From a virus (lineage: Duplodnaviria; Heunggongvirae; Uroviricota; Caudoviricetes): a stretch of 9,735 nt of DNA. The notes under the pieces were generated by a model. That model was given only the letters and a program-made list of their open reading frames with translations. It was not told where the DNA came from and did not search any database. This document shows positions 1 to 9,735 of this stretch, piece by piece (positions within the stretch are counted from its first letter, which is position 1; every line of letters begins with the position of its first letter). Both the position numbers and the translations under genes were made by a program. Location: the IMG/VR virus record IMGVR_UViG_2671180460_000011, positions 1 to 9,735 of that record; one strand, written 5' to 3'.

Positions 1-252
1 TTACCATATTTCGTCACCCGCAGGGGTGGATTTACCCCAGACATCCTGCTCGCTAAGTTCCGCGGCGTTCATGTCACACTGTGCCAGCAGTTCATCAAGC
101 GAGTAGCGCCTGGAGATGGGTGTCAGAATCAGTTGGTTGTTGCTCACCTGCGCTTCCACGCTCTGCCCCGGCTGTAAGTTAAGTTCTTTCATTACGATAT
201 TGGGAATGACCATACCTGCACTGTTCCCCCATCTTTTTATGGTAATACGCAT
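1..252 (-). CDS. chpS: ChpS (ChpBI) antitoxin of the ChpB-ChpS toxin-antitoxin pair, MazE/AbrB-fold; host gene
   Basis: Translation MRITIKRWGNSAGMVIPNIVMKELNLQ...GDEIW (83 aa) matches my recollection of E. coli ChpS and resembles MazE. ATG at 250-252 (rc), GGAGG at 258-262 (rc) 5 nt upstream, stop at 1-3 (rc TAA). The ORF track's start at 258 is an in-frame GTG two codons upstream. Confidence 0.75.
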   Translation of the reverse strand: MRITIKRWGNSAGMVIPNIVMKELNLQPGQSVEAQVSNNQLILTPISRRYSLDELLAQCDMNAAELSEQDVWGKSTPAGDEIW

Positions 253-266
253 CTGCACCTCCTTAA

Positions 267-283
267 GTTATACAAAGTATAAC
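267..283. promoter_or_regulatory. Perfect 7-bp inverted repeat GTTATAC-AAA-GTATAAC just upstream of the chpS RBS; likely operator for TA autoregulation
   Basis: The palindrome is read directly from the sequence. Type II antitoxins of the MazE/ChpS family autoregulate through palindromes overlapping their promoter. Confidence 0.4.
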
Positions 284-457
284 TCACGGTGCTACAGGAA
301 ACGTTTTACCCCTGCACATTTGTGAACGCCAGCAGAGTTTTTTATGCGATTGCAGATATGGAAAGCGGCTCGGAGAGAAAAGCAAAAGATGGAAAAGTTA
401 CAAAAAAAAATCGCGAGATACATCGCATAAAACAACGCCACCCGAAGGTGACATGAA

Positions 458-480
458 GGAGGCCGAGCACACTGGCCTCC
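458..480 (+). other. GC-rich hairpin (GGAGGCC / 9-nt loop / GGCCTCC) in the host-prophage junction
   Basis: 7-bp perfect stem seen in sequence, followed on + by CTTTGATATAT (weak T-tract). Could be a host terminator remnant or part of the att region; function unknown. Confidence 0.3.
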
Positions 481-517
481 CTTTGATATATCAATTAGTT
501 ACATTAATACACATAGT

Positions 518-540
518 CTTAAGTGGGCTTATTTAGTCCT
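518..540. other. Putative attachment-site core (prophage end)
   Basis: The reverse complement reads AGGACTAAATAAGCCCACTTAAG. It shares AAATAAGCCC and TAAG with the P2 att core as I recall it (AAAAAATAAGCCCGTGTAAGGGAGATT, from memory and uncertain). It lies just downstream of the int stop, where P2 attP lies. Confidence 0.3.
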
Positions 541-543
541 ATT

Positions 544-1539
544 TTATGGGCAATATCTGGACAACTCAGCCACAGGATTAAAGCGCACAGCATCCTGTAG
601 ATAATCCGGTGCAAAATGGGCATAAGTCATCGTCTGCTGAATAGTGCTATGTCCAAGTATTCTCTGCAAAGTGATGATATTCCCACCATTAATCATGAAG
701 TGAGTGGCAAAGGTATGCCGTAAAACATGTATCGACTGCCCTTCAGGAAGATCGGGCCTCACCTTTCTGATAGCAGCTCTGACAGCTGCATAACTTGGAT
801 AAATTAAACGACCAGTGGCCTTTGTTTTAATCATGCACTCCAGTTCTGACGATATAGGTATAACGCGACGCTTCCCATTTTTGGTTTCCATAAAAATGAC
901 TTTGCCGCTAATAACATGCTCCCCCTTGATATTTGCAACCTCACTCCATCTTCCACCTGTTGCCAGACACAACAAGACTGCTTTTAATTCATCACCAGAT
1001 AACAACTCCAGTAATCGTGGAATATCTTCATGATACAAATAAGCCATTTCAGGCTGTTTGATATTAAGTTTTTTCACATCATGAAACGGATTAGCCCCAG
1101 AATATTCCTCTGCGTCAATTAGTTTTGTGAAAAAACCACTCATCATTGCGCAATAACGATTAACCGTGGATTGTTTTATTCCGCGGTTAAGCAACAATAA
1201 CCGATAATTAATTATGTTCTTACGAGTAAGTTGGTCACTGCGTGTAACATTAATACTTTCAAGATCACTAATGACCGCAGAAATACGCACTCGCTCCATC
1301 GAACCGTAAGGATGATTTTTACCGTGATACAACCACCAACAATCCAGCAACTCCCTCAGCGAGCGCCGTTCTGTTGGCTTATCAACCCAGTCTTTGTCGT
1401 GGTAATGCTGCAATACATGACGCTCATACAAAACAGCCTCACCACGAGTATCAAATCGCCGCCTGAATCTCTTTCCTTCTGATCCAGCAGGCCGCACGTC
1501 CACACAAAATTTGCCATTAGCGAGCTTCTTAATCGACAT
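544..1539 (-). CDS. int: Tyrosine recombinase / integrase, P2 Int family
   Basis: 331 aa from MSIKKLANGKFCVDVRPAGSEGKRFRRRF. The C-terminal HVLRHTFATHFMINGGNIITLQRILGHSTIQQTMTYAHFAPDYLQDAV nearly matches the P2 Int catalytic region (HxLRH box, catalytic Tyr in YAHF). ATG at 1537-1539 (rc) with GGAGGG 7 nt upstream. The ORF track's extra 12 N-terminal codons lack an RBS. Confidence 0.9.
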   Translation of the reverse strand: MSIKKLANGKFCVDVRPAGSEGKRFRRRFDTRGEAVLYERHVLQHYHDKDWVDKPTERRSLRELLDCWWLYHGKNHPYGSMERVRISAVISDLESINVTRSDQLTRKNIINYRLLLLNRGIKQSTVNRYCAMMSGFFTKLIDAEEYSGANPFHDVKKLNIKQPEMAYLYHEDIPRLLELLSGDELKAVLLCLATGGRWSEVANIKGEHVISGKVIFMETKNGKRRVIPISSELECMIKTKATGRLIYPSYAAVRAAIRKVRPDLPEGQSIHVLRHTFATHFMINGGNIITLQRILGHSTIQQTMTYAHFAPDYLQDAVRFNPVAELSRYCP

Positions 1540-1605
1540 AAGGAAGCCCTCCAATGAAAACATCATCTTGATCACTGCTCTGGGAAATAAATGCCTGGTG
1601 AACCG

Positions 1606-1899
1606 TTAACCAGTTTTCTTGCCGGAGCGGGATGATTCCACTTCGTCTTGCCCAATGTGTGCGAGAGCCGGTACAACCTGCCCGGCCTTGGGTTCAACTT
1701 CATCAAACAAAAACCAGTCGCGATATTTAGAAAATCTCGGGTGCTTGAAAAGCTTGATAGTGATCTCAAGGCCAGGAAGGTTACGACCATACTCATAACT
1801 GGTCAGAGCAGAATAAGAAATCCCAATCATATCAGCGAATTCCCGCTGAGTGAGATCTTCAGATTTACGCATGACGCGAATTTTTTGAGGAATGTCCAT
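1606..1899 (-). CDS. C: Immunity repressor, P2 C-type (short HTH repressor)
   Basis: 97 aa MDIPQKIRVMRKSEDLTQREFADMIGISYSALTSYEYGRN...PALAHIGQDEVESSRSGKKTG aligns along its length with P2 C as recalled (IVLMRKSE...YGTLSYYESGR...PALAHFGQNE...SGQKTG). ATG at 1897-1899 (rc), AGGAG 8 nt upstream. Same strand as and upstream of int, as in the P2 C-int transcript. Confidence 0.85.
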   Translation of the reverse strand: MDIPQKIRVMRKSEDLTQREFADMIGISYSALTSYEYGRNLPGLEITIKLFKHPRFSKYRDWFLFDEVEPKAGQVVPALAHIGQDEVESSRSGKKTG

Positions 1900-2013
1900 T
1901 TGACAAACTCCTACACATGTGTAGATTAATACCACATATGAACAGCAAACAAATGTTCTAAGTGGTTCCAACTAGTGCCAATTAGAAAAAGCACCAATGG
2001 CGGAGGATATCAG
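1900..2013. promoter_or_regulatory. Lysis-lysogeny switch region: candidate rightward early promoter and operator palindrome
   Basis: TTGACA at 1900-1905 (+), TAGATT at 1922-1927 (16-bp spacer). A 14-bp perfect palindrome CTACACATGTGTAG at 1911-1924 sits between these hexamers. The leftward Pc promoter is expected further right but I could not pin it confidently. Confidence 0.45.
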
Positions 2014-2439
2014 ATGCAAGAAAGCACTCAAAACGCGCCTGAGTCACTTTGCGGAACACGATGCGCTCACCTGTCAGAAATGCCAGAAGGGGAGCATCAA
2101 AAAACAGAACGCAAAGCACGTGAACGTGAAGAAATTCGACTTTCAGAAAATCCCTCGCATCTCCTGTCAAAAGAAGGATTTGCGCTGTATATCGGCAAAA
2201 CGGTTAGCGCCATTGTGAGCATGGCTAAAGCAGGGAAATTGCCAGCCGTGTATATGGCAGACCCTCTTAGGCCAGGAGGAAACGCTGAACTCTACATCAA
2301 CAGAAAAGCGTGGGATGAAGCATGTGATCGCTTGATCGAAAACGCTCCGCAGGAATGGCATGACTGGGAAAACCGCCTGTTTTTATTTAAGCCGACACAT
2401 AGCGAACGAAGCAGAACTAAAAAAGCGAGGGCCGCATGA
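2014..2439 (+). CDS. cox: Cox-like excisionase / early-promoter regulator with an unusual ~50-aa N-terminal extension
   Basis: The C-terminal ~85 aa (LSKEGFALYIGKTVSAIVSMAKAGKLPAVYMADP...AWDEACDRLIENAPQEWHDW) parallels P2 Cox (EFAKLIGKSTGAVRRMIDKGKLPVIDMTDP...AWNNGLKLAYESRPKEIRDGW). ATG at 2014 with GGAGGA at 2002-2007. Alternative in-frame start at ATG 2080 has no SD. Confidence 0.65.
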   Translation: MQESTQNAPESLCGTRCAHLSEMPEGEHQKTERKAREREEIRLSENPSHLLSKEGFALYIGKTVSAIVSMAKAGKLPAVYMADPLRPGGNAELYINRKAWDEACDRLIENAPQEWHDWENRLFLFKPTHSERSRTKKARAA

Positions 2440-2543
2440 TTGCTTTATTGTTAACACATTATTTTCGTCGCCGTTATTTCAAACACGGGCAGTTAGTGGG
2501 CTATATCACACTGCCTGAATGAGTTAAAAGAGGTAACAGTAGA

Positions 2544-2951
2544 ATGAATCACAAAAATAAAGCGCTACTGGAACGACTGGAAACCCTGAAAAACGAAAAG
2601 CCACACCAGAAGCTTTTGCTGGTTTTTCCGGGCAAACCACAGGTTGAAATCAGCATTGACTACCACGAATTACACAGAACGTTCGCTGACCTGATGGCAT
2701 TTAAATCAAAGCTTCAGAATGGCGAAGATTTGAAAAATGTTACCCTGCATCCTGATGATGAATACGGTCATTTTTGTCGAGATGGTGTCAAAGAAACGAT
2801 TGGAATGATTTTAGAACCAATATACGGCGTTGCGCTCCGTTTCCCCGCCAAAGAAATCTTTGAGCTTTATCGACAAATTTTAAGCAGTGACAACATGGTT
2901 ATTGAGGTCGGAAATGTGCCAGAGAAAATCTCCGGCACGGGAGTTAAATAA
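2544..2951 (+). CDS. Hypothetical protein (135 aa), AT-rich moron-like gene
   Basis: Complete ORF, ATG 2544 with AAAGAGG at 2527-2533. No family recognised. Visibly AT-richer than flanking phage genes. Confidence 0.55.
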   Translation: MNHKNKALLERLETLKNEKPHQKLLLVFPGKPQVEISIDYHELHRTFADLMAFKSKLQNGEDLKNVTLHPDDEYGHFCRDGVKETIGMILEPIYGVALRFPAKEIFELYRQILSSDNMVIEVGNVPEKISGTGVK

Positions 2952-3134
2952 TCACTCAGGGAAAGTCCATGTACTTGCCTGAGGATATTTTTCCAACGTG
3001 AGCTTACGCACTTCGTGCATAAGCTTACGAATGGTATTTGATGGCTCTCCTTTATTCGGAGGATTAACCGGCGCTTTCTCTAATACAGAAATTGCCGCAT
3101 TTAGCGCATCAATAACCTTTTTATCATAGGACAT
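2952..3134 (-). CDS. Hypothetical small protein (60 aa), convergent with and abutting the 135-aa gene
   Basis: ATG at 3132-3134 (rc) with AAGGA 7 nt upstream on the minus strand. Its stop (2952-2954) is immediately adjacent to the stop of the + gene (2949-2951). No family recognised. Confidence 0.4.
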   Translation of the reverse strand: MSYDKKVIDALNAAISVLEKAPVNPPNKGEPSNTIRKLMHEVRKLTLEKYPQASTWTFPE

Positions 3135-3276
3135 ATTTTATTCCTTTGTGGTTGGTTGAACACGCGCCCTTTACAGCCCCTTCAAGACTGTGGGCGGTGG
3201 AAAAATACCACAAAACCATGCGCCGGGCATGGCTAAAACCCGGCACAAATTCGCAACAGCAGCAGGATATTTTTGT

Positions 3277-3627
3277 ATGAAGCAACGACGTAATTCTTCA
3301 CAGCAGCGATTCCGCAACGGGACGGAACGCCACGCTAACCGCTTCGCTACCAGTGCATCACGTAGCAGCTCTCGCTACAGCCTGAACGAAACGCACGCAA
3401 CACCAGACGGACACGCTGTAAAACAAATCGGCGAGCATACCTGGCTGATTGAGAAAGCTGGAATCGTGGTCCACAAATGCCCGCGCAATCCGTTTACCGG
3501 AAACCGCATTTTTGCTCTGAGCAGCGGCGACAATCAGTTCGGGCAGGATTTCACATTATACGAAGCGCTTCGCACGGTTGATCGTCTGCTGCGTGGACAG
3601 AGTTTTATTAAACAGGCTGATTTATAA
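3277..3627 (+). CDS. Hypothetical phage early protein (116 aa; basic N-terminus)
   Basis: ORF open from 3190 (GTG); preferred start ATG 3277 with AGGAT at 3264-3268. Alternative ATG at 3229 has no SD. No family recognised. Confidence 0.5.
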   Translation: MKQRRNSSQQRFRNGTERHANRFATSASRSSSRYSLNETHATPDGHAVKQIGEHTWLIEKAGIVVHKCPRNPFTGNRIFALSSGDNQFGQDFTLYEALRTVDRLLRGQSFIKQADL

Positions 3628-3637
3628 CAGGTGCTTT

Positions 3638-3925
3638 ATGACTAAAGACCATACTCAAGGTGTATTTATCCGCTTTATTGATTTTCGCGGTGAACTGTTA
3701 TTACGCGCATCCGCTATTGATGGAGTGGCTCCGGCGGGGAAAAACGGAGCCGCCGAAGCCACTTACGTTTATCTGAACGGCACGCGACTGATCGTGGAAC
3801 TTCCGTACCAGACCGTACGCGAAATCATTAGCGAAGCTGAAAAGGCTCGTCAGGTTAATGGCGATAAACCCTATATCGAAATTATCTGTATGGATTCAGA
3901 AGCTGAAATCCAGAAGGCAGATTAA
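3638..3925 (+). CDS. Hypothetical phage early protein (95 aa)
   Basis: ATG 3638, 10 nt after the upstream stop, with a weak SD (AGGTG 3629-3633). Coding-like composition. No family recognised. Confidence 0.5.
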   Translation: MTKDHTQGVFIRFIDFRGELLLRASAIDGVAPAGKNGAAEATYVYLNGTRLIVELPYQTVREIISEAEKARQVNGDKPYIEIICMDSEAEIQKAD

Positions 3926-3935
3926 AGGGTGTGCG

Positions 3936-4178
3936 ATGGACAAAGAATATAAAGCTCTTGTCAACAAAGCACTTGAGCGTTTTTATTTTCGCTTAAACAC
4001 ATCAGGGGCCCAGGCAGAACACGCAGCCCATGATTCATTAGCGAGGGCAATCAGAAGCCTTTATGACGTGGCCTTTTACGCTGACGATTTGGATGCGATT
4101 AACGAACTTTCCGAACTCGTCTGCGCTGCAGAATGCGGGGATCGCATTGAACCATATAAACTGGGGAATATCGCATGA
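3936..4178 (+). CDS. Hypothetical phage early protein (80 aa)
   Basis: ATG 3936 with AAGGG at 3925-3929. Its stop TGA 4176-4178 overlaps the ATG 4175 of the next peptide gene (ATGA). Confidence 0.5.
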   Translation: MDKEYKALVNKALERFYFRLNTSGAQAEHAAHDSLARAIRSLYDVAFYADDLDAINELSELVCAAECGDRIEPYKLGNIA

Positions 4179-4312
4179 GTATATTTATGTCATGGATTGT
4201 TCTGATTATTTCGGTGGCCTGCGCAATCGGGATTATGCGAATTATTCATTCAGTGAAAAAGATTGAGCGTTTTTTTCTGACGAATAACAGCACAAATAAA
4301 ACACCAGATTAA
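4175..4312 (+). CDS. Small single-pass membrane peptide (45 aa), MSIFMSWIVLIISVACAIGIMRIIHSVKKIERFFLTNNSTNKTPD; absent from the ORF track
   Basis: Hand-translated codon by codon. ATG 4175 with GGGGA at 4163-4167 and ATGA overlap with the upstream stop. A ~19-residue hydrophobic stretch is followed by a basic tail (RIIHSVKKIER). Stop TAA 4310-4312. Confidence 0.4.
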   Translation: MSIFMSWIVLIISVACAIGIMRIIHSVKKIERFFLTNNSTNKTPD

Positions 4313-4380
4313 ATAAGAAAACGTGAAAACCATCCGAATTAGCGGAGGCATTCACACACGTAAATAATGGAGATAGAAAA

Positions 4381-4791
4381 ATGAACGCAAAAGAAAAAGG
4401 CATTGTAACTGCGCTAAAAAATATATCGAAGACCGCAAACAGAGCCATTCAGGATGCAACAAATGCAGGAATGATTGGGCCTGCCACCACAGCCATGATG
4501 ATAGCAAGAGCAACCGCCGAAGCAGCCGAAATCATCGAAAAACAGGATGCTGAACTAACGGTTCTCAAAACACAACCAACCACCAGACTGAATTTATCTG
4601 ACATTGGACACCTTATTCATATTATTGGCTCGGAGCTACAGCAATACATCATTATCGCCGAATTGCAGGACAAATACCTGATTACCCCTTACCCCATAAG
4701 AGAGTCAGAAGTTCTGACAAATCTCCGCCTGATAGAACGCACTCAGGTCGCATTCATTGATGGCACGCAACGTGCCGTATTTAACGCATAG
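4381..4791 (+). CDS. Hypothetical protein (136 aa), Ala/Thr-rich N-terminal half; AT-rich gene with its own RBS
   Basis: ATG 4381 with GGAGA at 4369-4373, preceded by a 68-bp AT-rich spacer. No family recognised. Confidence 0.55.
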   Translation: MNAKEKGIVTALKNISKTANRAIQDATNAGMIGPATTAMMIARATAEAAEIIEKQDAELTVLKTQPTTRLNLSDIGHLIHIIGSELQQYIIIAELQDKYLITPYPIRESEVLTNLRLIERTQVAFIDGTQRAVFNA

Positions 4792-4814
4792 GGCTATTGG
4801 ACAAAGAGAGCGTA

Positions 4815-5018
4815 ATGGCAATTAAGCATTTTCCCGTCGTTCGCTTTACCTCCAGAGGGCGCGAATACGAGGTCGACGAACGCCTGATTACCACTATCGA
4901 CAAACACCGTTCAGAAAAAGATGCACATCACATCTATCTCACTGACGGCACTTACTTCTGCGCCACCAACGTGGTGCAGGTGAATCTTATCAGACTGGTA
5001 CAGGAGTCACGCAGATGA
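4815..5018 (+). CDS. Hypothetical small protein (67 aa)
   Basis: ATG 4815 (MAIKHFPVVRF...) with AAGAGAG upstream. The ORF track start at 4797 is TTG. Stop TGA 5016-5018 overlaps the next start (ATGA). Confidence 0.5.
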   Translation: MAIKHFPVVRFTSRGREYEVDERLITTIDKHRSEKDAHHIYLTDGTYFCATNVVQVNLIRLVQESRR

Positions 5019-5260
5019 CCATTCTGGACTACATCGCCGCCAATCCGGGTTGTAGCGGTGGAGAAATCGCCGCAGCACTGAATACCCCAACCACAGCCAT
5101 TAATGCGGAGTTACGCCGACTCTGGCGCGACGGCTTAGTCATCAGAGAAGAACGCAAAACAGGCGGTCGGTTCTCTTACCAGGTAAACCCGATGCCGTTC
5201 GGGTGTGGCAACCCACTTACTCACATGTTTAACCAGCTACTGCAGGAAGCCAGAGCATGA
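5015..5260 (+). CDS. Small winged-helix DNA-binding protein (81 aa)
   Basis: ILDYIAANPGCSGGEIAAALNTPTTAINAELRRLWRDGLVIREERKTGGRFSY has the look of a MarR/PadR-like wHTH with a basic wing. ATG 5015 with CAGGAG at 5001-5006; ATGA coupling at both ends. Confidence 0.55.
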   Translation: MTILDYIAANPGCSGGEIAAALNTPTTAINAELRRLWRDGLVIREERKTGGRFSYQVNPMPFGCGNPLTHMFNQLLQEARA

Positions 5261-5556
5261 GCACCATCAACCACCAGGAACTACGCGAACTGGCGACTGA
5301 CCTGCAACGAATAGCAACGCATCAAAAATTACTGGCGTTTCGCGCAATGCTCTCGCCATCTGCCGTGCTGGCACTGCTGGATGAGCTGGAGCACGCCAGA
5401 ACCATGGCTCCTGCCATTCGCCTGACGCTCCATCATGAAATCGCTGATTTCTGTGCACCACTGGGTTCACCTGGCGAACCGGAAACACCGGAAGCAATGC
5501 AGCGAGAGCTGCTGCAACACATCGACAACGTTTTCGATTTTTTCCTTAACCAGTAA
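5257..5556 (+). CDS. Hypothetical phage protein (99 aa); N-terminus faintly reminiscent of Ead/Ea22-like proteins
   Basis: ATG 5257 (ATGA overlap), AGGAAG at 5244-5249. The start MSTINHQELRELATDLQ resembles the Ead/Ea22 N-terminal pattern; weak, from memory. Confidence 0.5.
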   Translation: MSTINHQELRELATDLQRIATHQKLLAFRAMLSPSAVLALLDELEHARTMAPAIRLTLHHEIADFCAPLGSPGEPETPEAMQRELLQHIDNVFDFFLNQ

Positions 5557-5567
5557 AGGACCGCGAT

Positions 5568-5771
5568 ATGAACAAAAAGACCTGGTTTCGCGCATACATG
5601 TGGGCGCTGGTATGCGTCCTCGTCTCTCTCATTCTGTATGCAGGACTACTCCCCCGAATGATTTCATCAGACAGCTCCTTCCTGGTATTGCTGGGCATTT
5701 TCATTGCCATGCTGTACCCGGCAGGCGTTGTTCGCCTTTTCAGTAAGTACATCAAGGAAATCAAACAATGA
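5568..5771 (+). CDS. Small integral membrane protein, two predicted TM helices (67 aa)
   Basis: ATG 5568 with AAAGGA at 5555-5560. Two hydrophobic segments (WALVCVLVSLILYAGLL and FLVLLGIFIAMLYPAGVV) separated by a short polar loop. Stop TGA 5769-5771 overlaps the ATG 5768 of the SPFH gene. Confidence 0.6.
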   Translation: MNKKTWFRAYMWALVCVLVSLILYAGLLPRMISSDSSFLVLLGIFIAMLYPAGVVRLFSKYIKEIKQ

Positions 5772-6598
5772 AGAAATTCAAACTCTTTCAGATTCTCCCG
5801 CTTTTTGCCGCCATCCTGCTGGTTGGTTGCGATCGCGTTGAGCCAGGTAATGTGGGCATCAAAGTCAACAAACTGGGCGACGACAAAGGCGTCGGCGAAG
5901 TGGTTGGCGTTGGCCGCTACTGGACTGGCTGGAATACCGAGGTTTACATCTTCCCGACCTTCAAACAAATGAAGACCTACGATGAGCCGTTCAGCTTCCA
6001 GATGAGTGACGGCACAACCATCGGCTATCACATCGGTGTGGCCTACAAGGTTGATCCATCCAAAGTTACTACAGTGTTTCAGACCTACCGCAAAGGCGTG
6101 GATGACATTACCGACACTGACCTGCGCCAGAAGATCGCCGATGCACTCAACCGACTGGCCAGCAAAATGACCACCGACAAATTTATCGACGGCGGGAAAT
6201 CTGAACTACTGGATGCAGCTCTTAAAGACATTCAGGAGGAAATGACACCCATCGGTATTCAGGTAATGAGCCTCTCATATGTGGGTAAGCCGGAGTACCC
6301 GTCAACCGTTATCGACAGCATTAATGCCAAAGTCACGGCAAACCAGAAAACCCTGCAACGCGAACAGGAAGTCAAGCAACGTGAAGCAGAAGCCAACATG
6401 TTGCGCGCAGAAGCTGCCGGACAGGCTGATGCCATTCGCACAAAAGCCCAGGCTGAAGCCGACGCCATTCGTTTGCGTGGTGAAGCTCTGCGCCAGAATC
6501 CCGGTGTTATGGAGCTGGAAGCGATTAACAAATGGAACGGCACGCTACCGCAATACATGACCAGTAACACCGCTGTTCCGTTTGTTCCGGTGAAGTAA
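5768..6598 (+). CDS. SPFH/band-7 (stomatin/HflK/HflC/prohibitin-like) domain lipoprotein, predicted inner-membrane anchored (276 aa)
   Basis: The N-terminus MKKFKLFQILPLFAAILLVGC-D has a signal peptide and lipobox LVGC (Cys21), with Asp at +2, the classical inner-membrane retention signal. The body has SPFH-like composition and a C-terminal Ala/Glu/Gln/Arg-rich coiled-coil (QREQEVKQREAEANMLRAEAAGQADAIRTKAQAEADAIRLRGEAL) typical of band-7 proteins. Confidence 0.8.
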   Translation: MKKFKLFQILPLFAAILLVGCDRVEPGNVGIKVNKLGDDKGVGEVVGVGRYWTGWNTEVYIFPTFKQMKTYDEPFSFQMSDGTTIGYHIGVAYKVDPSKVTTVFQTYRKGVDDITDTDLRQKIADALNRLASKMTTDKFIDGGKSELLDAALKDIQEEMTPIGIQVMSLSYVGKPEYPSTVIDSINAKVTANQKTLQREQEVKQREAEANMLRAEAAGQADAIRTKAQAEADAIRLRGEALRQNPGVMELEAINKWNGTLPQYMTSNTAVPFVPVK

Positions 6599-6605
6599 TT
6601 CAACC

Positions 6606-6627
6606 CGGCCAGTGAAACCGCTGGCCG
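6606..6627. other. Hairpin (CGGCCAG / 8-nt loop / CTGGCCG) 8 nt after the SPFH stop; no T-tract on either strand
   Basis: 7-bp perfect stem seen in sequence. Not a canonical intrinsic terminator; possibly an RNA-stability or processing element. Confidence 0.3.
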
Positions 6628-6665
6628 AAAATATAACGAATAAACAAAAAGCCAGAGGACAGAGC

Positions 6666-6812
6666 ATGCACAAAGCCTTTGAACGATGGATGCGCCAGCG
6701 TTACGGCAATCGCTATGACCTGACAAGGGATGTTGATGGCTACTACTGCCGCGAAATTGTGAAACGAATGTTTGAAGTGTGGTGTCACGCTCGCGGCCTG
6801 TACGCCGTGTAA
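6666..6812 (+). CDS. Hypothetical small protein (48 aa)
   Basis: ATG 6666 with AGAGGA at 6654-6659. The ORF track's longer version starts at a GTG (6612) inside the upstream hairpin, so I prefer 6666. No family recognised. Confidence 0.4.
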   Translation: MHKAFERWMRQRYGNRYDLTRDVDGYYCREIVKRMFEVWCHARGLYAV

Positions 6813-6951
6813 TCCATGTCACTGTCAGAAGATTAACCCATGTACACACAAAAAAACCGCTTGCCATGCCGTAATCAGTCAGGTTACATTTCCGCTGCAC
6901 CTCATAAAACGGGTGCCGGGTTTCGCAGCCTGCTGACTAGCAAAGCGCACA

Positions 6952-6971
6952 ACCGCGCCAGCGGTTTTTTT
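6952..6971 (+). terminator. Candidate Rho-independent terminator ending the long early operon
   Basis: ACCGC-GCCA-GCGGT hairpin (5-bp stem, 4-nt loop) immediately followed by T7 (6965-6971). The stem is short, so strength is uncertain. Confidence 0.45.
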
Positions 6972-7150
6972 GTGCGTACCGTATCGCCACGTCTTTTTCG
7001 CACACGAATTATGGTGGGGCGTATGGGGCCGACTTCGGTCGGGCCGGGTTCTTTGCTAGCCGGTACTGCGAACCTCGTACGTCTCGCCACCCACAGTTTC
7101 GCAGCTCTGGATGGTGAGTTTTCACAACTTACTAGCAAAGAGGCCACACC

Positions 7151-7378
7151 ATGGCAAACCGCAAACAGCGCGCATACGCTGCGCGTCGTCACATCCAGAC
7201 TGAAATCGATCGCAGACTCACCCGCGCTGCACACATCGCCTTTATCATGCAATCCAACACATTGCACAGACTCAACAGCACTATTTCAGCCGACTACTGC
7301 GCCGCTGTATTCAGCTATCTGGCGGAAGACCTCCTGTCTCTTCAGGATCTCATCCAGCAGCAAAACAAACTCCATTAA
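7151..7378 (+). CDS. Hypothetical phage protein (75 aa)
   Basis: ATG 7151 with AAGAGG at 7138-7143. No family recognised. Confidence 0.5.
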   Translation: MANRKQRAYAARRHIQTEIDRRLTRAAHIAFIMQSNTLHRLNSTISADYCAAVFSYLAEDLLSLQDLIQQQNKLH

Positions 7379-7450
7379 TTACGGTACCAGGTCTCTCCTG
7401 CACTTTGCGGCGGGAGGCCTGCGCACATCTTTAACAAAGCGAGGTGCAGC

Positions 7451-7840
7451 ATGATTGACCGTCATGACTTCGTAAAATGGGTGCGCACACAGGACACCCG
7501 TCTGGCTCCAAAACTTCAGGCAATGTTTGATCTCTATCTCCGTGCCCGTGCCAGCCAGGCACGCACCACAAAACCGGAGAACACAGACACCCTTTATTTC
7601 ACCGTGGACGACTGTTACCGCGTGGTCTTCACACCACACGGTCTGGCCCTGTACACCCTGACACCACGCAGCGACTCCCTGCTGGCGTATTACAACTCCC
7701 CGGCTTCTGTATTTGCAGCCATACTGGCGCATCGCACCGCTGGCGGGTGTGCATCGCTGAATGAATACACCGCTGAATTTAACCGCCTGTCCGCCCTCTT
7801 CTCGCAGGAGTGGCAGCGCGTGACGGGATACCAGCCATGA
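7451..7840 (+). CDS. Hypothetical phage protein (129 aa), translationally coupled to gene A
   Basis: ATG 7451 with GAGG at 7441-7444. Stop TGA 7838-7840 overlaps the ATG 7837 of A (ATGA). Confidence 0.55.
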   Translation: MIDRHDFVKWVRTQDTRLAPKLQAMFDLYLRARASQARTTKPENTDTLYFTVDDCYRVVFTPHGLALYTLTPRSDSLLAYYNSPASVFAAILAHRTAGGCASLNEYTAEFNRLSALFSQEWQRVTGYQP

Positions 7841-9735
7841 GTGAGTTTGCATGGAGCTGGAATGAACCGCAGCCAGCCATTGATCCGGACGACTTCGCGA
7901 ACTTCAGTCGGTTGCCAAAAACCGGACTGCAACGCGCCATTCGTTACTACCGCGAAGCGGACAAAAAGGCTCAGGAAGAACAGGAAGCGAAGGAAGAAGC
8001 CCTTTTCGCACAATCCGATACAGGCAAAAAACTCATGGCGTCCCTTGAGGAAGCCGGGCAACGCGAAAAACTGATAAAAAACATCATCAGTAAGCGCCAG
8101 GAAATAAAGCAAGACCCGGTGGCCCGTGCCTTTGCCAAACTGAAGGCACTTCCCGTTTATTTGCGTGCCCCCCTGAGCCGCCGCCTCTCTTTTTTGCGTA
8201 AAAAGCAAGAGTCAGACCGCCAGAAAGGGAAAAAAGCCAGTCAGGCTGACGGGTACGCGCAGGGAACGCTGCGCAAGATATTCGAACGTCTGGACCGCAC
8301 CGACCGCCGCTGGCTGACCCCGGCTTATTGCGCCCTTGCCGGACGTGAACGCCTGGACGATTTGCTGTACCTGCCGCAGCTTAACAAGCACCAGATACAG
8401 ACGCTGGCCACCATGACTGCGGCGATGTTCAGCTGCACCTTCGAAAAACTCTGCGATGGCTTTGGCGCGACTGATGGCGAGCTGACCATGGATGTAACGC
8501 TGAAGGCATATCAGATGCTGGCCCGCATGGCGTTACACCTGCACGCCATGCCGCCACATTATGACGCACTGACAACAGATAAAGACCGGAGGAACGAACC
8601 GGACACGGAGCTGCTGCCGGGCGCAATCCTTCGCCTGACCTGTGCGGAATGGTGGAAACGCAAACTGTGGCTGTTACGTTGCGAGTGGAGAGAAGAACAA
8701 CTCCGCGCCGCCTGTCTGGTTTCCAGAAAAACATCACCCTATCTGAGCCAGGACGCGTTAAGCGAGTTTCGCGCACAGCGCGAGAAAACACGCGATTTCC
8801 TGAAAAGTTTCATGCTGGAAAATGAAGACGGGTTCACGATTGATCTCGAGACGGTGTATTACGCGGGAGTAAGTAACCCGGTTCACCGTAAGGCAGAAAT
8901 GATGGCCACCATGAAGGGACTGGAACTTCTGGCCGAAGCCCGTGGCGACAGAGCGGTGTTTCTGACCGTCACCTGCCCGTCAAAATACCACGCAACAACG
9001 GAGAACGGTCATCCGAACCCCAAATGGAACGGGGCCACCATGCGCGATTCCAGCGATTACCTGGTTAACACGTTTTTTAAGGCGGTCCGCAAAAAACTGA
9101 ACCGCGACGGCCTGCGCTGGTATGGCATTCGCACGGTGGAGCCTCACCATGACGGCACCGTGCACTGGCACATGATGGTCTTTGCACATCCGGAAGAAAT
9201 CGACAGCATCGTGGACATCACCCGTGATATTGCCATTCGCGAAGACCGCCACGAGCTGGGCAATGACATAACTCCGCGCTTTAAGGCAGAGTACGTCGAC
9301 GGTTCGAAAGGTACGCCGACCAGCTACATCGCCACCTACATCGGAAAGAACCTGGACAGCCGCGCCGTGGATGGCATTGACCCGAAAACAGGCAAACCGC
9401 GCATCGACGACGAATCAGGAAAGACGATGGCAGAAAGCGTGGAACGCGCCATCGGCTGGGCGCGCCTTCACCGGGTCCGCCAGTTCCAGTTCTTTGGCAT
9501 CCCCTCCCGTCAGGTATGGCGTGAACTGCGCCGCCTTGCCTGTCAGATGGCACGTAACCCACAGGGACCGCAACGTCTGGAAAATGACGCAATGGATGCG
9601 GTTCTTGCTGCCGCTGATGCCGGATGTTTTGCCACCTACATAGAGAAACAGGGCGGCGTGCTTGTTCCACGCAAAGACTACCTGATTCGCACCGCCTACG
9701 ACCTCGCAGATGAGCTGAACGATTACGGCGAACAG
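7837..9735 (+). CDS. A: Rolling-circle replication initiator endonuclease, P2 gpA family; 3' end lies beyond the window
   Basis: Frame open from ATG 7837 to the window end (633 codons); I checked it codon by codon. Absent from the ORF track, presumably because no stop lies in the window. Contains the HUH-type motif EPHHDGTVHWHMMVF (HWH at 9162-9170). Its position as last gene of the early operon fits P2 A. Confidence 0.85.
   Translation, partial: MSEFAWSWNEPQPAIDPDDFANFSRLPKTGLQRAIRYYREADKKAQEEQEAKEEALFAQSDTGKKLMASLEEAGQREKLIKNIISKRQEIKQDPVARAFAKLKALPVYLRAPLSRRLSFLRKKQESDRQKGKKASQADGYAQGTLRKIFERLDRTDRRWLTPAYCALAGRERLDDLLYLPQLNKHQIQTLATMTAAMFSCTFEKLCDGFGATDGELTMDVTLKAYQMLARMALHLHAMPPHYDALTTDKDRRNEPDTELLPGAILRLTCAEWWKRKLWLLRCEWREEQLRAACLVSRKTSPYLSQDALSEFRAQREKTRDFLKSFMLENEDGFTIDLETVYYAGVSNPVHRKAEMMATMKGLELLAEARGDRAVFLTVTCPSKYHATTENGHPNPKWNGATMRDSSDYLVNTFFKAVRKKLNRDGLRWYGIRTVEPHHDGTVHWHMMVFAHPEEIDSIVDITRDIAIREDRHELGNDITPRFKAEYVDGSKGTPTSYIATYIGKNLDSRAVDGIDPKTGKPRIDDESGKTMAESVERAIGWARLHRVRQFQFFGIPSRQVWRELRRLACQMARNPQGPQRLENDAMDAVLAAADAGCFATYIEKQGGVLVPRKDYLIRTAYDLADELNDYGEQ

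Follow-up and report, generated by a model that had tools for sequence, protein, structure and literature searches.

An optional cassette of two convergent genes with a portable promoter-like leader between cox and DUF4761 in P2-family prophages

What are the two small genes that meet tail to tail directly behind cox in this prophage, are they cargo, and how would they be expressed? The stretch of DNA analysed here (9,735 nucleotides, positions 1 to 9,735 of IMG/VR virus record IMGVR_UViG_2671180460_000011, hereafter the window) covers the left end of a P88-like prophage (Xuanwuvirus, Peduoviridae) of the P2 family, whose integration site adjoins the chromosomal toxin-antitoxin genes chpS/chpB (MazE/PemK). 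A sequence-only reading had singled out positions 2440 to 3276 as an AT-rich insert of two convergent genes, which it took for horizontally acquired cargo, possibly a lysogenic-conversion or defence/exclusion pair, with the minus-strand gene likely expressed in the lysogen and silenced during lytic growth. We call the plus-strand gene A and the minus-strand gene B; the features that bear on the argument are as follows.

1-258, minus strand: chpS, left neighbour of the prophage
544-1575, minus strand: integrase (int)
about 1609-1896, minus strand: C-type repressor, HTH_3 (Pfam)
1900-1927, plus strand: candidate early promoter Pe, TTGACA-16-TAGATT, 10 of 12 matches in a consensus scan
2014-2439, plus strand: cox, the left flank (Pfam Phage_Cox, 5e-28; aligns with P88 gp03)
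2440-2543, plus strand: cox-A spacer, with GAGG at 2530-2533 (ribosome-binding site of A) and a weak hairpin at about 2486-2517
2544-2951, plus strand: gene A, 135 aa, ATG start
2952-3134, minus strand: gene B, 60 aa, ATG start
3135-3196, minus strand: predicted 5' UTR of B, with hairpin, CA-rich stretch and SD
3202-3210, minus strand: candidate extended -10 element for B, TGGTATTTT, with the conserved TGnTAnnnT
3219-3247, no strand assigned: inverted repeat IR1, TGCGCCGGGC-N9-CCCGGCACA on the plus strand, directly upstream of the -10 element
3277-3627, plus strand: DUF4761 gene, the right flank (Pfam DUF4761, 1.6e-69)

The anatomy was read correctly from the letters: the coordinates, strands and lengths of A and B are exact, their stop codons abut (TAA against TCA), A lies directly downstream of a gene that is indeed cox, both genes are preceded by SD sequences (GAGG about 10 nt before A; AAGGA, minus strand, 3146-3142, 7 nt before B), and a simple scan found no terminator between them. 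Since the DUF4761 start codon lies at 3277, the end at 3276 is also the true right edge of the segment. Downstream of DUF4761 follow DUF4754, a MarR-like gene, an SPFH lipoprotein gene, the RNAs isrK and C4, the gene of a derepression protein and finally the beginning of gpA. In the P2 switch the early promoter lies between the C repressor and cox, a layout that the position of Pe between the HTH_3 gene and cox matches; from this candidate promoter cox, gene A and the early genes behind them would be transcribed. The segment recurs at 99.9% identity, with identical A and B proteins, in a draft E. coli genome (L021). The claim of AT-richness held in part. At 42.7% GC (A 41.9, B 42.1) the insert does lie below cox (48.6), DUF4761 (about 52) and the whole window (49.5), but the difference is modest, and int (42.7) and orf136 (44.8) are as AT-rich as the insert. 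Because the integrase and another early gene equal it, composition is a weak argument for acquired cargo.

Phage P88 has a gap of 37 bp between cox and DUF4761, and among 5426 complete E. coli genomes about 1393 carry the DUF4761 gene, two carry A and one carries A and B together. A tblastn search of the phages in the GenBank collection returned neither A nor B. The segment is thus missing from P88 and from almost every related E. coli prophage, as the cargo proposal had anticipated. At least seven alternative gene sets occupy the same position, including a 202-aa variant of A with an ECs1072-family gene (L003), a 162-aa variant of A with a 78-aa gene (L008), a 148-aa variant of A followed by a 117-aa plus-strand gene with no minus-strand gene (L009), a 117-aa plus-strand gene with a 155-aa minus-strand gene (L046, L056), and further sets in L057-L059. 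The segment is optional accessory cargo at a minor variable site between cox and DUF4761. Described moron positions in P2-like phages are the gpA-gpQ interval (old/tin) and the G-FI interval (Z/fun or neaT) (PMC9122126, PMC3573123, PMC13586616), and a 2026 survey placed 8% of the defence systems of P2-like prophages between int and gpA (PMC13586616); in the literature we found no description of the cox-DUF4761 site in particular.

Loci L010, L016, L021 and L022 also show near-identical cassettes in prophages that are integrated elsewhere (dmsA, glutaminase, prpC side) and that have other cox and C types. It follows that the cassette passes from one immunity or integration type to another.

Neither protein could be assigned to a described family: searches of both A and B against Pfam, PHROGs, PADLOC, NCBIfam and PDB sequence profiles gave no match (PDB: nothing below E = 0.1), in line with the first impression from the translations. 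Gene A (pI 6.3, GRAVY -0.40) forms a family of 38 protein clusters in a database of 5.8 billion proteins, all in enterobacterial P2-like prophages, with hosts confined to Escherichia, Salmonella, Citrobacter or Yersinia. A profile searched against 1.84 billion representatives brought only four more real relatives, at 24-30% identity (P0038, P0040, P0044, P0045), and scanning the GTDB species representatives yielded just a single additional locus, from E. albertii. Across eight lineages the dN/dS of A is 0.08-0.31. A core of about 115 residues is conserved, whereas the C-terminal tail has at least four forms, which differ according to the gene downstream and give lengths of 135, 148, 162-173 and 202 aa. 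AlphaFold2 modelling of A gave a pLDDT of 51.6 from 18 sequences, and a pLDDT of 62.3 with a pTM of 0.61 from 23 sequences that included remote homologues; a fold search with the model returned no fold relative. No HTH or other DNA-binding signature was found in A (Pfam, AF2 model), nor any toxin-like domain (Pfam, PADLOC). Nor is A a conserved core early gene of the family with a known function, a possibility that the sequence-only reading had named against itself.

Several candidates around A were discarded. The gene tables of several loci lack A, which raised the idea of a pseudogene, but tblastn finds A intact everywhere, so that the missing calls are a gene-table artefact. SEN5_33 and the 142-aa protein of L065 gave no hhalign signal as homologues of A. 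The 136-aa protein of L090 is weakly similar to it (E = 0.002, collinear).

For B the prior question is whether a gene is there at all. The window holds 80 ORFs of at least 40 aa, so a 60-codon ORF is by itself within chance, and one frame antisense to B shows a similarly low apparent dN/dS; a doubter could thus hold that the 60-aa ORF is spurious and that A alone, or neither, is a gene. Low apparent dN/dS in an antisense frame is a known artefact where wobble positions coincide, and the 43-aa ORF antisense to B is broken by stop codons in two lineages (L005, L007). The start, stop and SD of B are the same, and the ORF is intact, in every locus fetched; against the Yersinia copy dN/dS is 0.12-0.14 at a dS of about 0.9-1.3; homologues at 32-38% identity occupy the same position; and B has a RefSeq entry (WP_057698146.1). 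We conclude from this conservation (intact loci, dN/dS, broken antisense ORF) that B is a real gene, and consider a spurious ORF scarcely credible. Both ORFs are genuine, with dN/dS values of 0.1-0.3, and the lack of conservation that had been feared for the shorter one was not seen. The family comprises five protein clusters at 75-100% identity, one of them in Yersinia enterocolitica, with remote homologues in L060 (38%), L061 (32%) and SEN5_34 (phrog_35031, hhalign probability 92%), to which an HMM adds others in L065, L090 and L106. The protein is basic (pI 9.1), hydrophilic and soluble (GRAVY -0.60), and its sequence reads as two helices joined by a proline-rich loop (PP), with a conserved KYP motif near the C-terminus.

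The L007 allele has an A protein 92% identical to that of the window and a B protein only 75% identical, with a mosaic second helix, which shows recombination inside the locus. In B codons 33-48, i.e. the second helix, two allele types exist, KLMHEVRKLTLEKYP and QLANDLRTLALRKYP, setting L007 and L006 apart from the window, and the second type resembles the remote L060 allele; the adjoining A is 92% identical. Such a pattern is indicative of mosaicism within the gene or of diversifying selection on the second helix (dN/dS 0.56).

How B would be expressed is suggested by the DNA in front of it. About 105 nt upstream of B are almost invariant across E. coli, Citrobacter and Yersinia, where coding DNA is about 75% identical. 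When viral contigs and E. coli genomes were scanned for the pattern, about 48 different versions of this leader came to light, in front of about 12 unrelated families of small cargo (27-158 aa), and every minus-strand cargo gene has in common an inverted repeat, TGnTAnnnT, a 5' hairpin and an SD. The parts come in a set order, namely (T)GCCGGG-N10-12-CCCGGCGC, an optional TGGTTTTG, TGnTAnnnT, the hairpin in long-form leaders, a CA-rich stretch, the SD and the start codon. TGnTAnnnT is found in all of the roughly 48 variants, and also in the divergent L061 (TGCTATGTT) and in L009, in which the leader is kept and only a 4-codon remnant lies behind it. The -10 hexamer varies at positions 3-5 alone (TATTTT, TAATTT, TATTCT, TAGTTT, TAGATT, TAATGT, TATCGT), as is characteristic of a sigma-70 extended -10 element, and TGGTATTTT (minus strand, 3210 to 3202) is accordingly a candidate extended -10 promoter of B. 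Its hexamer is weak (TATTTT, four of six matches), and a simple consensus promoter scan did not list the element. A nested GC-rich hairpin follows (minus strand, 3196 to 3165, -16.7 kcal/mol), then the CA-rich stretch and the SD; in long-form leaders of other cargo the shape of this hairpin is constant and its sequence variable. A transcription start about 7 nt past the -10 element would put the hairpin at the 5' end of the mRNA, a common stabilising arrangement. The element is not tied to the cox-DUF4761 position, since in SEN5 it lies between C and cox, and in vB_YenM_42.18 it precedes gpB.

The inverted repeat IR1 is nearly invariant from E. coli to Yersinia and is found with every cargo type and immunity type, independently of A. 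Its minus-strand form is a strong hairpin (-23 kcal/mol, z = -3.5) with a U-rich tract behind it, which might shield the promoter against read-through in the leftward direction. An operator function over the -35 region is another possibility, or transcription could start further upstream and be attenuated at IR1. Rfam gave no match with E <=1 in 2440-3276, the matches in the window being isrK and C4 at 6897-7094. Judged by eye, the spacing or conserved bases of IR1 do not fit a CRP, LexA, sigma-54 or Ogr/Delta (TGT-N12-ACA) site. A small RNA ending at IR1 and antisense to the ribosome-binding site of the next gene was dismissed, as the upstream sequences differ by context and hold no conserved promoter, and a long-range pairing of UUUUGUGGU with ACCACAAAG in the first fold was set aside as probably lying upstream of the transcription start.

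The SD region reads ACAAGGA(U/G) in many cargo leaders (L063, L075, L079, L081, L086, L093 and others) and ACAAAGGAA at 3140-3150 of the window. This is close to the CsrA-binding consensus, and post-transcriptional control would be possible.

In our view the segment is somewhat more likely than not an accessory cassette of the moron type, made up of two transcription units under opposite regulation, at a previously undescribed site. Its anatomy, its optional occurrence, the selection on both proteins and the conservation of the promoter-leader are direct observations. Its expression timing and transcriptional interference we infer as follows. Gene A, without a promoter of its own, would be read together with cox from Pe, and its product would hence appear only after infection or induction. 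Gene B would be read leftwards from the sigma-70 extended -10 element, as an mRNA beginning with a stabilising 5' hairpin, and its product would be present in the lysogen, where the C repressor prevents firing of Pe. Because no terminator separates the genes, each transcript would run antisense into the other: once Pe fires, convergent transcription and antisense pairing would silence B, and in the lysogen the B transcript would damp leaky expression of A and cox. The promoter-like element on the minus strand, which faces the early operon, fits the earlier proposal of expression in the lysogen and interference during lytic growth. As to function, we would guess B to be a small cytoplasmic protein that aids the lysogen, by exclusion of phages or satellites or by modulation of the host, and A to be a dispensable early-lytic helper. 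A search of PADLOC-DB v2 with A, B, the 202-aa variant of A, the 78-aa protein, phrog_9021, the 2TM protein and other cargo gave sub-threshold noise only, and since no cargo matches a defence model, the idea of a benefit to the lysogen is without homology support.

A finding that counts against two independent units is the recurrence of the A-B linkage in at least three to four deep lineages, which hints at coupling. A and B might then form a coupled antagonistic pair, in which A, an effector of early lytic growth, damages the cell or a competitor and B, as protein, antisense 3' tail or both, is an antidote or modulator made in the lysogen that neutralises leaky A, an arrangement resembling addiction or abortive infection. 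The convergent layout after cox is kept in relatives at 24-38% identity: in L060 and L061 a remote A directly follows cox and is met by a convergent B homologue, with stops that abut or overlap by 4 nt, and L090, where a B homologue lies beside the A-like 136-aa protein, is probably a further instance of the adjacency. Moreover, A is present in 32 of the 37 B-bearing loci, many of them near-duplicates, and the tail forms of A (135, 148, 162-173 and 202 aa) change with the minus-strand partner, though recombination breakpoints would explain this co-variation as well. Both genes are nevertheless found in other company. B adjoins an unrelated 158-aa gene, between C and cox, in the Salmonella phages SEN4/5 and an unrelated 142-aa gene in L065 and L106. 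A is also found with ECs1072-family partners (6 of 11 loci) and with the 78-aa partner (5 of 15 loci), and in L009 lacks a minus-strand gene altogether. The word "pair" is therefore apt in that the linkage is frequent, but it is not obligatory. In addition, A is intact wherever examined and yielded no toxin-like domain, the two genes are not co-transcribed as those of a type II toxin-antitoxin system are, and B, a hydrophilic protein, exceeds the length of a type I toxin. On this evidence a coupled pair seems to us rather unlikely.

The leader could also be what matters, with the leftward promoter acting as a lysis-lysogeny switch device whose transcript runs antisense through A, cox and possibly C and int, much as lambda OOP/PRE or 186 pE do; IR1 would then be bound by an activator or a repressor over the -35 region, and the cargo would be secondary. 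The promoter-leader is far more conserved than the cargo and persists in L009 in front of a mere 4-codon remnant, and a simple scan of the minus strand of 1550-3700 found no terminator-like sites, so that none is predicted between B and C/int. The centre of IR1 lies at about -38 from the predicted start, a placement that the CII sites of phage 186 at pE resemble. Furthermore, A is placed like cII of lambda and 186, and the B transcript would overlap the 3' end of A as OOP overlaps cII, a positional analogy (PMC7067206, PMC3448106). Yet more than 98% of related prophages, the viable P88 among them, are without the element, which elsewhere accompanies unrelated immunity types and other positions (SEN5, vB_YenM_42.18); A is without a DNA-binding signature; and untranslated antisense RNA past B would probably be stopped by Rho. 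The cargo ORFs are, moreover, under purifying selection, and so the cargo proteins matter. We consider a switch device improbable, and retain the moron-type cassette with two oppositely regulated units as the preferred reading.

Such a cassette is rare and uncharacterised, and in kind it belongs with the prophage morons. Like the morons and hotspots of P2 (old/tin, Z/fun, neaT) it consists of optional genes in a fixed slot that are swapped between close relatives and often lie opposite to the flanking phage genes; regulatory signals of their own would be a further common trait. It differs in its slot, which is inside the early operon between cox and DUF4761 and outside the described positions, and in its tiny cargo without a defence-model match, its one shared portable promoter-leader and its want of a terminator. 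Set against Hendrix's definition of a moron, the segment is absent from collinear relatives (37 bp in P88; A in 2 of 5426 genomes) and deviates in base composition, modestly and no more than int does; B has a leader with TGnTAnnnT that was missed by the consensus scan, and A has no promoter of its own; and where a classical moron carries its own terminator, none lies between A and B or downstream of B, although SEN5 has a hairpin after its B homologue. The P2 defence hotspot that Rousset et al. reportedly described in 2022, between gpA and gpQ next to cos, is not matched here, since the locus lies upstream of gpA, within the int-gpA interval.

Likeness to the cII modules (lambda cII/OOP, 186 cII-pE) is by analogy of position and of the inverted repeat only. 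Gene A is the first gene after a cro/apl/cox-type regulator, a convergent transcript would overlap its 3' end, and a candidate leftward promoter lies inside the early lytic operon with an inverted repeat over the -35 region; here, however, A has neither an HTH nor any resemblance to CII, what the leftward transcript would encode is a conserved protein, and the element is optional and occurs without A. Toxin-antitoxin systems are likewise small two-gene cassettes on mobile elements, and the overlapping 3' ends with their antisense potential recall type I. Unlike in type II systems, the genes are convergent and not co-transcribed, and no toxin or antitoxin fold was found (Pfam, NCBIfam, PADLOC, PDB); unlike in type I systems, there is no hydrophobic toxin peptide, going by the GRAVY values of B and A, though an antisense overlap would be possible. 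The partners, too, are exchangeable. Genes antisense to lytic operons with a promoter of their own are typical accessory loci of prophages (PMC7067206). BTP1 STnc6030 and ST64B STMMW_20121, for example, are independently transcribed units antisense to lytic genes, and STnc6030 excludes superinfecting phage by antisense action (PMC7067206). The B unit would be alike in being independently transcribed, antisense to prophage lytic genes and on in lysogeny; expression and phenotype were established there by transcriptomics and phenotype, whereas here both are predicted, and B is protein-coding.

A bolder proposal, which we would call unlikely at present, is that the cox site with its portable leader is a third expression platform of the P2 family, dedicated to small proteins made in the lysogen for conflict between phages or between phages and satellites, in which B and the antisense transcript hold the early-lytic effector A in check. 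About one E. coli genome in four has a P2-like prophage, and several new defence systems have come from the two hotspots known so far. If the proposal is true, A and B would be a new two-gene system coupled by convergent transcription and not by an operon, and a third slot, inside the early operon, would offer compact and easily cloned candidates for exclusion, anti-satellite and host-modulating functions. Because the portable leader is recognisable, the site and its roughly 12 families of small unannotated proteins are directly testable, and the leader motif helps annotators to find minus-strand genes that pipelines have missed or placed on the wrong strand.

Several such cases were noted. 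In L064 2334-2999 (gp08 of Yersinia phage vB_YenM_42.18) and L054 3173-3829 the annotated 221-aa plus-strand gene is probably spurious, and the leader points to a minus-strand 39-aa acidic peptide followed by a 156-aa protein with two TM segments (phrog_6315). In L059 2275-2470 (E. coli CFSAN051542) the leader stands before an unannotated 95-aa minus-strand ORF with a GTG start, and the strand of the annotated 87-aa gene at L058 2158-2421 is doubtful.

Two further features of the window lie outside the segment. At 5768-6598 (plus strand) is an SPFH/Band-7 lipoprotein gene, about 91-92% identical to genes of phiP27 and Stx2-converting phages and annotated as "serine protease" in some records; it is a moron common to unrelated phage families. 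The isrK RNA (6897-6971, plus strand, Rfam 65.5 bits) and the C4 antisense RNA (7007-7094, plus strand, 79.9 bits) lie just before the gene of the derepression protein (ORF 7151-7378), and together they are a C4-antirepressor immunity module in the style of P1, P7 and P4 inside a P2-family prophage.

Follow-up and report, generated by a model that had tools for sequence, protein, structure and literature searches.

What fills the long interval between cox and A in this P2-like prophage: expanded cargo, or a regular part of the phage's early operon? In the window (the whole stretch of DNA analysed, 9,735 nt), 5.4 kb separates the end of cox (2439) from the start of A (ATG at 7837). In the interval at 2440-7840, 14 ORFs lie on the plus strand; a single minus-strand ORF (2952-3134) is real and conserved, and Rfam matches add two small RNA genes. 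An earlier note on this DNA had put the interval at about 5.4 kb and about 14 genes, which the boundaries and the ORF count confirm; the same genes are called in an identical public contig, L053. The protein genes and their surroundings are listed here, except for the plus-strand ORF at 7151-7378, which is given below with the RNA elements preceding it.

1606-1899, minus strand: C immunity repressor of P2 type, 97 aa (Pfam HTH_3; gene call on L053)
1900-1927, plus strand: Pe-like early promoter, TTGACA-16-TAGATT (consensus scan, 10/12 match)
2014-2439, plus strand: long Cox-family protein, 141 aa, gene 1 of the early operon (Pfam Phage_Cox 96.9 bits, phrog_1831)
2544-2951, plus strand: o135, from a small orphan-like family; plus-strand partner in a conserved convergent pair after cox
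2952-3134, minus strand: o60m, 60 aa, its stop abutting the o135 stop, with a good Shine-Dalgarno
3277-3627, plus strand: DUF4761 protein, 116 aa (Pfam DUF4761 231 bits, phrog_2492), core, 25 loci
3638-3925, plus strand: o95, function unknown (phrog_3800, E 1.5e-60), 19 loci
3936-4178, plus strand: DUF4754 protein, 80 aa (Pfam DUF4754 158 bits), core, 25 loci
4175-4312, plus strand: o45, small single-pass membrane ORF with a hydrophobic N-terminus, core, tblastn matches in 25 loci
4381-4791, plus strand: o136, variable insertion (phrog_9338, E 1e-57), in 15 of about 25 P88-type loci
4815-5018, plus strand: o67 (phrog_3459), core, 24 loci
5015-5260, plus strand: MarR-type winged-helix protein, 81 aa (MarR_2 34.6 bits, HTH_24 30.7 bits, phrog_1687)
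5257-5556, plus strand: Ead/Ea22-like protein, 99 aa (phrog_4144, E 3e-59; Pfam Ead_Ea22 22.6 bits, under cutoff)
5568-5771, plus strand: two-helix membrane protein, 67 aa (phrog_1130, 'membrane protein')
5768-6598, plus strand: SPFH/Band-7 lipoprotein, 276 aa (Pfam Band_7 106.7 bits, phrog_200; lipobox LLVGC)
6666-6812, plus strand: o48, variable insertion (phrog_3871, E 4e-31), 4 loci
7451-7840, plus strand: o129 (phrog_3237, E 8e-55), its stop overlapping the A start (ATGA)
7837-9735, plus strand: A replication endonuclease, first 633 aa, cut by the window/contig end (Pfam Phage_GPA 435 bits)

The prophage is of P88 type (Xuanwuvirus, Peduoviridae) and sits beside chpSB-ppa in an E. coli draft genome; the region is its early rightward operon. 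Phage P88 is 90.9% identical at the nucleotide level over 73% of the window, and contig LIVI01000009.1 has an identical gene layout and adjoins ppa and chpSB. The closest early regions are those of P88 (NC_026014 / KP063541) and of relatives of which Citrobacter phiSM and the O157 Sakai Sp13 type are examples. Nucleotide identity to P88 is about 91% over int, C, cox, DUF4761 to DUF4754, o67 to SPFH, the RNA cassette described below and A, and the two phages have the same gene order, a P2-type C and a long Cox (90% identical to P88 gp03). Unlike P88, the window has the extra segments 2420-3267 (o135/o60m), 4361-4801 (o136) and 6628-6846 (o48), and these three insertions account for its additional 1.4 kb. 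The ORF preceding A and the N-terminus of A are also other alleles (7438-8157); the C allele is 71% identical to that of P88, the epsilon allele 67%, and the C4 specificity differs.

The same interval measures 3.95 kb with 12 annotated genes in P88, 3.3 kb with nine genes in phage 186 and 1.75 kb with six genes in P2. It is thus three times the P2 length, bearing out the earlier claim of a much longer interval, and 1.6 times that of 186. As in the P2 and 186 early operons, the genes lie between cox/apl and A and run rightward, a Pe-type promoter faces C, and a small ORF overlaps the A start; the promoter at 1900-1927, placed as Pe is in P2, probably functions as Pe. The immunity module is of P2 type, as had been recognised, with a C protein 44% identical to P2 C (tblastn) and a Cox-family protein, and A shares 31% identity with P2 A and 38% with 186 A. 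The gene set between cox and A nevertheless differs from that of P2 and 186, and only int, C, cox and A are common to them. Searches of 2440-7840 by tblastn with P2 orf78, B and orf80-83, and with 186 cII, fil, dhr and orf79-84, returned only noise. P2 B, reported missing on an ORF-size argument, is therefore truly absent, and, since no 186 early gene has a homologue here, the proposed closeness to 186 is confined to length. A LexA-controlled tum is also absent. The mosaic composition noted earlier is real, with G+C ranging from 0.40 (2850-3150) through 0.56 (3300-3600) to 0.57 (6900-7200).

Synteny and presence or absence were scored across 91 loci. Some 25 P88-type contigs have the order DUF4761, phrog_3800, DUF4754, small membrane ORF, phrog_3459, MarR and Ead-like, followed by the variable membrane and SPFH pair, the RNA cassette with its epsilon-like gene, and A. 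In relatives with conserved gene order the interval spans 3.5-6.1 kb, and 1999 of the 5426 complete E. coli genomes surveyed carry parts of it. Of the 14 ORFs, 12 belong to PHROG or Pfam families, nearly all of unknown function. The description of the interval as an accessory zone of small unrecognised ORFs is therefore supported only in part: a described subgroup (Xuanwuvirus, P88) has these genes conserved and in the same order, and their functions are mostly unknown. Overall, the interpretation given in the earlier note is partly supported, and the region is not an unusual cargo zone: P88-type prophages are common, and this is their normal early operon.

Several of the proteins carry further clues. 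o135 has no counterpart in P88 and no detectable family or fold. o60m had no match in protein-family searches; three divergent prophages carry a homologue of 62-64 aa at the equivalent place (40-43% identity, E 2e-16 and 5e-17). The P88 counterpart to compare with o45, gp07, is annotated as 'membrane protein'. Neither o136 nor o48 lies in a segment with a P88 match, and a minus-strand ORF overlapping o48 has no PHROG match. The membrane gene at 5568-5771 overlaps the SPFH gene start to stop, and both co-occur in the presence/absence matrix; the SPFH protein matches HflK (7vhq) weakly. The o129 allele is linked to the A N-terminus, being present only with A at least 91% identical.

Near the 3′ end of the operon, at 6861-7378, a promoter is followed by an IsrK/seqA-like leader that carries a terminator, then by an antisense RNA of C4/CI type and finally by an epsilon homologue of 75 aa. 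In this cassette, a homologue of the P4 satellite's immunity region, the parts are arranged as in P1 immI. IsrK corresponds to P4 seqA and C4 to the CI RNA (Barquist 2013, PMC3632133; Hershko-Shalev 2016, PMC4825925). Its parts are:

6861-6890, plus strand: promoter-like site TTGCCA-18-TACATT (consensus scan), ending 7 nt before the IsrK-like match
6897-6971, plus strand: IsrK / P4-seqA-like leader RNA (Rfam RF01394, 65.5 bits; gathering score 50)
6922-6928 and 6937-6945, plus strand: leader target sites a1 and b1 (covariation with C4 elements)
6951-6966 plus T-run, plus strand: intrinsic terminator of the leader (terminator scan)
7007-7094, plus strand: C4 / P4-CI-type antisense RNA (Rfam RF01695, 79.9 bits; gathering score 45), full length
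7049-7059 and 7066-7072, plus strand: C4 recognition elements b′ and a′ (covariation)
7098-7104 and 7132-7142, plus strand: downstream targets a2 and b2, complementary to a′/b′
7151-7378, plus strand: eps75, short homologue of P4 epsilon (helper derepression / anti-repressor), 75 aa (phrog_3688, E 2e-34)

The MFE fold of the C4-like RNA (-44 kcal/mol) agrees with the family structure. The target motifs occur at these sites and nowhere else in the window, and b2 overlaps the Shine-Dalgarno GAGG (7140-7143) of eps75. Among 45 distinct sequences, the C4 elements pair with upstream a1/b1 in 98.7% of cells with 153 double-sided changes (none of 500 shuffles was as high, and 26-51% of cells paired when the sites were slid) and with downstream a2/b2 in 97.0% with 157 double-sided changes. 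All three copies of each element (a, b) co-vary, and 5 a′ types and 14 b′ types form 19 combinations in the 45 sequences. Hardly any variation affects the promoter hexamers, the terminator and the RNA stems; the hexamers vary at a single second-hexamer position, itself conserved at 90% or more, and the promoter spacer has up to 10 variable positions. To judge by these features, the cassette is probably an unannotated P4-type antisense-RNA switch covering the ribosome site of what is likely an anti-repressor gene.

The assignment of eps75 rests on profile as well as pairwise comparison. Its Pfam Derepression score is 22 bits against a gathering cutoff of 27, and the same model matches all 25 distinct members of the eps75 family (best E 1.6e-7). 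Against P4 epsilon, BLASTP gives 33% over 51 aa, and an hhalign comparison scores 91.4% with E 9e-7; eps75 is 20 aa shorter and lacks the C-terminal third. Its frame shows an excess of third-position changes (38/37/69 at codon positions 1/2/3).

The P4 immunity region (PLE, seqA, CI RNA, seqC, epsilon ... alpha) shows the cassette's three Rfam matches in an unchanged order and has the layout a1-b1-terminator-RNA-a2-b2 followed by an epsilon-family gene and, further downstream in the same operon, a replication gene. Unlike P4, a satellite, the cassette sits in a full P2-like phage. The distance from RNA to gene is 57 nt here and about 245 nt in P4, and the epsilon homologue, at 75 aa, is shorter than the P4 protein (95 aa). 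In this phage b2 overlaps the Shine-Dalgarno; P4 b2 lies about 200 nt upstream of epsilon, off the ribosome site, so the two mechanisms may differ. o129 is unrelated to P4 orf151, no specificity sequences are common, and the replication gene is A, a rolling-circle nickase, rather than alpha, a primase-helicase.

The features of the P1/P7 immI region (c4 RNA, icd, ant) are in part established knowledge. The cassette has in common with immI a C4-family RNA (RF01695) whose two recognition elements fit a1/b1 on its upstream side and a2/b2 on its downstream side, downstream sites that occlude the ribosome site of the next ORF, a regulated product that is an anti-repressor (putatively so here), and specificity alleles, P1 and P7 being heteroimmune (reviewed in PMC12197685). 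It differs in that the regulated protein is of the epsilon family rather than Icd/Ant, the primary repressor is a P2-type C rather than P1 C1, and specificity alleles are far more numerous (19 combinations, 45 sequences). The Salmonella Gifsy-1 IsrK/orf45/anrP system also has an IsrK-family leader whose own terminator yields short and read-through transcripts, a processed downstream RNA and a regulated anti-repressor gene, the last two presumed here. In Gifsy-1, however, translation is activated in trans by the short IsrK RNA, an effect of which the present analysis gave no sign; its downstream genes are orf45 and anrP, and the prophage is lambdoid (PMC4825925).

We consider it probable that the region is a P88-type early operon holding a P4-type RNA cassette that works as follows. 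The C4-like RNA would be made from the cassette promoter, or cut from early transcripts as in P1/P4, and would pair with a2/b2, blocking translation of the epsilon-like gene. The C/G ratio of eps75 is 1.88, against about 1.05 elsewhere in the operon; being so C-rich and G-poor, its RNA, if untranslated, should load Rho. Rho could then stop transcription ahead of o129 and A, keeping anti-repressor and replication gene silent in the lysogen as a second, RNA-based layer of immunity, with the a1/b1 leader as a competitor or modulator. Once the block is relieved, the epsilon-like protein may inactivate a P2-type C repressor. RNase P processing, Rho-dependent polarity onto A and the anti-repressor activity are all properties of the cassette predicted from P1 and P4. 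If they hold, the prophage would be inducible although its repressor has no self-cleavage domain. Sp13, a P2-like prophage whose repressor lacks the peptidase motif, is induced by mitomycin, and its epsilon-like gene has been proposed as the cause (Asadulghani 2009, PMC2669165). P88 itself was obtained after mitomycin C treatment (PMC5285337). No LexA box tying the cassette to SOS was found.

The cassette could instead act mainly between elements, its C4 RNA subjecting incoming P4-like satellites, or related phages, to P4-type immunity when their specificity matches, or its epsilon-like protein inducing rival P2-type prophages that are heteroimmune. Prophage IsrK-C4 systems have been proposed as a satellite defence (Barquist 2013, PMC3632133), the cassette is homologous to a satellite's own immunity region, and 19 reassorting specificity combinations resemble an arms race or heteroimmunity. 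Across loci, moreover, epsilon alleles do not track C-repressor alleles, which is contrary to a strictly self-directed anti-repressor and leaves the resident C allele unmatched. However, none of the 8 b′ loop and 3 a′ types in 79 P4-like elements equals those of the 45 P88-type cassettes, and in each cassette the a1/b1 and a2/b2 sites fit the C4 of that cassette almost perfectly, which shows self-regulation at least; we regard a mainly between-element role as possible but rather doubtful. Unlikely, too, is the idea of the earlier note that the interval is mainly an accessory zone of morons, host-takeover or anti-phage genes, expanded here and a probable source of new functions. Pieces do vary among close relatives, such as o135/o60m (10 and 8 loci), o136 (15), o48 (4) and the membrane and SPFH pair (about 15 of about 25 loci). 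The SPFH gene recurs at about 92% nucleotide identity in unrelated Stx-converting phages and phiP27, and the mosaic G+C, the filing of phrog_1130 under 'moron / host takeover' and an o135 without recognisable relatives fit the same idea. Yet the ORFs are operon-like, co-oriented but for one and with tight or overlapping junctions; DUF4761, DUF4754, o45, o67 and the cassette with eps75 stand in the same order in essentially every P88-type locus; PADLOC defence models gave no convincing match among the ORFs of the interval; and o135/o60m is a conserved positional module beside the switch rather than random cargo.

It is very improbable that 6840-7454 encodes a real 204-aa 'Ash family' protein and that the RNA matches are incidental. 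Pfam Phage_ASH scores 25.5 bits here (28.1 bits in the homologue from contig L051), the stop TGA overlaps the o129 ATG, gene callers and PGAP sometimes call the ORF, and the frame is interrupted in only one of 45 module sequences and in none of the 46 loci examined, an openness that counts against the preferred RNA-switch reading. The Ash frame nevertheless lacks a third-position excess: variable columns of the RNA module fall 17/27/25 on codon positions 1/2/3 and a/b-element changes 33/33/32, and variation in 7151-7375 is highest at eps75 third codon positions, which are second positions in the Ash frame. The variable positions are three-way compensatory RNA pairings, the Pfam match is coextensive with the isrK and C4 matches, and the same family matches the old P4 'cI ORF', which overlaps the CI RNA. 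The PGAP label is an incomplete pseudogene, and spurious ORFs of 120-213 aa are common in the window. The advice to look for Icd/Ash-like families pointed to the right place, but what matches 'Ash' here is an RNA locus read in translation rather than a protein. A decaying, non-functional remnant of recombination with a P4-like satellite would suit the clear homology to P4 and the patchy occurrence within Peduoviridae, isrK and C4 being absent from P2 and 186, but we find it scarcely credible. Besides the near-invariant hexamers, terminator and stems, the eps75 ORF is intact in 46 of 46 loci, and the specificity elements show only changes that are compensated across the three sites, a pattern that selection must still be maintaining. 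The cassette is present at 80% coverage or more in 1146 of the 5426 complete E. coli genomes (21%).

It also occurs in P88, in four other relatives tested and in a second Peduoviridae group. In P88 the isrK and C4 matches lie upstream of a 'derepression protein', and the annotation has no RNA genes there and lays a minus-strand ORF, gp13, over them. In E. coli genome annotations the cassette appears either under 'ash family', as a pseudogene, or as a hypothetical protein, and the earlier note passed over 6861-7378, the most informative part of the region.

The window is the last 9.7 kb of Escherichia coli draft contig LIVI01000009.1 (GCA_001420065.1), the end of which cuts gene A at residue 633. 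On this contig the prophage adjoins chpS/chpB, ppa, and ytfQRT-type ABC transporter genes. Among described phages, Escherichia phage P88 (Xuanwuvirus, Peduoviridae) is the closest, with 90.9% nucleotide identity over 73% of the window in colinear blocks and with counterparts for 11 of the 14 ORFs between cox and A at 67–99% amino acid identity. As in the P88-type operon, int is followed by C, cox, the early genes, and A; C is of the P2 type, and the cox and A products belong to the Cox and GPA families. Judged on a window that ends inside A, the interval is the early operon of a P88-type P2-like phage. The same mosaic was not found in complete E. coli genomes, where the best matches are 88–92% identical with coverage of at most 80%; parts of the interval are present in 1999 of 5426 such genomes. 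Here (1–258) and in the flanks of comparison loci L052–L057 the prophage has the chromosomal toxin-antitoxin pair chpS/chpB (MazE/PemK-type) and ppa as neighbours, while in loci L051 and L058 the same prophage type adjoins ppa without the toxin-antitoxin pair. No tRNA genes were found in the window. The features that frame the interval are:

1–258, minus strand: MazE-type antitoxin gene
544–1539, minus strand: tyrosine integrase
1606–1899, minus strand: HTH repressor C, 97 aa (Pfam HTH_3), P2-type, short, without a peptidase domain
2014–2439, plus strand: Cox-family gene, 141 aa (Pfam Phage_Cox)
from 7837, plus strand, cut by the window end: GPA-family replication gene A (Pfam Phage_GPA)

The earlier note had described a long region of about 14 small genes between cox and A, and this was borne out. 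From the end of cox (2439) to the beginning of A (7837) there are 14 plus-strand ORFs, each of which is also called as a gene on the identical public contig. In the corresponding interval P2 has 6 genes over 1.75 kb and 186 has 9 over 3.3 kb, and P88 has 12 annotated genes over 3.95 kb. The mosaic composition that it reported is likewise seen in the G+C content, which runs from 0.40 to 0.57 along the interval. Searched by tblastn against 2440–7840, P2 orf78, B, and orf80–83 and 186 cII, fil, dhr, and orf79–84 gave only short noise matches (best E 0.026), and with every P2 and 186 early protein as query only int, C, cox, and A matched in the window. B and the other P2 and 186 early genes are thus truly absent, so that the reported lack of P2 B holds at the level of homology, and the suggestion that the early region is more like that of phage 186 is rejected.

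The ORFs had also been called unrecognised, which is only partly so: 12 of the 14 fall in existing families, almost all of them without known function. These 12 are:

3277–3627, plus strand: DUF4761
3638–3925, plus strand: phrog_3800
3936–4178, plus strand: DUF4754
4381–4791, plus strand: phrog_9338
4815–5018, plus strand: phrog_3459
5015–5260, plus strand: MarR-type winged helix
5257–5556, plus strand: Ead/Ea22-like, phrog_4144
5568–5771, plus strand: membrane protein, phrog_1130
5768–6598, plus strand: SPFH/Band-7 lipoprotein
6666–6812, plus strand: phrog_3871
7151–7378, plus strand: phrog_3688 (75 aa, here called eps75)
7451–7840, plus strand: phrog_3237

An NCBIfam search with 10 of the ORFs returned no match, PADLOC defence models gave nothing beyond two marginal matches (E 0.006 and 0.008 at 12–14 bits), and PDB sequence searches with o135, o136, o129 (ORFs named by their length in amino acids), and the DUF4761 protein yielded nothing or noise.

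Conservation of these genes was assessed in a presence/absence matrix of 80 viral contigs retrieved via the Cox protein, 8 retrieved via o135, and P88, P2, and 186. Among loci with a closely related Cox (at least 77% identity) the interval measures 3.45–6.07 kb, with a constant core of DUF4761, DUF4754, a 45-aa membrane ORF, o67, and an RNA cassette together with its 75-aa gene. To this core o95, the MarR-type gene, and the Ead-like gene are added in most loci, the membrane and SPFH pair and o136 in about 60%, and o135/o60m (the latter on the minus strand), o48, and o129 uncommonly. A second group, with Cox 61–63% identical, has longer intervals of 5.6–6.9 kb and other genes, and the P2-type majority of the matrix has an interval of about 1.8 kb. 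Relative to P88, the additional 1.4 kb consists of three unaligned segments (2420–3267, 4361–4801, and 6628–6846); a fourth segment, 7438–8157, is divergent from P88, the last small ORF and the A N-terminus being replaced. The region is thus the early operon usual for a described subgroup, if towards the upper end of the subgroup's size range, and no exceptional expansion. The reading of the interval as an "expanded accessory zone" is accordingly right in part but overstated, since P88-type phages have this conserved early operon as standard.

The SPFH ORF matches Band_7 at 106.7 bits (threshold 23.6) and has a signal peptide with the lipobox LLVGC in its translation. Its gene (5768–6598) is about 92% nucleotide-identical to a gene of phiP27 and of many Stx1/Stx2-converting lambdoid phages, where the copy is annotated "serine protease". 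It travels with the 67-aa two-helix membrane gene (5568–5771), and because the two move together and occur in only about 60% of P88-type operons, the pair looks like an exchangeable module. At the other end of the operon, two parts change allele as a unit: the ORF before A (o129 here, an unrelated 121-aa ORF in P88) and the first ~100 codons of A. O129 is confined to loci in which A is at least 91% identical, and a link by function or by recombination is thus suggested between the small pre-A protein and the A N-terminus.

The RNA cassette of the constant core lies directly upstream of eps75, and is composed of the following elements:

6861–6890, plus strand: promoter-like site TTGCCA-18-TACATT, ending just before the leader
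6897–6971, plus strand: isrK match (Rfam RF01394, 65.5 bits, curated cutoff 50)
6951–6971, plus strand: leader terminator, a six-pair hairpin and T-run
7007–7094, plus strand: full-length C4 antisense RNA match (Rfam RF01695, 79.9 bits, curated cutoff 45)

The Rfam model c4-a1b1 matches weakly (20.5 against 46.7 bits). The C4 hairpin loop CUUUGCUAG (within 7049–7059; b') is complementary to CUAGCAAAG, which occurs both at b1 in the leader (6937–6945) and at b2 downstream (7132–7140), where the duplex reaches 7142. In the same way the single-stranded CUGCGAA (7066–7072; a') is complementary to UUCGCAG at a1 (6922–6928) and a2 (7098–7104), and the a/b target motifs occur nowhere else in the window. 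The b2 site (7132–7142) overlaps GAGG at 7140–7143, 7 nt before the ATG of eps75 at 7151, and the predicted duplex would cover AAGAG of the Shine-Dalgarno sequence.

An alignment of 45 distinct versions of 6850–7165 from viral and genomic contigs supports this pairing. Between C4 and a1/b1, 98.7% of 718 cells are standard pairs, with 153 double-sided changes; none of 500 shuffles scored as high, and sliding the partner by 1–3 columns reduced pairing to 26–51%. Between C4 and a2/b2, 97.0% of 810 cells are paired, with 157 double-sided changes, and the slid controls for both comparisons together range from 26 to 53%. Variation is confined mainly to the six short a/b elements, whereas the stems, terminator, and promoter hexamers are invariant or nearly so (the hexamers at all but one position, which is at least 90% conserved; the spacer is variable). 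The 45 sequences hold 5 a' types and 14 b' types in 19 combinations, indicating that a' and b' reassort. Such reassorting specificity resembles the heteroimmunity of P1 and P7, on a larger scale in the P88-type cassettes. Sequence comparison thus shows that both RNAs belong to their families, that the elements are complementary three ways with compensating changes, that b2 overlaps the ribosome site, and that the cassette lies upstream of o129 and A.

The same arrangement is known from the satellite P4. IsrK corresponds to P4 seqA and C4 to P4 CI RNA (PMC3632133, PMC4825925), and P4 gives the same three Rfam matches in the same order, followed by epsilon, the prototype of Pfam Derepression. 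The P4 order a1, b1, terminator, CI, a2, b2 is identical to that of the window. The two differ in that b2 of P4 lies about 200 nt upstream of epsilon, while in the window it lies on the ribosome-binding sequence, as does the downstream site of P1. Synteny with P4 ends after epsilon, since P4 orf151 and o129 have no similarity. It is well supported that the IsrK/C4/epsilon-like cassette belongs to the P1/P4 kind of antisense immunity, here in a helper-class phage. In 79 P4-like elements (L140–L219) we observed 8 b' loop types and 3 a' types next to nearly identical epsilon proteins; RNA specificity thus diversifies much faster than the neighbouring protein in these satellites. Specificities common to P88-type and P4-like cassettes were sought, and no identical a' or b' type was found in the samples.

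Both RNAs are present in P88, in four other relatives tested, and in a second Peduoviridae group with long early operons; in P2 and 186 neither was found. The cassette occurs in 1146 of 5426 complete E. coli genomes (about one fifth), O157 strains included. In the literature searched we found no description of C4 or IsrK in P2-like phages and no paper linking the epsilon-like gene of these phages to C4/IsrK RNA. The cassette is widespread, yet unannotated or misannotated. In at least one genome PGAP gives it as "ash family protein, incomplete", without an RNA feature, and other current labels are hypothetical protein or a reverse-strand ORF. In P88 the hypothetical gene gp13 (5033–5221, minus strand) lies over the isrK (5028–5102) and C4 (5138–5225) matches and is for that reason probably spurious. 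The small gene before the cassette in the window, o48 (6666–6812, plus strand, phrog_3871), has no P88 counterpart.

The "ash" label could be taken to mean that the locus encodes a protein. A 204-aa frame (6840–7454, plus strand) does span both RNAs and, in another frame, eps75, and it reaches 25.5 bits on Pfam Phage_ASH (PF10554; cutoff 26). The match covers residues 16–107, however, or nt 6885–7160, coinciding with isrK and C4, and neither in the RNA module nor in the eps75 region does the frame have a codon-position signature. A protein under protein-level selection was rejected on these grounds, and the Ash match is better read as a translated RNA locus. Likewise in P4 (8168–8584, minus strand) Phage_ASH matches the historical "cI ORF" over the CI RNA, epsilon belonging to another family (PF25738); a corresponding locus lies at 6886–7158 of the P2-like prophage L220. 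A survey of P4-like satellites used PF10554 as an epsilon marker (PMC8628076); so used, the family matches the RNA locus and not epsilon. Two observations on this frame are unexplained: it is open in the window and in all 46 related loci examined (L005–L050), and its TGA (7452–7454) overlaps the o129 ATG (7451).

For eps75, by contrast with the Ash frame, substitutions are enriched at third codon positions (38, 37, and 69 minimum changes at positions one to three among 39 distinct sequences), and this frame is therefore coding. The protein is 33% identical to P4 epsilon over 51 residues (BLASTP) and reaches 22 bits on Pfam Derepression (PF25738; cutoff 27). All 25 distinct family members match Derepression at E≤0.01 (best 1.6e-7), and profile-profile comparison with P4-type epsilons (hhalign) gave 91.4% probability and E 9e-7. 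Eps75 lacks the C-terminal third of epsilon; by these sequence comparisons the two are homologous. The gene (C 33.8%, G 18.0%) has a C/G ratio of 1.88, compared with ~1.05 in the rest of the operon, and the most extreme C-over-G bias in the window. C-rich, G-poor RNA loads Rho if it is untranslated, and this composition is typical of Rho utilisation sites. A consensus scan found no promoter-like site between eps75 and A.

The most likely mechanism is one proposed by analogy with P1 and P4. The C4-like RNA would arise from the cassette promoter or by excision from longer transcripts, by RNase P in the P1/P4 model, and would pair with a2/b2 to block translation of eps75. This block could be polar, via Rho, on o129 and A, and the leader sites a1/b1 may modulate or titrate the C4-like RNA. 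Eps75 would in turn inactivate a P2-type C repressor, as P4 epsilon is known to do by binding it (PMC2669165, PMC8628076).

P2 serves as the textbook example of a prophage that is not inducible, and P4 as that of a satellite which derepresses P2 via epsilon. Against this background stand the induction of Sp13, a P2-like prophage of O157 Sakai, and the recovery of P88 after mitomycin treatment (PMC5285337). Asadulghani et al. (PMC2669165) reported an epsilon-like gene in Sp13, the repressor of which has no peptidase motif, and proposed that this gene explains its unexpected induction by mitomycin. An explanation of the induction by an SOS box was dropped because a LexA box search gave nothing above chance; the same null result counts against the proposed mechanism, as do the missing C-terminal third of eps75 and the matrix, in which epsilon alleles were not seen to follow C alleles across loci. 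Taken jointly, the data allow a reading that we consider possible but doubtful, namely that P88-type helper-class phages carry a P4-type RNA cassette gating an epsilon-type anti-repressor and A, and that its approximately 19 or more reassorting alleles form a second, RNA-based immunity. Such a system would explain the induction of prophages with non-cleavable repressors and would mediate conflict or cross-talk between co-resident P2-like prophages and P4-like satellites, with o135/o60m possibly a further, hitherto undescribed part of the lysis-lysogeny switch. The finding matters in that P2-like E. coli prophages of a very common family have an epsilon homologue of their own, placed directly before the replication gene and under a putative P4/P1-type antisense RNA with many specificity alleles. 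Should the cassette work as proposed, the puzzling induction of these prophages by mitomycin would have a concrete mechanism, a helper-class phage would gain a second immunity layer, and the P4 immunity region would be tied in its origin to the early operons of Peduoviridae.

The post-cox genes o135 (2544–2951, plus strand) and o60m (2952–3134, minus strand) are convergent; their stop codons abut, and both have good ribosome sites. The pair matched no known family or fold, and an AlphaFold model of o135 from a shallow alignment had a pLDDT of 44, too low to use. Clustered at 90%, the relatives of o135 number only 32, each at least 70% identical, and a profile search of 1.84 billion representatives added two credible distant relatives. 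Both of these, and a 140-aa protein of an ETEC prophage, occupy the slot directly after cox and are followed by a minus-strand gene of 62–64 aa. The four small minus-strand proteins are homologous, with 40–43% identity within two closer pairs. The common slot and the homologous small proteins indicate a conserved two-gene module at the switch and not random cargo. Like 186 cII with its leftward promoter, the module might help to establish lysogeny, but this analogy of position is no more than a guess. The pair, a plus-strand gene of ~131–140 aa and a minus-strand gene of ~60–64 aa, was observed in at least four divergent P2-like prophages (window 2544–3134; L220 2752–3372; L221 2136–2739; L222 4001–4602). 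The stop codons abut or overlap in three of the four, and the small proteins have MSxDxK...NPP...KYP in common.

Follow-up and report, generated by a model that had tools for sequence, protein, structure and literature searches.

A conserved small membrane-peptide gene in the early operon of P2-like prophages of Escherichia coli

Is a reading frame of 45 codons a gene, and if it is, what might its product do? We ask this of positions 4175-4312, on the plus strand, of a stretch of viral DNA of 9,735 nucleotides, called here the window. The frame opens with ATG and reads MSIFMSWIVLIISVACAIGIMRIIHSVKKIERFFLTNNSTNKTPD. An initial annotation proposed that it encodes a membrane peptide, translationally coupled to the gene upstream, with the architecture of a Kil-like division inhibitor, a type I toxin, or a holin or antiholin.

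A mechanical search finds 117 reading frames of at least 30 aa in the 9.7-kb window. The best 19-residue Kyte-Doolittle mean of our frame, 2.58 over residues 3-21, is the highest of the 117 and places the hydrophobic helix of about 19 residues that had been described; hydrophobicity alone nevertheless proves nothing, because an antisense frame reaches 2.56. Neither the size of the frame nor its hydrophobicity is above chance when taken alone: it is conservation that lifts 4175-4312 above chance.

The prophage and its early operon

The window is the left end of a P2-like E. coli prophage of the P88 type (Xuanwuvirus, Peduoviridae), whose closest isolated phages, at 85-90% DNA identity, are Citrobacter phage Shae_phiSM, vB_EcoM-569R5 and P88. 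An integrase gene (544-1575) and the gene of an HTH, C-type repressor (1606-1971, with a Pfam match) lie on the minus strand; cox, also matched by Pfam, lies on the plus strand within 1975-2439. Between the repressor gene and cox, the plus strand carries the promoter-like site TTGACA-16-TAGATT (1900-1927; 10/12 matches). Calling it an early promoter rests on its position, because such sites are no more numerous in the region than chance would give: the position agrees with that of Pe in P2, and by analogy with Pe we take the site as the presumed source of the transcript carrying the peptide gene. Directly upstream of the peptide gene there is no promoter-like site.

The early operon, from cox to a gpA-type replication gene of which only the start is included at the right end of the window, has five ATGA junctions. 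After cox comes an inserted pair of genes without a family match (2544-3134), which P88 lacks; one of them, of 135 aa, is on the plus strand, and the other, of 60 aa, is on the minus strand, where it would meet early transcription head-on. The plus strand continues with a DUF4761 gene, the gene of a phrog_3800 protein, and the DUF4754 gene (3936-4178, 80 aa), a full-length match to Pfam PF15946 at E=2.8e-47. The DUF4754 protein is predicted by AF2 to form a three-helix bundle, with helices at residues 2-23, 25-48 and 52-67 and a pLDDT of 88.9; comparison of the model with the PDB by Foldseek gives nothing below E=1, and a PDB sequence search is also empty.

The peptide gene (4175-4312) comes next, here as a 45-aa allele of a family whose norm is 37 or 41 aa. 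It is followed by a small hairpin, discussed below, and by a variable cassette gene of 136 aa (phrog_9338, 4381-4791, plus strand), which is also found in Shae_phiSM and 569R5 and is absent from P88, where a 67-aa gene is directly next. In the window, the 136-aa gene is followed in order by genes for a 67-aa protein, a MarR-type winged-helix protein and an Ead/Ea22-like protein.

Further along the plus strand, the gene of a 67-aa protein with hydrophobic stretches (5568-5771) is joined by an ATGA coupling to that of an SPFH/Band 7 protein (5768-6598; Pfam PF01145, E=1.8e-30), the N-terminus of which resembles that of a lipoprotein; in P88 the two are labelled 'membrane protein' and 'lipoprotein / serine protease'. 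This pair is a second membrane module of the early operon, and it is missing from divergent lineages that keep the peptide. Between this pair and the replication gene, Rfam finds matches to isrK (6897-6971, plus strand, 65.5 bits) and to C4 antisense RNA (7007-7094, plus strand, 79.9 bits), both within the mechanical frame 6840-7454 and just 5' of a 75-aa frame at 7151-7378. The matches suggest an anti-repressor module, P1/P7-type c4-ant-like or of the IsrK type, and suggest that the first part of 6840-7454 is non-coding.

The hairpin is a stem-loop of 5 bp, TCCGA-ATTA-GCGGA (4333-4346, within the context 4317-4360, plus strand), with its closing pair mismatched in the window copy. The consensus is TCCGC-N4-GCGGA, which runs into GGAGG. 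It is found about 20 nt 3' of the peptide stop in every lineage, whichever gene comes next; over 18 haplotypes 97.8% of its cells are paired, against 37-63% in slid controls, and two of its pairs show compensatory changes from C-G to U-A. It is not a canonical terminator, since it has no U-tract. Phages P2 and 186 carry a terminator at the equivalent place, after the first block of early genes.

Evidence for a conserved coding gene

Starting from the DUF4754 protein, we gathered 86 related loci, which together with the window make 87 P88-type copies. The frame is open in all 87, one copy being shortened to 30 aa. Over 65 distinct haplotypes, the diversity at the first, second and third codon positions of the peptide gene is 0.019, 0.015 and 0.072, the same pattern as in the neighbouring DUF4754 gene (0.027, 0.018 and 0.098); beyond codon 32 (4271-4312), and in intergenic DNA, the sequence is more variable and has no codon periodicity. 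The ratio pN/pS is 0.22 in the peptide frame, versus 1.5 and 1.1 in the other two.

The comparison can be carried beyond the P88 type. A profile search that covered 1.84 billion representative proteins matches this family only, including relatives of 41 aa, 54-68% identical, that belong to other P2-like prophages of E. coli, where the genes again run DUF4761-DUF4754-peptide, with the same ATGA. Taking four lineages two by two, we find a synonymous excess in the peptide frame in all six pairs (p = 3.5e-5 to 0.012), and in the other frames in none of the six. The 37 shared codons are aligned across lineages with zero indels, and the peptide remains 50-68% identical between lineages where DUF4754 is only 26-40% identical. 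Loss of the frame in homologous regions had been named beforehand as the observation to look for against the proposal; the frame is conserved both within and between lineages.

The junction with the upstream gene is equally constant. The ATG of the peptide (4175-4177) and the TGA of DUF4754 (4176-4178) overlap in an ATGA (4175-4178, plus strand) that is invariant in the 87 P88-type loci and is also present in the loci L091-L099. An SD-like GGGG (4163-4166, plus strand) stands 8 nt 5' of the ATG, within the last codons of DUF4754. Its duplex with the anti-SD has a moderate energy of -5.5 kcal/mol, in about the top 10% of the window's 15-mers; the other genes here range from -3.8 to -6.9. Divergent lineages have GAGGAG, GAGGTG or AAGGGG at the same distance, at -7.6 to -8.5, stronger than in the window; the purine run is retained across lineages although the DUF4754 residues that it overlaps differ. 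The frame, the overlap and the SD of the initial annotation are thus all present, in an architecture kept across lineages, and translation of the peptide is probably coupled to that of DUF4754 through the ATGA and the SD-like site.

The same junction is a place of exchange: recombination breakpoints fall exactly on the ATGA shared by DUF4754 and the peptide. In locus L096 (junction at 5001), a P88-type DUF4754 is joined to the 41-aa type of peptide, and several complete genomes (H99, H100, H106-H108) match from the junction onward only, at 94.6-99.5% identity. Since the mosaics break at the ATGA, and one type of peptide occurs with different types of DUF4754, the peptide is a separable module; a tightly co-evolving complex of the two proteins is therefore less likely.

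Taken together, the tests of frame, junction and selection support a true gene, carried by a P2-like prophage, for a small membrane peptide, and it is almost certain that 4175-4312 is protein-coding. That the region is non-coding, or conserved solely for some DNA or RNA element, is extremely improbable: frames of this size are common and the spurious antisense frame is nearly as hydrophobic, but purifying selection is specific to this frame within and between lineages, which keep it intact, without indels and with its start conserved.

Two other frames of the locus are not genes. The frame 4063-4266, already suspected of being spurious, overlaps, though in a different frame, the full-length Pfam match of DUF4754 and has in-frame stops in 73 of the 87 homologous loci: it should not be called. 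A mini-frame from GTG 4323 (MKTIRISGGIHTRK) is rejected because its start codon varies among GTG, ATG, CTG, GTA and ATT.

The gene is not new. The initial annotation called it unlisted, which holds for the list of frames that it worked from and fails for public records, which annotate it: gp07 of P88 as 'membrane protein', its counterpart in 569R5 as 'putative membrane protein', the PGAP entry (37 aa) as 'hypothetical protein', and the UniRef entry as 'Prophage membrane protein'. P88 gp07 (SF19_gp07, YP_009113050.1) is an orthologue, 94% identical to the window peptide over the first 34 residues, with RefSeq and UniRef equivalents WP_000021655.1, WP_000021656.1 and WP_161620296.1; the window peptide and the members in databases are 84-100% identical. 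Like the window copy, the members of the gp07 group belong to the early operon of P2-like prophages, directly after DUF4754 and overlapping it by ATGA; unlike it, they have 37 aa, ending in FTGE, FSDE or FTDK, the window copy owing its 45 aa to a deletion of one nucleotide.

A 465-bp stretch around the frame matches 1333 of 5426 complete E. coli genomes. The range of the family is otherwise narrow: E. coli, Shigella, Salmonella, E. albertii and one Citrobacter phage. A scan of species-representative genomes yields E. albertii and one 'Vagococcus' contig only. The contig (NZ_JBQPOM010000071.1, 'Vagococcus sp. WN89Y', 226 kb) has a peptide gene with 100% identity to the 37-aa form of E. coli, and its assembly is probably contaminated or mislabelled. 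Two kinds of database entries were set aside. Phage 503458 (NC_049341.1, our locus L087), considered as a divergent homologue, is a low-quality record with several frameshifts in the DUF4754 and peptide genes, which look like sequencing error rather than biology; and entries of 103-128 aa, which would be natural fusions of DUF4754 with the peptide, are frameshift or mis-start artefacts.

The peptide has no meaningful match in Pfam, PHROGs, NCBIfam, PADLOC or the sequences of the PDB. In Pfam, no family is reached at E<=0.01, and at E<=10 there are only YiaAB and PET117, both far below threshold. Our search of the literature found no paper mentioning DUF4754, the accession numbers of the peptide or its sequence.

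Frameshift alleles and shape of the peptide

The 45 aa of the window copy are a property of the allele. The usual product has 37 aa and ends in …KKIERFF[TS][GD]E; in divergent lineages it has 41 aa, four residues, most of them basic, coming after …FTG[DE]. The 37-aa frame is ancestral, since the divergent lineages retain the FTG[DE] end. Aligned with its nearest 37-aa relatives, the window copy has lost one nucleotide in a T7 run (4270-4276, plus strand), where TTTTTTCTCTG becomes TTTTTTTCTG. The deletion shifts the last three codons and adds eight more, in non-conserved DNA: the copy then reads FFLTNNSTNKTPD, without the family end F[TS][GD][ED], and in the ancestral frame translation would end at TAA 4285-4287. 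The shifted tail, LTNNSTNKTPD and its stop (4277-4312, plus strand), has high diversity and no codon periodicity. Of the claim of a 45-aa peptide, the frame thus stands, and the length is specific to the allele.

The frameshift allele is present in 4 of the 87 loci. Equivalent deletions arose independently on at least three other backgrounds (L010, L076 and L077), and indels in a nearby A run give further variants. The 45-aa form is a real allele rather than a reading error, since the exact protein is recorded from several isolates (it is found in NCBI on 9 contigs). Because tail frameshifts, with a few truncations, recur, the C-terminus may be under weak selection, or the gene may be decaying in resident prophages. 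For annotation, the length found here is to be read as that of a frameshift allele of a 37-aa protein.

Upstream of the frameshift, the peptide consists of two parts. Codons 3-24 (IFMSWIVLIISVACAIGIMRII; 4181-4246, plus strand) form a transmembrane helix, predicted from the Kyte-Doolittle profile and from the AF2 model; the latter is one continuous helix over residues 2-40, with a pLDDT above 90 for residues 1-20 and a weak tail. The membrane segment contains no charged or pore-lining residues. Codons 22-34 (RIIHSVKKIERFF; 4238-4276, plus strand) form a conserved, basic, amphipathic juxtamembrane tail, with a hydrophobic moment of 0.41-0.72 and a conserved hydrophobic stripe at residues 23/24, 27, 30 and 34. 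The basic C-terminal tail of the initial annotation thus survives as far as residue 34; the polar end of the 45-aa form is a product of the frameshift.

Across lineages, residues S6, W7, L10, A17, G19, I23, I24, I30 and F34 are invariant, and R22, K28 and E31 nearly so. A helical periodicity of conservation, such as a dedicated binding face would leave, is not significant in either data set (p = 0.09-0.18). The C-terminal flank has 5 K/R versus 2 D/E. There are 4-5 K/R on the C side of the helix and none on the N side: by the positive-inside rule, the N-terminus is thus predicted to be outside and the C-terminus inside, and this charge distribution makes us fairly confident of a single-pass, N-out/C-in topology in the inner membrane.

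Candidate functions

The reading that we favour, with somewhat better than even confidence as a whole, is that of a gene of the early operon, probably translated by coupling, whose product is an N-out/C-in membrane peptide modulating a partner in the membrane. Transcription would start at the early promoter postulated by analogy with Pe of P2, and translation would be coupled to that of DUF4754. Early in lytic growth, the peptide would insert into the inner membrane with about two residues in the periplasm, a helix over residues 3-24 or so, and the tail in the cytoplasm. The invariant residues of helix and tail would then bind a conserved membrane partner and modulate its activity.

Two parts of this reading can be weighed separately. 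That the peptide acts by binding or modulating another protein is a tentative choice, to which we give a little less than an even chance; that it does not form pores is probable. A partner-binder fits better than a pore-former because the helix has no charged residue, because residues are invariant, and because the peptide is better conserved than its neighbours. The peptide resembles known small-protein modulators of membrane proteins (AcrZ, MgtS, SidA and gp56) in having a single membrane helix, with residues that do not vary, and a short tail.

Which partner could it be? The most specific guess, and a speculative one, is a host protein of division or of the envelope, by analogy with 186 fil, SPO1 gp56 and SidA/DidA. 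Small single-pass membrane proteins that inhibit the divisome through FtsW, FtsN or FtsL form a recognised class (bioRxiv 10.1101/2020.02.06.938217; PMC4211646; PMC6051672). The early phage gene product SPO1 gp56 and the Caulobacter proteins SidA and DidA are short, have one helix and bind membrane proteins (bioRxiv 10.1101/2020.02.06.938217; PMC4211646); none has any sequence relation to the peptide, and the likeness is in working principle only.

In its strictest form, the guess becomes a doubtful one: a membrane-embedded inhibitor of cell division, blocking a late divisome protein in early lytic growth and filling the role of Fil in coliphage 186. Fil (NP_052282.1, 'cell division inhibitor') is the product of a small, non-essential gene that this P2-family phage carries in its early lytic operon. 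Its overexpression blocks cell division, and its gene holds the corresponding place between the switch and the replication genes; both it and the peptide gene lie in the early lytic operon, upstream of replication gene A. The peptide is also more conserved than its neighbours, as would be expected with a conserved host target. Against these points, which are matters of position and analogy, the peptide has no similarity to Fil or to any Kil family. Fil has 75 aa and, unlike the peptide, no N-terminal membrane helix. The likeness of IIRIVH to IMRIIH, which might pass for homology with Fil, is due to chance (hhalign probability 0.4%, 6 aligned columns). A comparison of DUF4754 with Dhr of 186 found nothing, and Orf78 of P2, tried as a counterpart, is not a membrane peptide. 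The more precise label of a Kil-like inhibitor finds no support in Pfam or PHROG, neither of which gives a Kil similarity.

T4 Imm is an early-expressed membrane protein that blocks the entry of DNA from a superinfecting phage. Could the peptide similarly exclude superinfecting phages, or block injection, at the inner membrane during lytic growth? Like Imm, it would be a small inner-membrane protein from an early phage gene, and location and time of expression would both fit; the gene also looks dispensable, being absent from P2 and 186. However, Imm is larger and no homology with it was found, nor any with known exclusion proteins, and PADLOC gives no match. Without a promoter of its own, the gene is probably silent in lysogens, where the exclusion genes old and tin of P2 are expressed. 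Exclusion is on these grounds unlikely.

We attach an equally low probability to the conjecture that the peptide is an anchor, its cytoplasmic tail binding the co-translated three-helix bundle of DUF4754 and holding it at the membrane. The invariant ATGA coupling would link the two syntheses, DUF4754 precedes the peptide in every context seen, and the tail has its conserved hydrophobic stripe. Natural mosaics, however, put different types of DUF4754 with the same type of peptide, with breakpoints at the junction; the unequal divergence of the two proteins, to 26-40% identity for DUF4754 and 50-68% for the peptide, is unlike that of a co-evolving pair; and the fusion proteins that databases seem to offer come from frameshifts.

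More improbable than these is a toxin-like peptide, of the kind of type I toxins, holins or antiholins, that depolarises or permeabilises the inner membrane. Being small, with a single, very hydrophobic helix and a tail that carries charges, the peptide is similar in size and hydrophobicity to the type I toxins Hok, Ldr, TisB, Ibs and ShoB, and Hok, too, is translated in coupling with an upstream frame that overlaps its own. However, the peptide gene is embedded through its ATGA in a multi-gene early operon in every locus and has no unit of its own. No Rfam RNA is recognised at the locus: the best match between 3900 and 4500, STnc540, scores 17 bits where the gathering threshold is 38, a novel RNA being possible. 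The sole antisense promoter-like site (4259-4232, 9/12 matches) is at chance level, as is the number of such sites. None of the Hok, Ldr, TisB, Ibs or holin families of Pfam and NCBIfam is matched, and no homology with ShoB was detected; the membrane helix lacks charged or pore-lining residues; the late lysis genes are far away; and an early loss of membrane potential would presumably harm the replication of the phage.

The proposal of a holin or antiholin fares no better. A helix followed by a charged cytoplasmic C-terminus is indeed found in the peptide, as in many small membrane proteins, which makes it a loose criterion; but no homology is detected, the gene belongs to the early operon from cox to A rather than to a lysis cassette, and there is no endolysin among the window proteins scanned. 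Of the initial annotation, the anatomy is borne out, and its three functional labels are left without backing.

We return to the peptide as modulator of a membrane partner, and to what it would mean. No new principle is shown by this gene. Yet small membrane proteins often escape notice or go without characterisation, and here is one clearly under selection, better conserved than its neighbours and part of a prophage region that 1333 of the 5426 genomes contain: it is a clearly defined candidate that could be put to a functional test at low cost. The boldest conjecture, a long shot, is that the peptide founds a family of small phage proteins that attach to a conserved inner-membrane machine of E. 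coli and shut it down early in lytic growth, the machine being perhaps a component of the divisome or of envelope synthesis, or a membrane-bound defence effector. If this were true, a host-takeover factor present in roughly one in four sequenced E. coli genomes would have been overlooked owing to its size.

Follow-up and report, generated by a model that had tools for sequence, protein, structure and literature searches.

A polymorphic early-operon slot in P88-like prophages of Escherichia coli is filled by an accessory gene predicted to encode a helical hairpin joined to a small beta-barrel

The window analysed here, that is, the whole stretch of 9,735 nucleotides, carries a gene for a 136-aa protein within a rightward operon (Table 1). 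Using Pfam and PHROGs we detected int, C, Cox, DUF4761, DUF4754, MarR and Ead/Ea22 domains in the window, which was syntenic with the P88-group phages and with Citrobacter phage Shae_phiSM (Peduoviridae, genus Xuanwuvirus). Because this gene order is that of sequenced P88-group phages, the window is the left arm of a P88-like prophage (Xuanwuvirus, P2-family) of E. coli. An E. coli protein, P0001, was identical to the 136-aa protein, and the best match in a complete genome had 96.6% identity. After Cox, the operon continues with DUF4761, an unnamed 95-aa gene (orf95), DUF4754, a hydrophobic peptide and the 136-aa gene. Beyond orf67 it holds a MarR-type winged-helix gene, an Ead/Ea22-like gene and a pair of genes for a membrane protein and an SPFH lipoprotein. 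In close relatives the replication endonuclease comes next, about 3.3 kb downstream of the slot occupied by the 136-aa gene.

Table 1. Positions of genes and sequence features in the window, with the evidence for each.
Feature	Position	Strand	Evidence or remark
Tyrosine integrase (int)	544-1575	minus	
C, HTH repressor of P2 C type	1606-1905	minus	
Probable early promoter Pe, TTGACA-16-TAGATT	1900-1927	plus	10/12 consensus match
Cox-family gene, opening the rightward operon	1975-2439	plus	PF10743, E 6e-28
orf135	2544-2951	plus	no Pfam, PHROG, PADLOC or NCBIfam match
60-aa ORF, antisense, convergent with orf135	2952-3134	minus	
DUF4754	3936-4178		rightward operon
Hydrophobic membrane peptide, 45 aa here, 37 aa canonical	4175-4312	plus	ATGA overlap with DUF4754 stop
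Conserved non-coding backbone spacer	4313-4360	plus	alignments, every slot state
Exchanged cassette: own Shine-Dalgarno, 136-aa CDS and a few bases past the stop	4361-4798	plus	alignment of occupied, alternative and empty loci
Shine-Dalgarno GGAG	4369-4372	plus	8 nt 5' of ATG; conserved in A-type cassettes
136-aa gene, ATG start	4381-4791	plus	
Codons 1-65, predicted antiparallel helical hairpin (helices 3-28, 32-64)	4381-4575	plus	AF2 pLDDT 92-95
Codons 66-77, predicted flexible linker	4576-4611	plus	pLDDT 66-75
Codons 78-127, predicted five-stranded small beta-barrel, SH3/KOW/Tudor type	4612-4761	plus	
Codons 128-136 and stop, conserved C-terminal tail ..QRAVFNA	4762-4791	plus	low confidence
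orf67, 67 aa, conserved right anchor of the slot	4815-5018	plus	phrog_3459
Membrane protein coupled to SPFH/Band-7 lipoprotein	5568-6598		phrog_1130; PF01145, E 2e-30, phrog_200
IsrK	6897-6971		Rfam, 65.5 bits, above gathering score
C4 antisense RNA	7007-7094		Rfam, 79.9 bits, above gathering score
Derepression-protein-like gene	7151-7378		PF25738, weak

Other parts of the window were also variable. A second slot of about 840 bp lies between cox and DUF4761 (2440-3276), two genes that are directly adjacent in phage P88 and that in other relatives have different genes between them; this interval looks more moron-like, owing to its opposite-strand gene. The pair of phrog_1130 and SPFH genes was found in only some related loci, which makes the interval from Ead to the derepression gene a third place of variable cargo. 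The region with IsrK, C4 and the derepression-like gene looks like a c4/antirepressor-style module of P1/P7 type in a P2-family prophage.

The 136-aa ORF is genuinely coding, as supported by its full-length match to phrog_9338, by its roughly 870 copies in complete E. coli genomes and by a dN/dS of 0.45. A sequence-only reading of this DNA had described it as a 136-aa gene with its own ribosome-binding site, placed after a 68-bp AT-rich spacer among tightly coupled neighbours. All of these features were found as described: the ORF starts with ATG, has a Shine-Dalgarno sequence and comes after a 68-bp gap (4313-4380, GC 0.37) that follows the 45-aa peptide ORF, and the neighbours are coupled by ATGA overlaps (4175-4178, 5015-5018 and 5257-5260). 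The proposal that the gene is visibly AT-rich held in part. With a GC content of 0.448 and a GC3 of 0.44 it has more AT than the genes on its downstream side, whose GC3 is 0.55-0.63, yet it does not differ in this way from those upstream: int, C, orf135, orf95 and DUF4754 have GC contents of 0.42-0.47 and GC3 values of 0.41-0.44. The composition profile displayed a single step near position 4800, with GC 0.448 over 1-4800 and 0.541 beyond, and no AT-rich island centred on the gene.

The same reading had regarded the spacer as belonging to the gene, which the alignments contradicted: the spacer was kept in all 84 related loci, gene-less ones included, and conservation from the stop of the peptide up to about 4360 did not depend on whether the 136-aa gene, another gene or orf67 came next. 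The 68-bp length of the gap in the window results from a T-run that is 1 nt shorter, which lengthens the peptide ORF from 37 to 45 aa; canonically the gap measures about 86-93 nt (86 nt in P88 and about 93 nt elsewhere), and the T-run at 4272-4312 looks like a homopolymer length polymorphism. In P88 (gp07) and most relatives the peptide has 37 aa and ends in ..FF(T/S)(D/G)E, with the long form recurring in several loci. The spacer also contains a small, conserved stem-loop (4323-4355) with a UCCGC-loop-GCGGA core that overlaps a GGAGG at 4344-4348 and precedes any slot occupant. It folded with an MFE of -12.8 kcal/mol (z -2.3), with a single pair displaying compensatory change and with no T-run, and an Rfam search of the spacer gave 0 matches. 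We rejected a mini-ORF of 14 codons in the spacer (GTG at 4323), the start of which varies between GTG, CTG, ATG and GTA among loci and which has no Shine-Dalgarno sequence.

A further suggestion, that the 136-aa gene and the preceding membrane peptide form a two-component module, did not survive the comparison. The peptide, annotated as 'membrane protein' in P88 (gp07), was present in 84/84 loci, the 27 empty ones included, at 71-100% identity. As it is translationally coupled to DUF4754 and found in every slot state, we consider it a backbone gene.

For the comparison of slot states we used 84 loci, made up of 80 viral contigs anchored on DUF4754, three annotated loci and the window, with slot classes set by the number of nucleotides that separate the DUF4754 stop from the orf67 start. 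The slot held a gene of the 136-aa type in 49 loci, was empty in 27 and carried unrelated genes in eight. Empty loci had distances of 198-200 nt and consisted of peptide and spacer only. Distances of 639-650 or 952 nt corresponded to a 136-138-aa gene (47 loci), with L013 having extra sequence downstream of it. Two loci (643 and 916 nt) had a 122-aa variant, one of them together with an additional 109-aa gene. The unrelated occupants were an 87-aa helical protein of phrog_21900 (464-465 nt, three loci) and a 105-aa helical protein of phrog_26764 (510 nt, five loci). A profile comparison with hhalign gave a marginal similarity of the 136-aa protein's hairpin to the 87-aa occupant (E 0.0023, probability 12.6%) and none to the 105-aa occupant, and we claim homology in neither case. 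In L020 and L021 a 138-aa allele was frameshifted and split into ORFs of 128 and 63 aa, which shows that the gene undergoes natural pseudogenisation.

The edges of the exchanged segment could be seen directly, with ...CGCATACG joined in empty loci to CCAAGGAGGCGTAATG of orf67. Compared with these loci, the segment extends from about 4361 to about 4798, its left edge lying about 20 nt before the ATG. Empty and occupied backbones were at least 95-96% identical over 750 bp to the left and 600 bp to the right (for example, L082 versus L050 and L069 versus L041), and such near-identical flanks imply gain or loss within one backbone rather than a difference between distant lineages. The state of the slot was associated with ParM and the derepression gene, so that presence and absence partly follow sub-lineages. 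We did not retain the idea that tip type (see below) or slot state is functionally tied to other prophage genes, as only these signals of linkage and lineage, for ParM and the derepression gene, were seen.

Among individual phages, the gene was present in Shae_phiSM, 705R2, 569R5 and one ST131 P88-like phage. The slot was empty in the type phage P88 and in P884B11, PhiR44_2, Chuche and 520873, that is, in five of the nine distinct P88-like phages that have both anchors intact. P88 has been described (PMC5285337) as a coliphage that was induced and is able to lyse new hosts, so that the 136-aa gene is not required to make a phage functional. Of 5426 complete E. coli genomes, 1396 (about 26%) carried the backbone segment 3936-4360, at 1562 places in total, and 831 carried the gene, at 870 places, which means that about 56% of the backbone copies are occupied. 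At least one Salmonella locus was also found in a pattern scan of genome contigs.

These distributions bear on whether the gene could belong to the conserved core of P2/186-like phages as an early or replication gene. It lies within the early operon ahead of the gene for the replication endonuclease and is syntenic in many prophages, which would agree with such a role, but it was missing from P88 and four P88-like phages, and 27 of the 84 loci had an empty slot. A tblastn search of 50,697 phage records gave four matches, all on a P88-type backbone, with none in P2, in 186 or beyond the P88 group. We consider a core function exceedingly improbable, refuted as it is by functional phages from which the gene is naturally deleted. 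The 136-aa gene is instead an accessory, dispensable gene that fills a polymorphic slot of about one gene in the early operon, between peptide-plus-spacer and orf67. The suggestion that it has been exchanged separately from its neighbours was thereby supported, with the gene present or absent between flanks of at least 95% identity and replaced by unrelated genes in some loci.

We searched for relatives of the protein at several levels. It matched phrog_9338 of PHROGs v4 over its full length (residues 1-136 against positions 1-138 of the 138-position profile, E 9.7e-58), which indicates membership of this catalogued family; the family has no annotation and thus its membership is uninformative on function. 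Pfam gave only two sub-threshold, unrelated matches (E at least 0.02), searches of NCBIfam and of PDB sequences and profiles gave nothing significant, and the best match in PADLOC-DB 2.0 (Hp2, E 0.02, 11.5 bits) was not significant. Neither an antitoxin nor a DNA-binding domain was detected with Pfam or in the PDB/profile searches, and none of the homologues found had a known function. When 1.84 billion cluster representatives were searched with a profile, 27 proteins were returned, several of which were frameshift or chimeric products, and in two word-indexed searches the named family members came solely from Escherichia, Shigella, Salmonella and Citrobacter. All contexts examined were this one slot, about 93 nt downstream of the 37-aa peptide, also for the most divergent, 124-aa variants. 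In the literature on P88-group phages and their accessory regions we found nothing on the 136-aa gene.

Sequence evolution of the gene was estimated with pairwise Nei-Gojobori comparisons over unique alleles. The 136-aa gene had a dN of 0.19 and a dN/dS of 0.45, as compared to 0.03-0.07 and 0.10-0.27 for the peptide, DUF4754, orf95, orf67 and MarR genes, a non-synonymous rate 3-6 times that of its neighbours. Codons 13-45 (4417-4515) were the most divergent (dN 0.40, dN/dS 0.58) and the barrel region was less so (dN 0.10, dN/dS 0.35). The sequences of codons 13-45 fell into four discrete types, or five clusters at a stricter threshold, and these tip types were paired with differing C-terminal types among the alleles, pointing to mosaic recombination inside the gene. 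Most blastn matches in E. coli genomes started to align only at nucleotides 107-121 of the gene, which is consistent with a recombining variable tip. The dN/dS values stayed below 1 even in the tip and thus do not demonstrate positive selection; the rapid change could reflect relaxed constraint together with recombination.

To view this variation in the context of the protein we used an AlphaFold2 model built with 29 homologues. The N-terminal half had been described as rich in Ala and Thr and probably helical, and both statements agreed with our results, 22 of its 65 residues being Ala or Thr and the predicted helices having pLDDT values above 90. As the turn of the predicted hairpin falls at residues 29-31, the hypervariable codons 13-45 would form its distal tip and the conserved ends its base. 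When the C-terminal 71 residues were modelled alone, a five-stranded barrel was predicted, with a core pLDDT above 90. The C-terminal tail was missing from the variants of 122 and 124 aa. Three E. albertii alleles (P0062, P0063 and P0064; 142-156 aa) had one to three extra 7-aa repeats (DTGLNLS or DTRLNLP) within the linker, suggesting that this segment is a flexible tether between hairpin and barrel. Reading the sequence, we saw no evident signal peptide or transmembrane segment and a net charge near neutral. The protein is predicted to be soluble and to have two domains, a helical hairpin and an SH3/KOW-like barrel, joined by a linker. A Foldseek comparison with BFVD gave no convincing viral analogue (TM 0.49 or lower).

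Small barrels of this kind raise the option of a modulator of transcription or translation. C-terminal domains of NusG and RfaH have RNA polymerase, Rho or ribosomal protein S10 as docking partners, and the barrel of the 136-aa protein could likewise dock on one of these and tune the passage from early to late development. The predicted barrel shares its five-stranded fold with the KOW domains of Spt5, NusG and RfaH, but it has no KOW motif and no match to Pfam PF00467, its fusion partner is a helical hairpin and not an NGN domain, and its similarity to Tudor, chromo and SH3 domains is just as great. The argument concerns similarity at the level of fold, which is not specific, and we regard this role as very unlikely.

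With regards to expression, we scanned the window for promoter-like sites. Pe was the only such site on the plus strand placed to drive the operon with the 136-aa gene, and its position between C and cox, which fits a P2-type switch, makes it the probable early promoter. No promoter-like site was found on the plus strand within 4100-4400, in a scan that was a simple match to the sigma-70 consensus, which weak or activator-dependent promoters could escape. Nor was there a terminator-like site at 4790-4815, between the gene and orf67. Overall counts of promoter- and terminator-like sites were not above shuffled expectation. One promoter-like site inside the gene (4598-4625) was treated as chance, its -10 element being unconserved in other alleles. 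A promoter of its own, as implied by the sequence-only reading, was therefore not borne out: the consensus scan was empty directly upstream of the gene, within 4100-4400, and an exchanged segment that begins about 20 nt before the ATG is too short to contain one. With a cassette that brings a Shine-Dalgarno sequence alone, and neither promoter nor terminator, the 136-aa gene would be co-transcribed from Pe with the early operon. In that case it would stay off in the lysogen and be produced early after induction or infection.

The proposal that the gene is a separately acquired moron accordingly needs to be divided. A moron, in the sense of Hendrix and colleagues, is reportedly an extra gene with its own promoter and terminator that is expressed from the prophage. 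An extra, exchanged gene that occurs in some genomes and is cleanly missing from close relatives (27 of 84 loci, and P88) is indeed what we found. The evidence from composition and spacer, the implied own promoter and the classical definition of a moron do not apply, as flanking promoters and terminators were not seen in the consensus scan, as there is no contrast in composition with the upstream backbone, and as the gene is embedded in a lytic early operon with which it is probably co-expressed. A related possibility is that the gene is a classical moron serving superinfection exclusion or defence, with a promoter in the AT-rich spacer that is active in the repressed prophage. The region upstream of the gene is AT-rich, and presence/absence polymorphism with fast evolution would suit defence as well as counter-defence. 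The spacer is backbone, however, and precedes orf67 in empty loci, so a promoter there was not imported with the gene; the composition of the gene equals that of the upstream genes, the plus-strand scan and the search for a terminator past the gene were negative, and PADLOC gave no match. Hotspots of P2-like prophages do carry defence genes (PMC9122126), but the known one lies elsewhere, between gpA and gpQ next to cos, with defence systems of 1-5 kb (PMC9122126). It resembles the slot in being a small locus of high turnover between two conserved phage genes, whereas the slot is located in the early operon upstream of gpA, spans from 0 to about 1 kb and holds no recognisable defence domains. 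A moron or defence role of this kind thus seems unlikely to us.

In a sister lineage (L086, 5001-6006; L087, L088 and L091-L095) the slot contained three genes, for a 124-aa hairpin variant, a 93-aa ORF with a ParE_like toxin domain (PF24732, E 2e-10) and a protein of 108-118 aa that belongs to the phrog_16975 family and is 51% identical to the extra gene of L016. These three genes are a possible toxin-antitoxin-like cargo. A protein of the 136-aa type could then be viewed as an orphan antitoxin that neutralises host toxin-antitoxin systems of abortive infection, given that the 124-aa variant lay 14 nt upstream of the ParE_like ORF in every locus checked. The window has no ParE-like gene, however, and towards the C terminus the 124-aa and 136-aa proteins could barely be aligned. 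Translational coupling also links the ParE-like ORF to the gene that follows it, and this gene may be the ORF's true partner. In difference to a type II antitoxin, the 136-aa gene is followed by a gene, orf67, that in 27 loci occurs without it, so that orf67 is not a toxin dependent on the hairpin gene. Together with the lack of a detected antitoxin or DNA-binding domain, this makes an antitoxin function, in our view, highly doubtful.

Our leading reading, a tentative one to which we give somewhat less than an even chance, is that the 136-aa protein is an early-lytic, protein-binding factor used in counter-defence, host takeover or phage competition. A small, soluble protein with a fold suited to protein interaction, encoded by a dispensable, patchy and fast-evolving gene with recombining tips and probably made early, fits best with a binder of a host or rival protein. 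The accessory status of the gene was observed in the loci and the fold comes from the model, whereas the role itself we infer. The protein would act as an adaptor or inhibitor that binds a protein target of the host or of a rival element, where the conserved barrel and hairpin base may provide a constant function and the variable tip the target specificity.

The 136-aa gene has parallels among known early-region genes of temperate phages. The 186 genes fil and dhr, and genes of the lambda exo-xis region such as ea22, are non-essential early-region genes, with functions in the inhibition of division or replication. Like the 136-aa gene they are small, dispensable and located in the interval that separates the lysis-lysogeny switch from the replication gene, and they are early, as the 136-aa gene would be. 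An Ead/Ea22-like gene is found downstream in the window itself, after orf67 and the MarR-type gene. No relationship in sequence or fold was found between the 136-aa protein and these proteins, however, and the functional parallel is one of analogy.

Phage early operons are full of accessory ORFans, and nothing found here contradicts current understanding. A dispensable, fast-changing early gene with recombining 'specificity' types does have the profile expected of a factor in conflicts between phage and host or between phages, and the gene is a candidate of modest interest for conflict-related screening. For that purpose the slot provides a small natural collection of alleles, comprising the empty state, four tip types, three unrelated occupants and the variant linked to a ParE-like gene, in prophages of which somewhat more than half of the copies in complete E. 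coli genomes carry an allele of the gene. A more far-reaching and rather improbable version of the binding-factor reading would make phrog_9338 a new family of early phage inhibitors, having a swappable tip directed against defence or rival proteins and a barrel that serves as effector or anchor, and the slot a counter-defence or competition hotspot. If that were true, a previously unrecognised hotspot would be present in the P2-family prophages of about a quarter of E. coli genomes.

Follow-up and report, generated by a model that had tools for sequence, protein, structure and literature searches.

An SPFH lipoprotein and a small two-helix membrane protein form a widely conserved gene pair in phages

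The window analysed here, a stretch of 9,735 nt, belongs to a P2-like prophage of the P88 type (P88 is a Xuanwuvirus of the Peduoviridae), in line with the original prediction, which had called the element P2-like. Two overlapping genes on its + strand form the subject of this study. The first (5568–5771) encodes a 67-aa membrane protein with two hydrophobic helices and is preceded by the Shine–Dalgarno sequence AAAGGA at 5555–5560; the second (5768–6598) encodes a 276-aa protein with a lipobox. Both genes share an ATGA (5768–5771), where the TGA of the small gene (5769–5771) runs over the ATG of the larger one (5768–5770), and an AAGGA-type Shine–Dalgarno sequence is found 7–9 nt upstream of each of the two starts. 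All the features first described from the sequence are present where they had been placed.

Upstream on the same strand, in the same tightly packed segment of the early operon, are a phrog_3459 ORF (4797–5018), a MarR-type wHTH gene (5015–5260) and an Ead/Ea22-like gene (5257–5556), which are context and lie outside the module; gene order over 4797–6598 matches P88 gp08–gp12. A scan of the + strand from 4797 to 6598 detected no promoter or terminator except a weak hairpin within the small ORF, the promoter search being crude enough for an internal promoter to escape it. The first convincing terminator-like hairpin 3' of the pair, at 6951–6966, belongs to the isrK sRNA. A classic moron with its own promoter or terminator was rejected, as neither was detected within 4797–6598, and GC content across the pair (0.49–0.53) resembles that of the flanks, making composition uninformative. 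From the structure of the operon, we infer that the pair sits inside the repressor-controlled early lytic operon and is expressed early. Related prophages that share the same replication endonuclease are without the cassette, and the pair is therefore accessory and outside the replication core, consistent with the expectation that it would not be an invariant replication component. Elsewhere, namely in Cyrano, KpCHEMY26 and a Leptospirales prophage, the cassette adjoins recombination or replication genes.

The 276-aa protein begins with MKKFKLFQILPLFAAILLVGC followed by Asp-Arg; its lipobox reads L-V-G-C, the Cys being residue 21, and the +2 and +3 positions are Asp and Arg. LLVGC at Cys21 fits the lipobox pattern [LVI][ASTVI][GAS]C, and the lipoprotein signal peptide covers residues 1–21 (5768–5830, with the Cys21 codon at 5828–5830). 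The mature protein, D22–K276 (5831–6598, stop codon at 6596–6598), matches Pfam Band_7/SPFH (PF01145) over residues 23–209 (5834–6394; E = 1.8e-30, 106.7 bits against a cut-off of 23.6) and phrog_200, annotated as lipoprotein (E = 4.7e-112). Towards the C-terminus is a conserved motif, KW.G.LP (about 6524–6556), in which W256 and G258 are invariant and P261 is conserved in at least 90% of sequences. A signal peptide with a Cys at the equivalent place is present in 110 of the 144 full-length representatives of the family, while in 12 the N-terminus is a hydrophobic anchor lacking the Cys. On this sequence evidence Cys21 is probably lipid-modified and the large protein exported.

Where the lipoprotein finally resides is less clear-cut than had been claimed, when Asp+2 was said to establish retention in the inner membrane. 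The Asp is indeed there, and in every close enterobacterial copy, but the certainty does not hold. The strong Lol-avoidance signal is an Asp at +2 without an adjacent basic residue (PMC6469965), and inner-membrane retention is less certain because Arg+3 follows Asp+2; moreover, members of the family differ at +2 (T in 29, S in 24, D in 18, G in 13, and others). We nevertheless favour the inner membrane, to which the Cys-less relatives with a transmembrane anchor point. As a separate observation counting against that site, outer-membrane vesicles were reported to contain an SPFH protein, possibly a relative, from a Pasteurella prophage.

An AlphaFold2 (AF2) monomer model of the SPFH protein (pLDDT 88.7) has strands within residues 21–95 and 164–176, and a single predicted helix of 65 residues (179–243; 6302–6496) in the place of what had been described as an AEQR-rich coiled coil. 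Foldseek with the full-length model returned HflK/HflC first (7vhq, E = 3e-14), which together with the Band_7 match bears out the earlier SPFH assignment, and also prohibitin, erlin, stomatin, flotillin and QmcA; the prohibitin, erlin and stomatin matches are nearly as good as those to HflK/C. By analogy with these folds, the model suggests that the lipoprotein forms a large ring or cage oligomer. Like E. coli HflK/HflC (PDB 7vhq, 7wi3, 9cz2), which is its best match in sequence (E = 6e-4) as well as structure, the protein would be anchored in the inner membrane with its SPFH domain in the periplasm, and its SPFH body is followed by a long helix. Unlike HflK/HflC, it is phage-borne, is encoded by a single SPFH gene rather than a K/C heteropair, has a lipobox in place of the N-terminal transmembrane helix and is accompanied by a dedicated two-helix partner. 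Identity to HflK/HflC is only about 17–18%, and the scores against the NCBIfam equivalogs TIGR01932 and TIGR01933 (24.3 and 23.5 bits) lie well below the cut-offs of 134.4 and 159.4.

The small protein has hydrophobic segments at residues about 9–29 and about 41–58 and matches phrog_1130 (E = 1.3e-22), a family placed in the PHROG category 'moron, auxiliary metabolic gene and host takeover'. Across the family, partners keep two helices within 58–78 aa. The short loop between the helices is conserved as P-x-[LM]-[IV]-S, with Pro29 invariant and Ser33 conserved in at least 90% of the aligned partners. Because Lys and Arg are concentrated in the two tails (3 + 3, against 1 in the loop), we assign a putative N-in/C-in topology, for which the depositors' predictions for KpCHEMY26 are also a basis. 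The partner had been judged too short for a canonical NfeD, and our searches agree: none of 14 partner sequences matched Pfam NfeD (PF01957) with an E-value limit of 1, and the partner profile did not find YbbJ in the PDB, returning only chance matches (E >= 0.39), so that an NfeD identity was rejected. Other assignments fared no better. A likeness to RseC/MucC (E = 0.032) fell under the cut-off and was taken as noise from two-helix composition; a holin identity is unsupported, a single member having matched Phage_holin_3_6 at E = 0.15. Against the defence models of PADLOC-DB v2, the partner gave a marginal match to PDC-M18B (E = 0.0078 over 21 residues) and the SPFH protein gave none, in agreement with the prediction that no known defence system would match.

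The association of the two genes holds well beyond this prophage. In 106 of 112 related loci, a profile HMM of the partner matches the ORF directly 5' of the SPFH gene; among 17,527 six-frame ORFs from 934 kb it has no other match. By eye, three further loci carry a recognisable partner and one is doubtful, so that a small two-helix ORF lies directly upstream of the SPFH gene in at least 109 of the 112. The pairing is thus far beyond chance, and the small ORF is the genuine coupled partner it had been taken for. These loci span Enterobacterales, Sutterella, Dyella, Leptospirales, Dependentiae and Bacteroidota, and the HMM also matches genes of virulent phages (KpCHEMY26 gp28 and PVP-SE1 gp115). 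All P88-type loci have a −4 nt junction between the genes, with a similar overlap in KpCHEMY26. In 22 of the 144 full-length representatives (~15%, among distant relatives), a two-helix domain is fused in frame at the N-terminus, with the Cys kept in 21 of the 22. The HMM built from free partners matches 16 of the fused proteins (E 7e-9 to 4e-3) and no plain signal peptide, and an AF2 model of a fused protein predicts three N-terminal helices followed by the SPFH domain. In one sequence, P0149, the order is reversed and the two-helix domain comes second; it is treated with caution, probably being an in-frame read-through of a downstream gene, because a true C-terminal fusion would invert the topology of the hairpin. 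The partner is not universal, since the phage SPFH lipoproteins at the greatest distance (phiEa104, Ab22 and phiCbK) have other small ORFs upstream.

Homologues of the SPFH protein occur in 385 deposited phage genomes, temperate and in many cases strictly virulent, the virulent carriers including N4-, rV5-, FelixO1- and LUZ24-like phages, phiCbK and crAss. The cassette is found in unrelated phages and phage-plasmids, and in 1,721 of 5,426 complete E. coli genomes (about a third); to our knowledge, it is absent from E. coli K-12. Megablast revealed a shared block at 5825–6565 (+ strand) with 78–98% nucleotide identity, in 60-column windows, to the unrelated phages phiP27, Stx2 phages and the P1-like RCS47. 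Matches begin at query positions 626–629 and stop at 1366–1399, and identity rises sharply at about 5843 and falls at about 6563. The block covers the mature part of the SPFH coding sequence only; the partner gene, the signal peptide and both flanks are unrelated in DNA. Between cassettes in unrelated phages, mature SPFH proteins share 94–97% amino acid identity, as against 22–38% for the partners. Superinfection exclusion proteins are usually lineage-specific and fast-evolving, and such constancy of the SPFH body counts against that role.

The original prediction called the system undescribed, which stands for its function but not for its genes. The pair is P88 gp11/gp12, with 94.6% nucleotide and 99.3% protein identity between the SPFH gene and its P88 counterpart, and P88 gp11/gp12, phiP27 L05 and PHROG 1130 plus PHROG 200 are the same genes, without structural difference. 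The P88, phiP27 and PHROG database entries assign them no function. Our search of the literature on phage SPFH proteins found only annotation remarks and a paper on Pasteurella virulence, with no functional study in infection, and no description of the SPFH/partner pairing.

A known precedent for such a pairing is the SPFH–NfeD operon (QmcA–YbbJ, PDB 8z5g; YqiK–YqiJ; archaeal stomatin–STOPP). In both cases the gene for a small membrane protein is adjacent, co-directional and co-transcribed, fusions of the two genes exist and the partner is probably embedded in or under the SPFH assembly. The phage partner differs in having no NfeD/OB-fold domain, and the phage SPFH protein is predicted to be exported, unlike the cytoplasm-facing QmcA. 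What is new is a variant of the SPFH-plus-partner theme with a two-helix, non-NfeD partner. A functional analogy may also be drawn with proteins that confer immunity at the membrane early in infection by virulent phages, namely T4 Imm and Sp and T5 Llp, the last a small outer-membrane lipoprotein that plugs FhuA. These too are small membrane proteins or lipoproteins that act early on the envelope; there is no kinship in sequence or fold, and none is an SPFH protein.

We postulate, with a probability of about one half, that the two genes constitute one functional phage membrane module, an SPFH ring or cage with a hairpin partner, that serves as an early host-takeover device. Translational coupling here and fusions elsewhere would point to roughly 1:1 amounts of the two proteins. 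The lipoprotein would assemble into a ring or cage attached to the inner membrane on its periplasmic side, and the two-helix hairpins, with both ends in the cytoplasm and the conserved loop in the periplasm, would be its membrane-embedded partners or clients, in a role that parallels NfeD in QmcA–YbbJ or FtsH in HflK/C. Transcribed with the early lytic genes, such a module could fence off or stiffen patches of the inner membrane during infection. More tentatively, the likeliest pay-off would be insulation of the envelope, blocking either the entry of a second phage genome or premature damage and lysis at the inner membrane. The broader proposition is more doubtful still, namely that an SPFH cage with a fast-diversifying partner is a general envelope-insulation device, for superinfection exclusion or as a shield against membrane-targeting host defences, shared by phages, both temperate and virulent, that infect many bacterial phyla.

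The alternative with the closest structural parallel is that the phage protein mimics or joins periplasmic HflK/C and so alters FtsH proteolysis, for example of phage regulators or envelope-biogenesis proteins. HflK/HflC are the top matches in both sequence and structure, the SPFH domain would be periplasmic as in HflK/C, SPFH proteins commonly partner membrane proteases, and the universality of FtsH is in keeping with a broad host range. P2-like phages are not known to use a CII-type switch, and many carriers are virulent and make no lysogeny decision. Both points weigh against this reading, as do scores of about 24 bits where the HflK/HflC equivalogs require 134–159, the lone SPFH gene with a lipid anchor instead of a K/C pair with a transmembrane helix, the dedicated two-helix partner, and structural matches to prohibitin, erlin and stomatin of nearly the same quality. 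We consider this explanation, which the original prediction had raised with reference to lambda CII turnover, unlikely and somewhat less probable than envelope insulation, while acknowledging that the authors of a paper on the Burkholderia phage CSP3 put forward the same idea of FtsH/HflKC modulation. Still less probable is a prophage-encoded antiphage defence, acting by abortive infection or by superinfection exclusion in the lysogen, for instance as a holin-like pore restrained by the SPFH cage. An accessory cassette that moves among unrelated phages and phage-plasmids and reaches a third of complete E. coli genomes would suit such a system, as would a small partner diverged as expected for a conflict-driven component; in PhiSH19, in addition, the SPFH ORF adjoins an ORF annotated as a superinfection exclusion (Sie) protein, an arrangement that also counts in favour of our main reading. 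The original prediction favoured a device of this kind, but it fits poorly with a pair that lies in an early operon under repressor control and for which no separate promoter was detected, and with homologues that carry the same partner in strictly virulent phages, which have no lysogen to protect. Neither the PADLOC result (blank for the SPFH protein, marginal for the partner) nor the lack of a significant holin-family match lends it help.

Two further readings concern the SPFH protein on its own. It is very unlikely to be a lysogenic-conversion or virulence lipoprotein that alters the host surface and stimulates innate immunity. The receptor pair for triacylated lipoproteins is TLR1/2. The precedent is PM0222 (OAZ06802.1), an HflK/C-like protein of 25–35 kDa from a Pasteurella prophage that is found in outer-membrane vesicles, signals via TLR1/2 and whose deletion attenuated virulence (PMC9872710). 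PM0222 is possibly related to the phage SPFH family; that family also occurs in environmental, plant-associated and virulent phages, to which animal virulence is irrelevant. The GenBank name 'serine protease', given to the gene in phiP27, Stx2 phages and others, has nothing but the annotation itself in its favour and probably goes back to the link between stomatin operons and NfeD/ClpP-type proteases. Searches of Pfam, NCBIfam and PHROGs found no protease domain beyond a marginal match of the helix to phrog_11227 (E = 5e-4), and the signal peptide, SPFH body and helix account for the full length of the protein, so that this assignment is effectively refuted. It should be replaced, as should 'putative transposase', another product name that the gene carries in GenBank.

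Taken as a whole, the pair is a membrane module conserved widely among phages and in all likelihood not a defence system peculiar to lysogens. Recent work on SPFH proteins (HflK/C, prohibitin, stomatin, flotillin, erlin) has revealed closed membrane cages, the roles of which are often unclear, and the phage version is minimal, comprising two genes and sometimes one, in hundreds of sequenced phages. Its apparent absence from K-12 may explain the lack of functional study. Should the pair assemble into a cage with a client of its own, it would offer a compact model for SPFH–client recognition that is tractable for structural work, and would represent an unexplored step in phage takeover of the cell envelope; if the envelope-insulation reading is true, the pair would become the first phage-conflict system based on an SPFH protein.

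The window is a P88-type prophage (Xuanwuvirus, Peduoviridae), which agrees with the P2-like element first proposed, and its rightward early operon follows an integrase (544–1575) and a C-type repressor (1606–1971), both on the minus strand. Reading of the ORFs places a 67-aa protein with two hydrophobic segments at 5568–5771 and a 276-aa SPFH lipoprotein (N-terminus MKKFKLFQILPLFAAILLVGC followed by DR) at 5768–6598, both on the plus strand, with the stop of the former overlapping the start of the latter in an ATGA (5768–5771, plus strand) and an AAGGA-type ribosome-binding sequence 5' of each start. This is exactly the two-ORF arrangement of the original prediction. Genes are closely packed on a single strand across 4797–6598 and no promoter-like site was detected in this interval, a layout from which the pair is most simply read as belonging to the repressor-controlled early transcript. 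In P88 the counterparts are annotated 'membrane protein' (gp11) and 'lipoprotein' (gp12), with 94.6% nucleotide identity to the pair, and PHROG families already exist for both the two-helix partner (1130, E=1.3e-22) and the SPFH protein (200, E=4.7e-112); the window copy is an ordinary, already catalogued member of a large phage gene family. In another frame, a 103-aa ORF (5435–5746, plus strand) covers most of the partner gene and the tail of the Ead-like gene; lacking hydrophobic segments and any support, it is regarded as spurious.

Directly 3' of the pair, on the plus strand, lie the Hfq-binding sRNA isrK (6897–6971, 65.5 bits), with a fitting promoter-like site (6861–6890) and terminator-like hairpin (6951–6966), and a C4 antisense RNA (7007–7094, 79.9 bits). 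This region (6861–7094) looks like a P1/P7-type c4/antirepressor immunity module within a P2-like prophage, and its P88 counterpart is annotated with a 'derepression protein'. At the window start, an ORF beginning MQMRITIKRWGNSAGMVIPNIVMKELNL (1–258, minus strand) resembles, by eye only, a MazE/ChpS-type AbrB-fold antitoxin, and is probably host chromosome next to the prophage integrase.

The SPFH assignment of the 276-aa protein proved correct. Pfam Band_7/SPFH covers residues 23–209 (E=1.8e-30; 106.7 bits against a cut-off of 23.6), and an AlphaFold2 model built from 35 diverse homologues (mean pLDDT 88.7) has an alpha/beta SPFH body, a 65-residue helix (179–243), a short helix and a flexible tail. 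Compared with the PDB in Foldseek, the model aligned full-length to cage-forming SPFH proteins, with HflK/HflC ranked first (7vhq, E=3e-14) and prohibitin, erlin, stomatin, flotillin, QmcA and major vault protein next. An export signal and lipobox precede a modelled SPFH fold of the cage-forming type. The product name 'serine protease' is backed by no profile, and the same applies to family members deposited as 'serine protease', 'putative serine protease' or 'putative transposase' (e.g. AJ298298, LC5678xx, ON706965, MG845684).

The proposal that Asp at position +2 retains the lipoprotein in the inner membrane stands in part. Asp+2 is kept in all close enterobacterial copies, but the residue is variable family-wide, and in the window protein it is followed by Arg, whereas a strong Lol-avoidance signal is Asp+2 without an adjacent basic residue (PMC6469965). 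Fused forms, and variants with a Cys-less transmembrane anchor, speak for the extracytoplasmic side of the cytoplasmic membrane, and an inner-membrane location is likely rather than established. A possibly related Pasteurella prophage protein was recovered in outer-membrane vesicles (PMC9872710).

The claim that the small protein is a coupled partner was amply confirmed. In four mutually unrelated phage backgrounds, namely P88, lambdoid phiP27, P1-like RCS47 and Cyrano (a 108 kb phage with a RepA replication initiator), a two-helix ORF of 62–78 aa, frequently without annotation, lies directly 5' of the SPFH gene. A partner HMM was run on every six-frame ORF from 112 loci, comprising 80 IMG/VR contigs, 27 genomes, 4 annotated phages and the window itself; it matched the ORF immediately 5' of the SPFH gene in 106, with no match elsewhere among the 17,527 ORFs in 934 kb. 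Of the six missed loci, three (two Sutterella, one Aurantimicrobium) carry a small two-helix ORF whose loop motif is recognisable, and one (Cupriavidus) has a doubtful variant, leaving the partner truly absent in only two of the 112. These two loci, from Shigella flexneri (L086) and E. coli (L087), carry at ~4250–5831 an SPFH copy with signal peptide MKKVIPALALVLLTTGLVGC and no two-helix ORF upstream, and are possibly decayed or rearranged prophage remnants.

In the partner alignment strong conservation is limited to two residues, a Pro and a Ser, both in the short inter-helix loop. Because Lys and Arg are concentrated in both tails and the KpCHEMY26 partner was predicted by its depositors to be 'N in C in', the conserved loop should face the periplasm, on the same side as the SPFH domain. 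Identity with NfeD, already doubted in the original prediction, was rejected, as 14 members gave no Pfam NfeD match at E up to 1 and a PDB profile search returned no YbbJ. Matches to RseC/MucC and holin families were weak and under any threshold.

Gene fusions link the two proteins further. An exhaustive HMMER search recovered 221 clusters (50% identity) at E<1e-30, and the best 150 of these yielded 144 full-length sequences, divided among forms with a signal peptide and a Cys at the lipobox position (110), a hydrophobic N-terminal anchor without Cys (12) and an N-terminal extension of 50 aa or more (22). An HMM made from only four free-standing partners matches 16 of the 22 extensions (E 7e-9 to 4e-3) and none of the ordinary signal peptides. 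Since 21 of the 22 extensions lead into a third hydrophobic segment that has a Cys, the fusion order is hairpin, signal/lipobox, SPFH. These 'Rosetta-stone' fusions and the ATGA coupling argue that the partner and SPFH protein work jointly in about 1:1 amounts. In the distant representative P0149, a two-helix domain lies C-terminal to SPFH (residues 271–344; HMM match 293–336) and is preceded by 'MKKEIIKS'; here the gene order is probably reversed, with a partner gene located downstream and read in frame.

Across P88-type, P1-like and lambdoid (phiP27, Stx2) cassettes, mature SPFH is 94–97% identical in amino acid sequence, compared with 22–38% for the partner and 33–43% for the signal peptide. 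In 60-column windows, DNA identity between the cassettes leaps to 0.78–0.98 at ~5843 and drops after ~6562, so that the highly conserved block (5825–6565, plus strand; 78–98% identity, loci L002 and L003, the latter RCS47, included) is the mature SPFH coding part alone; outside it, in the partner gene, the signal peptide and the flanks on both sides, the DNA is unrelated. Up to four places per E. coli genome carry SPFH genes. The pattern suggests that recombination or gene conversion among co-resident phages, under strong purifying selection, has been limited to the SPFH body, and it fits old, divergent partner alleles alongside SPFH gene exchange. With one component conserved and the other divergent, partner recognition can apparently rest on few conserved features only.

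The finding holds, and it reaches wider than was originally supposed. Loci span Enterobacterales, Sutterella, Dyella/Rhodanobacter, Leptospirales, Dependentiae, Methylumidiphilus and Bacteroidota, and in the three distant loci tested (Leptospirales, Sutterella, Dyella) the neighbours match phage protein families; upstream in the Leptospirales locus are genes for an exonuclease and a Sak4-like annealing protein, and downstream is one for a tail fibre. DNA of the pair is present in 1,721 of 5,426 complete E. coli genomes, with 393 places plasmid-borne. By tblastn the SPFH protein was found in 385 deposited phage genomes, many strictly virulent, among them N4-like KpCHEMY26, Moo19 and Pokken, rV5-like PVP-SE1, FelixO1-like phiEa104, LUZ24-like Pseudomonas phages, phiCbK, crAss-like phages, one Lak phage and one jumbo phage. 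Clear partners occur in KpCHEMY26 (gp28, E=6e-16) and PVP-SE1 (gp115, E=1e-13), and the most distant SPFH lipoproteins (at most 38% identity) have upstream small ORFs of other kinds. In PVP-SE1 (L113, 382–3838), a 54-aa soluble-looking ORF (gp116) separates gp115 from the SPFH gene gp117, and the pair is clustered with four further genes for small membrane proteins.

Within P2-like prophages the pair is optional. The adjacent replication-endonuclease segment has full matches in 406 genomes, against 112 for the cassette context, and two P2-like prophages with this segment have at that slot either no accessory genes or a Dam methylase and others. Together with the virulent carriers, these counts and pair-less prophages identify the pair as accessory cargo of the early region, neither replication machinery nor confined to lysogeny. 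The variable slot lies between cox-like genes and the replication endonuclease (L117, 3139–6928; L118, 6474–7001), being empty of accessory genes in one P2-like relative and holding a DNA adenine methylase, a DUF4406 protein and a DNA-binding protein in another. In the P1-like phage-plasmid RCS47 (1926–4163) the cassette sits between upl/plp and tRNA-Met/dnaB(ban), a position that tciABC occupies in P1 itself and that may be an exchangeable membrane-function slot. A Yersinia pestis NCTC5923 contig of 108 kb, a plasmid-like size, carries a 77%-identical SPFH copy with partner (5001–5828), and similar 90–110-kb contigs with copies from Kluyvera, Buttiauxella and Lelliottia likewise resemble Cyrano-type phage-plasmids.

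Phage SPFH/band-7 genes have been on record since 2006 (T4-like phages, PhiSH19, DLP5, CSP3), and as late as 2026 the GIB1 paper called the reason for such a gene in a phage 'unclear'. Our literature search found neither functional work on phage SPFH in infection nor a description of a two-gene or fused SPFH module, the sole experimental paper being that on the Pasteurella prophage HflK/C-like protein, a virulence factor (PMC9872710).

Considering the early-operon position, the accessory pan-phage distribution and a partner that appears obligate, coupled or fused, we infer that SPFH protein and hairpins would form a 1:1 ring or cage on the periplasmic face of the inner membrane, which, produced early in infection, would act as a host-takeover device. 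Its favoured pay-off, at a tentative probability of roughly 30%, would be insulation of the infected cell's inner membrane, barring further genome entry or guarding against premature envelope damage. Modulation of FtsH-type quality control, also raised originally, ranks after membrane insulation and seems unlikely. A defence system protecting the lysogen is more doubtful still, because strictly virulent phages carry the module, the pair has no detected promoter of its own and PADLOC, run for known defence systems, gave no hit for the SPFH protein and only a marginal one for the partner (PDC-M18B, E=0.0078 over 21 residues); the specific defence hypothesis, in the original prediction a superinfection-exclusion or abortive-infection device, is weakened accordingly. 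The structural picture, as modelled, is solid. The module departs from the SPFH–NfeD theme in that SPFH is here a lipoprotein and its dedicated two-helix partner, sometimes fused to it, is non-NfeD, and it represents a functionally uncharacterised SPFH-plus-partner variant.

Follow-up and report, generated by a model that had tools for sequence, protein, structure and literature searches.

A putative RNA immunity module of the IsrK–C4 type in the early operon of a P2-like prophage

Results

The window analysed here is the whole 9,735-nt stretch of viral record IMGVR_UViG_2671180460_000011, and the region under study (6813–7150) is a repeat-rich gap upstream of the replication gene; all features lie on the plus strand unless noted. 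A sequence-only reading of this DNA had offered a small RNA gene as one explanation of the gap and an Rfam scan as a way to check it. Two models match above threshold: isrK (RF01394, 65.5 bits, threshold 50) at 6897–6971, corresponding to an IsrK/seqA-type small RNA, and C4 (RF01695, 79.9 bits, threshold 45), matched over the full model (1–87) at 7007–7094 and corresponding to a C4 or CI-type antisense RNA that begins 35 nt downstream of the IsrK-type RNA. By these matches, the gap contains two known phage regulatory RNA genes, IsrK/seqA and C4/CI.

The IsrK-type RNA comprises hairpin 1 (6897–6916), hairpin 2 (6917–6932), which presents repeat a1, and a single-stranded stretch (6937–6945) holding repeat b1. 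The terminator-like hairpin with T7 that had been noticed earlier is present at 6951–6966 in a terminator scan, followed by seven T (U in the RNA) and spanning to 6971. A predicted sigma-70 promoter (TTGCCA, 18-nt spacer, TACATT) at 6861–6890 is the sole promoter-like site within 6600–7500; its -10 element is conserved in the alignment, and its predicted start is near 6897, the position at which the Rfam isrK match starts. The c4-a1b1 model, which describes the P1 type (RF03163), scores 20.5 bits in the window, under its threshold of 46.7, and 56.2 bits in the P1-like locus L013; on this basis, the window has an upstream element of the IsrK rather than the P1 type.

The C4-type RNA has a closing stem of 17 bp (7012–7028 with 7073–7089), a UUCG-tetraloop hairpin (CCGAC-TTCG-GTCGG, 7029–7042) that was already recognised from the letters, and a second hairpin (7043–7064) with b' in its loop. 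Its minimum-energy fold coincides with the family consensus (-44 kcal/mol, z -4.3). The tRNA-like stem is followed by ACC at 7089–7091, and the mature RNA is predicted to span approximately 7012–7090. The minimum-energy fold of the full read-through RNA (6897–7165) differs from the C4 fold, with a1 and b1 paired in cis with a' and b'; production of C4 would therefore require co-transcriptional folding or processing. An attenuator with mutually exclusive folds had also been proposed for the region. Alternative cis folds are indeed predicted, but a simple cis attenuator does not fit.

The repeats themselves are as the sequence-only reading placed them, together with the hairpins, and are far above chance. 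CTAGCAAAG occurs directly at 6937–6945 (b1) and 7132–7140 (b2) and inverted, on the minus strand, at 7051–7059 (b', reading CTTTGCTAG), three matches where 0.06 are expected and a number reached in none of 200 shuffles. GTTTCGCAGC occurs at 6920–6929 (a1) and 7096–7105 (a2), two matches against 0.04 expected, and again none of 200 shuffles reaches two. The third repeat, which contains TCGCCAC, is found as CGTATCGCCAC (6980–6990) and CGTCTCGCCAC (7080–7090) with a spacing of exactly 100 nt. That reading did not recognise the RNA family.

The inverted copy, which C4 hairpin 2 holds in its loop, shows 100% complementarity to each of the direct copies and can pair with either, as had been claimed; with the downstream copy the pairing extends to 10 nt (7050–7059 with 7132–7141). 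This pairing does overlap the Shine-Dalgarno sequence of the gene at 7151, since b2 and AAGAGG (7138–7143, 7 nt upstream of the ATG) overlap within 7132–7143. The single-stranded C4 junction holds a' (CTGCGAA, 7066–7072), which is complementary to the core of a1 (TTCGCAG, 6922–6928) and has a2, in the leader of the 7151 gene, as its predicted target. The downstream copy of the third repeat is the 3' arm of the C4 closing stem, a point missed earlier. Its upstream copy (GCGTACCGTATCGCCAC, 6975–6990) mimics this arm and, in the minimum-energy fold of the window's read-through RNA, pairs with the C4 5' arm. We considered whether this partnership is conserved and rejected the idea, as across 30 loci it is 68% paired, the same as shuffles, with 2 double changes; the pairing may be specific to the P88 group. 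Conversely, a mimic of the 5' arm (7112–7118, within GGATGGTGAG) can pair with the C4 3' arm (7083–7089), putting a2 in a hairpin loop. The alignment supports conservation of this alternative helix, with 95.7% pairing (31–69% when slid) and a score that none of 500 shuffles reaches.

Covariation in related prophages had been named as a check on the repeats, and in a comparison set of 30 related phage loci they do co-vary as complements. The covariation is three-way for both sets (a1/a'/a2 and b1/b'/b2), the observed fit being reached in none of 5000 permutations. Complementarity to the locus' own partner exceeds that to non-own partners for b'/b2 (8.6 against 4.4 nt), b'/b1 (6.9 against 4.3), a'/a1 (6.9 against 3.8), and a'/a2 (7.1 against 4.1), with none of 5000 permutations matching in each case, and this across 23 distinct b' and 15 distinct a' variants. 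The a1:a' and b1:b' pairings hold in 91.7% of cells (29–47% when slid; covariation score 0.73). The helices of the IsrK-type RNA also co-vary. For the structure, 95% of cells are paired, 117 are changed on both sides, and none of 500 shuffles is as good; the three C4 helices are 99.6–100% paired, with changes on both sides in 14 of 27 pairs. The calculated b':b2 duplex (-20.7 kcal/mol) covers the Shine-Dalgarno AAGAGG. Duplexes with the own leader range from -21.5 to -32.5 kcal/mol and those with non-own leaders from -9.8 to -23.2 kcal/mol, and the own leader is the best target for each C4 tested (7/7). In 28 of the 30 loci b2 ends 9–15 nt upstream of the ATG, and in the remaining 2 it overlaps the ATG. 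The isrK–C4 tandem is 23–35 nt apart in all 14 related non-P1 phage loci examined; in the P1-like locus, c4-a1b1 is followed by C4 70 nt downstream.

The first gene downstream, and the first predicted to be under b2 control, encodes a 75-aa protein (7151–7378) related to P4 epsilon, the derepression protein (BLASTP, 33% identity over 51 aa, E 7e-9), and is a putative anti-repressor gene; the C repressor of the prophage is encoded at 1606–1971 on the minus strand. The protein matches phrog_3688 over its full length; it scores 22 bits with Pfam Derepression, under the threshold of 27, and the P88 ortholog scores 31.8 bits. It is followed by a 129-aa gene (7451–7840, phrog_3237), whose product gave no similarity to P4 orf151 in a BLASTP comparison, and by gene A (7837–9735), which begins with an ATG overlapping the 129-aa stop codon and runs past the window end; 'replication endonuclease' is annotated at this position in relatives. 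The order epsilon-like gene, 129-aa gene, gene A from 7837 fits the earlier suggestion that the region controls entry into the replication module.

The region had been labelled non-coding, a label that needs qualifying: an open reading frame of 204 codons (6840–7454, taken from a mechanical ORF list), the counterpart of P4 eta and here called 'Ash'/eta-like, spans it. Its ATG is 57 nt upstream of the IsrK start; from there the frame continues across the two RNA genes and, in a different phase, across the 75-aa gene, and it ends with a stop that overlaps the ATG of the 129-aa gene (ATGA). Such an open frame would arise by chance with a probability of 0.011 over the 338-nt region and of 0.009 over the 75-aa gene, and the frame is open to the ATGA junction in 11 of 12 P88-like copies. 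With Pfam Phage_ASH (PF10554), the product scores 25.5 bits, 0.5 bit short of the threshold of 26; P4, lambdoid, and Hafnia counterparts score 48.6–59.7 bits, the P4 ORF laid over the CI RNA reaching 59.7. BLASTP between the 204-aa product and the P4 cI ORF found no similarity, though both match Phage_ASH, and NCBIfam gave zero matches for the 75-aa, 129-aa, and 204-aa products. A shorter frame from the ATG at 7011 has 147 codons. Codon-position counts in five P88-like copies, compared to choose between the 75-aa frame and the long-ORF frame, show a weak third-position excess for the former (18/16/24) and are not decisive. We also asked whether a frame kept from IsrK to C4 points to a protein and rejected this: the distances agree modulo 3 in 24 of 30 loci, but this amounts to 3 of 6 length classes, against about 2 by chance.

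Discussion

We conclude, with considerable confidence, that the early operon of this P2-like (P88-type, Xuanwuvirus) prophage has in this region a secondary immunity module that is based on RNA and of the IsrK(seqA)–C4(CI) type. The pair is an antisense 'RNA immunity' switch as in phages P1 and P4, of which it is an ordinary member. By analogy, the module probably guards the anti-repressor-like gene and the replication gene of the prophage.

In P1 and P4, the C4-type RNA is excised from a longer transcript by RNase P and is stable, with a length of approximately 77–80 nt. By homology with such systems, we suggest that the promoter at 6861–6890 acts in vivo and that transcription starts near 6897, with the majority of transcripts stopping at the intrinsic terminator to give a 75-nt IsrK-type RNA bearing a1 and b1. 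Read-through transcripts would bear the C4-type RNA (7007–7094), which would be excised and accumulate as its P1 and P4 homologues do. Its single-stranded b' loop and a' junction would then base-pair with their targets b2 and a2 ahead of the 7151 gene. As b2 covers the Shine-Dalgarno, we propose that translation of the epsilon-like 75-aa gene, a putative anti-repressor gene, is blocked, and polarity would extend the block to the 129-aa gene and to gene A. The earlier suggestions of a small RNA gene and of sequestration of a ribosome binding site are thus both supported, the latter by the complementarity of the C4 loop to b2; masking would be mainly by processed RNA in trans, as in P1 c4, P4 CI, and N15. 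The a1/b1 pair would constitute a second target set, which may tie up a' and b' in cis before the transcript is processed or serve as a trans-acting decoy. Transcription from the early promoter further upstream takes in the ATG at 6840, and such transcripts would therefore be translatable through the whole module by way of the eta-like ORF. In P4, eta, an internal promoter, and escape from termination by translation have been described, and translation of the eta ORF makes transcription insensitive to the immunity RNA (PMC10111431). IsrK, its read-through mRNA, and a processed RNA of approximately 80 nt, STnc1160, have also been described (PMC4825925); for the immunity RNAs of P1 and P4, see also PMC3632133.

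The C4-type RNA might instead act mainly in the P4 manner, ending transcription early, at the IsrK terminator or at a downstream Rho-dependent site, through pairing with a1/b1 and a2/b2 in nascent RNA rather than by blocking a ribosome site as such. We regard this as a real possibility, though not the one we would choose. P4 seqA and CI belong to the same Rfam families, the succession of an epsilon-like gene, a gene of unknown function, and a replication gene mirrors P4 epsilon-orf151-alpha, an eta-like ORF with an internal promoter is present, and termination control by CI, seqA, and seqC has been described (PMC10111431, PMC4825925). However, b2 is on the Shine-Dalgarno here and on the start region in all 30 loci, which is the P1 arrangement for translational repression. 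Termination and a translational block are not mutually exclusive, because untranslated RNA invites Rho.

It is somewhat less probable, and in our view unlikely, that the module is an activator of the kind described for Gifsy-1, where IsrK RNA would bind the a'/b' region of an inactive read-through mRNA in trans and so activate translation from the ATG at 7011 and of the downstream genes. The sequence ATG-GTG-GGG-CGT-ATG at 7011 matches the two in-frame orf45 starts, 12–13 nt apart, and the fold of 6897–7165 pairs the middle of IsrK with a'/b' in cis, like 'structure A' (PMC4825925). The frame from this ATG is also open to the ATGA junction in the same 11 of 12 P88-like copies, yet stop codons interrupt it in 7 of the 30 loci. 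Activation leaves the covariation of a2/b2 with a'/b' and the constant position of b2 on the start region unexplained. Such a read-out is compatible with the immunity model rather than opposed to it.

Building on the immunity model, we can sketch a role for the long ORF, although we hold it only as a speculative and rather improbable extension. In P88-type P2-like phages, the eta-like ORF would have been extended out of frame across the epsilon-like gene to the ATGA junction, giving three overlapping layers (two RNA genes, two protein frames). Ribosomes from ATG 6840 on early-promoter transcripts, or from ATG 7011 on read-through transcripts, would traverse IsrK, C4, and a2/b2, override RNA immunity, and couple into the 129-aa gene and gene A. 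A helper-type phage with its own CI-type RNA and epsilon-type protein could also cross-talk with P4-like satellites of the same a/b specificity.

That the region is a plain protein-coding gene for an 'Ash family' transcriptional regulator, with the repeats incidental, is very improbable. The 204-codon frame is open beyond chance and has PHROG and Pfam matches, and NCBI's pipeline and some submitters annotate an 'ash family protein'. However, the matches are confined to the stretch occupied by the RNA genes (aa 16–107 for Phage_ASH; aa 4–114 for the PHROG 'transcriptional repressor' families), and the P4 prototype of that label is the old cI ORF laid over the CI RNA. The repeats co-vary as RNA complements, altering amino acids. 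In E. coli UTI89 the frame is broken by 6 stops, and the pipeline treats the ORF as complete in one genome but as 'incomplete' in others. The suggestion that the direct repeats are iterons or operator-like DNA sites for a phage protein (replication protein A or a repressor) draws on their spacing of 176–195 nt near a replication gene, but is scarcely credible: each repeat has two direct copies only, the third copy is inverted in an RNA hairpin loop, two RNA covariance models match the region, and across the 30 loci the three copies change together (23 b' variants) yet stay Watson-Crick complements of the hairpin loop, which is the signature of RNA–RNA pairing and not of a DNA-binding site.

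Recognition of the module as one of RNA immunity explains the repeats and predicts which P88-like prophages are hetero-immune at a second immunity locus; at least eight b' and at least four a' variants occur among 12 close relatives (P88-like). The part from C4 to epsilon, at a coverage of at least 80%, is found in approximately 1,091 of 5,426 complete E. coli genomes, where the module is annotated as 'hypothetical protein', 'ash family protein (incomplete)', or 'transcriptional repressor' and not as two regulatory RNAs. Among the papers searched, none linked isrK or C4 with P2-like phages. That helper-type P2-like phages carry homologues of the immunity RNA and epsilon protein of the P4 satellite bears on helper–satellite evolution. 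The main value of the present analysis lies in annotation and interpretation.

Comparison with known systems

The module type is already known from P1/P7 immI, P4, N15, and Gifsy-1, and the window does not reveal a new mechanism. The seqA and CI RNAs of P4 match the isrK and C4 Rfam models, as the window RNAs do. In both, a long ORF (8168–8812 on the minus strand in P4) starts upstream of an internal promoter and spans both RNA genes, so that the predicted promoter is inside the long ORF here just as P4 PLE is inside eta, and in both a derepression-family protein is encoded next after the module, with replication genes beyond it. The two differ in spacing, with 35 nt between IsrK and C4 in the window and 107 nt in P4. 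In the window, 56 nt separate C4 from the start of the epsilon-like gene, whose Shine-Dalgarno is overlapped by b2 and which is enclosed, in another frame, by the long ORF; P4 epsilon begins approximately 245 nt beyond CI, at the end of eta. For replication, the window encodes a P2-type A endonuclease and P4 the alpha primase, and the host element is a P2-like phage rather than a satellite.

Like the window, Gifsy-1 of Salmonella (IsrK-orf45-anrP, with STnc1160) has an RNA of the IsrK family whose middle forms a cis helix with RNA further downstream, and in both an ATGA links the ORF to the gene that follows (PMC4825925). The ORF from a start inside the C4-type RNA has 147 codons in the window, where it overlaps another gene out of frame, against 45 in Gifsy-1. 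The downstream protein is epsilon-like in the window and an anti-repressor of the Rha/AnrP type in Gifsy-1, and the elements are a P2-like and a lambdoid prophage, respectively. The anti-immunity locus of N15 (CA RNA, icd-like gene, anti-repressor) differs in downstream genes and replicon type, but it likewise has isrK and then C4 before small ORFs and an anti-repressor, and its a/b complementarity matches.

The P1/P7 immI locus (a1b1, c4 RNA, a2b2, icd, ant1/2), whose c4 mechanism was reportedly established by Citron and Schuster (1990/1992) and Biere et al. (1992), shares the C4 fold with the window. The upstream element of the window fits isrK and ends in an intrinsic terminator, unlike that of P1, and the downstream protein is epsilon-like, not Icd or Ant. 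In both, a' and b' are complementary to two target sets, and b2 coincides with the ribosome site of the ORF that follows first. In P1/P7, a/b sequence variants determine immunity specificity, and the P1-like locus L013 belongs to the alignment family of the window.

Identity and anatomy of the RNA module

Scanned against Rfam at gathering thresholds, the whole window yields two matches and no more, both within the repeat-rich region at 6813-7150: isrK (RF01394) at 6897-6971, with 65.5 bits against a threshold of 50, and the C4 antisense RNA (RF01695) at 7007-7094, with 79.9 bits against 45. A small RNA gene, one of the possibilities raised by the sequence-only reading, is thereby borne out. 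The features listed in that reading (the repeats, both hairpins and AAGAGG) were all in place when we read 6600-7400, and they correspond one-to-one to IsrK-C4 anatomy. Identity and anatomy, as established here, make the module a member of a well-described RNA family, in a P2-like Xuanwuvirus prophage.

The sole promoter-like site predicted in 6600-7500 (TTGCCA-18-TACATT, 6861-6890) has a predicted start at ~6897, where the isrK match begins. The IsrK-type RNA contains the upstream targets a1 (GTTTCGCAGC, 6920-6929) and b1 (CTAGCAAAG, 6937-6945, plus strand), and its 3' end is a terminator-like hairpin (6951-6966) with T7. Region 7007-7094 is predicted to fold into the C4 family consensus (-44 kcal/mol, z -4.3): the UUCG hairpin (7029-7042) is hairpin 1, the loop of hairpin 2 holds b' (CTTTGCTAG, 7051-7059), the inverted copy of CTAGCAAAG, which reads on the minus strand, and the single-stranded junction holds a' (CTGCGAA, 7066-7072). 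The closing stem of C4, 17 bp long, has as its 3' arm the downstream copy of a third repeat (CGTCTCGCCAC, 7080-7090), spaced 100 nt from the upstream copy (CGTATCGCCAC, 6980-6990). In the leader of the next gene lie a2 (GTTTCGCAGC, 7096-7105), complementary like a1 to a', and b2 (CTAGCAAAG, 7132-7140, plus strand), which sits on the Shine-Dalgarno sequence AAGAGG (7138-7143), 7 nt before the ATG at 7151. Over the two strands together CTAGCAAAG has three matches against 0.06 expected, a number that no shuffle reaches, and GTTTCGCAGC has two against 0.04.

We also note a 23-nt inverted repeat, 91% complementary, between GTACACACAAAAAAACCGCTTGC (6842-6864), upstream of the IsrK promoter, and GCCAGCGGTTTTTTTGTGCGTAC (6957-6979); the partner of the first arm is the 3' half of the IsrK terminator together with its U-tract. 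The repeat, which only the P88 group shows, may serve early-promoter transcripts as an anti-terminator; alternatively, its A-tract might be a promoter UP element.

Pairing across loci and alternative folds

Fifteen phage loci were fetched, and a pattern scan of viral contigs supplied ~120 more. All 15 fetched loci have isrK followed by C4 with a gap of 23-35 nt, except the P1-like one, where C4 follows c4-a1b1 at a distance of 70 nt. Thirty loci with differing C4 effector sequences were chosen for alignment. In the internal helices 95% of cells are paired, and both sides have changed in 117 cells (34 in shuffles); for the long-range pairs a1:a' and b1:b', pairing is 91.7%, compared with 29-47% in slid controls, and the covariation score is 0.73 against at most 0.17. 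The a and b repeats thus co-vary in related regions, a comparison that the sequence-only reading had called for. An alignment-free test set each C4's own targets against those of other loci: complementarity was 8.6 nt (own) and 4.4 nt (non-own) for b'/b2, 6.9 and 4.3 nt for b'/b1, 6.9 and 3.8 nt for a'/a1, and 7.1 and 4.1 nt for a'/a2, the own value being reached in 0 of 5000 permutations each time. For all seven C4s tested, the own leader forms the strongest predicted duplex (predicted energies run from -21.5 to -32.5 kcal/mol for own leaders and from -9.8 to -23.2 kcal/mol for those of other loci). Of the 30 loci, 28 have a b2 element ending 9-15 nt ahead of the start codon, and in the remaining two b2 overlaps that codon. 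The loci carry 23 different b' and 15 different a', which assort independently, and these specificity elements are the chief differences among the closest relatives: the b element is CTAGCAAAG in the window, CAACTACAG in P88, CTACACAAG in vB_EcoM-569R5 and CAACCAAAG in Shae_phiSM. Own-target pairing of this kind is the mark of an antisense RNA immunity whose specificity can be exchanged, as it is between P1 and P7.

The sequence-only reading had also raised mutually exclusive structures. For the read-through RNA 6897-7165, the fold of lowest energy (z -4.1) differs from the C4 fold: a' and b' pair in cis with a1 and b1, the upstream copy of the third repeat pairs with the C4 5' arm, and the C4 3' arm pairs with the downstream GGATGGTGAG, which leaves a2 looped and the Shine-Dalgarno sequence free. 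The helix between the 3' arm (7083-7089) and 7112-7118 (alignment columns 224-230 and 257-263) is a conserved alternative, 95.7% paired in the 30 loci, where 16 cells have changes on each side of the helix, and its score is matched in 0 of 500 shuffles; its downstream partner mimics the 5' arm (GGTGGTGAG in most phages), and the helix sets a2 in a hairpin loop. The helix of the 5' arm with the upstream repeat has no covariation support in the same loci, so mutually exclusive folds are partially supported, beside a trans-acting RNA. The remaining proposal, iteron-like protein-binding sites, is excluded by the own-target complementarity and covariation of the repeats.

Some contigs hold more than one module. 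Viral contig L026 (IMGVR_UViG_2671181028_000005) has three tandem IsrK-C4 modules at ~9634-11233, 656 nt apart and each different in a/b specificity, and contig L060 has two at ~9058-10192. In Yersinia phage vB_YpM_39 (L010), a ryfA RNA (RF00126, 134.6 bits; 115-413, minus strand) lies ~1 kb upstream of IsrK-C4.

The long ORF

The region had been described as non-coding. A 204-codon ORF (6840-7454) in fact passes through it, but its family matches, to Pfam Phage_ASH (PF10554; 25.5 bits, threshold 26) and to PHROG 'transcriptional repressor/regulator' families, cover only the stretch holding the RNA genes. The P4 CDS 'cI gene product, transcriptional repressor' is likewise an old ORF over CI RNA (Phage_ASH, 59.7 bits), and the 'Ash'/repressor label therefore stems from the RNA genes. 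Phage_ASH and several PHROG families align exactly with translated IsrK-C4 RNA genes (window 6840-7454, P4 8168-8584, L004 1146-2297, L014 1241-1924); in L004 the match, aa 117-213, is the stretch from isrK to b2. In one genome the NCBI annotation pipeline names the ORF an 'ash family protein'; in others it marks it 'incomplete, missing C-terminus'. P88 has a minus-strand 'hypothetical protein' annotated over the RNAs.

The ORF is nevertheless probably not meaningless. Its ATG at 6840 is 57 nt upstream of the IsrK start, and each of the four P88-group sequences examined has an in-frame ATG at this place, 57-60 nt upstream. Starting from the ATG at 7011, 11 of 12 P88-like copies keep the frame open as far as an ATGA junction with the following gene, although their epsilon alleles fall into two divergent forms and the downstream gene is of two different kinds. 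By chance, the frame would be open with a probability of ~0.011 over the 338-nt region and, from synonymous resampling, of 0.009 over the 75-aa gene (0.076 for the P88 allele). Counting against the ORF, 7 of the 30 wider loci have in-frame stops, and the twelfth P88-like copy, from E. coli UTI89, is broken by six. The distance from the C4 ATG to the epsilon-like ATG also differs by 2 nt in that copy.

Genomic context

The window is a P2-like prophage of P88 type (Xuanwuvirus) that encodes an integrase (544-1575, minus strand), an HTH repressor (1606-1971, minus strand), Cox and early genes. Between an SPFH lipoprotein gene (5768-6598) and the RNA module lies a 66-aa gene (phrog_3871, function unknown; 6612-6812), whose site has no annotated gene in P88 or the closest E. 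coli relative (L016) and whose stop codon shares frame with the long ORF. After the module come the 75-aa epsilon-like gene (7151-7378), a 129-aa gene (7451-7840) and, by an ATGA overlap, gene A (replication endonuclease), which starts at 7837 and extends past the window end. P88, vB_EcoM-569R5 and Citrobacter phage Shae_phiSM match the region at 88-93% identity, and the stretch 6990-7460, which runs from shortly before C4 to where the 129-aa gene begins, is found in 1,091 of 5,426 complete E. coli genomes at coverage of at least 80%. The epsilon-like protein (window, L001-L003, L016, L138-L144) has two alleles sharply distinct mid-protein, …RLTRAAHIAFIMQSNTLHRLNSTISADY… and …RLSRASRVAQIMHINMLHERSHALSNIY…; their free combination with differing a/b specificities and two unrelated downstream genes (129 aa and 121 aa) indicates mosaic recombination.

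Proposed mechanism and relation to known systems

We consider C4 immunity, by analogy with P1, P4, N15 and Gifsy-1, the most likely account of the module; the RNA processing, repression and anti-repressor role are inferred from the same systems. Transcripts from the internal promoter would give the IsrK-type RNA, and read-through with processing the C4-type RNA. By b':b2 pairing, aided by a':a2, C4 would mask the ribosome site of the epsilon-like gene, so that in the lysogen this gene and, through polarity, the 129-aa gene and gene A would be silenced. The a1/b1 set may work in cis as a sequestrator or in trans as a decoy. Early-promoter transcripts, being translated, would escape C4 control.

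Our literature search found no description of such a module in P2-like Xuanwuvirus prophages. Hershko-Shalev et al. described IsrK, its read-through mRNA, translated from two in-frame AUGs, and an ~80-nt processed RNA, STnc1160 (PMC4825925); we place these AUGs in the motif found in the window at 7011. The immunity region of P4 matches the two Rfam models found in the window: its isrK match (8615-8692, minus strand) is seqA, its C4 match (8420-8507, minus strand) is CI RNA, and a long ORF (8168..8812, minus strand), which we equate with eta, starts upstream of seqA and ends on the epsilon start. The P4 constitutive promoter is internal to eta, which is translated only from the upstream late promoter, and eta translation prevents termination (PMC10111431). 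We take ORF 6840-7454 to be eta-like, and it may plausibly be translated. The 75-aa protein is 33% identical over 51 aa to P4 epsilon, the helper derepression protein (E 7e-9); against the Pfam Derepression threshold of 27, its P88 ortholog scores above (31.8 bits) and the window copy below (22 bits). The link between these systems is already known: IsrK has been equated with seqA and C4 with CI RNA, and similar systems noted in P1, P7 and N15 (PMC3632133).
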